Below, piece by piece: positions 1 to 64,000 of a stretch of DNA of 64,000 nucleotides. The notes beneath the pieces are model-generated. The model was given only the letters and a program-made list of their open reading frames with translations, made no database searches and was not told where the DNA came from. The DNA is from Octopus sinensis. Taxonomy: Eukaryota. The stretch is taken from the NCBI RefSeq assembly GCF_006345805.1, contig NC_042998.1, positions 48,546,001 to 48,610,000 on the forward strand, read 5' to 3'. How positions within the stretch are numbered: position 1 is the stretch's first letter; the number at the start of each line of letters is the position of its first letter. The translations under genes and the position numbers were made by a program.

Positions 1-203
1 TACTTCCTGTTTCTGTTGTCCTTGTATTTCAAAAAGGGCCGGCCTTGTCACTCTCTGTGTCACGCCTGAATATCCCCGAGAAAACTACGTTAAGGGTACA
101 CGTGTCTGTGGAGTGTCAGCCACTTACACGTTAATTTCACGAGCAGGCTGTCCGTTGATTCGGATCAACCGGAACCCTCGTCGCGTAACCGACGGAGTGC
201 TTC
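1..203 (+). mobile_element. 3' part of an interspersed retroposon (SINE/RTE-tail-like), cut by the window edge
   Basis: GC-richer segment ending in a small hairpin (ctcgtcg...cgacgga) and an A-run at 204-211; recalled as a common octopus repeat; no second copy in the window. Confidence 0.55.
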
Positions 204-520
204 AAAAAAAAATTACCAGTAGAGCATACGGGATAATGTCATATGCATATGGAATACATATCAACTCACATATATAAACAATAAACAGTGATGAAACATA
301 TTGTGTCCTATCGTAATACACACATATGTATGCCATTTTATCCTCCACGCACACACGTACACAAAAGACACATACATTTTAATGCATATATCCGACAATC
401 CAGATTACCACAAATGCTATCTAGAGCCTGCTCCATTTTTTAGCGACCAGCTTGAAGTCTGCAAAAGAACAAAACTTTTGGCAGCTTGAATCGCAAAGAA
501 ACATATACACTTATATATAG

Positions 521-665
521 GATGACTGCGTGGTAAGTTTGCTTCCCAAATACGTGATTCTAGGTTCAGTCCCGCTGGCTTGGGCAAGAGTCTTCTTCTA
601 TAACCTCGAGCCAATTAAAGTTTTGTGAGTGGATTTGGCAGACGGAAACTGAAAGAACCCGTCGC
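521..665 (+). mobile_element. SINE family A, head half
   Basis: A-box/B-box-like head (tgcgtggtaag...ggttcagtccc), then gtggatttggcagacggaaactgaaaga, running into (TA)n. Confidence 0.85.
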
Positions 666-670
666 AATAT

Positions 671-735
<65 letters not shown>

Positions 736-795
736 TATGTATATGTTATATATATATATATATATAATATATATATAATATATATATATATATTA
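666..795. repeat. (TA)n microsatellite
   Basis: direct reading. Confidence 0.95.
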
Positions 796-937
796 CAGTT
801 CCATTTGAAAACCCCACTAGAATGGGAGAAAGTGCTAATAGATGATCTAAGTTATATGATGTATAAGAACATGAAATATACAAATAAATATCTGTAAATA
901 TAAAACCATCCGAATTTCTGATTACCTCATTTCTTCT

Positions 938-938
938 A

Positions 939-1008
<70 letters not shown>

Positions 1009-1055
1009 GTGTGGTGTGTGTGTGTGTGTGTGTGTGTTTGTGTGTGTGTGCGTAT
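938..1055. repeat. (TA)n-(TG)n compound microsatellite
   Basis: direct reading. Confidence 0.95.
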
Positions 1056-1460
1056 GTGTGTTGTAAATACCCAACTAAAACCGAAGAACAAACACAAAAG
1101 AAAAGACAACAATGTGAGGACGTGGTACATGTAAAGTAGAAACAGACGCGCAGGAAAGGAAAGAAATGTGGTTTTACGTTTTGGGCAAAGCTCTTCTGCA
1201 GAAACAGGAAACAGATCTAATAGAAAAGAAAGACAAAGGAAAAAAATTCGCCAATGATCCCCATGTGGTCACACAACACCACACACCACTACACCATACA
1301 CCGCCATACCACATCATATCACATCACATCACGCCACCACGCATACACTAGTACTGACCACTTCCCAGCCCCACATCCACACACTTAACCATACACACAC
1401 GCCCACGTCAATGTCACCAGCCCTCTTCCACACGCACATACATGCTCTCTTATACACACA

Positions 1461-1895
1461 ACGGCAGATGAAATACCTATCTCTTTACTACCCACAAGGG
1501 GCTAAACACAGAGCGGACAAACAAGGACAGACAAACGGATTAAGTCGATTATATAGACCCCAGTGCGTAACTGGTACTATTTAATCGACCCCGAAAGGAT
1601 GAAAGGCAAAGTCGACCACGGCGGAATTTGAACTCAGAACGTAGCGGCAGACGAAATACCTATCTTTTTACTACCCACAAGGGGCTAACCACAGAGGGGA
1701 CAAACATGGACAGACAAACGGATTAAGTCGATTATATCAACCTCAGTGCGTAACAGGCACATATTTAATCGACCCCGAAAGGATGAAAGGCAAAGTCGAC
1801 CTCGCCGGAATTTGAACTCGGAACGTAGCGGCAGACGAAATACCGCTAAGCATTATCGCCTGTCATGCTAAAGTTTCTGCCAGCTCGCCGCCTTA
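1461..1895 (-). mobile_element. SINE family B, head-to-tail concatemer (2 units plus one head)
   Basis: Motif aaatacc at 1471, 1654, 1838 (period ~184); core gcctttcatcctttcggggtcgat (recalled as Meta/MESC-like); B-box-like gagttcaaattcc; head gccagctcgccgcctt at 1879-1894. Confidence 0.9.
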
Positions 1896-2219
1896 AACCT
1901 TCTAAATACTGTCTACTCATCAAGTTAGAGATATCTGATAAAATACTACGGGCAACAGCCACCAATTTTATTCATTTACACATCTTTGAGTTCGCTGGTA
2001 GCACATATTAACTGAATTACTTAAATAGGTTTTCCGTGAACTGTTAATAACAAAGAGAAGTGGCTGTGGACTTATTTCTCCCCGTGTAAAACGAACGGTA
2101 TAAACATTCCCAATAAGCCGGTAATAAGTAGGTTTCTTTTTTTTTTTACACAATGGGGATAAATGTATGTTTACTTAACTTAGGCATACAAGCGTTTTCA
2201 CTATTTAGCTTCGCATATC

Positions 2220-2633
2220 TCTCTTTTACTTGTTTCAGTCATGTGACTGTGGCTATACTGAAGTATCGCCTTTAGTCGAGCACATCGACCCCAGGGCTTA
2301 TTCTTTGTAAGCCTAGTACTTATTCTAGTGGTCTCTTTTGCCGAACCGCTAAGTTACGGGGACGTAAACACACTAGCATCGGTTGTCAAGCGATATTGAA
2401 GGGACAAACACAGACACTCAAACATATACACACATACACACACACACATATATAGATACATACATGTATACGACGGGCTTCTTTCAGTTTATGTCTACCA
2501 AATCCACTCCCAGGGCTTTGGTCGGCCCGAGACTATAGTAGAAGACACTTGCCCAAGGTGTCACGCAGTGGGACTGAACTCGGAACCATGTGGTTGGTAA
2601 GCAAGCTACTTACAACACAGCCACTCCTACGCC
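2220..2633 (-). mobile_element. SINE family A, full length
   Basis: Tail cttttacttgtttcagtcat, internal (CA)/(TA) tract, head cagccactcctacgcc. Confidence 0.9.
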
Positions 2634-2779
2634 TATATGCTTAGCTAATTAATATATTCGCCTAGATTTCTTCAGTCCCTACTTTCTATCATTATACATG
2701 CATGCACACACACAAAACACCACATACACCCACACACACCCACACACAACACAACCGCACACATATATATATATCTTTC

Positions 2780-3022
2780 TCTCTTTTCTCTTTTACTTGT
2801 TTCAGTCATTTGACTGCGGCCATGCTGGAGCACCGCCTTTAATCGAGCAACTCGACCCCGGGACTTATTCTTTTGTAAGCCCAGTACTTATTCTATCGGT
2901 CTCTTTTGCCGAACCGCTAAGTAACGGGAACATAAATACACTAGCATCGGTTGTCAAGCAATGCCGGAACCCGGAACCATGTGGTTGGTAAACAAGCTAC
3001 TTACCACACAGCCACTCCTGCG
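2780..3022 (-). mobile_element. SINE family A, internally deleted
   Basis: Tail half near-identical to 30985-31170, joined directly to the head (ggaacccggaaccatgtgg); middle and microsatellite missing. Confidence 0.9.
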
Positions 3023-3440
3023 ACTATATATATATATATATAGCTATTATTAATAATAAAATGTATGGAGGCCTGTACACCTACAAAATTTATTTTATAA
3101 TCTTATACGGCATATTATAATGACCTACAGTTATTTCCGCTGCTGCGACTACTCACTGTTGCAAATGCAACCTTGCATTATTGTCAGTGCAGCTTCATCA
3201 GGGTTCATCCATTTGGTCCTCCTCGAAGTAAACTGGTTGCAGTAAATTTTTGGTACCTATTGTTCTGCGGAAGGTGCTGGGGTGTTATAGGCACGTATTG
3301 TTGACCTCAGATTCACACCAATCGCTGTCAGAAGTTAGGGCTTGATCTAAAATAGGTCACGGTCAAACTTATGGCTTTTGCAAGGCTTTTTGTTCATATT
3401 AATGGTTGTGTGTGCTCTATTTTTGATTTCGAGTGTAGTG

Positions 3441-3550
3441 TTTGTTATATCAAGGTCAATTGTTGCTGGGGCGTTGACTTAGGGAGATGGCTATCTAGAA
3501 TTATTCTAAATAGTCAACACCCCAACAACAACTGAGCTTGATATAACAAA
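3441..3550. repeat. Inverted repeat / hairpin, 39-bp arms, 32-nt loop
   Basis: 3441-3479 vs reverse complement of 3512-3550: 35/39 identical. Confidence 0.9.
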
Positions 3551-4139
3551 TGGAATAACATAGATTAAACACAAAATATTTAATGACCATTGCTAATTTA
3601 AAAAAATCAAATACCGTACTCAATGTATAATGCAAAACATGACCAGCTCTACCAAAAAAAAAAAATGAATGAATATATGAACAAAAATGAATATTAAAAC
3701 AAAATATACAAAAAATGAATATATATATAAAAATATTATGAATATATAAACAAATATATTCACTAAATATATATTCATTTTTTTCTTTAGTTGAGCTGCT
3801 CATGATTAATGCATAGATGTACGCATAATTTCTTCCATATTGAAATTAACACTACATAGATGCTGCGAAACGACCGTAATCCTCTGGAAGCCATGCAGTA
3901 AATAGATAAATACTCACCTCTCATATCTCCTGACTTTTTAGCTTTGTATACTTCTCAAGAAATAATTTCATTTATTGGATCTTCCGGATTTTAGTTACAT
4001 GAACAGTCTACATTACACTTATTTGTAATGGTTTACTCTGTAGACTGCTAGCCGAATCCGTAAGAGAAGCTTTCAGTGACAGTCGCACGATTCTCTGAAT
4101 CTTATACTACACATTTATACATGTATGCATGCACGCACA

Positions 4140-4161
4140 CACGCACGCACGCACACACACA

Positions 4162-4208
<47 letters not shown>

Positions 4209-4290
4209 AGTGTGTGAATGAATGTGTGTGTGAAAGGACGAAAGGCAAAGTCGACCTCAGCGGATTTTGAACTCAGAACGTCAAGACATT

Positions 4291-4369
<79 letters not shown>

Positions 4370-4395
4370 GCGTGTGTGTATGTGTGTGTGTACAT
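4140..4395. repeat. (CA)n and (TG)n tracts flanking a ~50 bp SINE-B fragment (4232-4283, minus)
   Basis: gaaaggcaaagtcgacctcagcggattttgaactcagaacg lies between opposite-strand dinucleotide tracts. Confidence 0.85.
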
Positions 4396-4752
4396 ATATT
4401 AACATTTGGCTTTCGTATAGCGATACTAAAAGCTTGCTATTAGAATTCAATATGCGTATGCTTCAGAATGATGCATGCAAGGAAATATTAGATTAAATTC
4501 ACTGACAAGGGATCAGGAATTACACAATCAACGCTATTAGCTTACAACTGTTTCTGCTTTAAGAAGAAGTGCACACAGAGCTGACTGCTTATGCACCATA
4601 GTATACCTTCCTCAGAGCTTTTAAAAAGTAGAGTATGTTTATTTGGAAAAAAGCATATAAATACACGGGAAAGATGAAAATACATAAGTAATAAGTAATG
4701 TTAGGAGATTGACAGACAGAAAGCACTCACTGAAAATATGCAGATTTAAATA

Positions 4753-4821
<69 letters not shown>

Positions 4822-4826
<5 letters not shown>

Positions 4827-5116
4827 AATTAGAGAAAAACCACCATGTAGCAATTCAACAATGATATAATTAAATTATACAATATATAAAAAAAATTAAA
4901 TATACGATAAAACATTTACCTATAATTAAGTAAAGTACAGAATAATAAATAAATAAATAGTATATAATTAGTATACTAATAATATGTTATTTATTATTTT
5001 CTACTTTATTTAGTTCTAGGTAAATGTTTTATCGTATATTTAATTTTTTTCTAAATGGTATGATTTAATTATATCATTGTTGAATTGTTACATGGTGGTT
5101 CTTCTTTAATTTATAT
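4822..5116. repeat. AT-rich foldback element (~130-bp arms, ~35-nt loop)
   Basis: 4824-4952 vs reverse complement of 4987-5114, roughly 85-90% identical by eye (e.g. aaccaccatgt/acatggtggtt; tatacgataaaacatttacct/aggtaaatgttttatcgtata). Confidence 0.85.
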
Positions 5117-5197
5117 TCATATATTATATATTGTAAATTTGATTTAATATTACTAACTTGAATTTTTTCTTCTAAGTTTGGAATCATATTCCCTATA

Positions 5198-5296
<99 letters not shown>

Positions 5297-5300
5297 TATA
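5198..5300. repeat. (ATT)n followed by (TA)n
   Basis: direct reading. Confidence 0.95.
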
Positions 5301-5584
5301 ATTCAGTTTTGGGGATTAATAGATATTCGGGTATTCTATTTCAGATATTACAAAATAAAACCTAATGAATACCTCTGAAAGTAAACTCATGGTATCCATT
5401 GCAATCACGAAATAATACTTAAAGGACATAACCATTATACCAACAGGGTATATACTATACTTCCTTAATTATCTCCTAATTTAGTTAACACTAAATGAAT
5501 TAAATATGAAGGAACTATACGTGTTTCAGTATTGGAAGATTACAATATATATACATACACACAGTTGTATACACAATACACACA

Positions 5585-5702
<118 letters not shown>

Positions 5703-6340
5703 GCATATTCTCAGATTTACAATTATTCCAACACGTCTTCAGGTTCTTTTTCAAAATATTATAAATCTAATTTTACATCCGTTTTAAAAATAAGCATTAA
5801 AGATTAAAAATTAAAACTTAAAATTATACTTTGTAATATTAAGAATTAAAATTTACAAATTATACATCAGAAATATGAATTAGTATATATATCAACCTCG
5901 TAAAGTCAAGTATATAATGTCAAATACAAATTATAAGATATAAAATTATACTTTAGAATTAAAATGTCTGTGTTTAAATGTGAAATATAAGAAGAAAACT
6001 TTTTCTTGTTATATTTCATATTTAAATACATTTAAAGACAGACAGAAAGAGAACGAATCTTGAGTCTAAAGAAATATATTGTGCTGGCCTTAGAGAGATA
6101 AATCTAGCTAGATTGACGATATGTCACCTGGTGATCTTTTATATGTATTTAAATACTTTGCCAAATGAAGATAAAAGCTTCGAGGAAGATATAAGAGGCT
6201 GTACAAGCACTCAGCACTGAGCGACCAGCATCTTATAGCAGAAACAGCTGTAAGATATTGAAGTGATTACGTAATTAATGTTTCTTTGTCAATCTATTTA
6301 ATTTTTTAAGAAATGTGTGCGTATTTGTGTATGTGTGTGT

Positions 6341-6385
<45 letters not shown>

Positions 6386-6513
6386 CGCGCATGTGCACTC
6401 ATGTTCTCCATTAAGTTTTCATGAGTCAGAAAAAAGTAGGTAGTTGTATATTAGTTAACAGAGTAAGTATATTATTTATTTGAGATGACAATGTTATATA
6501 TATATATATACAT

Positions 6514-6906
6514 GGCGCAGGAGTGGCTGTGTGGTAAGTAGCTTGCTAACCAACCACATGGTTCCGGGTTCAGTCCCACTGCGTGGCATCTTGGGCAAGT
6601 GTCTTCTGCTATAGCCCCGGGCTGACCAATGCCTTGTGAGTGGATTTGGTAGACGGAAACTGAAAGAAGCCTGTCGTATATATGTATATATATATGTGTA
6701 TGTGTGTGTTTGTGTTTGTCCCCCAAGCATTGCTTGACAACCGATGCTGGTGTGTTTATGTCCCCGTAACTTAGCGGTTCGGCAAAAAGTGACCGATAGA
6801 ATAAGTACTGGGCTTACAAAAAGAATAAGTCCCGGGGTCGAGTTGCTCGATTAAAGGCGGTGCTCCAGCATGGCCGCAGTCAACTGACTGAAACAAGTAA
6901 AAAGAA
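6514..6906 (+). mobile_element. SINE family A, full length, young (reference copy)
   Basis: ggcgcaggagtggctgtgtggtaag (A box), ggttcagtccc (B box), cttgggcaagtgtc core, internal (TA)/(TG) tract, tail actgaaacaagtaaaaag. Confidence 0.92.
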
Positions 6907-7559
6907 ACAACAAAAAAAGAGCATGCTTTAACAATGATAAATAACACCGTTCCTTTGTACAGCGAGTACGGTTTTAACATTTTTATCTACACTTATGTAT
7001 TTACTATGCACACAGACACGCATACATACATACACACACACACTCACACACACAAACAAACAAATACACACATACACACACTCTCACATGTAAACACACA
7101 GACAACGACGCGCACACATTTGCACACATACTTCTATGTATACATGATGCCCGCAAATGCTAAGACAGATGTTCATATTGTATGCAGATGGAAGTGGATG
7201 TAATTGTTAGTTCATGAAATTTTAAGATGAAACTGATTTATTCACTGAAACAAATATGTTTAAGACCGCTATTCATGTAGGACTTTGGTCGTTTTGTCTT
7301 AAACAAACTAATGAACATTAGATTTCATATATTAAGAGAAATATGCTAAATATATAAATATGTAATTGTTGAAGAATTGAAACTCTTATCCAATTGTTAG
7401 GTAGTCGTTAGAGACAGAAGATATTATTGTAGGAAACGTGCTAATGCATTATGGTATATTATATGTAAATACAATCTCTGTAACAACCGAAGAAACATAT
7501 TGATAATTATTTTGGCTTCAAGGTACGTAGTAGATTAGCTAAATTGTTGGTTCCGATTT

Positions 7560-8150
7560 TCTCTTTTAGTCTGGGTAGAATGGACAGTGCCCATAGCCTT
7601 TCTGTGTTCGTCTAGACATTGCAATATACATAGTTTGATATAGTTTGTATTGCGATTGGTCAGTGTGGAATCTTACTGCTAAATAACAAAAGGGTTAACG
7701 TAGATCTGATCTAAAAGGAGGTCCAAACGAATGGTGTTCAGGCGAAGTAAAACTGGATATAGATGAAATGTTTAGTGCGAATATAGTTAGTAAAGAAGAA
7801 AAGAAAGGGCAGCGGGATGAAGAGAGAGGCAGAATGATCAAGAATTTCACTTTGATAACATAGGAGATCGGGTTCGGCCACAGTGTGAAGTATCTGGGAC
7901 AAATATCTTCTATTATAGTCTTAGGTCACCCAGAGCTTTGAACAGGAAATAACAGACGGAAATTCTGTGAAAGCCCTTTGGCAAAGCGGTACCTGTTATT
8001 CAAAGGCCCAGCCTTAGCTCTCACTATTTCTCACGCGGAATCTTATTGGGCATTTTGAAACGGGCTTGCATGTCCGTGGACTACTCAGCCACATACGCTA
8101 TAATTCAATGACTAGATAGTTCAGTTGATTTAACAATTGCGACAGCCATC
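7560..8150 (-). mobile_element. possible heavily decayed Penelope-like C-terminal fragment
   Basis: Broken minus-strand peptides QVPL, SEILDHSASL and LDEHRKA in the same order as LTY..., RDLLVHSS and FAEHLRD of the 12.7 kb element; weak. Confidence 0.3.
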
Positions 8151-9270
8151 GTCGAAACAGACGGGGTACCATTGGAATATGAATTCAAATATTTTACGTA
8201 TGTGGCTATATAATACAGTCAGCTATCCCACACGAGCGAGCGTGGCTTGGAAAAATGTACCATTCACAAATTCTTTTAGGTGTTCAGGTCGTCGCGTCTA
8301 GATATAAACACGCACTTGGCCCTCCTATTCTTGGCCCAGTGAAAAATAGAAGATATGACTATTGTAACTCAATATTCACATGCTTTAGAATGAAGCGTTC
8401 GGCTTGTACGCAGCGAAATATTAAATTAATAGACTGACAAGGGATCAGGAATTAAGCAATCAACTTCACTAGCTTACAGTTGTTTCCGCTGTAAAAAAAA
8501 AAGACAGTGCACTCAGAGCTAATTGCTTGAGCATCTCTGTTTAGCTTTAAATGAAGAGAATGTTTCTTTGGGAAAGCAAATAAATACACTGGAAAGATGA
8601 CCCTCGAAGAGATGAAAATACATAGGAAATGATGTCAAGAGGATTGTAGGCTACAACAAAGCAAAATGAAGTGCCTTGCTTAAGAACAAAACGTAGTACT
8701 TTGTTAAGAAGTGGAATGCAACTGTTGTCAACGATGGGAAGAGTATAGCTATCGGCTGAGTCTATAATCAAGATTGTACCACGACCTTCCCTTAAGAATG
8801 AAAAGAAGGCTTGTTTTCTCTGCGTCGTAGCCATACTGAAAGAAACAGCATGGAAGACGCGTGTAAGAGGTATAGTGACGAGTACTTTCGTCTCCGGCCA
8901 GGGATTGGTTTACTTCTTTAGTTACCACCTCGATAGCAAGATCAGGCTGGAGAAGATACCTGTCACAGATCAAAAGATAGAAGCAAGCAGTGAACAAGCT
9001 GCGAGTGACTGGAACCAGAAAAGTGGGGCCAGAAGAAAAAGTAAAGGTTCGAACCTGGTGGTTGGATGCCTTTCCTTCAGTCACACATTGCAAAATTTGC
9101 AATGATCATCAAGTTTATACAGAAATTTTTAAAGAGAAAAAAAGAATAATTTTTAACAGCATGACATTCGGAACTGTTTCATTCGCAATAAACAACTTCT
9201 TCACCCTCTATGTTTGTCTGTCCTTGTTTGTCCCATCTATGCACGGCTTCCATAGCTAATTTATGAAATA

Positions 9271-9575
9271 TAGAAGCTTGCTTCCCAACCACATAATTCC
9301 GGGTTCACTCGGGCGACCAAAGCCTAGTGGTAGACGGAAACTGAAAGGAGGTGTGTAGGTATGCTTTTATCTCTATGTTTGTCTCTCACCACCGCTTGAC
9401 AACCGAAGTTGGCACGTTTATGTTGCCGTCACTTAGCGGCAAAAGAGCCAGATAGAATAAGTGCCAGACTTTGAGAAAAAAAAATAGTATGGTCGATTCG
9501 TTCGACTAAAAATTCTTGAGAGCAGTTCCAGCATGGCCGCAGTCTAATAAAAACTGAAACAAGTAAAAGATAGAA
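9271..9575 (+). mobile_element. SINE family A, decayed and deleted
   Basis: agcttgcttcccaaccac, gacggaaactgaaag, gatagaataagt, gcatggccgcagt, tgaaacaagtaaaaga. Confidence 0.85.
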
Positions 9576-9627
9576 AAACAAAAGATAATGCGTGTGTGTT
9601 TATACAGATATTCTTTCTTTTTATTAT

Positions 9628-9835
9628 TTTACTTGTTTCAGTCATTTCACTGCAGCTATGCTGGAGCACTGTCTTTAGTCGAATAAATCGACCCCAGGAC
9701 TTATTCTTTGTAAGCCTAGTACTTATTCAATCGATCTCTATTTGCCGAACCACTAAGATACGGCGTGTAGACACGCCACCATCGGTTGTCAAGCGATGGT
9801 GGTGGTGGTGGTGGGGGGGAGAAACACAGACGCAT
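9628..9835 (-). mobile_element. SINE family A, tail half
   Basis: ttttacttgtttcagtcat...gacttattctttgtaagcctagtacttattc...cggttgtcaagcg. Confidence 0.88.
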
Positions 9836-9839
9836 AAAC

Positions 9840-10060
9840 ATAGACACTCACACACACACACACACACATATAGATAGATACATACATGCATAAATTTTTA
9901 GACAAATATTTATACGTCTGTGCTCGAAAGATCACGAGCAACACACACGTACACACACACACACACATACATACATACATACATACATACATACATACAT
10001 ACATACATGCATACATACATTTATAAATACATTCATGCATACATACATACATACATACAT

Positions 10061-10094
<34 letters not shown>

Positions 10095-10120
10095 CACACA
10101 CACACACACATATATATTAT

Positions 10121-10162
<42 letters not shown>

Positions 10163-10165
10163 GAC
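9840..10165. repeat. compound (CA)n/(ATAC)n/(TA)n microsatellite
   Basis: direct reading. Confidence 0.95.
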
Positions 10166-10365
10166 ATGTGATCTGCGTGCAGGAACCTGAATGTATCTGT
10201 GTGTGTTCGCTCATCATGTATCACTGATTTTGCAATCATGAGATTGCTATAGGGGCTACAGGAGAGCGTGTGTAAACCATAACAACATAATGTGAATTAA
10301 GACATGAATCAACCGCAAGTTAAAATCATTACTTCTTACATCTTATTCATGTATATCTCACAAAA

Positions 10366-10433
10366 CGGCTTAGTGCATTTGAGAATCTCGTCTGTTCGTT
10401 ACAACAGACGAGATTTTCAATGATCTTAAGCCG
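10366..10433 (+). other. 68-nt hairpin in unique sequence
   Basis: ttgagaatctcgtctgtt pairs with aacagacgagattttcaa (18 bp, one G-U); outer cggctta/taagccg. Confidence 0.8.
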
Positions 10434-10539
10434 ATCTATTGACCTAAATACGCAGCTCTTGGGAAATCGTTTTTCTGCTTTTGAGCTGCAAGCAAATAAT
10501 ATTCTGTAAGCATCTATCTAGGAAATAAAATTATTTGTG

Positions 10540-10697
10540 TGTGTTCGCGCGTGTATGTATGTATGCATGCATGCACGTATGTATATGTGTGTGTGTATTC
10601 ATAAGTGTGTATGTATGTTTTATGTATGTATATCTATCTCATTAGCACTCTGTCTGCCTGTCAGACTATCTCTCTATCTATCTCTCACTCACACACA

Positions 10698-10753
<56 letters not shown>

Positions 10754-10768
10754 TTATCTATATATATA

Positions 10769-10812
<44 letters not shown>

Positions 10813-10813
10813 G

Positions 10814-10869
<56 letters not shown>

Positions 10870-10935
10870 ATACATATACACACACACATATGTATGTATA
10901 TATGTCTGTGTGTATGTGTGTGTGTGCGTGTGTAA
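10540..10935. repeat. compound (ATGT)n/(ATCT)n/(TA)n microsatellite
   Basis: direct reading. Confidence 0.95.
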
Positions 10936-11039
10936 GTATTTATAATGGACTCTCTCGTCGAATACGACGTATGAACGCTCAGCGTTTGGCAAATGACCTG
11001 CACAAAATGATTTGTTTGTAGTGATCAAATGTTCGTGTT

Positions 11040-11237
11040 GCACATTAGCTCACTCTCTCCATCAAATCGATATTGTCTGAACAGCTGCACTGTGTACCAC
11101 CCGTCAGGTGGGGAAGTGATCGAAGAGCAACGTCAGAGGAAGTGTATTGCTCAAGAACACAACGCTCCGTCTAGTCTAGGAATTGAAAGCACGATCGCTA
11201 GATCATGGGTGCAACACCTTAGCCACTAGGCCATGCG
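11040..11237 (-). mobile_element. SINE family C/D-like, decayed
   Basis: ttgctcaagaacacaac and agccactaggccatgcgcc match 23455-23548 and 26720-26740. Confidence 0.75.
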
Positions 11238-11259
11238 CCCTTATACACATACACACATA

Positions 11260-11290
11260 TATATTTACTTGGCGACAAAGATATATATAT

Positions 11291-11341
<51 letters not shown>

Positions 11342-11498
11342 TATATATATATATATATACTGATATGCACGCTCACTTGCTGCGTACATCCATACATGAA
11401 AATGCACGCACATACACTTGCGTATATGTGCGTTTATGTAGGTGTGTAATGTGTGTGAGTGTGCGCGTGCGTGTGTGTGTGTGCATAATTATATGTAT

Positions 11499-11543
<45 letters not shown>

Positions 11544-11760
11544 TCATATATATATATATTTATGTATGTATAAATGTATATATGCATGTCTATAAATATA
11601 TATACATACATATGTTCATATACATACATATATATATATATGTAATATAATATATGTATGTATGTATATATATATATACATATATATATACATACATACA
11701 TACATACATGCATACCATACATGCATACATACATACATGCATACATATTGTTGTATTTCG
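11260..11760. repeat. compound (CA)/(TA)/(ATAC) microsatellite field
   Basis: direct reading. Confidence 0.95.
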
Positions 11761-12592
11761 GCATGGTGTTCTTTTCATCAAATAAACGCTTGCACTATAT
11801 ATTCGTTCTTCACTCGTTTATTAATGTTCTGTTGTCTATGCATGTATGTATAAAATTTCAGGTATATAGGTGTATATTGTATTGCAAACATGACTTTAAA
11901 GTAATTTTAGCGCTTTTGTTTATCCAATTTACCGATTTCCCTTTTTAGTGTATCATTGGGTACGTTTGTCTATGCTGACATCATTCATGTTTAAGAAAAG
12001 AAAAAAAACTTCGATCCAAGCTCGGTATGGTTATGTCTCATCATGTCTTGTCGGTATTCGTGCACCTTGTAACTTTTACTCTGAACAAGCCATTGTACGT
12101 GCCTAGTGTTGTATGACGTAACGGTTCGCTTCATCATTTATGTTTGAAACAACGCGTAAATCTATACGAATATGTATTTATCTATAATCTATGTTTTATA
12201 ATGTTGTAAATCACATAGCAACAGAACAAAAAAATAACATAACTTTCGAAAGCCAATATTGTTTATATGCGCAAATATACATGTAAGCATGTCTGTGAGT
12301 GTATGCATATGTGTGAGAATGAGTATGTGGGTGTGTGCGTGTGTGTGTACATGCGTGTGTGTGTGTGTGTATGTTTTGTGTGCGTGTGTGTGTGCATTTG
12401 TACATAATTTTTGATATGTCTACCATGGTTTATATAGCTAAGCATACAAATCACAAATTGCTTGTGTCTTTACATCTCTGTCAGTTTATACTCTTTTTCA
12501 GTGTGTAACATATATAGACATATATATTTATATTTATTTCACGTAGGTTACGTCTATGTCTCTTATATCTAATTACATACATACATATATAT

Positions 12593-12628
<36 letters not shown>

Positions 12629-12651
12629 TCTTACATGCATATATATATAAT

Positions 12652-12689
<38 letters not shown>

Positions 12690-12984
12690 TATATATTTCT
12701 CTGATACAAACTTCGTAAACTCCAATCACTCTTCCATTCCACCCTACCCGACGCCACTACCCAACTCCTCCACCACCCTTCTCCCCTCCGATAGGGCTCA
12801 TCACCCACACCTAACCCCCACTGCCCCTCCCTACAACCCCTTCTCCCCTCCGTTAGGCTCCATCCACTACCCCTAACCCTACCGCCCCGCCCAACCACCC
12901 CCACACACCTCCCCAATCCTCCCCCTCAGACCTCCACGAGACCTACCACCCCTCCTACTTCTATTCCAACCCACCCCTTCTCCA

Positions 12985-15166
12985 CTTCCGTCTGTTGTTA
13001 CCATTCCCCCCGATCTTCCCCTCTCTGCGGTGTGAACGCTCCGTCCTTGGTAGGGGTCTGCGTTTCCCCCTCACTCCATCCTGTAAGGAATCCAGACGCG
13101 AGTTGATGTCCACAGCTTTGTGCGCCGTGTCGGTTGGGTGCGCATTACCACGACTCGCCACCCACACCCCACGAAGAAGGAGGACGGCTGCTTCACTGGC
13201 CTCGGCCGCCGACCATCCCGTGGACGCCTGCCCTGGCCAGATCTAGCAGTGGATCTTTTCGCGGGCGCTTGCAGCGTGCATTGGAGCGGTTCAACTTCTC
13301 CAGGCGCCAACGCCGCCTCAAACATCTCCCCGGCTGAGCTCTTGGCTCTTCGTTCCCTCCAACGGCACGTGACATTATCATCAAACCGGCTGACAAGGGT
13401 GGAGCTGTAGTGGTGTGGCGCGCGGACCTCTATAGGGCCGAGGCTTTCCGCCAACTCAATGACACCTCCTTCTATTCCCCTCTGCCCTCTAACCCCACAC
13501 GTAGCTACACAGACGTATCCTCTACTGTCCAAGACCTCATCTCGTCCTCCCGTCTCCCCCGCACCGCATCCACCTAATTGTGCGAACCCCACGTACCCCC
13601 ACCATTTACTTCCTCCCCAAAATCCACAAACACCAACAACCCTGGCCGCCCCATCGTCTCCGCCTGTAACTGCCCCACGGAGCTCATCTCTAAATACCTC
13701 GACCGTGTCCTTGCCCCCTAGTGGCATCTCTCCCTCCCACATCCACGATCGATACCAACATGGCTCTCCGGCTTTCAACTCTTTCTCCTTTCCTCCCGGC
13801 TCCTCCAAAATCCTTTTACTATGGACATCCAAAGCTCTATACTGTTATCCCTCACCACGAAGGACTGCAGGCCCTTCGACACTTTCTTGACCTCCGCTCT
13901 AACCCTGTACCTGACACCTCCACACTCATTTGTCTGGCCGAATTTGTCCTACTCTGAACTGCTTCTCGTTCGCGGGCGAGAGTTCTACCATCAGATCTCG
14001 GGAGTGGCCATGGGAACGCGAATGGGCCCCAACTATGCGAACCTGTTCGTTGGCTATGTTGAGGCCCAAATATTCTCTAATTTCACTGGTCCCACTCCTG
14101 AACTATATGGTCGTTATATTGACGACATTATCGGTGCCACCCATCACTCTCCCGCGAACATCTAGATTCCTTCCTCTCTTTCGTTCCAATCTTTCCATCC
14201 AGGCCCTCCACTTCACTTCCACTATCTCCAACACCTCTGTCTCCTTCCTCGACATTTCGGTTAACATTCGTCACTCCACTCTTACCACCTCCATTCACTA
14301 CAAACACACAGACTCACACTCATACCTCAACTTCTCTTCCTCCACCCAGAACACACCAAGCTTTCCATCCCCTATTCCCAATTCCTCCGTTCTACGTAGG
14401 CTCTGTAGTGACGACCATGACTTTGAGACTCAGTCTCAACGTATGGCTCACCACTTCACCCTACGTGGATACCCCTCACCACTATCCACACCGCCCTTGC
14501 CAGAGCACGGTCCGTGGACCGTGTATCTGCTCTCTCTCCCCGAACCCGCCCTGTAGTCTCCCCCTTCTTTTCCCCTCACTTACAACCCCACGACCCTACG
14601 TCTCCAACGCACCATTCTTCGAGCTTTCCGTCATCTCCAGTCCGACCCGTCCACTTCACACCTCTTCCCTAACCGACCCCTCCCCCTCTTTCAAACGAGC
14701 CCACAACCTTCGAGACCTTTTGGTCCATAGCTCCTTCCCTGACCCTACCTCCCAACCCGGCTCGTTCCCTGCTCCCGCCCACGTTGCCGCACTTGCCCTT
14801 ACCTCTCCAACACCACCCGCCTCACTAGCACCCACCATCGACCTATCCATCATCCACTCCTTCACCTGCACCTCCAGCAATATTATATATGCATCTCTTG
14901 CTCTCTCTGCAATTCCTTGTAATCGGACAAACGGGACGCCGCTTGGCTGACCGGTTCGCGGAACACCTTCGTGACATCCACACTTGCGAACGACACATCG
15001 GTCTCACGCCATTTCCGCTCCACCGGTCACTCCTTGCAACACCTGTGTTCGGTTTGTCCTTACACAGAGGCCATCCGGATTCCCGTTTGCGCCGTGAACA
15101 GGAATTAATCTTCTCTCTTCGCTCTTATACGCCATTTGGTCTCAACTCTCCCCCCTCCTCATCTAA
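12985..15166 (+). pseudogene. PLE ORF: reverse transcriptase + GIY-YIG endonuclease, broken by many small frameshifts
   Basis: Track ORFs 12995, 13120, 13459, 13721, 13821, 13930, 14408 and 14889 tile one PLE polyprotein across frames; stop taa at 15164-15166. Confidence 0.92.
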
Positions 15167-15169
15167 CCT

Positions 15170-15460
15170 CACCCCCCCCTCCTCACCTATCCTTTCCCCC
15201 CGACCCTACTTCTTCCAGTCCTTCATCCTTCCAAACCTACTCCCTTCCATTTTCCCTCTTTCTCCCTCCCTCTTCCCCTTCCCTCTGCTCCCTCACTCCC
15301 TCTCTACCTTCTCTCTCCCCTCTCCCTCTTTCCTCCTTCATCCCCCTCCTCACTTCCTTCTCCCCCATCGTCTCTCTTTCCCCCTTCTCCTCCCCTCTTC
15401 TTCCCCTCCCCTTCCCCCCCTTCCCCCCCCCCTCTCCATCCCCCCTTCTCCTCACTACAC
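15170..15460. repeat. C/T-only polypyrimidine tract in the PLE 3' UTR
   Basis: almost no G on the plus strand. Confidence 0.9.
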
Positions 15461-15499
15461 CACATGACTTTACATATCACATCACATATGATGTGCAAT

Positions 15500-15835
15500 A
15501 ATACACACACCAACTAATACATACTAATACGTACTAATACATATAGTACATACTAATACTTACACCAACCCTATACATACACACGTCCAGACTCCGCATA
15601 CGCACTTTATACTCTCTCTCACACACCACACACACACCTATACATACCATACGTACTAATACATACTAATACATACTAATACATACACCAACCCCATACC
15701 ACGCACGTCCAGACCAATCTTACGCACTAATACTCTCTCCTACACACACCACACACACACACACACACCCTTATACATACTAATACATACACCAACCTAT
15801 ACATACACACATCCAGACCCTCCCACGCACTTTTA
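15500..15835 (+). repeat. higher-order tandem repeat (~120-130 bp units built on ATACTAATAC) in the PLE 3' UTR
   Basis: acaccaacc...cac(g/a)tccagac...cgcact recurs three times (about 15563, 15685, 15789), each preceded by ATACTAATAC copies. Confidence 0.8.
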
Positions 15836-16002
15836 GCTGGTCCCTCAACCCTTTTATCAACCCTATTATCTCCCCTTATTTTGCTCTCGCGTCTCATGTT
15901 TGATCTTTGACCTCTGGCCGAAATCAGATCGCCATGTTGATTCGTTAGCTACTGCACGCATTTTTTTTCTCTCCTTCTTTCTGTGTTTTTCTTCTCGGTG
16001 TA

Positions 16003-16041
16003 TCTTTCTGTTGAAGAGCGTAGGCTCGAAACTTTAAAGAC
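16003..16041 (+). ncRNA. minimal hammerhead-ribozyme-like motif, A6U core variant, cleavage region degenerate
   Basis: UCUUU-CUGUUGA-A-GAGC(GUAG)GCUC-GAAAC-UUU-AAAGA: stem I (5 bp), stem II (4 bp) and core present; matches the minimal HHR layout known from PLE terminal repeats. Confidence 0.65.
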
Positions 16042-16649
16042 TTGTTTTATTTTATTTCCTGAGCGCCATACTAATACAATTGTTCGTTTGTTTTTCCACC
16101 TGCCTTCGTCTTTTGTTTATTTCATAAAGCTTCCCGTTAATATATACATACATACATATATATACATATATGTATATACATATGTGGTGTGCGTGTGTTG
16201 TGTTTGTAAATGTTTATATATATATATATATTATATAATTATATAATTAATATATATATATATATACAATTATATAAATATATATGTGTTTGTGTGTGTG
16301 TATGAATTTCTATTCACAAATAATTATGTAAATTTTCAGTCTGTGAATGTTTTGTAAATGGTTTATAAATTTTAAATACGGTTATAAATACATTTTATAT
16401 TTTTCAAGTCAGAGAAAAATATAAGCATACGGTTTTATGCATATGCACACATACATTATATTATAATTTGCATACATATTATACACACAAACATGCATTA
16501 CATTATTATATAAATAATATATAAATATATGCAGATATATATACATATATGTACATACCTGTATATATATATATTATATATATATAATATATATATATAT
16601 AATATATATATATAATGCATATGCATATGTGGATACGGAAATCAAAACA

Positions 16650-17040
16650 AACGTGAACAAAAACGGAAACAAGAAGAAATAAGAAAAAACATAGAAAACG
16701 AACTTTTTCCGAACAACGAAAGAAACAAATAGAGAAACGAGACAGGTAACATAAAGAACATTCCCTTCATCAATTGTCCCCTGTTCTATCTACTCCGCGG
16801 TTCGAAGGTAGGGACAAGACGCGACTCGTTCAAACAATCCTTCCCGCAAAGCAATTTAAATACAATCTGGGATTTTTTACGGAGGGTTAATGTGGTAACA
16901 AAAATAGCTCAGTAAGAACAAAACAGTAAAAAGAAACGGTGAGGGGTGTTAAGCCAAGACGTTGTGAAGTGATGGACGCTGGAAAAACGAGCTTTGGAGA
17001 AGAGGGAGGTAAAAGTACGACTTGTCTTTAAGAAGGAAGT
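16650..17040 (-). mobile_element. Penelope-derived terminal / non-autonomous fragment (second family)
   Basis: aaagaacattcccttcatca...ctatctactcc is shared with 61950-62110; 16925-17030 resembles a decayed GIY-YIG C-terminal end. Confidence 0.55.
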
Positions 17041-19909
17041 GGAAGAATGAAAGATAGATAGCCGTTGGTCACGTGGGAGCAACGAAAGAGTCAAGGAGGA
17101 AGAGTGAAAGAGAGAGAGAGAGAGGAGGAGAGGAAACGGTGAAGGAAAGAGAAGAATAGAGAAAGGGTGGGTGAGAAAAACAGAAAGGAAGGAGAACAAG
17201 AGAGGGGGATAGATAGAAAGAATAGAGATAGAATAAGAGTGCACATCAGAATTAAGATAAAATTTACTTGGAAATGGATGCGTCGCGTTCGATCATATAA
17301 TAATATAAATAGTATATAAATGTATGCAGATATACATACATATATGTACATATCTATGTATACATATCTATGTATACATATCAGTGTGTATTTATGTATG
17401 TATGTATGTATGTATGTATGTATGTATGTATGTATGTATATGGGAATGAATGGATTTACAAGTATTTGTTTGTATGTGACAACGCATATAATTTAGGTGT
17501 TACATGTATTTCAATATACTACGGAATGCGAGCATTTGTTATTGAGAATAGAAATATATAGACTCATATACTTTTCTTTATTTTCGTTCTCCGTGTCTCC
17601 TTCACACTCTTTCTCTGACTCATTCTTTTTCTCACATTATCTCTGTTTTTCCAAGTCTCTCACCATTTCTATGTTAGATCATACTTGGGTGCCTCTGATA
17701 ATATGTAGTCCAAGACTTCCTGTCACATAGTCGGATCGCCGGCAAATATTATGGCACCCTTATCAGGTCAACTTGATGAAAAAGCAGGTAAGAAACTGGA
17801 GGACAAGAACGCAAGCCGCATGAACCGACACAAAGTCAAAAGCCATCCACCATTAATTTACCGTGTATAGTATAATTGTATTTGTGACCGTGTGCACAGT
17901 AAAATCACTTACATGATGGACACCAAGCTTTAGTCTCAAAACATCCGTTTAGGAGATAGAAAACTCGAAATCGAAATTTTTATAGTCTTGCGAGTAATAT
18001 TGCGGTATATGATTACCATTGACAGAGCATCAACTACGGGTCAAGTAGTGTTACTCTCTTGCGAGTGATAGGGATAGCAAAAGAAATATATAAAAGTGGT
18101 TACTGGTTAAATTCTGCCAAGTCTTAAGCAACTTCTGCAACCAATCTCATCTCCGGTCGCATGTTCATGTCTTGCTCGTCGCTGGATCTAAATGATTTTG
18201 AATAAGAGAGTTTGAGGGCGATGCAGCAGAAGTTCTGCTCTTATAAATTAGGCTACGCATCCTAGAACCACAAACAAACGGCGGACATTTCATTTCGGTG
18301 GTCAAGGTATCTCGTGCACCTTCGACAACGAATTACCGTTATTTCGTAATTTTTAGGGGCACAGGGAAAATGTAGTGTTGGCGGAAACAGTCGCGATTCT
18401 ACCACCCCTTACACAGCTGCGTAGTCGATATCCTGGTATTCATTGATCACCAATAGAAGCACATTACCATTGTTGTGTCTTCTCTAATACAAGTTTATAT
18501 TTCAGTTCCTTACATTTCTTCAATTTCAATGTTTTCCGAATGCTTTCCTAAATATTTTCATCCATTTTTTTCTCAAGATTTGTTTGATTCTTTTTTTTAA
18601 GCGAAATATTTGCGAGCCATTGTATTTACATGCATAAGAACTAACTTACCCCCAAAATCTACAACCCTTCACTTATTCATGATTCGCTGTGTCTCTCAAA
18701 ATTGCATTCATCTTAAAAACTAAGCATACGACAAATAATATAAAGTTTATTTTCATGACCTCTAACAGATTCAGGAAATACCAGAGGTTGCATGAATAAA
18801 AATAAATGGAAATTCGTCAAAAATGTTTATAATTTGTCTTTCCAAACAGCAAATAGTTTTATCACCAAGTTCCTGTTGTTTTTGATATTGAGTCATTTCC
18901 TCCATTTTCAGATGAATTTTGACACGGCACTGAGAGTTAAACTATAAGATGTCAGCTCTGACTAATATACACAGCAACTGTTTTTCGATGGGGCGGGAGG
19001 AAAGACACAAAAAGAGATGTCAAATTCTCACTTAATAACTATGACATTTCTTGCTTGTTTAAAAAAAAAGGAAAACAGATTATTTTGTTTTTATAAAATC
19101 TTTCAAAGGAATATATTTAGGCCTCCATGTTTGCTTTTGTGTATGTGTTTCTTTGTTTTAAGAATTTGTAAACAATGCACTGTATACGCGTAAAAAAAAG
19201 GAAAGCACTATTAAATGATTAGTTGATTCGATGAATTGGCTGCGTTTCCTAACTGTAAAAATTTCACTTCGGTCTCGTCAAATGTACCATTAACCAAAAA
19301 AAAGCAAGCTTTACAAATCCCAAAGACTTAAGAACCCTTTGCCATACTCCTTTACCAAACTAAAACTCTTCTCGTGTGATCTTCGTGAACAGTAGCAATT
19401 TATACCTAGGAATATAAATCATTTTTTCTTTTCTCTTCCAAAAAGCCCCCACTAGAAAGAGAGAGCATCGATTAATATACCAAAAGATGATATGAAGAAA
19501 CATTGAAACCACCAAAACTATATTAAAGCGTTTACGATTAAAAAATAAATTCGAAGTGAGTTTGAACATTGTGATTGAATACAGAAGCAGTTTTAAGTTG
19601 ATAGTAAGTCGTAATAAATCATTTCATTGCATATTGTTCTAAAATTAAAACAACAAAAGATTTATCTGAAAAACTCTGCAAAAAAAGGTTATTTTAACCG
19701 CCTTTCCGCTAACGAAGCAAAGACGCTGTCTTCAGAGAAAACTAATACGTAAGGGTATTTCACGTTTTATAATATAATTCAATCACTTTGTTATCGATTC
19801 ACAGAACACTTTGCTTAGCAACGATAAATTTCGTTTACCATCTAATAAAAGTAAAAATTGATGTAACGTGTCATTGTTCAATATTTGAAGAGCTTGTAGC
19901 TACTGATAT

Positions 19910-21000
<1,091 letters not shown>

Positions 21001-21004
21001 TGAG

Positions 21005-21230
<226 letters not shown>

Positions 21231-21674
21231 AAGTACTCAACACATTTCTATTTATTTATATCAACAGTTTGGTAAGTATGTTGTTACTGTTCGTTCAGAC
21301 GCTTGGTTTATAAAGACATGTCTTCTAGGGAAGACTAGTTGCATTTAGCTGTATCAGATCACATGAGTTGGTCTGTTAGTGATTGTTACAGACAATTTGT
21401 GGAGAAGAGCGACTATTGATAGCCGAATGCTACAATGTGAGACTGCTAATGGCAGGATTTAGTATTAACAACTAACGACTTCTATTATGTGGGAATCCAG
21501 TAACCGACTCCATCAGTAACCTAGCATTCAGGATTCAAAAGCTATCTTCAGCTACGTAATCCATTATGAGATCCGAACGAAATCTCTCTTTCAGTCAATG
21601 AAACCTTGTCACCGAAAACAAAGCATGCGAACAATCACGAGCGTTTTTCTCACTCTTCACTTTCACGATTTTTT

Positions 21675-21945
21675 AGCAAGCCGGGCAAAATGCTTAACAG
21701 CACTTCGTCCACCTTTACGCTATGAGTCCGAATTTTGCTGAGGTAGACTATGTCTGTCGTCCTTTCGAGGTCGACAAAATAAGTTTCAGTTGACCACTGG
21801 GGCCGATGTAATCAACTAGCCCCTACCCCGAAATTACTGGTTTAGCTCCACAATTTGAAATTATTATTGCTAAGTCGGTGCTCCGGCATGGCCGCAGTCA
21901 AATGGCTGAAACAAGTAAAAGAATAGAAGACTAAAAGAATATATA
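21675..21945 (+). mobile_element. SINE family B (decayed) followed by a family A tail fragment
   Basis: gccgggcaaaatgctt...cctttcgaggtcgacaaaataag...cgaaattactgg, then gcatggccgcagtcaaatggctgaaacaagtaaaaga. Confidence 0.82.
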
Positions 21946-23196
21946 TGTATGAAGCATCCCCTTCCTTTGAACAGCCATCCTTAAAAACTGAATGATTTTC
22001 AAATATAATTCTTTTTTTTTTTTTTTTTTATAGAATTTTCATATTTCCGTGTCATTACATTATGTTTAGTTTGAAACCGCTGCGCTCGTAAGCTCGTTGA
22101 TATTTCAAGACCTTCTGAGTAAAATTTACGCGTTACGCAGAAGGCAGAAAATGATCATGGGCATATTTGTCATAACCGATAAAATCGTTATCATCGGAAT
22201 TAAATTTAGTATACAATCGACCGCGTTAATTTTCATAGTGTATTCCATATGTAGTGCATCTGCGCGTTGAATTTTGTTACGTATTTCGATATTTATAAAT
22301 CTCCCGTTGTTAATATTCATGTTATTTTAGTGTTTTTTTTTCTGTTCGTTTTTTTTTTTTTTTTTTTTTTTTTACTAGAATTCTATATAAGATGTTAGTG
22401 CTATCAAGTAACGTTTTTCAATCAAGATTTGTTTCCTGCGCTGTATTGTAAATTATTGCAATGGCTTCATGCAAATGTATTGCCAACTGTCGAAAACTGT
22501 CATGTTTGTGTGTCCAGTGTAATTGTTTGTATCATGAAGTTTATAACTTACACGTTTGCTTTGAAATTTGCAAATTACGCTGGTTGTCCTAAGTAGGTTT
22601 TGTGGTTTGCAAGTTTATTGTTTCATGTTTATGAGACGTTATTTTTTTGTTCTAGCTGACTTTGTGTATATTCTACAAGTTTCTAGTTATGTTTGGTTTA
22701 CACGCACATACGAACGCGCGCACATACACACAAACACGAACACACACATTCACAAGCACCCATGCTTTGTTTTTTTACGACGCAATCATCCATTTTAAGA
22801 CTTAGGTACATTTCTTTCATGTTGTGTGCAGTATGTGTGGTCTCTGTTATTTCGCTGGTTGTTATATCTGCTGTATCTATGTTGGTCAATTTATCTTTTA
22901 TTGCTCTACAGATCGATCTACTAACTTTTTTTTTTCACTTTCGAAATTTCCTTATTTAAACCTTCTTTAGTCGATAAAATTTTTTAAAGCTTATAGTGGT
23001 TTTAGTACATGCCTTATATAAATATACACGACGTGGCTATGTGGTAAGAAGCTTGCATCGCAACCACATGGTTCCGGGTTCAGATCTACTGCATGGGACC
23101 TTGGATAAGTTTCTTCTACTTTAACTCCGGGCTGACAAAAGCCTTATGAGTGGATTTGGCTGACGGAAACTGAAAGAAGCTTGTCGTGTATATGTA

Positions 23197-23548
23197 AAAA
23201 AAGGGTAAAGGGTAAAGACCCCCTTCGGTCATGAGTGACCATGGGTTTTCACCTAGAGAGTTACCCTCTGAGGCACAAGTCTGGGCAAGGTTGTTTTATG
23301 GAAGACCAGTAGTCGCCCATGCATACCGGCCTCCCCTCTCCACGCCACCAGTGTTATCTAAGGAAAGACAAAGGTCGATACAGCTTGGCACCTGTGACGT
23401 CGCAACTCATTTCTACAGCTGAGTGAACTGGAGCAACGTGAAATAAAGTGCCTTGCTCAAGAACACAACACGCAGCCCGGTCCGGGATTCGAGCTCACAA
23501 CCTCACGATCGTAAGCTCGACGCTCTAACCACTGAGCCATGCGCCTCC
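23197..23548 (-). mobile_element. SINE family C, full length (left arm of the foldback dimer)
   Basis: tRNA-like head ggaggcgcatggctcagtggttagagc...tcgaatccc; (TTTACCC)2 tail facing left. Confidence 0.92.
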
Positions 23549-23551
23549 ACT

Positions 23552-23854
23552 TGAGGTTGTGAGCTCGAATCCCGGACCGGGCTGCGTGTTGTGTTCTTGA
23601 GCAAGGCACTTTATTTCACGTTGCACCAGTTCACTCAGCTGTAGAAATGAGTTGCGACGTCACTGGTGCCAAGCTGTATCGACCTTTGTCTTTCCCTTGG
23701 ATAACACTGGTGGCGTGGAGAGGGGAGGCTGGTATGCATGGGCGACTGCTGGTCTTCCATAAACAACCTTGCCCGGACTTGTGTCTAGGAGGGTAACTTT
23801 CTAGGTGCAATCCCATGGTCATTCATGACCGAAGGGGGTCTTTACCCTTTACCC
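23552..23854 (+). mobile_element. SINE family C lacking 43 nt of the 5' end (right arm of the foldback dimer)
   Basis: Reverse complement of 23203-23505 with 15 differences by manual alignment; (TTTACCC)2 tail facing right. Confidence 0.92.
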
Positions 23855-24099
23855 GTGTATATGTATATATATATATATACGTGTGTGTGTCTTTTTGTCG
23901 GTGTTTGTACCCCACCGATGGTTGACATCAAATGTTGGTGTGTTTACGTCCGCGTAACTTAGTGGTTCGGCAAAAGTTACCGATAAATAAGTACTGAGGT
24001 CGACTTTATTCGATTAAAAGATTCTCCATGGTGGTGCCCCAACATAGTCGCAGTATGATAACTGAAACAAGTAACGATAAAAAAATAAATGACATATAC

Positions 24100-24712
<613 letters not shown>

Positions 24713-24761
24713 TCACACACACACATAAATGTATGTATATAAATATTTGTGTGTATTCTTA

Positions 24762-25659
24762 TATTTGCTTCAGTCATGTGACTGCAGCCATTCTGGAGCA
24801 AAGCCATAAGGGATTTTAGTCGAACAAATCGACGCCAGAACTTATTCTTTGTAAGCCCAGTACTTATTCTATCGGCCTGTTTTGTCGAACCAATAAGTTA
24901 CGGGGACGTAAACACACCAACACCGGTTGTCGAGTGGTGATTAGTTAGTTAGTTCATTTTTTGGCTCAAAAAGCAAAAAGCAAGGCCATGTAGGGGGACA
25001 TGGAGTTATGTACAGGGTGGTTTCATGTAAAGAGTTCAGGCCACTTGAGGTCAATGGAGTCTTTGAACCGAGCGGTCGTCGGCATCTTCACCATCTCGTC
25101 TGGCAGCTTATTCCACGGATCCGCAAACCGGACGGAGAAAGCCCCTCTCCTTCGACTGAGATGAAATCGTCGCAGATAGAGCTTTTCGGAATGACCCCGC
25201 AGCCGATGCTCTGGAGCAGGAGTGAAGAACAGCTCTTTCGAGAGGTTACACTTTCCGCTTATGATGTTGTGAGCAAGAATGAGATCTCCACGGCGTCGTC
25301 GTTTTTCTAGAGAATAAAGGTCGAGTGTCTTCAGCCTTTCTTCATAAGACAAATTCTTGAGACCAAGAACCATGCGGGTAGCCAGCTTCTGGACTCTTTC
25401 GAGATGCTGTATGTCTTTGAGGAGATAAGGAGAAGAGGCTTGAATCCCGTACTCCAATATGGGTCTCACCAGCGTGACATAGAGCGGTAGGAATATGGCT
25501 GCTGTGAACATTCCGAATGACCGTCGAATCAAGAACAGAATTCCGCGTGCTTTGTTGGCAGCATGGACGCACTGGGCCGAAGGCGAAAAGGAGGAATCCA
25601 CCAAGATACCCAGGTCCTTTACCTGATCGGTCCTCTCCAGCAGGGACGGAAAAATACAG

Positions 25660-25690
<31 letters not shown>

Positions 25691-25852
25691 TATATAACGA
25701 GCTTCTTCCAGTTTCCGTCAACCAAATCTACTCGCTAAGATTTGGTCGGTTCCTAAGCTATAGTGGAAGGCGTTTGCCAAAGGTGTCACGCAGTGGGACT
25801 GAACCCAGAACCAAGTGGTTGAGAAGGAAGCTTCTTACCACACAGGCTCCGC
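24762..25852 (-). mobile_element. SINE family A interrupted by a CR1 fragment
   Basis: Tail half 24762-24940, head half 25655-25852. Confidence 0.85.
24941..25660 (-). mobile_element. CR1-clade LINE, 5'-truncated 3' end with an uninterrupted ORF2 C-terminus
   Basis: ORF 25023-25660: KDLGILVD, LVRPILEY, LERVQKLATRMV, SYEERL, RRRRGDLI, RGHS, FSVR, WNKLP; short 3' UTR and (CTAA)n tail at 24941-24955. Confidence 0.93.
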
Positions 25853-26428
25853 CGCAACGCACTTGAAATTTCAAAATCATGTGAAATAAATAGGCTTTTC
25901 CACTTTGTTTTCTTTATTATTTTTAATACTAGGTCACCGAATATATGTGTTACATGAGGTCTAAATTACATACACATTAAAATAATATTACGTGTAAACC
26001 AATTTTTAATTCTTGACACATTTTGGAGATAAAAATGATTAACATTGCTAATTTATTCGAAACAATTCTGGCTTTTAAAGGAGTTGCACTTTCAACAGGA
26101 GATGTCAAATAAATCTTTTACCGCATTGTTTTTTAAACATTACACTTTGTTTGAACCGATGACACACTTTTTTTCCATTTTTCACAGATTTTAGCAATGC
26201 TTGGTACTTTAGATAAAAGTTTAAGATTTTCGGTTTAACTGACTCAATCGTAACACAAGGGACGGATGCCTTTCGCCAAAGAAAAAGTGTTTTTTTTCTG
26301 CTACAAACTTGACAATTTGTTTAATTGAAGGATCTTTCTTAACTACGTTATTTTATTTTTCTCGTTCAAATAAAACATATTTTAGTACGTCCATGTAAGT
26401 CGGCAAAACTTGCTCACTAAGATCACAT

Positions 26429-26742
26429 TATTTATTTATGCGTCCTTTTCAAGCCTATCCAGGCTCATGGGCCCGGTTTCCCGGTTTCTGTGGCGTATGT
26501 GTTCCCCCCAGCTGGACGGGATGCCAGTCCATCGCAGCGTTACTCAAGAAACAGGAAGAAAGAGTGAGAGAAAGTTGGGACGAAAGAGTATAACAGGGGT
26601 CACCACCACCCCCTGCCGGAGCCCCGTGGCGCTTTAGATGTTTTCGCTCAATAAACACACACAACGCCCGGTCTGGGAATCGAAACCACGATTCTCCGAC
26701 CGCGAGTCCGCTGCCCTAACCACTAGGCCATTGCACCTCCAC
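26429..26742 (-). mobile_element. SINE family D, full length, with 12-bp TSD
   Basis: tRNA-like head (ggaggtgcaatggcctagtggttaggg; ttcgattccc); gatggactggcatcccgtcc in the 3' part; TSD ctaagatcacat at 26417-26428 and 26743-26754. Confidence 0.92.
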
Positions 26743-27309
26743 CTAAGATCACATGGAGTACCAAATATTGGGCATTCAGTATCATGACGCGTTATTGGCT
26801 TATGAGTCATCACTAAATGTAAACAACACTAAATTTAACACGATCATTAATTTTAATAATCTGGCCTAAAATCAAGGTACAAAGCAGAAAACTTCACACA
26901 CTTACGATGTACGTCCACACGCAACGACCGTTGCAGCGGCACTGGAGTTCACACCCCGTTCTCTTTACAGTCAATGCGGAACCTCAAGATATTAGTCAAT
27001 AGTATTGAAACTTGACATGCATGCATTCTACTATGTAGACATATGTGTTTGTTACGACTTATAATTCACGAAATCCAAAATTCTACCAAGAATAGCGATC
27101 TTTAAAATGTTCAGTTGCGTTGCAGAACCTGACGAAAATAGTTAACCACAAATATCTTTATAGACCTTTCTTTTAACTCCAATTCGCAACAAAATATCGA
27201 TTCTTGGTTACAAATTTCGAAAGATGCATTTTACGCTCCACCCTAATATACATACATACACAAATACATACATACACACGTACACATCTGTATGTTGCAT
27301 ATGCACGTG

Positions 27310-27718
27310 TATCTGTGTCTTTTTGTTTGACCTCCATCATCGCTTGACAAAAGGTAATGGTTTATTTACGGCCCCCGTAACCTAGCGGCTCGGCATAAGA
27401 AAACGGTATAATACCAGGCTTAAAAGTATAAGTACTGAGGTCGATTCGTTCGAGTAAAAGCCCTTCAGGGCGATGCCCCGGCATGACCGCAGTTCAGCAA
27501 GGAAATATGTAAAAGACAATATAATCCTTTCTACTCTAGGTACATGGACCGAAGTTTTGGGAGAGGGAGCCAGTCAATTAGATCGACCCTACTACGCAAC
27601 TGGTACTTAATTTATCGACCCCGAAAGGATACGCCAACCTCAGCGGAATTTGAACTCAGAACGTAAAAACAGAAAATACCGCTAAACATTTCGCTGACGT
27701 TTCTGCCAGCTCACCGAC
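27310..27718. mobile_element. SINE A tail half (+, 27310-27516) tail-to-tail with SINE B (-, 27525-27718)
   Basis: gcatgaccgcagt...gtaaaaga; then atcgaccccgaaaggat, ggaatttgaactcagaacg, ttctgccagctcacc. Confidence 0.82.
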
Positions 27719-27989
27719 TTGTAAAAGACAACATAATATGATATAGAGGTACTCACCATCTCCGTGCATGTATAGGAGTTTTATTTTTTGGCACTTAAAA
27801 AGTTTGTTTTTGTCGCGTATACTGAAGTACTCAGGTGTTTTATATCTACATTGAGGTACCATTGTGGGCTAAATGTATCCTATTTATGCTAAATTACCCT
27901 ATACTGGAGAGCAAATTTAAGAATGGAGTATTTTTCAGTATTTTTCGTTTGTCGTTCCCAATATGTCAAAATTAATGTTATCAATATAT

Positions 27990-28150
27990 ATAGGGAGAGT
28001 TTACGAAAAAAAACAAAAGACGAAGACAGGTGGTGCACAAAACAAACAGATGTATTAGTATAACGCTCAGGAGTAGAAAAAGTCTTTTACATTTCGAGCC
28101 TACGCTCTTCTACAGAAAGGGACGCAGAAAAAAGGAGACAAAAAAAAATG
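27990..28150 (-). mobile_element. PLE terminal-repeat fragment (same family as 15990-16138) abutting (TA)n
   Basis: Reverse complement of gaagagcgtaggctcgaaa...cctgagcg...ctaataca...cacctg(t/c)cttcgtcttttg. Confidence 0.85.
28082..28120 (-). ncRNA. minimal hammerhead-ribozyme-like motif, A6U core variant
   Basis: CCUUU-CUGUAGA-A-GAGC(GUAG)GCUC-GAAAU-GUA-AAAGAC; GUA cleavage triplet retained. Confidence 0.65.
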
Positions 28151-28200
28151 TGTGTAGAGGCTAATGATCTATCATGGTGATTGTCAATATATCAATATAT

Positions 28201-28258
<58 letters not shown>

Positions 28259-28291
28259 TATATAAGCGAAAAAAGAAGCAACAAAAAATTG

Positions 28292-28323
<32 letters not shown>

Positions 28324-28898
28324 ATATTCTGTTACCATTGTTAAGAATAACTTTAATTTCGACGTTAATTTACACATTCATTTTTAATATGTTCTGGCAG
28401 ATTCGAACGCAGATATGCTAGTCGCTTTTTGGGCGACAATGTGTTCATAACACACTCACTTCATTGGCACAAGCAATTCTGGGACACCGCTGCTTTGACA
28501 TGCATCTCGTCAGCTTTTAACACCCCCACACTTTTGAGTCTGACTTTCTTTCAAAATTTCAACGGATAAACCATTTGCTGATCAGTATTGAGATCTACCA
28601 ACCGATAAGGAAATAAATCGTTATTTTCAGTGTACAGCGAGATCTGAAAGAGTGATTTGCGTATTGATTCTTAGTTTGACCCAACAACTTCGAACACAAA
28701 TATACTGGTCGCTGTTTTGTACGTTACAGAACAGCTTCTCCCTTTTATGGCGATAATCACTTCAGAATACACTCGGCTCATTGTAGGGCAACAAATAGGA
28801 AATTCTGTAGTGCAGACCAAAAGACACTTTTCAGGGATGAATTTCCGGCATAGAAGGCGATTCTATTGTAGACTGAGTGCACACCTTATCAATAACTA

Positions 28899-29553
28899 TC
28901 CTTTCTACTAAAGGCACAAGGCCTGAAATTTTGAAGGAGATTACATCGACTCCAATGCGTAACTGGTATTTATTTCATCGACCCCGAAAGGATGCAAAGC
29001 AAAGTCGACCTCAATGGAATTTGAACTCAGAATATAAATACGTACGAAACGCTGCTAAGCATTTTGTCCGGCGTGTTAACGATTCAACCAGCTCATCGCC
29101 TTATTTATAATCATTAGTTTCAAATTTTGGCACAAGGCCAGCATTTTCAAGGGAGTGGGTAACTCGATTACATCGACCCCAATTTTCAACTAGTATTTAT
29201 TTTATCGACCTCAAAAGGATGAAAGGCAAAGTTGACCCCAGGGGAATTTGAACTCCGAACGCAAACGCGGACGAAATGCCGCTAAGCATGTTATCCGGCG
29301 TGCTAACGATTCTGCCAGCTCGTCACCTTATCTATAATCAATCCTACTCGAGGCACAAGGGCTGAAATTTTCGGAGAGGGGACTAGTCGATTACATCGAA
29401 CACAATATTTCACTGGTACTTAATTTATCGACTTCAAAACGATGAAAGGCAAGTCCACCTCAGCAGCATTTGAACTCAGAACGTAGCGACGGGCGAAATG
29501 TCGCAAAGCATTTCGTTCAGAGTACCAACGATTCTGCCAGCTCACTGCTTTCG
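28899..29553 (-). mobile_element. three consecutive SINE-B copies (28899-29102, 29114-29329, 29341-29557)
   Basis: Each has the core atcgacc..aaaggatg..aggcaaagt, ggaatttgaactc and its own head; tails are of two subtypes. Confidence 0.9.
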
Positions 29554-30009
29554 CCTTATCTATAATTATGCAAACAGTTTTCGTAACCAGACCACTTATA
29601 AAAGTCTTTCTACATCCAGACTAGAAATAATTCCACATTTATCAGTTTCCGATAAAATTTCTAGAACTTCATCCAAGGACCGTATACAGAATCTCTCTGG
29701 TGAATATTTCTTTACGGTATTATTTAGCTATTTAACAATTCTGGCAGTAGATGTATTGATTGGAAAGATTATAGGTCGGAAAAGATTATTTTGTTTGGGA
29801 GTCTTTATGGTGCCATAAAGGTTATGCATGAGTTAACTTTCCTCATATTTATTGAAAAAGAAACTAGATTCTGCTACAACGTTTGCTGCGGTAATTAATT
29901 TAAGTTTAATTTTGAATTTGTAGCGTTGCTTTTTACAACTTTGACGGATTTGTTGATAGTATATTGCCTATGTACTAACATATATTGAAAATATTTATAA
30001 TGTTTTCGA

Positions 30010-30158
30010 CTGTTATACACACGCACACACACACACACACACACACACGCATATGTATGTATGTATATATATATATATATGTAAATGTTTATATTTTTAT
30101 ATAAATATGTTCTTATACACTGTGTGTGCGTGTATGCATATATGTGTATGCATGTATA

Positions 30159-30220
<62 letters not shown>

Positions 30221-30389
30221 TATATATGTATGTAAATACATATATATATATAACGTGAAATTAAATCAATGAAAATATACTACATTAATATATATATATA
30301 TACTCTATGTGTGTATATACATATATGCATATATACATATATATACACACACACTATATGTATATATACATATAAACATATATATATAC

Positions 30390-30449
<60 letters not shown>

Positions 30450-30450
30450 C
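30010..30450. repeat. compound (CA)/(TA) microsatellite field
   Basis: direct reading. Confidence 0.95.
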
Positions 30451-30877
30451 ACTGGACGTTGTACTTCGTTTCCGGCTTGCACAAGCGTATAAATGTCTAC
30501 ATACATTTGTCGCCGTCTTCAGCAGACACAAAGAGAAAGGTGTTAGAACATACTTGTATGATATACTCAAGTAGGTTTTTGCAAACAGGAACCGAAGCAT
30601 GTCCTATATAGCCAAAAAGCCGTGAATTTCGAATAGCTGTCTTTTTATTTTCTTCATTTTATTTGTTGTTTCGTGTAAAACACTACATCAAAGAGTTCCA
30701 CTATTTAACATTGAAAATTAGTCAGAGAGCTATTACGATAATAATAGAAATATTCTTTAAATACAGTAAAAATATTCACTTCAAGAGGTCTATGGACTTG
30801 AACATAACATAGAATGAAGAAAAAATTATATATGATATACAGAAGTAGGAATGTCTGTCTATCTATCATTTATTATA

Positions 30878-31216
30878 TTGGGTCATCCCATAAATAATGC
30901 GGGTTTTTTTTCAAATGCATGAACTAAAATAAATGTTGGTGGGGTTGGGATAAACCATCTGAATCAAATTGCTATACAATCAGGTACTCTCTCTTTACTC
31001 TTTTACTTGTTTCAGTCATTTGACTGCGGCCATGCTGGAACACCGCCTTTAATCGAGCAACTCGACCCTGGGACTTATTCTTTGTAAGCCCAGTACTTAT
31101 TCTATCGGTCTCTTTTGCCGAACCGCTAAGTAACGGGGACATAAACACACCAGCATCGGTTGTCAAGCAATGCTAGGGGGACAAATACAGACACACACAC
31201 ATACACGCACACACAC

Positions 31217-31294
<78 letters not shown>

Positions 31295-32289
31295 GACGGG
31301 CTTCTTTCAGTTTCCGTCTACCAAATCCACTCACAAGGCTTTGGTCGGCCCGAGGCTATAGTAGAAGACACATGCCCAAGGTGCCACGCAGTGGGACGGA
31401 ACCCGGAACCATGTGGTTGGTAAGCAAGCTACTTACCACACAGCCACTCCTGCGATAGTAATTTTACTTTGTCCTTATTCTTAGTTTTGAAGAGTGCAGT
31501 TCGATTTTAGCAGTTATTTTTTTCAAAGTTATAATGAAAGTGACAAAGAAGCGTATTTGGCATAATTTGTTTTATGAGGCAACAACTCAACGGCATAATT
31601 TGCTTTATGAGACAACTCAACGGAAAGTGTGTGGAATATTAATGAGGAATATGGGAATCGGACAATAAGCGTAAGCCAGTGTCAACGATGCGTCCAGAAA
31701 TTCCGAATCGGAAACTACAGCCTAGAAGACGAGCCCCGTCCTGGAAGATCTGTAGAGCTTGACGAGGACGTCCTTCAAACACTGGTGGAGCAAAATCCCA
31801 TCGTAATAGTTGAGAAATGAACAGAACAGCTTAGATTTGGTCATTCAACAATTCATCGACACTTGCACTAGCAGAAAAACGACCACCTTCAGTTTCAAGA
31901 CGAAAGGTATTCTTCCATCAGGATAATGCTCGGCCACATACAGCGAGGATGATATTCCAAAGGCTGGAGCAGTTTGAGTGGGAAACGACGCTTCACCCAC
32001 CATATTCACCGGACATTTCCCCATCTGATTATCATTCATTTCGCAGTCTTCAAAATCGTTTGAACGAAAAAAAAATGAATTCTGTTGACTAGGTCAGAAC
32101 AGTACTGGAGGAATATTTTTCGTCACGGATAATTGAATTTTGGAAGAGAGACCTTGCAAGTTTCCCGATAGATGAAAGAGCATTGTAGAAAATGAAGGAG
32201 AGTATATTTTAGATTAAAAATGAACTACGTTCATCTTAATTTTCAAAAATGAAAGTATAAAAAACCGCATTATTTATGGGATGACCCAA
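30878..32289 (+). mobile_element. mariner (Hsmar1/Mos1-like TIR), internally deleted, with a SINE-A insertion
   Basis: TIR ttgggtcatcccataaataatgcgg at 30878 and its inverse ending 32289; transposase remnants SLEDEPRPGRSVELD, HQDNARPH, HPPYSPDISPSDY, W/KSIVENEGEYILD. Confidence 0.92.
30985..31454 (-). mobile_element. SINE family A, young, full length, inside the mariner
   Basis: Near-identical to 6514-6906; long internal (TA)n at 31215-31293. Confidence 0.93.
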
Positions 32290-32329
32290 AATATTATATA
32301 TATATATATATAGATATATATGTATCATA

Positions 32330-33576
32330 CATCGCATCCGTCATCTATTACCGCTTGACTGTCGTCCCTTGCCTTGTTTGCTGGTTGACCAACCTGGTAC
32401 GCTCACTTTTCCACTTTCTGTAGAAGGGGTGCGTTCCACTGGTCAGGCGCTCCATCTGCTGTCAACAGCCGCTGAATGGAGGGCTGGATATGCCGTGGTT
32501 GCTGATGCGCAGACATGCGCTGAGGTTGCGGCATCTCCAGCGTTTCCTTGAACGGTGAGCAGGTGTGGTCACCGTTTGTAAGACACGCCTTTCCACAGCT
32601 CGTCTCTTTGACTGAGTTGCAATCTTGGATTAGGCGTAGACCGAGGAGGGGCGCTTGGTACCTCGAGTGCCGTCAAGTGCTCACAGCCCTCCGCCAGGCG
32701 GGCAATGCAGTCGCTGGTAGTTCTACTCTAGCGTTATATAGAGGGCTAGTGGAGGAAAAGTGCGACGACTTCCTTGGAGAAACTCTGGGCGTCGATGAAG
32801 ATCAACTAACCGGTCAGTTTCAGAGAACTTTCGGGCCTGGGCCTATGGACAACTTCCAAAAATCCCTTGCTTGGCAGTGCTACCGAAGGGCGCTGTCTGT
32901 TGATGATAAACTTTCCAGGCACGGAAGTGCCGTCAGACGGTGCGCCCAGAACGATGAAACCGTTCTGCACGCCCTAGTCCAGTGCCCGAGTATTGCTGAC
33001 CTGTGGGTTTAGGTCGAGCACCTGCTGTCACGTATAGGACGAATTCGGCTATCATCTGAATCCACTGTGAAGATTTCCCCGCCGCCCTCTTTTGGCCAGG
33101 AAGGGAAGGCAGTTTTTATGTCTAGTGGCTGTAGCGAAAGAGATAGTATGGTGGACCCATTTGAAAAGGCTAAAGACAGACACTTTCCTCTTTGGTCAAG
33201 CCCTCATCACCTTTTTCAAGTTTCACTTGAATAGGAAGTTGGGGATAGAGAGGGAAGTATTGTCTTGTAACAAGTCTGTTGAAAGGTGGGTAAATGTTGG
33301 AAGAATGGCCAGTGTGAAAGGATCAATTCTGAGCGCGCACCTGTAAACAAAAGAAGGGCTCTTGCCCTGTTGCTCAGGCACCCGTGACTTTTGTGGGTTT
33401 TTCACGAGGTCCTTAATGCGCCTCCTCTATTGGGAGTTTTAAAATTGCTTAATTTTTAATCGTTATATATACTGTTTACACGTTGTAAAATCCATTGTAT
33501 CGTCCCATTTTTGACTTTTATGTTGTTGCATGTCTCTTAATGTAATTTTTTGTAAGCCCTTGTGGCCAATAAACGA

Positions 33577-33620
<44 letters not shown>
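32330..33620 (+). mobile_element. Tx1/L1-clade LINE 3' fragment
   Basis: ORF2 C-terminus with FQKSLAWQCYR and CCHC-type RRC..NDETVLHALVQCP; 3' UTR with aataaa at 33568 and a (TAA)n tail. Confidence 0.85.
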
Positions 33621-33995
33621 GCTAGTGCATGATAATTTAGTCAGCAGGGACTTTATCAGGTGTGGTGACAATAAGTCTTTTCAAATCTCAAGAATATTCC
33701 TTAGAATTCTTGGAGAATATGAAATAGTACTTTTCTGTAGGTCGACAATGCGAGTTTCAGTTATAGTCTTTTTCAATCTTTTAGCTAACATTCTGGGTGT
33801 TGTGTCAAGTGCACCAATTAATACAGGAGCAATTGTTGTTTTAATCTGCCACAATCTCTTCATCTCTCTGGCTAGCTCCTGTTATTTCTCAATTATTTCA
33901 ATTTCTTTAATATCCGCGTTCTGTTATCATAGGGAATGGCAAAAATTTATGATCTTACAGTTTGTTTATTTCGTCCTTTATAATCATATCTGGCT
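33621..33995 (-). mobile_element. R4/Dong-like (restriction-like endonuclease) LINE 3' fragment
   Basis: Frameshifted (R)PDMIIKD..FAIPYD (PD-(D/E)xK-type) followed by MKRLWQIKTTIAPVLIGAL...RILRNILEI. Confidence 0.8.
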
Positions 33996-34004
33996 GTTAT
34001 TATT

Positions 34005-34020
34005 GTTGTTGACATTATTA

Positions 34021-34083
<63 letters not shown>

Positions 34084-34113
34084 TATTATTATTATTATTA
34101 TTATTATCATTAT

Positions 34114-34148
<35 letters not shown>

Positions 34149-34150
34149 TT
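34005..34150. repeat. (TTA)n-(CTA)n trinucleotide tract
   Basis: direct reading. Confidence 0.95.
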
Positions 34151-34779
34151 GGCTTTTACTTTTGCTTTCATCAGACATGTTTTGCTCGCTCTCGGCATTT
34201 TTAGTAATTTACTATGTCTCCTTTGATAGCACGAGTTCCTTTTTGAAGTATTTACAAACAGAAACTCCAGGGTAGACGAGAATATTTGTTTTTTAAAACA
34301 TAAATATTTCTTCCGCAGCTTGTTGACATTCATGTATCAAGATGGCGTCGACAACAAAAACAACAACAACAACAAGCTGGAACGCCTCTAAAACTAATAA
34401 TGAACTGAACACGATTTCTCAAAAATGAAAAGAAAGAAAATATGAAAATGAACATTCAGAAATGTACTAATGCACACATTTCAATGAATAAGATAAAAAA
34501 ATTAATTATTCTATAGAGACAATTAAAACTGACAACCAGAATGTGGACGACAGTATTAATAAAAACAACAACAATTTTTGCACATACACACACATCTTAG
34601 TCTGCTGAAAAATATTCACAAAAGTGTTTCTAGAAGCGATGGTTTTACTTCTGTTACTAGATTGGTAGAGGAAGAAAAAATAGATTTAATTGAATTTACA
34701 CAGACACAATCAATTTAGTAGAATTATGTGGAACTACAGCTACTCTCATCCGATGAATATATTCAAGATTTATCCAGGA

Positions 34780-34960
34780 AGAAGGTTATATAGTTATGCC
34801 TATTGAAGAATGGTGGGAGCTCCAAGTTATTCCCAAAATAGCAGTTGAAACGGGCGTTATGTGCGGATGCAATGCTAGCCTTCTAATGACACCAAACCTG
34901 CAAGACAGTATTTTGAAACGAGGAAACGGCTAACAGAAACCTTAAATTATGGAGCCCACA
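34780..34960 (+). mobile_element. possible decayed RTE-type RT fragment
   Basis: IAVETGVMCGCNASLL resembles the V.TGVRQGC.LSPLL RT motif; single motif only. Confidence 0.3.
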
Positions 34961-36509
34961 CCTGCCTTTTTTCTAGTAAATCAATATTTGGGCCATAGAA
35001 ACAAAAATGTGATGACGAGAGGCATCGGTTAAAACATTGAATTCAGTTTCTTGTTATGTTTGATTGTACGTTTGTTTGTTCGAAGTTGAGCTGTGGCTAG
35101 CCTTTTATCTAAATTAACCACTTTCCATCAGAGACTTTTTCTCCCCACTTTGTGAGTAAGTAATCAGTGCAGAAGCGACGAGATGAAGGCGGAGTCAGAA
35201 CAGAATTAGAAGTGCTAACGATTCTTGAAAAACACAGAAACATATCAGAGCAGAGCACTGTTGTGAGTACAGAAATTAATGGCAAGACACCGAGTGTATA
35301 AAACTAACGTTGTTATAGTTGTGATTGCTAGAGCCAAATAAGGGCCTTTTACTCCAGAAAGATGGAGAAGACAAAAGAAGGCGGTGAAGTGTAGCAGACC
35401 CTACACTCTAGAACATTATTCACTAGAGTTCCAGATACGACAGGGGTCACCTAATACCAGGTCCCAAAATCTGGCTGTTAAACACCCCTTAACTCTACAA
35501 TAACTACTTGTGGTAGAGGAGAGGAATGAAAGACGTAATCGATAACGGTACAACGACAATGTCCCGAAGGCAATTGCTCCAGCAGTACCACGATCGCATT
35601 ACCGATTGAAGCTCGTTCTCAATTTCGGAAAACTTTGAGTGAGGGTACTCTCTTCCTTCTATCAAAAACACTACAGCAACGTCCCGCGATAATAGGAGCG
35701 TATCAGAAGCCTGAGAAGAGAGAGGAAATTGTTGGAATGAATAAAGTGGGGAGAAAAAGTATCAGACGAAGAGTAATTAATTCAGGCAAAAGGCTGGCCA
35801 GAGCTCAGCTCGAAACAATCAAACATACCATCAAATATTTTACAACAGTGAATATCTGCTCTTTTCAGACGTATGTAGAATAACATCAATTAATGTCTTC
35901 TTTCCGTGTTGACGATTCCAGCTCCTAGTCTGATGTTAATTAGTTGCTACTTCTAGCGGCCATGAAGAAAGTTCTTCGTTGGTTCCGTAATATTCAAACA
36001 AGTCATTCCCTTGAAGACTGAAGCGGAGAAAGGCTCCATATCAACGAAGGTCGAGCTGAACAATCATTCATATAAAACTATCAACAGCTTGTTTAAGAAG
36101 ACATCAGATCCGTTGAGGTACAAGCAAAAGAGCATTTAAGTTATACTCAGCAGTTACGTAAATAATAGCATCAATTTAAAAATTGTAACAATGTTATCAA
36201 CAGCTTTACCATTATTTCCTCTATTTACCGTATTACTAAATCAATTGTAACTCTCTTAACAATCTCAATTTTGGAATCCAACAAATGCCCTCTGTTACTT
36301 TGTGTATTGTTAATGTAAGCGTATTTGAATGTTTGTTTTTCTGATAAGCTATTCTTTGTTTGTTAGGAGAGAAATTTAGGTACAGTAGTTTTTAGTATGG
36401 ATGCGTTGATTGCTCGTATACTGTGGAAGCATTTTTAAGTTCATAACAGCCGTTTGGCAATACTGACAACGCTTACATTCATATTCACGAGTCATGTTCT
36501 TTCAGCTTT

Positions 36510-36746
36510 TATCTTTTACTTGATTCAGTCCTTGAACTGTAGCCATGCCGAAGCACCACCTTGAAGGATTTAGTCGAACAACTCAACTCTAATACATGCT
36601 TTAATGTCTGGTACTTATTCAATCAGTGACTTTTGCCGAACCGCTACGGACGTGGACGTAAATAAACCAAGCGATGGTGGTAGCCAAACACAAACGCACA
36701 ACCACTCATACTCACTTATGCATACATACATGTACATACATACATG

Positions 36747-36795
<49 letters not shown>

Positions 36796-36955
36796 ACAAC
36801 GGACTCCCACGCAGTTTTCATCTACCAAAATCACTCAAGAGGCATTGATCGGCTCGGGTTTATTGCAGAAGGGAAGATAATTAAGGTACCATGCAGTGGG
36901 AATGAACACGAAACCACGAAGCTGCAAAGCGATCTTCTTTACCACACAGCCATGT
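36510..36955 (-). mobile_element. SINE family A, diverged
   Basis: cttttacttgattcagtc, gtacttattc, gccgaaccgcta, tctaccaaaatcactca, cttctttaccacacagccatg. Confidence 0.82.
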
Positions 36956-37239
36956 CTGCTTTGTTATTTTTGGACATCGTCCCTGAGTTCTCATTTGTAA
37001 TGTCCTACCTAAAAAAGACAAAGAGCTGTCTGTTGTGATTGACTGCATGTGCTTCAGAAAAAAATTGTTCAATGAAATATGCGAATTATTCAAATGGGAT
37101 TGATGTTAAATATGTTTAATCCACTGTTTCTGAAGCATGTCTTATCACATATTTATCAATGAAGCCGTATACTTAGAACAAATGAAAACCGAAACTGTAC
37201 TCGCGGCATTTGCAATGTTGTCAGATGTTCACAGTTGTC

Positions 37240-37440
37240 TCTCTTAGCTCTTAGTTGTTCCACTGCTATCAGCAGAACGTGTGCAATGTACCTTTTCTTG
37301 ACAACTTGATTGCTTTCCTTCCTTCTGGCTCCACTCGGGCCAACTCCCAACGCTATCATGTCCTGTTTTTTTTTGGTCTTCCTCTCGATCTCTTTCTACC
37401 TATCCACGTCCAAAGTAGGTGGTACGATAATCCTTTTATT
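37240..37440 (-). mobile_element. possible RTE-clade LINE 3' remnant
   Basis: WIGRKRSRGRPKK resembles the W.P.GKR.RGRP motif at the RTE ORF end. Confidence 0.45.
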
Positions 37441-37924
37441 CTAGAAAGCAGTGAATCTCTGAGTGTGGCCTGTGACATTCACACGTATCAAAATGAAAAA
37501 AGCCAGAGAAAGCTTCCTACAGAGCGAATTACTGCATTGTGGGAAATCCATGAAAACCAAATCCTTTTGAATAACAAATCAAGTGAAAAACTTTTGGGGG
37601 AAATAAGTGATTTTATTGCATTATTATGGGAATTTTTAAATTAGCAAAGCAAAACGTTTCAATTTAAATATTTATCAAAGTCTATGAACTTTTGTTTAAA
37701 TTTTGAACTTTATAATTATAATTTTTCACATATGCTATCAAAGGTGGGTTACATAATTTCAGTTGATGATCCTTTGAACCTGCTGGCCCGGAATTTCACT
37801 GCTGTCAAGGTCTAACAATATCCCACTACACCATCAGCAATCAGCCATCGATTCCCATCGATTTCCATCGTTATTTTTGCTTGAGTTCTCCCGGAAGATA
37901 TTGTAATTTTCATCAAATTTGGTT

Positions 37925-40280
37925 GAAATTTATAGGAGTTATCGTTAGCTGAAAATGAAAGATAAACAGGAGACGCTTTAACATTCTATTTCATTCAGTG
38001 CTGCTGTTGAATCTGGCTTGAAAGATTACGTGAATGCTCCTGACAAAAAAAAAAATGTCTAATTCTAATCATTTGAGATTGGATGAGGTTGTCAGCAGAA
38101 AACACAGATACCATGATAAATATTTCCCCTCGGTTTTATAGTCGTTAATGATACACTTTCTCGCGTATTTATGGAACAAAGCATTATCAAACAGAACTAT
38201 GGTTCCAGATAATTTGCGATGTCATTTCGAGACCTAACCGTTCAATTTGTAACGGAAAATGAGAAAAAACTTTTTTTGTGTAAGCATGATGGCTTTGATG
38301 ATAGACAAGAAGAAAAATATTCATTTGAACCATTCACACGTATCAAAATGAAAAAGGCCAGAGAAAGCTTCCCACAGAGCGAATTACTGCATTGTGCTTG
38401 CTGGGGAAGCCTACAGATTAGGTGATATGCTTGTTAAACGTTTTACAGCAAATGTTTGAATGGTTGCAAGGTAAAAGTCAGTAAATCATGACAATTCCAC
38501 TTTCTAATGATACAGTAAATTGACGCAATAAGGAATATCATCAACCGCATCAATACTGAGTTGGTAACTGGTCTTCAAAATTACCCATTTGAATTTGAAA
38601 TGGAAGAACCTACAGGCGTTACTTGTCTTGCTGTTTTGCTAGTCTTCATTTGATATCAGTAACAACGAACAATTTAAGATTTGGTCTTTTTTCAGTTGTT
38701 CGTGGCCGTGCAACACAAGCAATGCTGAAATATTCAAATTGCTAAATAACTTCTTTGAAGTGAACAGTTTACCACGGAACAACAACATTGAATGTTTGCA
38801 CTAACAGAGCAAATACTGTGTAGGTCTACCGGTGCCCTACAACAGATTAAATTTATGTCTCTAAACTGGTATATTGTCATTGCATTCTCATCGCCATGTA
38901 CTCGCCGTTAAATAAATGCTAGATCTTGTTTAGCCAATAAAGGTTACAAATTTTGATTTTTTGCCAACATAATGTGGCAGTCCCAAGACGGGACGAATGT
39001 TACTGTTATTTAGCCCCAGGAAACATCGCTTCCAGCTGGCTATACGGCACAGAAAATTCTATGTCCTTATATTTTCGAACAGGGGAGGACAGCACCTCCA
39101 CATAGCACAACCTCGCACCCACAGACCGGTGTCTTGGTTACTGCTCTTTATCAGCGTAGTGTAGCTTGGTTGTCTAGATGTCGCTACTGAACTGTTGTCG
39201 AAAATAATAGATTTCAAAATGACTGTGTGTTACAAATTTTATTACAACTAAACCGTACAACATGAATTGTAATAATCTCCTACACAATGAATAAGAAATA
39301 CACAAATCTCGTCTACTACACAACGAAAGACACCAGAGCAATACGAAGCATTTTTTCCGTTTCAAAGAATGATTCACAGATAAGAGATGGTTGCTAATGT
39401 CTGGTTATAATGTTGATATTTTTTTCAAAAATGAATGTAGTTATCCTATCATTGCAAGAAAAGTATGCAACAGTTTTTGCCACCAAGGATAAAATCCAGC
39501 CCATGAAAATTAAATTAGAATTTTGGAAAGCTTGCGTACAGAACCGACCGTGAGTTTGACAGCTTTCGTTTTAAAAAAGTTTTCCGGCGAATTAGGGACG
39601 TGACATTAATGCAAATGATCTCTTTTAATGCTTTTCGATGGAATGCATCGTTTTGATCTTTATTATTCAGTAAGTAACTACTTTCCAAATGATCAAAGTA
39701 TCATACTACAAAATAATACTAGGATTAGAGATCCATTCAATGTACAAGAAAGAGCAGAGAATTTCAATACAGCGGAATATGAAGTTTATTGACGGCGTTT
39801 CAGATTTCACTTTAAAAGCTACATTAAAAAAATTACCACTTTCAGAATTTTGGTATACTATAAAAGATGTATATCCACAGCTCTCAGGAAAGGCTATTAA
39901 AGTACTTCTCGCCTTTCAAATACTTGTTTATGTGCGGAAGGATTTTCGACATATACAACAATAAAAAAAAATTAATCATCGTAATAGATTAAATGCTTAG
40001 GCAGATATGAGAATTCAGATCTCTGCCATTAAAGCAGACATCAAAGAGATTTATTTATAAAAGAAGGAAACTATGTTCATCCCATCGACTTTGTTTATTT
40101 CTCTTTCCTTTTAGAATGTATATATTTTTCAAAATAAATGTAGTTTATGAAAACTTGTGATGGTTTTCTACTATATTCATCTAAGCAGCTAAAAAAACTT
40201 TTTAGGGGAGCGCGCATACATTTTGAACACTTTAATGGATCCGTTGCGATAAAAGAAGTCTGTGAAATACTACTACAGAG
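37925..40280 (+). mobile_element. decayed hAT transposon (Charlie/Buster; ZBED5/SCAND3/FAM200-like transposase)
   Basis: Frameshifted IPLSNDTV, LQNYPFEFEMEEPTGVTCLAVLLVF, LPLSEFWYTIKDVYPQLSGKAIKVLL, CLCAEGFS, RNRLNA*ADMRIQISAIK (hAT dimerisation domain). Confidence 0.85.
38985..39170 (-). mobile_element. short retroposon fragment inside the hAT
   Basis: GC-richer segment interrupting the transposase; tgttactgttatttagccccagg recalled as an octopus retroposon 3' end. Confidence 0.4.
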
Positions 40281-40670
40281 AATTACTGGTGGGTAAGAGC
40301 GATGAAGTTTGTTATTCTCAAGGATATTCTAGGAGACAATGAGTGTCATCTGGATTGTATACTCCAGAGAACATTCAGAGTGACTATGGGCAACTTTTAG
40401 AAGTTCCGCGCCTGACAACACTATTGGACATTTCCAGAGAGACTGTGCACAGACCAGCGGCGAAATCGTTTGTCACGCATCATTCATTATTCAGGGTCTA
40501 AATATTGGGAACAGGTGAACAACTGTTTTTTCGTGTAGAACGGATCCGACTATCAGCCAACTCTACAGACAAAGGGGTCAAAAATTTTGGTTTTCTTACT
40601 TTTCTATTCTTCATCCTCGTCCCATTTTCTGCATCAACCTTCTTCGCGTTTTTCTTTCCGTTCTTACTTA

Positions 40671-41068
40671 TACTAGCAGTATCGCCCGGCGTTGCTCGGG
40701 TTCGTTTCGATTCTTTAGAATTGGAATTTTTGAAAAGTAAAAATGTTGCATTATGTAGCTTGTTATTCTCTTTAAGTGAACATTTTTTTCTGGTTGAAAT
40801 ACATTGAAAAATGGCGACACAGCAATAAAAAAATCGTAAAAAAATAGGGATTTTCATAGAGAAAAGCACATTTTTGATGTAAATAATTTTTGGTTTTTAA
40901 CATGGTCCGATTTGAGTGTTTTCTTCTACAGAAGGAAGAGCAAGCCTTCTTCTATCATATTCTCAATTTTGGCCAACTTGTGCCGCAGGGTCTCGGAGGA
41001 GATAGTGTTAGTTAAAGGCTACCAAACCTGCCATACACAGACAACTTTAGCTTTATATAGAGAGAGAT
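40671..41068 (+). mobile_element. non-autonomous Helentron/HINE-like (Helitron-group) element
   Basis: 5' tactagcagtatcgcccggcgttgctcggg (subterminal palindrome) and 3' acagacaactttagctttatatagagagagat, the DINE-1/Lep1-type end layout. Confidence 0.65.
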
Positions 41069-41534
41069 TTTCTGATAGAACAGCATCCTAGCTTTCAAGT
41101 AGTTCTAACGGCATGCACCGAGCCTGAAAGATTGCTTGGAGATGCATGGTATGTTGTAGAAATCTGTACCAAAATTTGAAATCAATAGCTCTGCTATGTT
41201 TTTGAAGTATTCTTTTACTTCGAAATTATCATTGGCTATTGTCATCAGTAGATTAATACGATGAGTAAAATGATAACAAAAAATTGAGTTTTATGTATTG
41301 GCTATACAATAATTTGATATGCTCGAATCTGCTGTGGACGTACGTATTCTCTATTCGTCTACAAACCTGCAGCAGAATAAATTGTATAGATTATAGAACA
41401 TTAAATAGCATTCATTACTGACTTAATTATCTTGATCCATATCCGTATCGCAAATGCTATAAACACTTTCTGTCTCGATGACACTGATAAATCATGCGTG
41501 TGTCTGTTTGCTTGTGTGTGCGTGTGTATGTGTA

Positions 41535-41595
<61 letters not shown>

Positions 41596-42077
41596 CTACG
41601 TCTGAAGCTCTCAATTGCACAGGGCTAATTTCTAAATCTTCTTCCAGTACTTCAAGCAGATTACAAGTAAGAATTAATACACGCACTCGAAACAAACTTA
41701 GAATAAATAAAATTCCAGTTTGTATACACACTTATAATGTGTATACAAGGTGGAACAGCACACGTTTCACGTTTGTATATACAGTCATAATGTGTATACA
41801 CACCGGCATTAATATAAAGCTGTTCTTGATAAGTCTTTTTGTTGTTACTATCTCTTCGTTGTTGTGTTTAATAAACTATGAAGTAAGGCGCACACAAATG
41901 AAGAACTCACACGAAAGACCTGAAGCTGATGTAAACTGTAGGCCATATAGTTCAATACTTTATATACTCTACTATTTCTTATCCAGACACATAAACATAC
42001 ATACAGTATTCTATTTTCTCCAGTCTCCTCTATTTTCATACGTTTGTTTTCCCCTTCTCTACTGATTTCTTTATGTA

Positions 42078-42891
42078 CGAGGGTAGGTTGAAAAGTTCAT
42101 AGGCTGACTAGGAAGGAGTTATCATGCAGTAATTAAACTTGGTGTGCATTCAATTCAACCTTTACTGATGCTAACTGCTTGTTTTCTTTCCAGATAAACC
42201 CACATTGGATACGGAATTGAGGACTTGGAAAAGTGGTACTAGAGACATTTCGTGAAAATTGGTAAAATTTGGCACCGTGGTGTTATTAGATATCTGCAGA
42301 AAAAGGAATTAGCCCCCAAGGACATTCACGCTGATACGGTTGCTACATTAGGGAATGATGTTCCAGCTTTATCAACTGTACAAAAGAGGGCAGCTGAATT
42401 CAAGAAGGGTAGGGAGAGTTTTGATGATAACTCGAAGTCTGGACGCCCTGCCACAGCCACCACCCAAGAAAACATCGACGTTTTCACCACATGGTGATGG
42501 ATGACAAACGTTTAATCAGATGTTAATCAGACAGCTAATGGGGTACTGCACACAAGTCTGTGGTTGCAATGGCTGCTGTGCGCGGCTGTGAACTGGCTGA
42601 TCACATTACATATTCTCCTGGTTTGGCACCATCTGACTATTTTCTGTTCCCCAACATGAAAAAAACACTTGGCTGAGAAGCAATATCGAACCGATGATGA
42701 GGTCATATCTGCTGTTGAAGATTTTTTCGAGGATCAGGTTGAGGGCTTCTATACCATGGGAATCCAAGCGATGCAACATCGATGGCAGAAATAAATGGAC
42801 CGCAGGGAGACTATGTCGAAAAATAAAACACAGTTGCTCGAGTTTGACCATTGCATCGTGGTCAGCCTATGAACTTTTCAGCCCACTCTCG
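42078..42891 (+). mobile_element. mariner (irritans-like), internally deleted
   Basis: TIR cgagggtaggttgaaaagttcataggctgac / gtcagcctatgaacttttcagcccactctcg with TA on both sides; N-terminal WHRGVIRYL...SGRPATATTQENI; C-terminal YSPGLAPSDY, RGDYVEK. Confidence 0.93.
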
Positions 42892-43019
42892 TAGATAACA
42901 GTACAAAGTATTGTCAATGGTTTGCAGCGATAAGTTTAATTAATTAAACGAACCTCATATTTTGTTACTTTTTTTCCATTTCTTTAAAAAAAATTTTTTA
43001 TTGTATCTTGTAACTTTTA

Positions 43020-43490
43020 TCTTTTACTTGTTCTAGTCATTAGACTACGACCATGCTGGGGCACCGCATTGAATTTTTTTTAGTCGAATGTGTCAGTCCA
43101 AGCACGTATTTTTTTAAAGCCTGATACTTGCTCAATCGATCACTTTTGCTGAACCGATAATGTACGAGGACGTAAACACACCAGCACCGGTTGTCAAGCG
43201 GTGGTAGCGGAGAGGTGGACAAACACAGACACTAAGACAAACACACACACACACACACACACACATAGATGTATATATACATATACACAACGAGCTTCTT
43301 TCAGTTTCTGTCAACCGAATCCATTCCAAAGACTTTGGTCGGCCCGAGGCCATAAGTAGAAGTCACATGCCCAAGGTGCCATACAGTAAGACTGAACCAG
43401 AAACCATGTGATTGGGAAGGAAGCTTCTTACCATATTGCTACGCCTGTGCCTATACAAACGTCTTCCCACACAGCCACGCCTGCGCCATA
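43020..43490 (-). mobile_element. SINE family A with a second partial head
   Basis: cttttacttgttctagtcat...gcttctttcagtttctg...gactgaaccag; two head-like ends (43425-43450, 43468-43488). Confidence 0.85.
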
Positions 43491-43539
43491 TACAAAAAAC
43501 AAAAAGCAAAACAAAAAAAGAAATAATTGCTTCAAACCT

Positions 43540-43819
43540 TTACTCAACTAGTGTCTCTATCCTACTTCTCTGCGCATCTATCTCCTTTTTGCAAGCTCAT
43601 TTTGTCTCTCCGTTCCCTTCTCGTAACCCTCCTCCCTCTATCTTTCTCTCTATCCTTCTCTTTCTCTCTTATTCCCCCAGCCTGGCTCTCTCTTTCTCTC
43701 TACCCTTCTCTTTCTCTCTTATTCCCCCAACCTAGCTCTCTCTTTCTCTCTACCCTTCTCTTTCTCTCTACCCTTCTCTTTCTCTCTACCCTTCTCTTTC
43801 TCTCTTATTCCCCCAGCCT

Positions 43820-43912
<93 letters not shown>
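43540..43912. repeat. CT-rich minisatellite (units ttctctctacccttctct and ttattcccccagcctggctct) ending in (CT)n
   Basis: direct reading. Confidence 0.9.
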
Positions 43913-43914
<2 letters not shown>

Positions 43915-44009
43915 CCTTCAATTCTGCTTTCTTCTGTTTTCTACTCCTCTCAACCCCGCCTCTCTTATTATCTGTCAGTTAAGTTCCAAAGCACTTTGAA
44001 ATCAGTAGC

Positions 44010-44044
<35 letters not shown>

Positions 44045-44399
44045 TTCATAATGAATAATTTCCTGTTTCATTAGAATTGCTCCATTTGTCATTTAGTCAG
44101 TGGCCCAGTTTGTTCTGCGCCTCTACCCATCGCTACCTCTTGTGCATAGATTCAGATACACTAGTATTAAATCTCAGTATTGAAAACCCATATTCACGAC
44201 CACACATTCCACAACACATCGTCATTGCCAAAGCTACTGCTATCGTCGATACCAGCGCCATTATCATGGTCACCACCATGTTTGACATTGAAGGTTTCGC
44301 CGAATGTATATACCCTATTCATTTCTCACATGATTACTACACACACACACATACCCACATACTCAAACAGACATATACATAGCATACATATGTATGTGC

Positions 44400-44455
<56 letters not shown>

Positions 44456-44461
<6 letters not shown>

Positions 44462-44685
44462 AAAAAACACTTTTATCAATTCAAAGTGAACAATTAAATT
44501 ACACCATCTAGAAAATTACATATAATGGAAATATTAAAATTAAAATGACAATAATATACCGATGATTAAGTAAATGCAAAATAATAATAAAAACGTATAT
44601 ATTAATATAAATATATATATATTATATAGGGAGAATTCACAAAAAAAACAAAAGGCGAATACAGGTCGTGTAGACAACAAGAGAT

Positions 44686-44721
<36 letters not shown>

Positions 44722-44729
44722 GTGCATAT

Positions 44730-44760
<31 letters not shown>

Positions 44761-45043
44761 ATATATATATATATATAAAAGAAAAAAACACTTTTATCAA
44801 TTCAAAGTGAACAATTAAATTACACATCTAGAAAATTACATATAATGGAAATGTTAAAATTAAAATGACAATAATATACCGATGATTAAGTAAATTGCAA
44901 AATAATAATAAAAACGTATATATTAATATAAATATATATATATATATAGGGAGAATTCACAAAAAAAACAAAAGGCGAATACAGGTCGTGTAGACAACAA
45001 GAGATGTACACACACACACACACACACACACCCACATACGTGC

Positions 45044-45045
<2 letters not shown>
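44456..45045 (+). repeat. near-identical tandem duplication, period ~321 bp, bounded by (TA)n
   Basis: Copy 1 44456-44727, copy 2 44777-45045; each carries a truncated minus-strand PLE end (tatagggagaattcacaaaaaaaacaaaaggcgaatacagg). Confidence 0.92.
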
Positions 45046-45075
<30 letters not shown>

Positions 45076-45094
45076 ATATAATATATATATATAT

Positions 45095-45152
<58 letters not shown>

Positions 45153-45479
45153 TGTGTGTGTGTGTGTGCATTTCATGAAACACGTGTAGTCTTTTAAACG
45201 GAAAATACGGGATTCAGAATAGATATAGTTAGTATTCGATTTAATATTTTACATTTTATGGAGTGGTCGGGTATAAAATCTTTCGGTGTCCATTGAGTTG
45301 AAGGTGGTTCTGTCTCTACAAAACTTTTATATATACGAATTAAACATTGAGAGATGTTCATTTTAGTACACCGAATTTGAATGTCTTTTTCCTGTGTTCT
45401 CGGAAGTAATATTCCCTAATAATTATAATAATATATGCATTACATATATATGTATGTATATATGTGTGTGTATATATGA

Positions 45480-45531
<52 letters not shown>

Positions 45532-45914
45532 TTGTATGTATGTATTTATGTATGTATGCATATATGTATATATGTATTTATAAATATATATATGTGTATG
45601 TGTGTATGCATTATGTATTAGCTATATTATATTTTTTATTATTACTATCATCTACATTCAAAAACAGAAGCGCTAATATCAGCAACACAACGTTGAGATA
45701 TCTGCATTCCTTCTGCTCTTTCTTCTCCTCTCATTATCATCATTATCAGTAGGTATTAGGGCAGTAGTGGAATTCGTCATCTCTGCAAGTACTACCATCA
45801 CCACTGTTTGAATCATAACAAGCATCACCACCATAACTACTCTCTCCACCATTACAACTATTATTACTTATAATGATTATTATTAGAAATAATAGATTAT
45901 TAATATGAATCACC

Positions 45915-46138
45915 GTTGAGGTAGGCGAGTTGGTTGAGCTGTTAGAACTCTTGCCAAAATGTTCGGCAGTGTTACGTCCGTCTCTACGATCTGAGTTCAA
46001 ATTCCACGGAGGCTGACTTTCTCTTTTTTTTTCTCTTCGGGGTCGATAAAATAAGTACCAGTTGAACACTGAGGTCGATGTAATCGACTGTCCCCCTCAC
46101 CTGAAATTACTGGTATTGTTCCAAAATTTGAAACCAAT
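45915..46138 (+). mobile_element. SINE family B
   Basis: ggcgagttgg, ctgagttcaaattcc, cggggtcgataaaataagtaccagtt, ccaaaatttgaaacc. Confidence 0.85.
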
Positions 46139-46229
46139 ATGACTGTCATCGTTGTTTTCGTGATTTTCGCCATTAAGAAATGGCTTCTGCATAAAGTATT
46201 CGTAAATTAGAAGAGAATTTGCGAAAATA

Positions 46230-46605
46230 CAGGGGTGGCGGTGTGGTAAGAAGCTTGCTTCCCAACAACATGGTTCCAGGTTCAGTTCCATTGCATGGCA
46301 CCTTGAGTGAATGTCTTCTACTATAGCCTTGGGCCGACCAAAAGCCTTGTGAGTGGACTTGGCAAACGGAAACTGAAAGAAGCCTATCGTGTGTGTGTGT
46401 GTTTGTGTGTGTGTGTGTTACAAAAGCCGTTGGTGTGTTTACGTCTCTGTAGCTTAACAGTTCGGTAAAAGGAACCGATAGAATAAGTACCAGGCTTAAA
46501 GGAAAAAAAATGTACTGGTATCGATTCATTTAACTAGAAATTCTCCAAGGCAGTACCCCAGCATGGCCGCAGTCTAATAACTGAAACAAGTAAACGATAA
46601 AAGAT
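46230..46605 (+). mobile_element. SINE family A
   Basis: gtggcggtgtggtaagaagcttgc...gggccgaccaaaagccttgtgagtgg...gcatggccgcagt...tgaaacaag. Confidence 0.88.
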
Positions 46606-47314
46606 ACTATTATACTTTTATGGTGCTTGTGTCTTATTCCTCAAAACATCTAACCAGGTTTTGGTTGTTGTTGTTATTATTCTGGTTTCTGTAAAACGTG
46701 AAGTTACCTTACATCAAAAGATTTCTTAGAAATAGTCGATTCGAAATAATAATATTTGTTCACGTTCTGTCTCAAGATGTACATACAGACAAATGCTGAT
46801 ATCGGATTAACTGTTGAGACACGAAAGAGAGGAACGATATTGGATTAACTGCTGAGATACAAAAGGGAGAAGCAAATTTGGTTGACACTCGGTTGACATC
46901 CCTTCCTTGAGGTTAATTATTTTCATTAAGTCGTAGTTTGGGTCCGACATTCACGGTCAATAGTCTGCAGGAATCGTAGATGTTGCTGGACATTTATTGA
47001 TTCCTATCACTCCGGGTTTTTAGTTAGCGGAATGTCCTTCTTTGACTTCCGTAGAATATTTGTTGAGTGCATCAATTATGGCGCCCTGAGGAGTAAAAAT
47101 GGATTTCGTGAAAGTTCATTTCTTGTCATAGTGTGTGTTATCAATTTAGTACATCATAGCCATGATTCCAATCACATCAGTAGGGTGCTGGTCGTAAGAA
47201 ACCATTTTGTGTAGGTGTTTTAAATCTTAGTTAATATCCATAAATATCCGCACATACAGATATACATACTATCATAAAACTAAGCAGATAAACACAAAAG
47301 TAGATGCATGTATT

Positions 47315-47399
<85 letters not shown>

Positions 47400-47532
47400 G
47401 TGTATGTATGTATACATGTATGTATGTATGTATATAAGCAACTTTGATTATAATCACATTATTTTAAATTATATGGATAATACCATACTAAATTCTGGTG
47501 TCTTCAACTTAAGTACCATATTCATTTTAAAT

Positions 47533-47567
<35 letters not shown>

Positions 47568-47869
47568 TTTACGCATGCGTGCATACATACACAAGCTTAA
47601 ATCTTCAGAATCATACAGATTAATTCATATGCATTCATACCTTCGTCAAGACATACAAGTTTGTAATTAAACAGAATATTAAACCTGTATATGAAATACG
47701 TATGCACGTAAAATACAGATGAATACAAAATGTTGCTTGTATAACAGTTTTCACATGAACATTAGAGTTAAACAGTGGAAGAAGTAGAGAATAGGATAAA
47801 ATGCCACCAATATTTTGTAACAGTTACTGATGTCATCTGGCATAACTGTTTTTCTTTTATTAATATTTA

Positions 47870-48100
47870 TCACAAGGCAGCTATCTGACACAATCGTTAC
47901 GCGCCGGGTAAAATGCTTGGCGGCATTTCGTCCGCCTTAACGTTCTGAATTCAAATTCCAGCAAAGTCCACTTTGCTTTTCATCATTTCGTATAAAATAA
48001 GCACCAGTTGAGCACTAGGGTCGATGTAATTGACTGGATCCATTGACTTAATCTTTCTCTCGAAATTGCTGGTCTTGTACCAAAATTTGAAACCATTTTT
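47870..48100 (+). mobile_element. SINE family B
   Basis: gccgggtaaaatgctt, cgttctgaattcaaattcc, gggtcgatgtaat, ccaaaatttgaaacc. Confidence 0.85.
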
Positions 48101-48419
48101 AATATCTATCTCTTCACAGTACCATTTGGCATACTTTTCTTGGCCATATTTCATATTTCCTTTAATAAATACGTGTAGCATTTATGCAACATACAGCTTG
48201 AGGTAGTCTATAAACAAAATTTTTTCTGATTTTACTCTCATAGCACTTGTATCTAAGTGTTGGCTGGTTTAGCATGTTGCCGAAGTGTTAACACGATAGT
48301 GAAAAAAAGGAGGTTAGTTGAAGCCCTTCAAATATAGTTGAAGCCCTTCAAGTAGAAACTGTATTCGGTTTTACAATTCCTTCTATTATTTTATCTGTAG
48401 AATTGTATGTCAATGTACA

Positions 48420-49100
48420 TACTTATAATCGGTGACACCTTACTCATATCTAGCGTTTATATAAGTCATGCAATGAGAACATTGGAAGGGACTCCTGGTA
48501 AGCGATGCATGCCATACTCAATCCCTTCTTCTCCTGTAATATTCAGTTATGAGTTTGTTTATCCATAACTGATCTTCACAACTATATCATTCTTTGTAGC
48601 ATTACATCTGTTCATCTTGAATTTAATTGCTGTTTTCTATATAGTTTTGTTATTCCTCTGCAATGTTATTGAAGGTAAACGATTTATATACTGTACAAAA
48701 ATAAATTATGGATCTATAATTTTTGTGTTTGTTATTTGCATGATGATGCTATATCTTTAATCTTGAGAACTAAGTGAGGAGTTGTTTCTGAATCTTTCAA
48801 TAGCCCATTAAATGATATTTTTGCTACCCCTTTCTTCATGCTTGATATATATTTAAACCAGAAACTTTATCACTTCGTAAGGCTTTTGAGCTGCTCATAT
48901 TTTGTAACCCCTTGGCTCCTGTTTTTGTTATTGCTTTTATTTTAACATTACCATCCATGGATATCCCTTGTTGCTCATAATCCTCCTCTAAATTCTCTAC
49001 AACTCTTGCTATTAGCACTTGAGTTGGTTCTATTTTGTTTTTATCAGGTTCTTGATATAAAAAAAAAATATCCTTTTACAGTGGAGTCGATCTGTTTCAG
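48420..49100 (-). mobile_element. decayed R4/Dong-like LINE RT fragment
   Basis: Frameshifted KALRSDKVSGLN (cf. K..K.PGPDG), EDQLWINKLI and KGLSMA (cf. KDQL.I.K and LSMAWIDY in RT domains 1-3). Confidence 0.55.
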
Positions 49101-49559
49101 TTGTTCAAAGAATCGCTTTGCTTTTCATAACGACGGATTAATCGTGGTTTTAGCAATGTTCTCTTTCAAGAATTCTTTGATTCTGGGTTCTTTTTATATT
49201 TTCTCCGTCAGTAGTATTTACTTGTTTGCTTGCTCGTTTTTATTCAGTTTGGTATTTTTGCTGTCGATTTCATTAAAAGCTGGATGTATTTTTTTACATT
49301 TATTTTCTTTGTCTTTATGATTTTTTTATGTAGTTTTATTGTGTTTAGATATTCCTGTCAGTTACTTTGAGGATCTACCCATTTTCCTTTGTAACTGCCA
49401 AGACTATTGATTAGATTATTTGGTTTATTCTTAGTTATATTGATGTTCACATCTGTTTTCACAAAGTTTACAGTGACCAGGTTTACGATTCTGCTTGTTG
49501 TTACCTTACCGTTTTTTGTGTTTTTTCAAAATTCGTGGGGTTTTAGTTATAGTCATTAT

Positions 49560-49783
49560 TATTACTATTTGTGCGCAGAACAAAATGCTTAGCGGCAATT
49601 CTTCCGGCTTTCTTTGACTCATTGACTTTAAATCACGCCGAGGTCAACTATGCCTTACTCCTTTTCGGGTTGTTAATATAAGTTCTTGTTGAGCACTCAG
49701 ATTGATGTAATCGAATTCCCACTAAAAATTACTGGCATTCTACCAGATTTAGAAAGAATTATTTATCATCATCATCATCATCG

Positions 49784-49818
<35 letters not shown>

Positions 49819-49980
49819 AAACGGCGAGCTGGCAGAACCGTTAGCATGTCAGGCAAACACTTTCATCCGTTGCTACGTTCTGCCAAGGTCAACTTTGCCT
49901 TTTATCCTTCCGGAGTCGATAAACTAAATACCAATGAAATACTGAGGTCGATGTCATCGACCAGTCCCCCCCCCCAATCA
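49560..49980 (+). mobile_element. two SINE-B copies separated by (ATC)/(ATT)n
   Basis: aatgcttagcggc...cgccgaggtcaac (49565); ggcgagctggcagaaccgttagc...gcctttt atccttccggagtcgataaa (49822). Confidence 0.8.
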
Positions 49981-50009
49981 TAACCATGCATCATAACCAT
50001 ATGTGCATG

Positions 50010-50405
50010 ACAGACTGACCTTATGTCAAGATAAACAGCGCATGACCTTGCAGGTGGGGCCCAGTTAGAATTTTCTTCAGATCCAGAGCCCAACCCGCTC
50101 AAAGTGTCTCAGAATATGGGTTGTTTAAAGATGTGAAACGAAATACCTATGTTTCCAGAGGTGAATTATTCAGGCTCCAAAGAATTCCTCTCAACACATG
50201 GCTATGTTGCTCCCCCATTACTTCTACTTATAATCAGAGATGTACATATAATCAGCCACCAAGGGACATACTCAACGGGTTATGGTCAGGCAAATGAACA
50301 GTAACTCTGTGGTATTGAGCAGAATATTTGCTGTAGCTCATCTTTTATACCAAGACAAAACATGTACACGATAACACTACCAATCTGTTAAGATCAGATG
50401 CCATG
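50010..50405 (-). mobile_element. interspersed repeat of unknown class
   Basis: Recalled as an abundant octopus repeat (gaaaattctaactgggccccacctgcaaggtcatgcgctgtttatcttga); no second copy in the window. Confidence 0.5.
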
Positions 50406-50444
50406 GGAGCCAGTGCCTGGTATTGCAATTATTATTATTATCGA

Positions 50445-50540
50445 GTGGTGGTGGTGGTGGTGGTGGTGGTGGTGGTGGTGGTGGGTGGTGGTGGTGGTGG
50501 TGGTGGAGGTGGTGGAGGTGGTGGTGGGGGTGTAGTGGTG
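50445..50540. repeat. (GGT)n microsatellite
   Basis: direct reading. Confidence 0.95.
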
Positions 50541-52359
50541 AACTTCAGTGTTTTGTGCAAAGAACTTGAGAATGGATTATCATGCAAAAGTCTCATTAAT
50601 GAGAATCTCTTCATTAAAAGATTTTCTCCTTTTATTAAACAATACACTAATCCTAGAACAATATCATAGAACTTTTCTGAACCTATTTTCCTCTTTGGTC
50701 TTCACTCGTTATAAAAATCCATTTCATACACCTGACGGTCATTTTCTGATTGCCTAGAAGATTATACAAAATAATCTAGACAGATTTATGGTCTACTGCG
50801 GAAATATCAGCAATATGTGTAATAGAAATTAATCGATCTTCGAACTGCAATTCTTTCTATGATTCACAGTTTAGTCATTGATATGTATTGAAAACTGTGT
50901 GAATCAAAAATCATCTTCAAAGAGTCTCTACCTAATTTTTTGTTTCATGTTTCTAGTCTATAAATGTAAACAGAATAAGCAGAATCAAGTAGTGTATTTC
51001 TTAGGAAGGACAGTTTGGTCAGGTCTATGCTTCTTATTTTCGCATCAGCAGAAGGAATTGAACACATTGGTGCAAGCTAATGAACCATTTCTCATTTGCG
51101 CAACATTATACAAATCTATTAAAGAACAAGATACAAACCACCGGAATTTCCATTCGTTACCTATTACCCTGTTCATTTCACCGTCTACATCTCCAATAGA
51201 CTTACTTTGTAAACACAAAAGATAAACACTGGAATGTTTTCTAAACAAAGCTAAAAAGTTTTGGTACACTTTGAATAATGAAGTTTATTTAATCAATTAT
51301 ATTCCTATGCTATAAATTAGACATTGAATCTAGTTATTGTTGGTTCTAGTCACATAATTTGAAAAATCTGTAAAATTATGTCAGAATGAAAAAGTTTTAT
51401 ATTCTGAGCAAAAAAAAAAATCTATTTAATAAACTAACAACTGATTAGCGTTGTACATCGGAAACTAATCAATACTGTTCATAAATTTCTCTGTAACTAT
51501 TTTATGTCTTCTATAAATAATCCAAAAGCCTAGCTGGTTTTGGCAACAAATATTCATACTACATCGTCAACTGCAGTGTTGCCGTTTATGACAGATTCTA
51601 TACAGGTGAAGAAGAGGAATATTTTTAGAGGCTTCATTGAATAATGAGCTGACTGGTTAGCTGCTATTGCAAGAGTACCTGACTATTCAAGGGACTTTCC
51701 TCTAGGGGTGTTATCAGTGAGATCAATGCATTTGATCCTAAATATGTAGGCTCGAGGATGAACTTTATGTCTACGACAATTATCAGTAGACACTAATATA
51801 ATAAATCGTTTCCTTGACTTTTTCTCATGAGTCAATACATTAATGTAATCACTACTTGTAATAGAAAAATGGATATTCACTTCACTGTCAGTGGTTCAAA
51901 ATACAGCATTGTGGAGAAGGTCAGCCTGAAGAATACAAATGCACGAACAAACTTTGCTTCGTGCCAATTATTCGGCAAAAAAAAAAATCAAACACGGCTT
52001 ATAATGAACAATACATCTGTTTGTTTTCTGTTTTATTTAGCTTAAAAACAGAATTCGTTGGGCCAGACCTAATTATAAATGTAATTATATATTTGTATTT
52101 CTGACGTCTGCTAGTGGGTAGCATATTTTTTCACCAAAGAATATAAATAAATCTACTTTGGTTTAAAATGAAGCTTCAATTCAGTTACTACTGATTTGTA
52201 ACTGTTTTGACTTCTGACTGTTACCATTTCACTTTTTCGCCCCTGACAAACCGTATTTAGGTAAAGATAAAGGTTTCTGTTCTCATTCTTTCCTCTCCTT
52301 AAGCGATTTATACCTGTACAGAAAACACGCATTGCTAATATTTCAAGTGGATTGGTATA

Positions 52360-52580
52360 AGGGTGTTGAACTGGCAGAATCGTTAGATCGTCGAACGAAA
52401 TGCTTTGCGATATTCTTCCGACTCATTATACTCTAAGTTCAAATCTCCTATCTGAGATAATATTTGTCTTTAATCTTTCTAGGGTCGACGAAATAAAGTA
52501 CCAGTCAAATTCTGGGATTGATGGTATTGACTAAAACCCTTCCCTCAAATTTGTTAGCCTCGTACCTAAATTAGAAACTA
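52360..52580 (+). mobile_element. SINE family B, diverged
   Basis: gaactggcagaatcgttag, aagttcaaat, agggtcgacgaaataaagtaccagt. Confidence 0.8.
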
Positions 52581-53829
52581 AAAATATCTTTAATATATTT
52601 CTACACTCGACTGCAAAAAGAGTGAATAAATATAATCTGAAAAGGAGAAACCTGTTTTTGAATCTGATGAATAGCTGTTAAACGAAAAGTAAACATCTAA
52701 AATTCGACATTACGGAAGCATCACTTTTAACGAGTATTCAGTTTAAAACAACAGAGTGGTCCATAGCTTTAAACTTTAACGGGAGAAAGCAAAAGCCAGT
52801 GAAATCAACATTGTTATTTGTTTGATGTATTAATGGGTTGGATATCTCTGAAAATGCGAAAGATAGTCCTCTGAACACGTGAAACACAGCCTTCTTATTC
52901 GTATGTATGATACTTCCTTTGGTATGTAATTGTATATCTATCAGAGATTGAGATACCCAAATGCACACACATACCTCTTCTCCTGGAAACAAATCTCTCT
53001 TTTCACTTGCGCGATAAACAGTATCAGTTGTTTAATCTTTTGTGATCAGTGGTACCCATCAACGATTGTTCATCTCTATTGACTCCAGATGACAAAATAA
53101 ATGGGCATTTGCCGTTCATGCATCAATGAAAAGGCATTATCGATAAAAATGAAGTGAAGGTAAAGGATACAATAAGATATTAAAAATGTGTTAGTGATTA
53201 TACAGGCATGTCAATATGGCTAATCGAGTGTGTCCGAGATACGAGAATAACGACGAAATTTTATTATACTGTGCCCTCGGATTAGTAACAGTGCGTGGCA
53301 GTTTACCTGGGACAACTGCTATTGATTCTCAGCAATAACCGTTTGGCAGTTATCGTCTGATGCTAGCAGCAGCGTAGAAGTTATGCTCAGCAAAATTCAA
53401 AGAGCTTAATTCAAAACGTATACAAAAAACCCCCACTTTTAATGATCTAAGGGAAAATTGCCGTTTTACTTGAAAAATTAATATAAAAGCAAGCGATAAT
53501 TTTTAACGATTCCCAAAGAGAAAAAGAAGATAACCAAGAAAATTGGAAACATCTAATTTAACAGAAAATTGCATGCTTATACTTAGGGGATTAATTTTGT
53601 TTTTATTAGTGAACAAGGTGAAAGCTACGTACATGCTTCAGTTTTACTTGAAGTTCTCAATCGATGCTAAGAAGATATATTAGGATTTCTATCAATTGTC
53701 ATCGAGATACGATGAGATTTTGAAAACCATTAGAAGAAAGTTGAATAATGAATTCTCATACATTTAAAACAGCAGAACGCGAGAGTAGATTACTAGTTGT
53801 GTGCAAAATTTGTAATCATCTATAGAGTT

Positions 53830-53862
<33 letters not shown>

Positions 53863-56800
53863 AAGCCTGGAACAATGTTACCATGATTTGCATTCCAGAC
53901 ATAGGCATGCTCATTTCATTTGACCCTATGAAGGGTATATTATTTAATTATCTTCAACTGCATGTAGTATTTGGTTGATAAGAAACTGCATAAAAAAAAC
54001 AGGCAGGTTTGCAGCAAAACATATCTATTTGTTCAATAAATATTCGCCCTCTGACACATTAGTGAGAAATATAACAAATACCAAACTTTCTTTGCTTTCA
54101 CCTAACACAAATAATCATTTTGGAATATCGTGAAACAAAAAGAATACCTTTCAATCTAAAAGATGTGCACCGACTCAAAGAGCAAAGTCAGGGCTAACGA
54201 TGGACATCGTGCCTGGCTTAAAGTACTGGCAGTTGTAACTATTTTCATTTACATTTATCATAAATCGCTAAAGAAAGCCACACAGGTAAAATCTCTACAG
54301 TAAGTAGACTTTGATAGCGTGGCCCTGTCAGACAAGACCAATTCCCGGCAATTTCTGGTTTCAGCGTATCTACGAAAAGTATTGGCCTCAACATCAATTT
54401 ACCAACCATTCCTGCCACCAAGAAAAAAACTTATTACATCTTGAGTATATCTGCCACTACTAATGTCTACATCGACCAATTAGAAATAGAGCAAACTAAA
54501 CTGACGGGTGACAAACTTTATGCTGCATCCAACGAACTATCCATGATCAGGATTAACAAAATACTATCACGAATTGATGAGAATGTTTTGACGTAGTCTC
54601 TCGGTTTGCATGAAATAACAACCAAACACCTATCAAATTATATTCTTTGCTTTCTATAAAACACATTGGACAATGTAGCTCTTGATGCATAAAAGTAAAA
54701 GAAGTGATAATCCACCATTATGGAATACCATCAAACACACAGAATGACTCATAATCTTATAGAGTTGTACTAATTCAAACTACGAAGTCAGTACTAGAGA
54801 TGGGTATAGATGTACTGCTTGAATATGCCAACGGGAGTTTAGTTGCTGTTACTGTTTATACATGCGTTGGTCCTAAATCTATGCTACGAAAAGCCACACA
54901 AGTCGAAGGCATTCAAGTGAATAGGCGAGCAGTGTCTCGAGCCGGAACGCCATTGATCATAGGTTTGATCCATTATGTTTAACCTAAGACTTAATGTGAT
55001 ACAGTCACTCAGTACAATGATAATATTCTACAGACCCATTATAACCCCTCCGTCGTCACAAAGTTGAGACATTGCTCCTGTAAAACCAAACAAGGAAAGA
55101 AACTTAACACACCTGTCAGCTTATTTCTTCATAAAAGACTAGATGTCAAATAGAGGTATTTCGTTTCAAATGATGAAAGATACCATTGAACCAAGCAATT
55201 CAGTCAGTGCAGAAAATCGTTTCGTGAACTATAGAAATTATTAAATTGCATCTTCAATAAGTGTAACCAAAGACAAACAAACAAACAAACAAAAAAAAAT
55301 AGGCGCCACTAAATTTCGTTATGTTTGTATATTTGATTCATGATGCGAATGTCTGTAATGTTTTGAAAACTGCAGAAATATTTAAAATCCAAATGGAAAT
55401 TTTGTTTGCGTGTAAGTTTTTGAATATAGACTTTTGTCGCAAGTAATTTGGATAACGAATATGCAGTCCAGATCAGTTCAACGTGTTATTATAAGGTTGA
55501 ACAAGCTATGGGCTATACGTAAGAAAAAAAGATTACTTGGAAAGCGAAACGTAGGAGGAAAACGTTGACACACTTAGATATACAGCAACGTAACTTCTTT
55601 CAAACATTAAGGAGTTTTAATAGTAATGCAAAATACATTGAATTTCTGAGCATATTTCCTCAGGATATTTTGCTTGCTTCCATTCGTTAACTTCTTGGTT
55701 ATCATTGTAACGAATATTTCTCCATTTTATCTATTGAAATGAGGTTTCATACGCATATATCGGAGTGCATCTCTTCGACAACACCGACATCGAACGTGTT
55801 TTGGATGGGATGCACTTCCCACTGATTCTATCGATCTGTCTATCAGCTTTGTCGCAAGTATGTACATAGTAAACAACATCTACTGATAGAAATAGATTTA
55901 CATTAAAATGAGTTAAAGAATAATACAATATCTGTTTACTAGAAGCGCATCGCGTCTTTCTCTTTGTACCAATAACGAATTTAATAATTTATTTTCCATT
56001 AACGGAATGTAAGTAATGGTGTATTGATCAGGAATAAATAACTTCAGAAATATCTGTTGTCTAAATAGTCACATTTAAAATAAATATATCAGAAATGTCA
56101 ACGATAAACAACTCATCTAATATATTTGACATTCTTTAAATGCAGTATGCGTGTATGTATCTGTGAGAAAGAGAAAACGAAAACATACACATTATATCCA
56201 ATTCTATATTCCTCCTACTGAAGGATCGCCACCTACGGCTAATTAAGTTGCCCCATGAATTGAGGATTAACCTTACTCGCAGGGCTAAGTGTTCTTTCAT
56301 AGCCCTACTGACTGTATGGTAATGCAAAGAGCTAACCCATCCACAATGGCCATATTCGCCAATTTACCTCACTTTTCATAAATTTACTGGAGAACAACAT
56401 CTCTCTCGCCATCGACACCTTCCTCTTCAAGTAGAACTAGGACGAAAAGAGAAAGCGTCTGTGTCCAGCACTTTTCGTCTCATCTTTCACCAGAACAACC
56501 AGAATAAAGGGAAACTACCTGCCTCTCTTAGTCAAAGGAATGTGGTGGGGCGATCTTCACGATGGGCTCGGCCGATAGACAAGTCTGTCCTAGTGGTAAC
56601 AATAGTTATTTGACAAAACTTCAAAAAGTCAGCAATGTTCGAATATTGGGTCAGTGTGTGACGAACATTTCGCTACACTTCTGCTCGATTAATACCACAT
56701 CCTTCCTGCAGGTTTTGTTTTGAAACCAGCCTTTTTTCCCGGTAAAATTTCTATGTCAGAGATTTCTGAAAGTCAACCGTAGGCCCGAGCCCAAAATGTC

Positions 56801-58421
56801 CAACCAGTCAATTTTAGGTGACGCCGAAACCAGAACACCGTTTCACTTCCTTATCACTCGCTTAATACTAACATATTAGTTACACTAACATATACCGACA
56901 TGTAAGTTACAGTTACACGTATTGTATACTAACATATAAGTTACATATAATACTAATATATAAGTTACACGTATTGTTCAGATGGTAGAGGGATGAGAGC
57001 ACCTGACAATTTTTCAGATGTCATTTACATAGTCTTGGTCTTCTGTTGACTCAGGACTCCAGCTCTGACAGATATAAACTATGGAAAGAACATGCTTGCC
57101 AAAAACAATACTTGCTTACTACAAATACCTGCTCACTAACTGCAAATACCCCGGTCTCAGCGTGATTAAACCTCCTTTATCTCAAACTGGCCGAATCATA
57201 TTTGCTGTACTTTCTTTTATTGGCGCCACTTATTTCAAGTACTCCTGTTTCATGTAACATTTTCTCTTTCATCATAACTTCCTGAATGGCATTTTCAAAT
57301 AAATTACTTGTCAATACGTAAAATTTACTTTTTTTTTTACTATGCTTTAAACTTTTTCAAAAACATTCATTATGTTTTTTTCCTTTTTATACGTTTTGAG
57401 TTTGTGTCAATAACAATTATTTGGGGGCTGTAAAAAACGTTAGCTGTAAAAGGTGTGGACTAGCAGGAAAATGCGGGCGCCGGAGTGATAATATTTTTAT
57501 TTGAATCTAGAAAAATACGGAAAAAGAAATGGACAATTAAAGATATTACAGCTGAAGTTGGAATTGAATTGATTTTAAAAATAGTACAATTTTTTTTTTT
57601 TTAAATTTAAATGTTAAGGTACACACCCTGCTTTAGATTCTAATTCTCCTTTATAGAAAATTTTATATCGAACGCCTTACATTTTACTCCCCAAGAAAGA
57701 AAAACATGGTGAATGATGGGAGCGTGCTGAAATACCCGTATATGATGGAGATGTAGCTTGTTTTTCAAAATTTAAACTGATTGCCTAATGTTTTTCTCAA
57801 ATATAGCTACGATAAAATTCATTCATGCAGAAATATGAGTTCATCAGGAAAAAGTGATAAGGATGCATTTTTGGCTTGCTTAATAACTATCAAATATATA
57901 GCAATATCCTGCGAACGTAGAGACTGGTGTGAGATAAGTGATGTACTAAGTTCTGCCTTCCCTCACTAAAAGATGAAAATTATACGGACCACAGGCAAAG
58001 GAGTCGAAATATATTCAAATGAAGCTCTGGAAATCCAATAATTTTGGGTACTTGATGCCACTAACTCTCAGCTCCAACACTCATGTCTTCTTATAAAGTT
58101 TGGCCAAAAACCTCCCTTCCTTAAAATGCACAACTTTTATCTTCTAAAGACACAGCATAAACTACAGGAGATCATCTCAATCAGATATTCGTGAGAGTGT
58201 AATGGAGGAAAATAAGTGCCTGTTCATATTTAACGACATTATCCACATTCTCGTTTACGTTTTAATTTTTTCCCTACAATTTAAGACTTGGAGCCAACTC
58301 CTACGCCACGATATGCATGCATATATACATGTATACATACATGTCTGTATGTATACACACACATACACGCACACACATGTATGTATATATATATATATAT
58401 ATACATACATACATACGTGTG

Positions 58422-58455
<34 letters not shown>

Positions 58456-58471
58456 TGTATGTATGTACGTA

Positions 58472-58623
58472 TGGCTGTGTGGTAAGAAACTTGCTTCTCA
58501 TGGTCCCGAGTTCAGTCACACTGCGTAGTACCTTGGGCAAGTGTCTTCTGCTATAGCCTCGTGTCAACCGAAGCCTTGTGAGTGGATTTAGTAGGCGGAA
58601 ACTGAAAGAAAGATATGTATATA

Positions 58624-58706
<83 letters not shown>

Positions 58707-58921
58707 GTTTGTGTGTGTGTGTGTATCTGTGTTTGTCTGTGCTTGACAACCAATGCTGGTGTGTTTACGTCCCCATAACTTAGTGGTTCGGCGAAGGAGC
58801 CCGATAGAAGAACTACTAGGCTTACAAAAAATAAGTCCTGGGGTCGATTTGCTCGACTAAAGGCGGTGCTCCAGCATGGCCACATCCAAATGACTGAAAC
58901 AAGTAAAAGAGTAAAAGAGTA
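58472..58921 (+). mobile_element. SINE family A, full length, long internal (TG)n
   Basis: tggctgtgtggtaagaaacttgc...accttgggcaagtgtcttctgctatagcc...tgaaacaagtaaaagagtaaaagag. Confidence 0.92.
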
Positions 58922-59329
58922 TATATATATATATATATATATAGCATCATCATTATCATCAATGTGGTCAAGCATATAAAAGCAAAATAAATCATGAATG
59001 GCATTCCGATATGAAGTGAACAAATCCAGCAGCCAAAATATACTTCCAGTTTTACTTCAGTTAACATAGTAACAATAATACCAAAGCACCAAAGCACGTG
59101 CATGAAAATATGGCTGAAGTTATATGCTACAGATGATTGCTATATTGGTGACTATAAAATCTTGTATGAACTATTTAAAATTTAAAGGTTGAATGGCTGT
59201 GGAAAATAGCGTTGAAGAGAACAATATAGTCTTTCATTTATTTATCATTTATTTCCTTTATAACTTTGCCACCGTATGGTCGACCGGTCAGAACAAACAT
59301 TGATAATTCAATTAGGAAGAGACAGAAAA

Positions 59330-59769
59330 ATATATATGCATATATGTGTGCTGGCGGTTTATGGATATGTGTGTGTGTACGCTTGCGTGTGTATACATAT
59401 AAACGTTTATATATATATATATATATACATATTCAAGCACATACAAATTATATATATATATATAAATATACAAGCACACACATATATATATACACAAACA
59501 CAAACACATATACATATATATAGAGACACACACAAAAACATAGATATATATCTAAATATATATATACATATATATATAGCTATATATATACACATATATA
59601 TCTATATATACATACATATATACATATCTAAATATATATGTATATATATGTATATATATGTATACATATATATACATATATACATATATATTACTTATTT
59701 TTTAAAGCCTGTATATATATATATATACATATATATATATGTATATATATATATCTATATATATATATA

Positions 59770-59844
<75 letters not shown>

Positions 59845-60102
59845 ACATACGTGCGTACACACACATACACACTCATATATGGTACAAGAATTATATGTTA
59901 TTCGATTAAATATACTCATCATAAATATAGTAGTATTTACAAATCCCACATTCACACATATTCATATAAACATACGTTTCTGGCGAGTTACTTCAGGTTT
60001 ATGTACAGCTGTATTTATATAAACAAAAGCAGAATATCTGTGTGTGCGTATGTGTGTACGTACACACACATATACACACACACATACACACACATGCACA
60101 CA

Positions 60103-60170
<68 letters not shown>
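59330..60170. repeat. large degenerate (TA)/(CA) field
   Basis: direct reading. Confidence 0.93.
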
Positions 60171-60171
<1 letters not shown>

Positions 60172-60175
<4 letters not shown>

Positions 60176-60330
60176 ACGGGCTTCCACACAGTTTCCGCCA
60201 ACCAAATTCGCTTCAGGGTATTAATTGGCTCGGAGTTATAGTACATATTTGCCCATGGGGCCGCGCTGTAAGACTGAACCCGAAACCTTGTAGTTGGAAA
60301 GCGTGTCCTTAACCATTCAACCATGTCCAC
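60172..60330 (-). mobile_element. SINE family A head half, diverged
   Basis: cgacgggcttc..cagtttccg, gactgaaccc, accattcaaccatg. Confidence 0.7.
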
Positions 60331-60798
60331 ATTGCTTCACATATTATACAAACACACACACACACACATACACACACATACACACACACTAGCTCTAACA
60401 ATCTATCTCGAAGATAGCATTTAGACGGTAACATAGATTTTAGTGTAGAGACATCAGTGTAGAAAGAAATGATATGAAGTATTAATAGCGGTTGTTTAGC
60501 CACAGGTCAACGCTAATACAATTATCCTATGAGGAAATCCTTCCAGCTGTAACCGTCTGGAAAGTAACTACAATCTCTTATCACAAGCGCAGTGTTTCTG
60601 GGTCAATATTTTACAATGTCTTGTTTTTCATTTAATATCGGTAGGGTGAGATTTCAAAGGACTTTGGATGATGCTTTTTTTAGCAGTCGCGTGGGTACAT
60701 CTGTGCCTGTGACTGTACCTAAATGCTTAGATGACTTTACATGTGGATCTGCGTGTGGATCCGGCTGTGTGTGGACCCGGCTGTATGTGTGTGTGTGT

Positions 60799-60838
<40 letters not shown>

Positions 60839-61354
60839 GTCTGTGTGTGCGCGCCGCTCGAAAAGTATATGCGCACGCGAGTGGCTGCGTATGAACGGGC
60901 TATGTAGAGGCGCGCAGTGTAGTACCTGCAGATGTCTGAGGATCATAAAAATATTTACGAACATTAATATCCGACGCAGTGTCGAAAACTATTCAAACTG
61001 ATACCATAAACCTGTCAGAGACTTCGACTTTATGTCGCGATTCCCTTTCTGATCTGTTCGTACTGAAGTTGCGTTGTTATAACTATTATTACTGTAACCA
61101 TTCTTCTTATTCTTGTTATTGTTATCATTGAGCCTACTTCGTTCAGTTTACTTAAATTTCCTCTCTTCTCTCTACTGCGTGCGGTTGCTGTTGTGTATGA
61201 TATGAGTGGTGTGTGTCTCTCCGAATATGTACGGAGGCGGGGGAGCATAGACTCCACCGCCCTCCTCGCATCGGCCCTTACTACTTCAGACTTTGTTACT
61301 CTCTATTCTGTCTTACCAATAATGTTGAATGAAATTTGCATAGATTGAATAAAT

Positions 61355-61795
61355 TTATTTCTTTATTGCCTACTGGGGACTAAACATAGAGGAGACAAAC
61401 AAGGACTGACAAAGAGATTAAGTCGATTACATCGACTCCAGTGCACAACTGGTACTTATTTAATTTACCCCGAAAGGATGAAAGGCAAAGTCGACCTCGG
61501 AGGAATTTGAACCCAGAACACGAATACTGCTATGCATTTCGCCCGGCGTGTTAACGATTCTTATTTCTTTATTGCCCACAAGGGGCTAAACATAGAGGGG
61601 ACAAACAGGGACTGACAAAGAGATTAAGTCGATTACATCGACCCCAGTGCATAACTGGTACTTATTTAATTGACCCCCGAAAGGATGAACGGCAAAGTCG
61701 ACCTCGGCGGAATTTGAACTCAGAACACGAAGACTGACGAAATACTGTTAAGCATTTCGCCCGGCGTGTTAACGATTCTACCTGCTCGTCGCCCT
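61355..61795 (-). mobile_element. SINE-B head-to-tail dimer inside one 14-bp TSD
   Basis: TSD tagattgaataaat at 61341-61354 and 61796-61809; unit junction at ~61560. Confidence 0.9.
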
Positions 61796-61949
61796 TAGAT
61801 TGAATAAATGAGAGCAAATATTTTCGTTGCGAACGTTGAGGAGGTGGTGAGTGTTTTACATATGGCTAAAAATCTGTATATGTTTTCTAAAGCTTAAAAT
61901 ACCAACTTCGCTTTCTCCGTATTTATTATTACTGCATATATATAAATGC

Positions 61950-62110
61950 ATAACGACCTTTCATCAGTTGTCAGCTGTCTATCTACTCCCCAGCCAAAAA
62001 CTGATGAAAGGTCGTTCTTTATGTTACTTGTCCTATTTTCTATTTGTTCCTCTCGTTGTTTGCGTATTGAACTCATTTGCTTTCGTATTTCATGTTGTTT
62101 ACCGTTGGTG
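61950..62110 (+). mobile_element. PLE-derived fragment with a perfect 18-bp inverted repeat
   Basis: aacgacctttcatcagtt (61952-61969) / aactgatgaaaggtcgtt (61999-62016); homologous to 16715-16800. Confidence 0.7.
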
Positions 62111-62163
62111 ATGTCATGTACCCATATATATATATATATATATATAATATATATATATATATA

Positions 62164-62197
<34 letters not shown>

Positions 62198-62347
62198 TAC
62201 TTAGCGGTTCGGCAAAAGAGACCGATAGAATAAGTACTGGGGCTTACAAAAGAATAAGTCCCGGAGTCGATTTGCTCGATTAAAGGCGGTGGTCCAACAT
62301 TGCCGCAGTCAAATGACTGAAACAAGTAAAAGATTAAGAGTAAAAGA
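62198..62347 (+). mobile_element. SINE family A tail fragment starting in (TA)n
   Basis: acttagcggttcggcaaaagagaccgatagaataagtactgg...tgaaacaagtaaaaga. Confidence 0.88.
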
Positions 62348-62428
<81 letters not shown>

Positions 62429-62429
62429 T

Positions 62430-62645
62430 AAGTTGACGACCTGGCAGAATCGTTAGCACCCTGGACAAAATGCATAGCGGCATTTCGTCCGTTTTTACGT
62501 TGTAAGTTCAAATTCCGCCGGGGACGATTTTGCCTTACATCCTTTAGTGGTCGATAGAGAAGTACCAGGCGAGAACTCGGGTCAATGTATTCGGCTAGCC
62601 CCATACCCTGACATTTCAAGCTTTGTGCCTACAATAGAATAGGAA
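62430..62645 (+). mobile_element. SINE family B
   Basis: cctggcagaatcgttagcacc, aagttcaaattccgccg, catcctttagtggtcgatag. Confidence 0.8.
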
Positions 62646-63000
62646 AGATTATTATTATATATACACACACAGACATAGATGTATTTCTTTATAATATATA
62701 TATATATATATTTATAGATGTGTGTATGTGTGTGTATACATGTTTGGGAAATAAGAACAAAAGATATATTTGAAGGATATGTAGAGAAATTTGTGTAGAC
62801 TGACATGTTTCGTTGTCTGCATCGATATCCATGAATTCAGAAAACGGAAGTCGGCAAGAAAGATGGATAGAGAACTGTCAGTGATCAAAACCGGAAAAAT
62901 ACACAGATAAGAGAATTCTTTTAATTGGGAAGCGATATATATATTCATGTGAGGGTGGGGGAGAGAATGAGTGAGTGAGAGAGAGAGAGAGAGAGAGAGA

Positions 63001-63057
63001 ACGGAAGGGAGAGAGGGAGAACGGAAGGGAGAGAGGGAGAACGGAAGGTAGAGAGAG
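63001..63057 (+). repeat. 20-bp tandem repeat x3 (acggaagggagagagggaga)
   Basis: direct reading. Confidence 0.9.
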
Positions 63058-63794
63058 ATTGACATTGAGAAGCATACAGACAGCTTTAATTCCACTAAAA
63101 AACAAGATGCAGAGTAAACGATAAGATAATTTTATTCTATAATAATAACAAAATGAGGAGATTTATTCTTTGGTTACCGATAAATTAATTGAATTGTGAC
63201 AAGCATGATCAACAAGATAAAATTAATGTTCTGTATTAAAAAAAAAAGCAATAGTTTCCACGTTAAGAATATACAAAAACTACTGAAATGTTATCGATTA
63301 CTATACTGAGTACATTATTCTACAAAAACTGATGACGTGTACCTGAATGTGTATGTGCCTATAGACACATGTGTGTGCTAGTGTGAATGAGAGTATATGT
63401 GCGTATGTGTGTGTGTGCATGTACGTGTAAATTAGTTTGCAATCATATATACGTTTTAAAGAGTATATACATATATATATGCGAAGTTCTCCGGCCCCGT
63501 AAGGCAATTATATAATCTACAACTTGCTGGTCATCGCAACCGTCTTAGCTCGCTCAGACACTGTGGTCAAACCTCCAAATTTACTGAGTAGAATCGGATT
63601 GTGTAGACCGTCTCACACTTTAAAACCACTAAGCGTATGCAGAAAGAAAAGTCCTACAACATCAAGGCTCATTTCATATAGTCATTTGAAGACGTGCCAC
63701 TTTTCCTCAGGATCTCCAGGCACGAAGAAACTGCCATAATTATCTGGAGATTTATATGTATATATTTACGATTCCATTACCGTATGCTTCAAAT

Positions 63795-64000
63795 AATACC
63801 TATTTCTTTACTACCCACAAGGGGCTAAACACAGAGAAGACGAACAAGGACAGACAAACGGATTAAGTCGATTATATCGACCCCAGTGCGTAACTGGTAC
63901 TTATTTAATCGACACCGAAAGAATGAGAGGCAAAGTCGACCTCGGCGGAATTTGAACTCAGAACGTAACGGCAGACGAAATACCTATTTATTTACTACCC
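63795..64000 (-). mobile_element. SINE-B concatemer, young, running off the window edge
   Basis: aatacctattt at 63795 and 63979; same junction ggcagacgaaatacctat as at 1646-1663. Confidence 0.9.

What the first reader, a model, noticed from the sequence alone, without database searches (positions are those of the whole stretch)
23185..23865. Head-to-head SINE dimer forming a ~300-bp foldback inside ONE target-site duplication (best candidate for a new mechanism)
Seen: a full-length minus copy (23197-23548) and a plus copy missing 43 nt of its head (23552-23854) meet head to head, with both (TTTACCC)n 3' tails facing outward. The whole 657-bp unit is bracketed by one TSD, (c)gtgtatatgta (23185-23196, 23854-23865), which restores the host SINE-A. 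The arms differ at 15 of ~303 positions; 13 differences are distal and the 73 nt next to the 46-nt spacer are identical. Established: classical twin priming inverts only the 5' part of one RNA and gives one tail. Inference: both staggered nicks primed reverse transcription from an RNA 3' end (double-ended TPRT), and the two cDNAs were joined at their 5' ends. The identity gradient suggests later arm-to-arm conversion or two different source RNAs. The product would be a long, strong dsRNA/cruciform.
Basis: partly seen in the sequence, partly recalled or inferred. Interest (0 to 1): 0.8.

Follow-up and report, generated by a model that had tools for sequence, protein, structure and literature searches.

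The report
Inverted SINE pair from one insertion
Two copies of an octopus short retroposon sit head to head inside a single target-site duplication, so one integration event made both; this is a rare by-product of a known insertion mechanism, not a new one.

Summary
A full-length minus copy (23197-23548) and a plus copy lacking its first 43 nt (23552-23854) meet head to head with both tails outward. An exact 12-nt duplication brackets the pair, and neither arm has flanking repeats of its own. Removing the pair and one repeat restores the host SINE, which carries that 12-mer once in other copies.

The element has a tRNA-Arg-like head, a CORE domain and a (TTTACCC)2 tail. It probably belongs to the octopus OR1/OR2 families.

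One integration event made both arms (about 0.85). I could not resolve how. Priming of reverse transcription from both staggered 3' ends on two RNAs is slightly favoured (0.45). Snap-back self-copying of one full-length cDNA is close behind (0.33). No other copy of this SINE could be retrieved, so the 15 arm differences cannot be polarised.

Penelope-like elements routinely give this architecture, and one such protein extends both strands in vitro. R2 reverse transcription gives snap-back junctions in cells.

One oddity remains unexplained. All 8 transitions between the arms are G.T wobbles on the + strand (chance 0.008).

The parts
23033..23196 (+). Host SINE-A copy, 5' part up to the insertion point
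   Evidence: 86% identical to the SINE-A consensus, positions 14-177. Colinear with other copies.
23185..23196 (.). Left target-site duplication, CGTGTATATGTA
   Evidence: Exact 12-nt direct repeat D6. The six other SINE-A copies that span the site carry it once. Lies exactly at the boundary.
23197..23548 (-). Full-length SINE-C copy (minus arm). Possibly extends to 23551 if AGT is its templated 5' end.
   Evidence: The head starts GGAGGCGCATGGCTCAGTGG. A related SINE also has GT before GGAGG.
23197..23202 (-). T6 run (A6 on the + strand) at the 3' end of the minus arm only. It looks like a pol III terminator or RNA 3' U-run. The host consensus lacks it.
23203..23216 (-). (TTTACCC)x2 tail of the minus arm
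   Evidence: There are only two matches in the window, and both are in the dimer.
23529..23539 (-). Pol III A box TGGCTCAGTGG (SINE positions 10-20). Present only in the minus arm.
   Evidence: Read directly from the sequence. ARAGORN and Rfam do not call a tRNA.
23485..23495 (-). B-box-like AGCTCGAATCC (SINE positions 54-64), minus arm. The plus-arm copy is at 23562-23572.
   Evidence: Read directly from the sequence.
23405..23471 (-). CORE-type central domain (SINE positions 78-144), minus arm. The plus-arm copy is at 23586-23652.
   Evidence: 77-81% matches over positions 56/78-144, and exact 25-29-nt matches, in SINE-like contigs from metagenomes.
23506..23551 (.). 46 nt between the paired arms: head nt 1-43 of the minus copy plus ACT
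   Evidence: Inverted repeat I1. Loop of the predicted hairpin.
23549..23551 (.). Junction trinucleotide ACT. Either filler or the templated SINE 5' end. There is no microhomology to the snap-back or join site.
   Evidence: Base-by-base reading of 23500-23552.
23552..23854 (+). 5'-truncated SINE-C copy (plus arm), from SINE position 44 to the tail. It has no A box and no T6.
23841..23854 (+). (TTTACCC)x2 tail of the plus arm
23854..23865 (.). Right target-site duplication, (C)GTGTATATGTA
23866..24080 (+). Host SINE-A copy, internal (TA)n/(TG)n microsatellite and 3' part

Best explanation
A single target-primed reverse-transcription event inserted both arms at one pair of nicks staggered by 12 bp, in the (TA)n/(TG)n microsatellite of an older SINE-A. 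I hold this umbrella claim at about 0.85.

Favoured sub-mechanism (0.45), in steps:
1. The + strand 3'-OH (...ATGTA) primed on the U-run end of one SINE-C RNA and made a full-length cDNA. This became the minus arm.
2. The opposite 3'-OH (...CACG) would normally start second-strand synthesis. Instead it primed in the (UUUACCC) tail of a second SINE-C RNA and made a cDNA that stopped at position 44. This became the plus arm.
3. The two cDNA 3' ends were joined with 0-3 nt of filler, either by end joining or by a template jump onto the end of the full-length cDNA.
4. Fill-in of the stagger gave the single TSD.

Shown: the anatomy, the single TSD and the restored empty site. Inferred: the order of events, the use of two RNAs and the enzyme. 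The partner is probably a LINE with a repeat tail, but it was not identified.

The product has no evident function. Only the minus arm keeps the A and B boxes and a terminator. Read-through transcription of either strand would give a roughly 300-bp hairpin RNA.
For: - Single TSD with no second TSD around either arm.
- The empty site reconstructs the host SINE-A.
- Both arms end in the tail repeats directly against the TSD. Each has 1-nt primer-tail microhomology: A against U on the left, G against C on the right. The start points differ, with T6 on the left only. This is what two independent primings predict. A snap-back copy would have to stop 6 nt short of its template.
- There is no base pairing between the cDNA 3' end (...CCACT) and the site where the plus arm starts. 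The terminal T faces C23506. This disfavours self-priming.
- Differences are depleted in the tRNA-head and CORE part, with 1 of 15 in the first 101 nt (p = 0.019). This is where source genes of one family would be expected to differ least.
- An inverted repeat born about 5% diverged is more likely to survive than a perfect 303-bp repeat with a 46-nt spacer. This rests on established knowledge about inverted Alu pairs, not on a test here.
- Precedent: a PLE protein cleaves and extends both strands in vitro (PMC11167929). L1 twin priming uses the second 3' end as a primer (PMC12016303).
Against: - No second copy of the family could be retrieved, so it is untested whether arm-specific bases are subfamily variants.
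- All 8 transitions are G.T wobbles on the + strand (p = 0.008; no regional bias). Two independent RNAs do not predict this.
- Priming of a second RNA's 3' tail by the second nick has not been documented for LINE-mobilised SINEs in the papers I could search. Alu 5' inversions occur at about 0.02% (PMC12016303).
- Snap-back after full-length cDNA is experimentally documented (PMC11371274) and also gives one full-length arm plus one arm lacking the head.
Confidence: 0.45

Rival explanations
1. One-RNA cDNA snap-back. The + strand nick primed a full-length cDNA. Its 3' end then folded back and copied the cDNA itself from position 44 out to the tail. This hairpin strand was joined to the other staggered end by 1-nt microhomology, and second-strand synthesis fixed it. 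The arms were identical at birth, and all 15 differences arose later.
For: - The anatomy fits: a full-length arm, an inverted arm lacking exactly the head (which forms the loop), and one TSD.
- The mechanism is documented. R2 TPRT in human cells gives snap-back 5' junctions, for one protein especially after full-length cDNA (PMC11371274). Hairpin-primed inverted duplications occur at L1-induced ends (10.1101/2024.12.14.628481).
- It puts both arms on one strand. This is the only simple way for a strand-specific process to make all 8 transitions G.T wobbles on the + strand. Fraying from the open end could also give the distal excess of differences.
Against: - There is no complementarity at the fold-back point, and the terminal T is mismatched.
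- The copy must stop 6 nt before the end of its template. It must also avoid copying the TSD overhang, which would give an inverted TSD or a hairpin-capped end.
- With 5 transversions and a local ts:tv of 1.8, about 4.5 ordinary transitions of the opposite polarity are expected even under this model (P(0) about 0.01-0.02). The polarity therefore supports it only weakly; I estimate a likelihood ratio of about 4.
- A perfect 303-bp inverted repeat would be unstable.
Confidence: 0.33
2. Two sequential independent insertions at the same hotspot, followed by deletion of the internal TSD and 43 nt of one head.
For: The SINE-A internal microsatellite is a repeated target. Another SINE-A copy (L001 5190-5915) has a different insertion of about 330 bp at the same point.
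Against: - No trace of a second TSD.
- It needs a precise deletion that removes one TSD copy and leaves the full-length head intact to its last base.
- Three TSD copies are expected, and two are seen.
Confidence: 0.05
3. Ordinary single TPRT of a pre-formed hairpin RNA (antisense copy joined to a sense copy, for example a copy-back product) that had been A-to-I edited.
For: - All 8 transitions can be read as A-to-G on the + sense strand.
- Neighbouring bases are mildly ADAR-like: G at -1 for 1 of 8 sites and G at +1 for 4 of 8.
- The left end starts exactly with the complement of the terminal U-run.
Against: - No known source for such an RNA.
- A reverse transcriptase would have to copy through a 300-bp RNA duplex.
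- The transversions and indels are left unexplained.
- The support is purely post hoc.
Confidence: 0.04
4. Later DNA-level inverted duplication of a single SINE insertion, by replication template switching.
For: Template switching at forks does generate inverted duplications (PMC10766183).
Against: The duplicated segment would have to end by chance within 6 nt of the element's tail and land exactly between the head and the right TSD. There is no flanking host DNA in the duplication.
Confidence: 0.04
5. A SINE-derived foldback element or MITE moved as DNA by a transposase that makes long TSDs.
For: Arms of about 300 bp acting as terminal inverted repeats, and an 11-12-bp TSD.
Against: - The termini are not symmetric. 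A6 lies between the left TSD and the inverted repeat only.
- There are no other copies in 84 kb of octopus DNA.
- The arms are ordinary retroposon copies with their tails outward.
Confidence: 0.03
6. Assembly or read artefact (fold-back chimera).
For: Palindromes are a known artefact class in long-read data.
Against: - The arms differ at 15 positions.
- One arm is truncated.
- The palindrome stops exactly at the element ends.
- A direct TSD and colinear host sequence flank it.
Confidence: 0.03

Closest known systems
Penelope-like element insertions: a full-length copy with an inverted 5'-truncated copy at its 5' end
   Same: The architecture is the same, including one TSD around the whole unit (9-10 bp in Adineta vaga examples, PMC3846280; general description in PMC8557442). 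The target is AT-rich or a microsatellite. One PLE protein cleaves and extends both strands in vitro (PMC11167929).
   Different: The element here is a tRNA-derived CORE-SINE with a heptamer-repeat tail. It has no pLTR, no hammerhead motif, and no similarity to the RT-bearing remnant in the window that I tentatively read as a PLE. Its mobiliser is unknown and is more likely a LINE.
L1 twin priming (5' inversion)
   Same: The second staggered 3' end is used as a primer. There is one TSD and two opposite-oriented segments joined internally.
   Different: Twin priming starts inside the same RNA. It gives one tail and essentially non-overlapping segments (median overlap 12 bp, PMC12016303). Here both arms carry the tail and share 303 nt.
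cDNA snap-back 5' junctions in R2-mediated insertion (PRINT)
   Same: A full-length cDNA is followed by DNA complementary to itself before the 5' junction forms (PMC11371274).
   Different: That work used an engineered R2 system in human cells. Here the copy would run the whole length of the cDNA, there is no microhomology at the fold-back point, and the arms are now 5% diverged.
Hairpin-primed inverted duplications and foldbacks at L1-induced breaks
   Same: A self-annealed 3' end primes inverted synthesis at a TPRT end (10.1101/2024.12.14.628481).
   Different: Those events duplicate genomic DNA or fold back whole chromosome arms. They are not a contained retroposon dimer within a TSD.
Closely spaced inverted Alu pairs
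   Same: Long intramolecular dsRNA when transcribed. They are a classic ADAR substrate and a fragile inverted repeat.
   Different: Alu pairs arise from independent insertions, each with its own TSD.

Membership tests
tRNA-derived CORE-SINE (octopus OR1/OR2 type) | Internal pol III A and B boxes in a tRNA-like head | tested here: met
   A box TGGCTCAGTGG at positions 10-20. B-like box AGCTCGAATCC at 54-64. Anticodon-loop-like TTACGAT, which reads as Arg-ACG.
tRNA-derived CORE-SINE (octopus OR1/OR2 type) | Head recognisable as a tRNA by a tRNA finder | tested here: not met
   ARAGORN finds 0 tRNAs in the window. There is no tRNA match in the Rfam E-value scan. This is usual for degenerate SINE heads.
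tRNA-derived CORE-SINE (octopus OR1/OR2 type) | CORE central domain | tested here: met
   Positions 78-144 match CORE-like SINE sequences in many unrelated contigs. That it resembles the MIR/CORE consensus is from my memory. Octopus OR1/OR2 are listed as CORE-SINEs (PMC4758252, PMC4824008).
tRNA-derived CORE-SINE (octopus OR1/OR2 type) | Short tandem-repeat tail and TSD | tested here: met
   (TTTACCC)x2 on each arm and a 12-nt TSD. The 3' stem-loop is not significant (z about -1).
tRNA-derived CORE-SINE (octopus OR1/OR2 type) | Dispersed multicopy family, and identity to the published OR1/OR2 sequence | not testable with these tools
   No other copy in the window or L001. No cephalopod DNA collection was available, and the published sequences are not held.
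L1-type twin priming | Single TSD around two opposite-oriented segments | tested here: met
L1-type twin priming | Inverted segment primed internally on the same RNA, giving one tail and little shared sequence | tested here: not met
   Two tails, and 303 nt shared by both arms.
Penelope-like element insertion | Inverted 5'-truncated copy abutting the 5' end of a full copy inside one TSD | tested here: met
   Compared with PMC8557442 and PMC3846280.
Penelope-like element insertion | PLE-derived sequence (pLTR, hammerhead ribozyme, or a PLE 3' end) | tested here: not met
   No hammerhead among the Rfam matches. No similarity to the RT-bearing remnant at 13.0-15.5 kb or to anything else in the window.
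Penelope-like element insertion | Mobilisation by a GIY-YIG RT protein | not testable with these tools
   The partner element was not identified.
cDNA snap-back product | Second arm is the reverse complement of the first, starting at an internal point, with the first arm ending at the template's 5' end | tested here: met
cDNA snap-back product | Arms identical at birth | tested here: inconclusive
   The arms are 95% identical now. The differences cannot be polarised without a family consensus.
cDNA snap-back product | Base pairing of the 3' end at the fold-back point | tested here: not met
   Zero nt of pairing. The terminal T23551 faces C23506.
Foldback DNA transposon / MITE | Symmetric termini abutting the TSD | tested here: not met
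   An extra A6 on the left side only.

The most novel reading that the evidence does not exclude
Both arms once lay on a single-stranded hairpin intermediate, either a snap-back cDNA or a copy-back RNA. Before second-strand synthesis that strand was deaminated, either C-to-U by an AID/APOBEC-like activity or spontaneously, or A-to-I by ADAR. The 8-of-8 strand polarity of the transitions would then be a genomic fossil of editing of a retrotransposition intermediate in a cephalopod.
Probability: 0.12. Interest if true: 0.7.

Novelty: new variant of a known kind. Interest (0 to 1): 0.4.

Why it matters
If a census shows that such dimers recur, they would record how often the second nick of a LINE-type integration is captured for reverse transcription, or how often cDNAs snap back, in a natural genome. 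Most current evidence on this comes from engineered systems or cancer genomes. The census would also show whether the Penelope-style inverted architecture is a general property of target-primed reverse transcription rather than a peculiarity of GIY-YIG elements.

Locally, the insertion creates a roughly 300-bp perfect-stem hairpin. In an animal with very active ADAR editing this is a candidate dsRNA or editing substrate, and also a fragile inverted repeat. As a single locus with no family context, it is a curiosity and not a discovery.

Tried and rejected
Attempts to obtain other SINE-C copies, needed to polarise the 15 differences. All failed:
- BLAST and nhmmer against the window and a 20-kb Octopus vulgaris locus.
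- Exact-pattern scan of metagenome contigs. It found only CORE-domain relatives from other organisms.
- Exact-pattern scan of prokaryote genomes. It gave two matches in bacterial MAGs, too short to mean anything.
- Exact-pattern scan of viral contigs. No match.
- Protein-space searches with the 63-aa arm ORF and with a six-frame concatenation.
- Exact look-ups of arm ORFs and of the neighbouring LINE ORF.
- A k-mer search of the literature, and one wasted literature search on tail motifs.

Other checks:
- The LINE-ORF protein search identified the genus (90% to an Octopus vulgaris protein). The locus it led to, L001, is not orthologous.
- CpG decay was tried as a clock or discriminator. It is useless here, because CpG sites are not hypermutable in local SINE-A copies (ratio 1.02).
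- Regional strand bias was tested as an explanation for the transition polarity and rejected.
- Selection for a + strand RNA hairpin was rejected, because 5 transversions and 2 indels break pairs with no compensation.
- RT misincorporation during snap-back was rejected, because 5% is far above any reverse transcriptase error rate.
- The Rfam MIR860 hit over the junction is a generic long-hairpin artefact below the gathering score.
- No other inverted SINE dimer exists in the window or L001.
Full report
**What is there.** The window is octopus DNA. A LINE ORF 1.2 kb away is 90% identical to an Octopus vulgaris protein, and its DNA is 93.7% identical to a copy on O. vulgaris chromosome OX597823.1.

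At 23197-23548 lies a 352-nt retroposon on the minus strand. At 23552-23854 lies a 303-nt copy on the plus strand that starts at position 44 of the first. The two are 95.07% identical. They form an inverted repeat with 46 nt between the arms, made of the first 43 nt of the full copy plus ACT.

Both arms end outward in GGGGGTC(TTTACCC)2. The minus arm carries an extra T6. An exact 12-nt CGTGTATATGTA abuts both outer ends.

Either strand would fold into an almost perfect 300-bp hairpin. The + strand RNA folds at -621.4 kcal/mol (z = -60) and the - strand RNA at -598.2 kcal/mol.

**Is the duplication real?** Yes, on four grounds.
- Joining 23020-23196 to 23866-24095 gives a sequence that aligns colinearly with seven other copies of the host SINE-A. 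Six of them span the site, and each has CGT[A/G]TATATGTA once, at the start of an internal (TA)n/(TG)n microsatellite.
- In this microsatellite-rich window a shared 12-mer occurs in only about 0.6% of random flank pairs.
- Each arm alone shares only 3-4 nt between its flanks, which is the chance level. There is no hidden second TSD.
- The A6 next to the left repeat is not host sequence.

An assembly fold-back artefact is excluded for four reasons. The arms differ at 15 positions, one arm is truncated, the palindrome stops exactly at the element ends, and a direct repeat plus colinear host DNA flank it.

**What the element is.**
- The head has a canonical A box (TGGCTCAGTGG, positions 10-20), a B-like box (positions 54-64) and an Arg-ACG-like anticodon loop. 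It is too degenerate for ARAGORN or Rfam.
- Positions 78-144 are a CORE-type central domain. A 17-mer from it hit 116 metagenome contigs, and 31 of them aligned to the SINE over parts of positions 56-144 with sequences of the MIR/CORE type.
- The literature lists octopus OR1/OR2 (tRNA-Arg-derived, Ohshima and Okada 1994) as CORE-SINEs (PMC4758252, PMC4824008). SINE-C is probably one of them, but I could not compare sequences.
- The heptamer-repeat tail suggests a LINE partner with a repeat tail. A neighbouring LINE ends in (AACT)n.
- Nothing in the window shares the SINE-C 3' half. The 3' stem-loop is not significant.

**One event or two?**
- Sequential insertions at this hotspot would leave three TSD copies, or would need an exact deletion.
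- A later DNA-level inverted duplication would have to end by chance at the tail.
- A foldback DNA transposon would have symmetric termini, yet A6 is present on one side only.
- A retrocopied dimer RNA has no plausible source.

I therefore hold at about 0.85 that one integration at one pair of nicks staggered by 12 bp made both arms.

**Which sub-mechanism?** Two candidates fit the anatomy.

Double priming:
- The + strand 3'-OH (...ATGTA) primed on the U-run of one RNA and ran full length.
- The - strand 3'-OH (...CACG) primed in the tail of a second RNA and stopped at position 44.
- The two cDNA 3' ends were then joined.

Snap-back:
- One full-length cDNA folded back and copied itself out to the tail.

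Evidence favouring double priming:
- Each tail abuts the TSD with 1-nt primer-tail microhomology, and the two start points differ, with T6 on one side only. A snap-back copy would have to stop 6 nt short of its template and not copy the TSD overhang.
- The cDNA 3' end (...CCACT) has no pairing with the fold-back point, and the terminal T faces a C.
- Differences are depleted in the head and CORE part, with 1 of 15 in the first 101 nt (p = 0.019).
- An inverted repeat born imperfect is more likely to persist.

Evidence favouring snap-back:
- It is experimentally documented after full-length cDNA synthesis by R2 proteins (PMC11371274). Hairpin-primed inverted duplications are seen at L1-induced ends (10.1101/2024.12.14.628481).
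- Priming of a second RNA's tail by the second nick is documented only for a Penelope-like protein in vitro (PMC11167929).
- The transition polarity described next fits it better.

My estimate is 0.45 for double priming against 0.33 for snap-back. This is a near tie.

**An unexplained regularity.** The 15 differences are 8 transitions, 5 transversions and 2 homopolymer indels. All 8 transitions are G.T wobbles in the + strand hairpin and A.C mismatches in the - strand hairpin. Every one can therefore be written as a deamination (C-to-U or A-to-I) on the + strand.
- The two-sided chance of this is 0.008.
- A control on 27 SINE-A fragments in both orientations shows no regional strand bias, with 174 against 185 transitions of the two polarities.
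- The window as a whole has C>G on the + strand.

The pattern would fit a strand-specific process acting while both arms lay on one strand. However, given 5 transversions and a local ts:tv of 1.8, about 4.5 ordinary transitions of the other polarity are expected under any model (P(0) about 0.01-0.02). No model explains it well. I found the pattern post hoc and treat it as suggestive only.

CpG decay cannot help, because CpG sites are not hypermutable here (ratio 1.02). Only one difference could be polarised. At position 117 the CORE relatives have T or C, so the plus arm's A is derived.

**What could not be done.** The decisive test is to polarise the differences against a family consensus and to census such dimers. 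That needs cephalopod genome sequence, and none of the collections holds it. The route through protein look-ups yielded a single unrelated 20-kb locus. All attempts are listed under 'tried and rejected'.

**Comparison with what is known.**
- Classical twin priming is not met, because there are two tails and 303 nt of overlap.
- The architecture is exactly that of Penelope-like element insertions: an inverted 5'-truncated copy at the 5' end of a full copy, one TSD, and an AT-rich or microsatellite target (PMC8557442, PMC3846280). The element itself has no PLE features.
- Snap-back junctions are a known TPRT side-product.

This is a new variant: a tRNA-derived CORE-SINE showing an outcome known from other retroelement systems. 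In the papers I could search, I found no report of a LINE-type SINE inverted dimer with two tails in one TSD.

**Function.** None is evident. Only the minus arm keeps the A and B boxes and a T6 terminator, so pol III would transcribe one arm only. The hairpin RNA would arise only from read-through transcription. In octopus it would be a natural ADAR or siRNA substrate, but that is speculation.

**Verdict.**
- Novelty: a new variant of a known kind.
- Interest: 0.4.

Noticed in passing
window 23235-23822 (8 base pairs listed in the notebook, entry 4): All 8 transition differences between the arms are G.T wobbles on the + strand and A.C on the - strand. The chance of this is 0.008, local SINE-A copies show no strand bias, and no model explains it well.
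   Followed up: partly
L001 5190-5915 (minus) compared with window 23185-23196: Another SINE-A copy, in O. vulgaris chromosome OX597823.1, has an unrelated insertion of about 330 bp at the same point. It follows CGTCGTATATATGTAT and a (CAT)n run. The internal microsatellite of SINE-A therefore looks like a recurrent insertion hotspot.
   Followed up: partly
loci L003, L005, L013, L016, L039-L044, L082-L095 and others (metagenome contigs): A 25-29-nt stretch of the SINE-C CORE domain (GTTCTTGAGCAAGGCACTTTA...) is exactly conserved in SINE-like sequences on many contigs labelled as metagenomic. Presumably this is eukaryotic host DNA in those samples.
   Followed up: partly
window 13000-15500 (+): Frameshifted retroelement remnant with an RT motif (YIDDIIGA; Pfam RVT_1 only at E = 0.03) followed by a GIY-YIG-like GQTGRRLADRFAEH. 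It looks like a Penelope-like element. That assignment is from motif recall and was not confirmed.
   Followed up: partly
window 24941-25721 (-): 3' end of a LINE whose ORF is 90% identical to an O. vulgaris protein (P0001). It ends in an (AACT)n microsatellite tail. It is not the partner of SINE-C.
   Followed up: partly
window, 27 SINE-A fragments (for example 2222-2636, 6514-6902, 30999-31454): CpG sites in SINE-A copies mutate no faster than other sites (0.124 against 0.121 per site). This suggests these repeats are not methylated in the germline.
   Followed up: yes
window 11104-11242 (-) and 26615-26740 (-): Two other SINE-like elements share the tRNA-like head (and one of them part of the CORE) with SINE-C but have different 3' parts. 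They may be module-swapped relatives.
   Followed up: no
window 28939-29544 and 44403-45094: Tandem repeats with long units: 227 bp x 2.7 copies at 77% identity, and 320 bp x 2.2 copies at 97% identity. The second is flanked by (TA)n.
   Followed up: no
protein P0001: The source name of the octopus LINE protein is 'PKU43604.1 hypothetical protein llap_6084 [Octopus vulgaris]'. As far as I recall, that locus-tag style belongs to a bird genome project. This may be a contamination or relabelling issue in the public record.
   Followed up: no
window 32548-33012 (+): ORF with a zf-RVT domain (E = 6e-5, below the Pfam cut-off). This is another non-LTR retrotransposon remnant.
   Followed up: no
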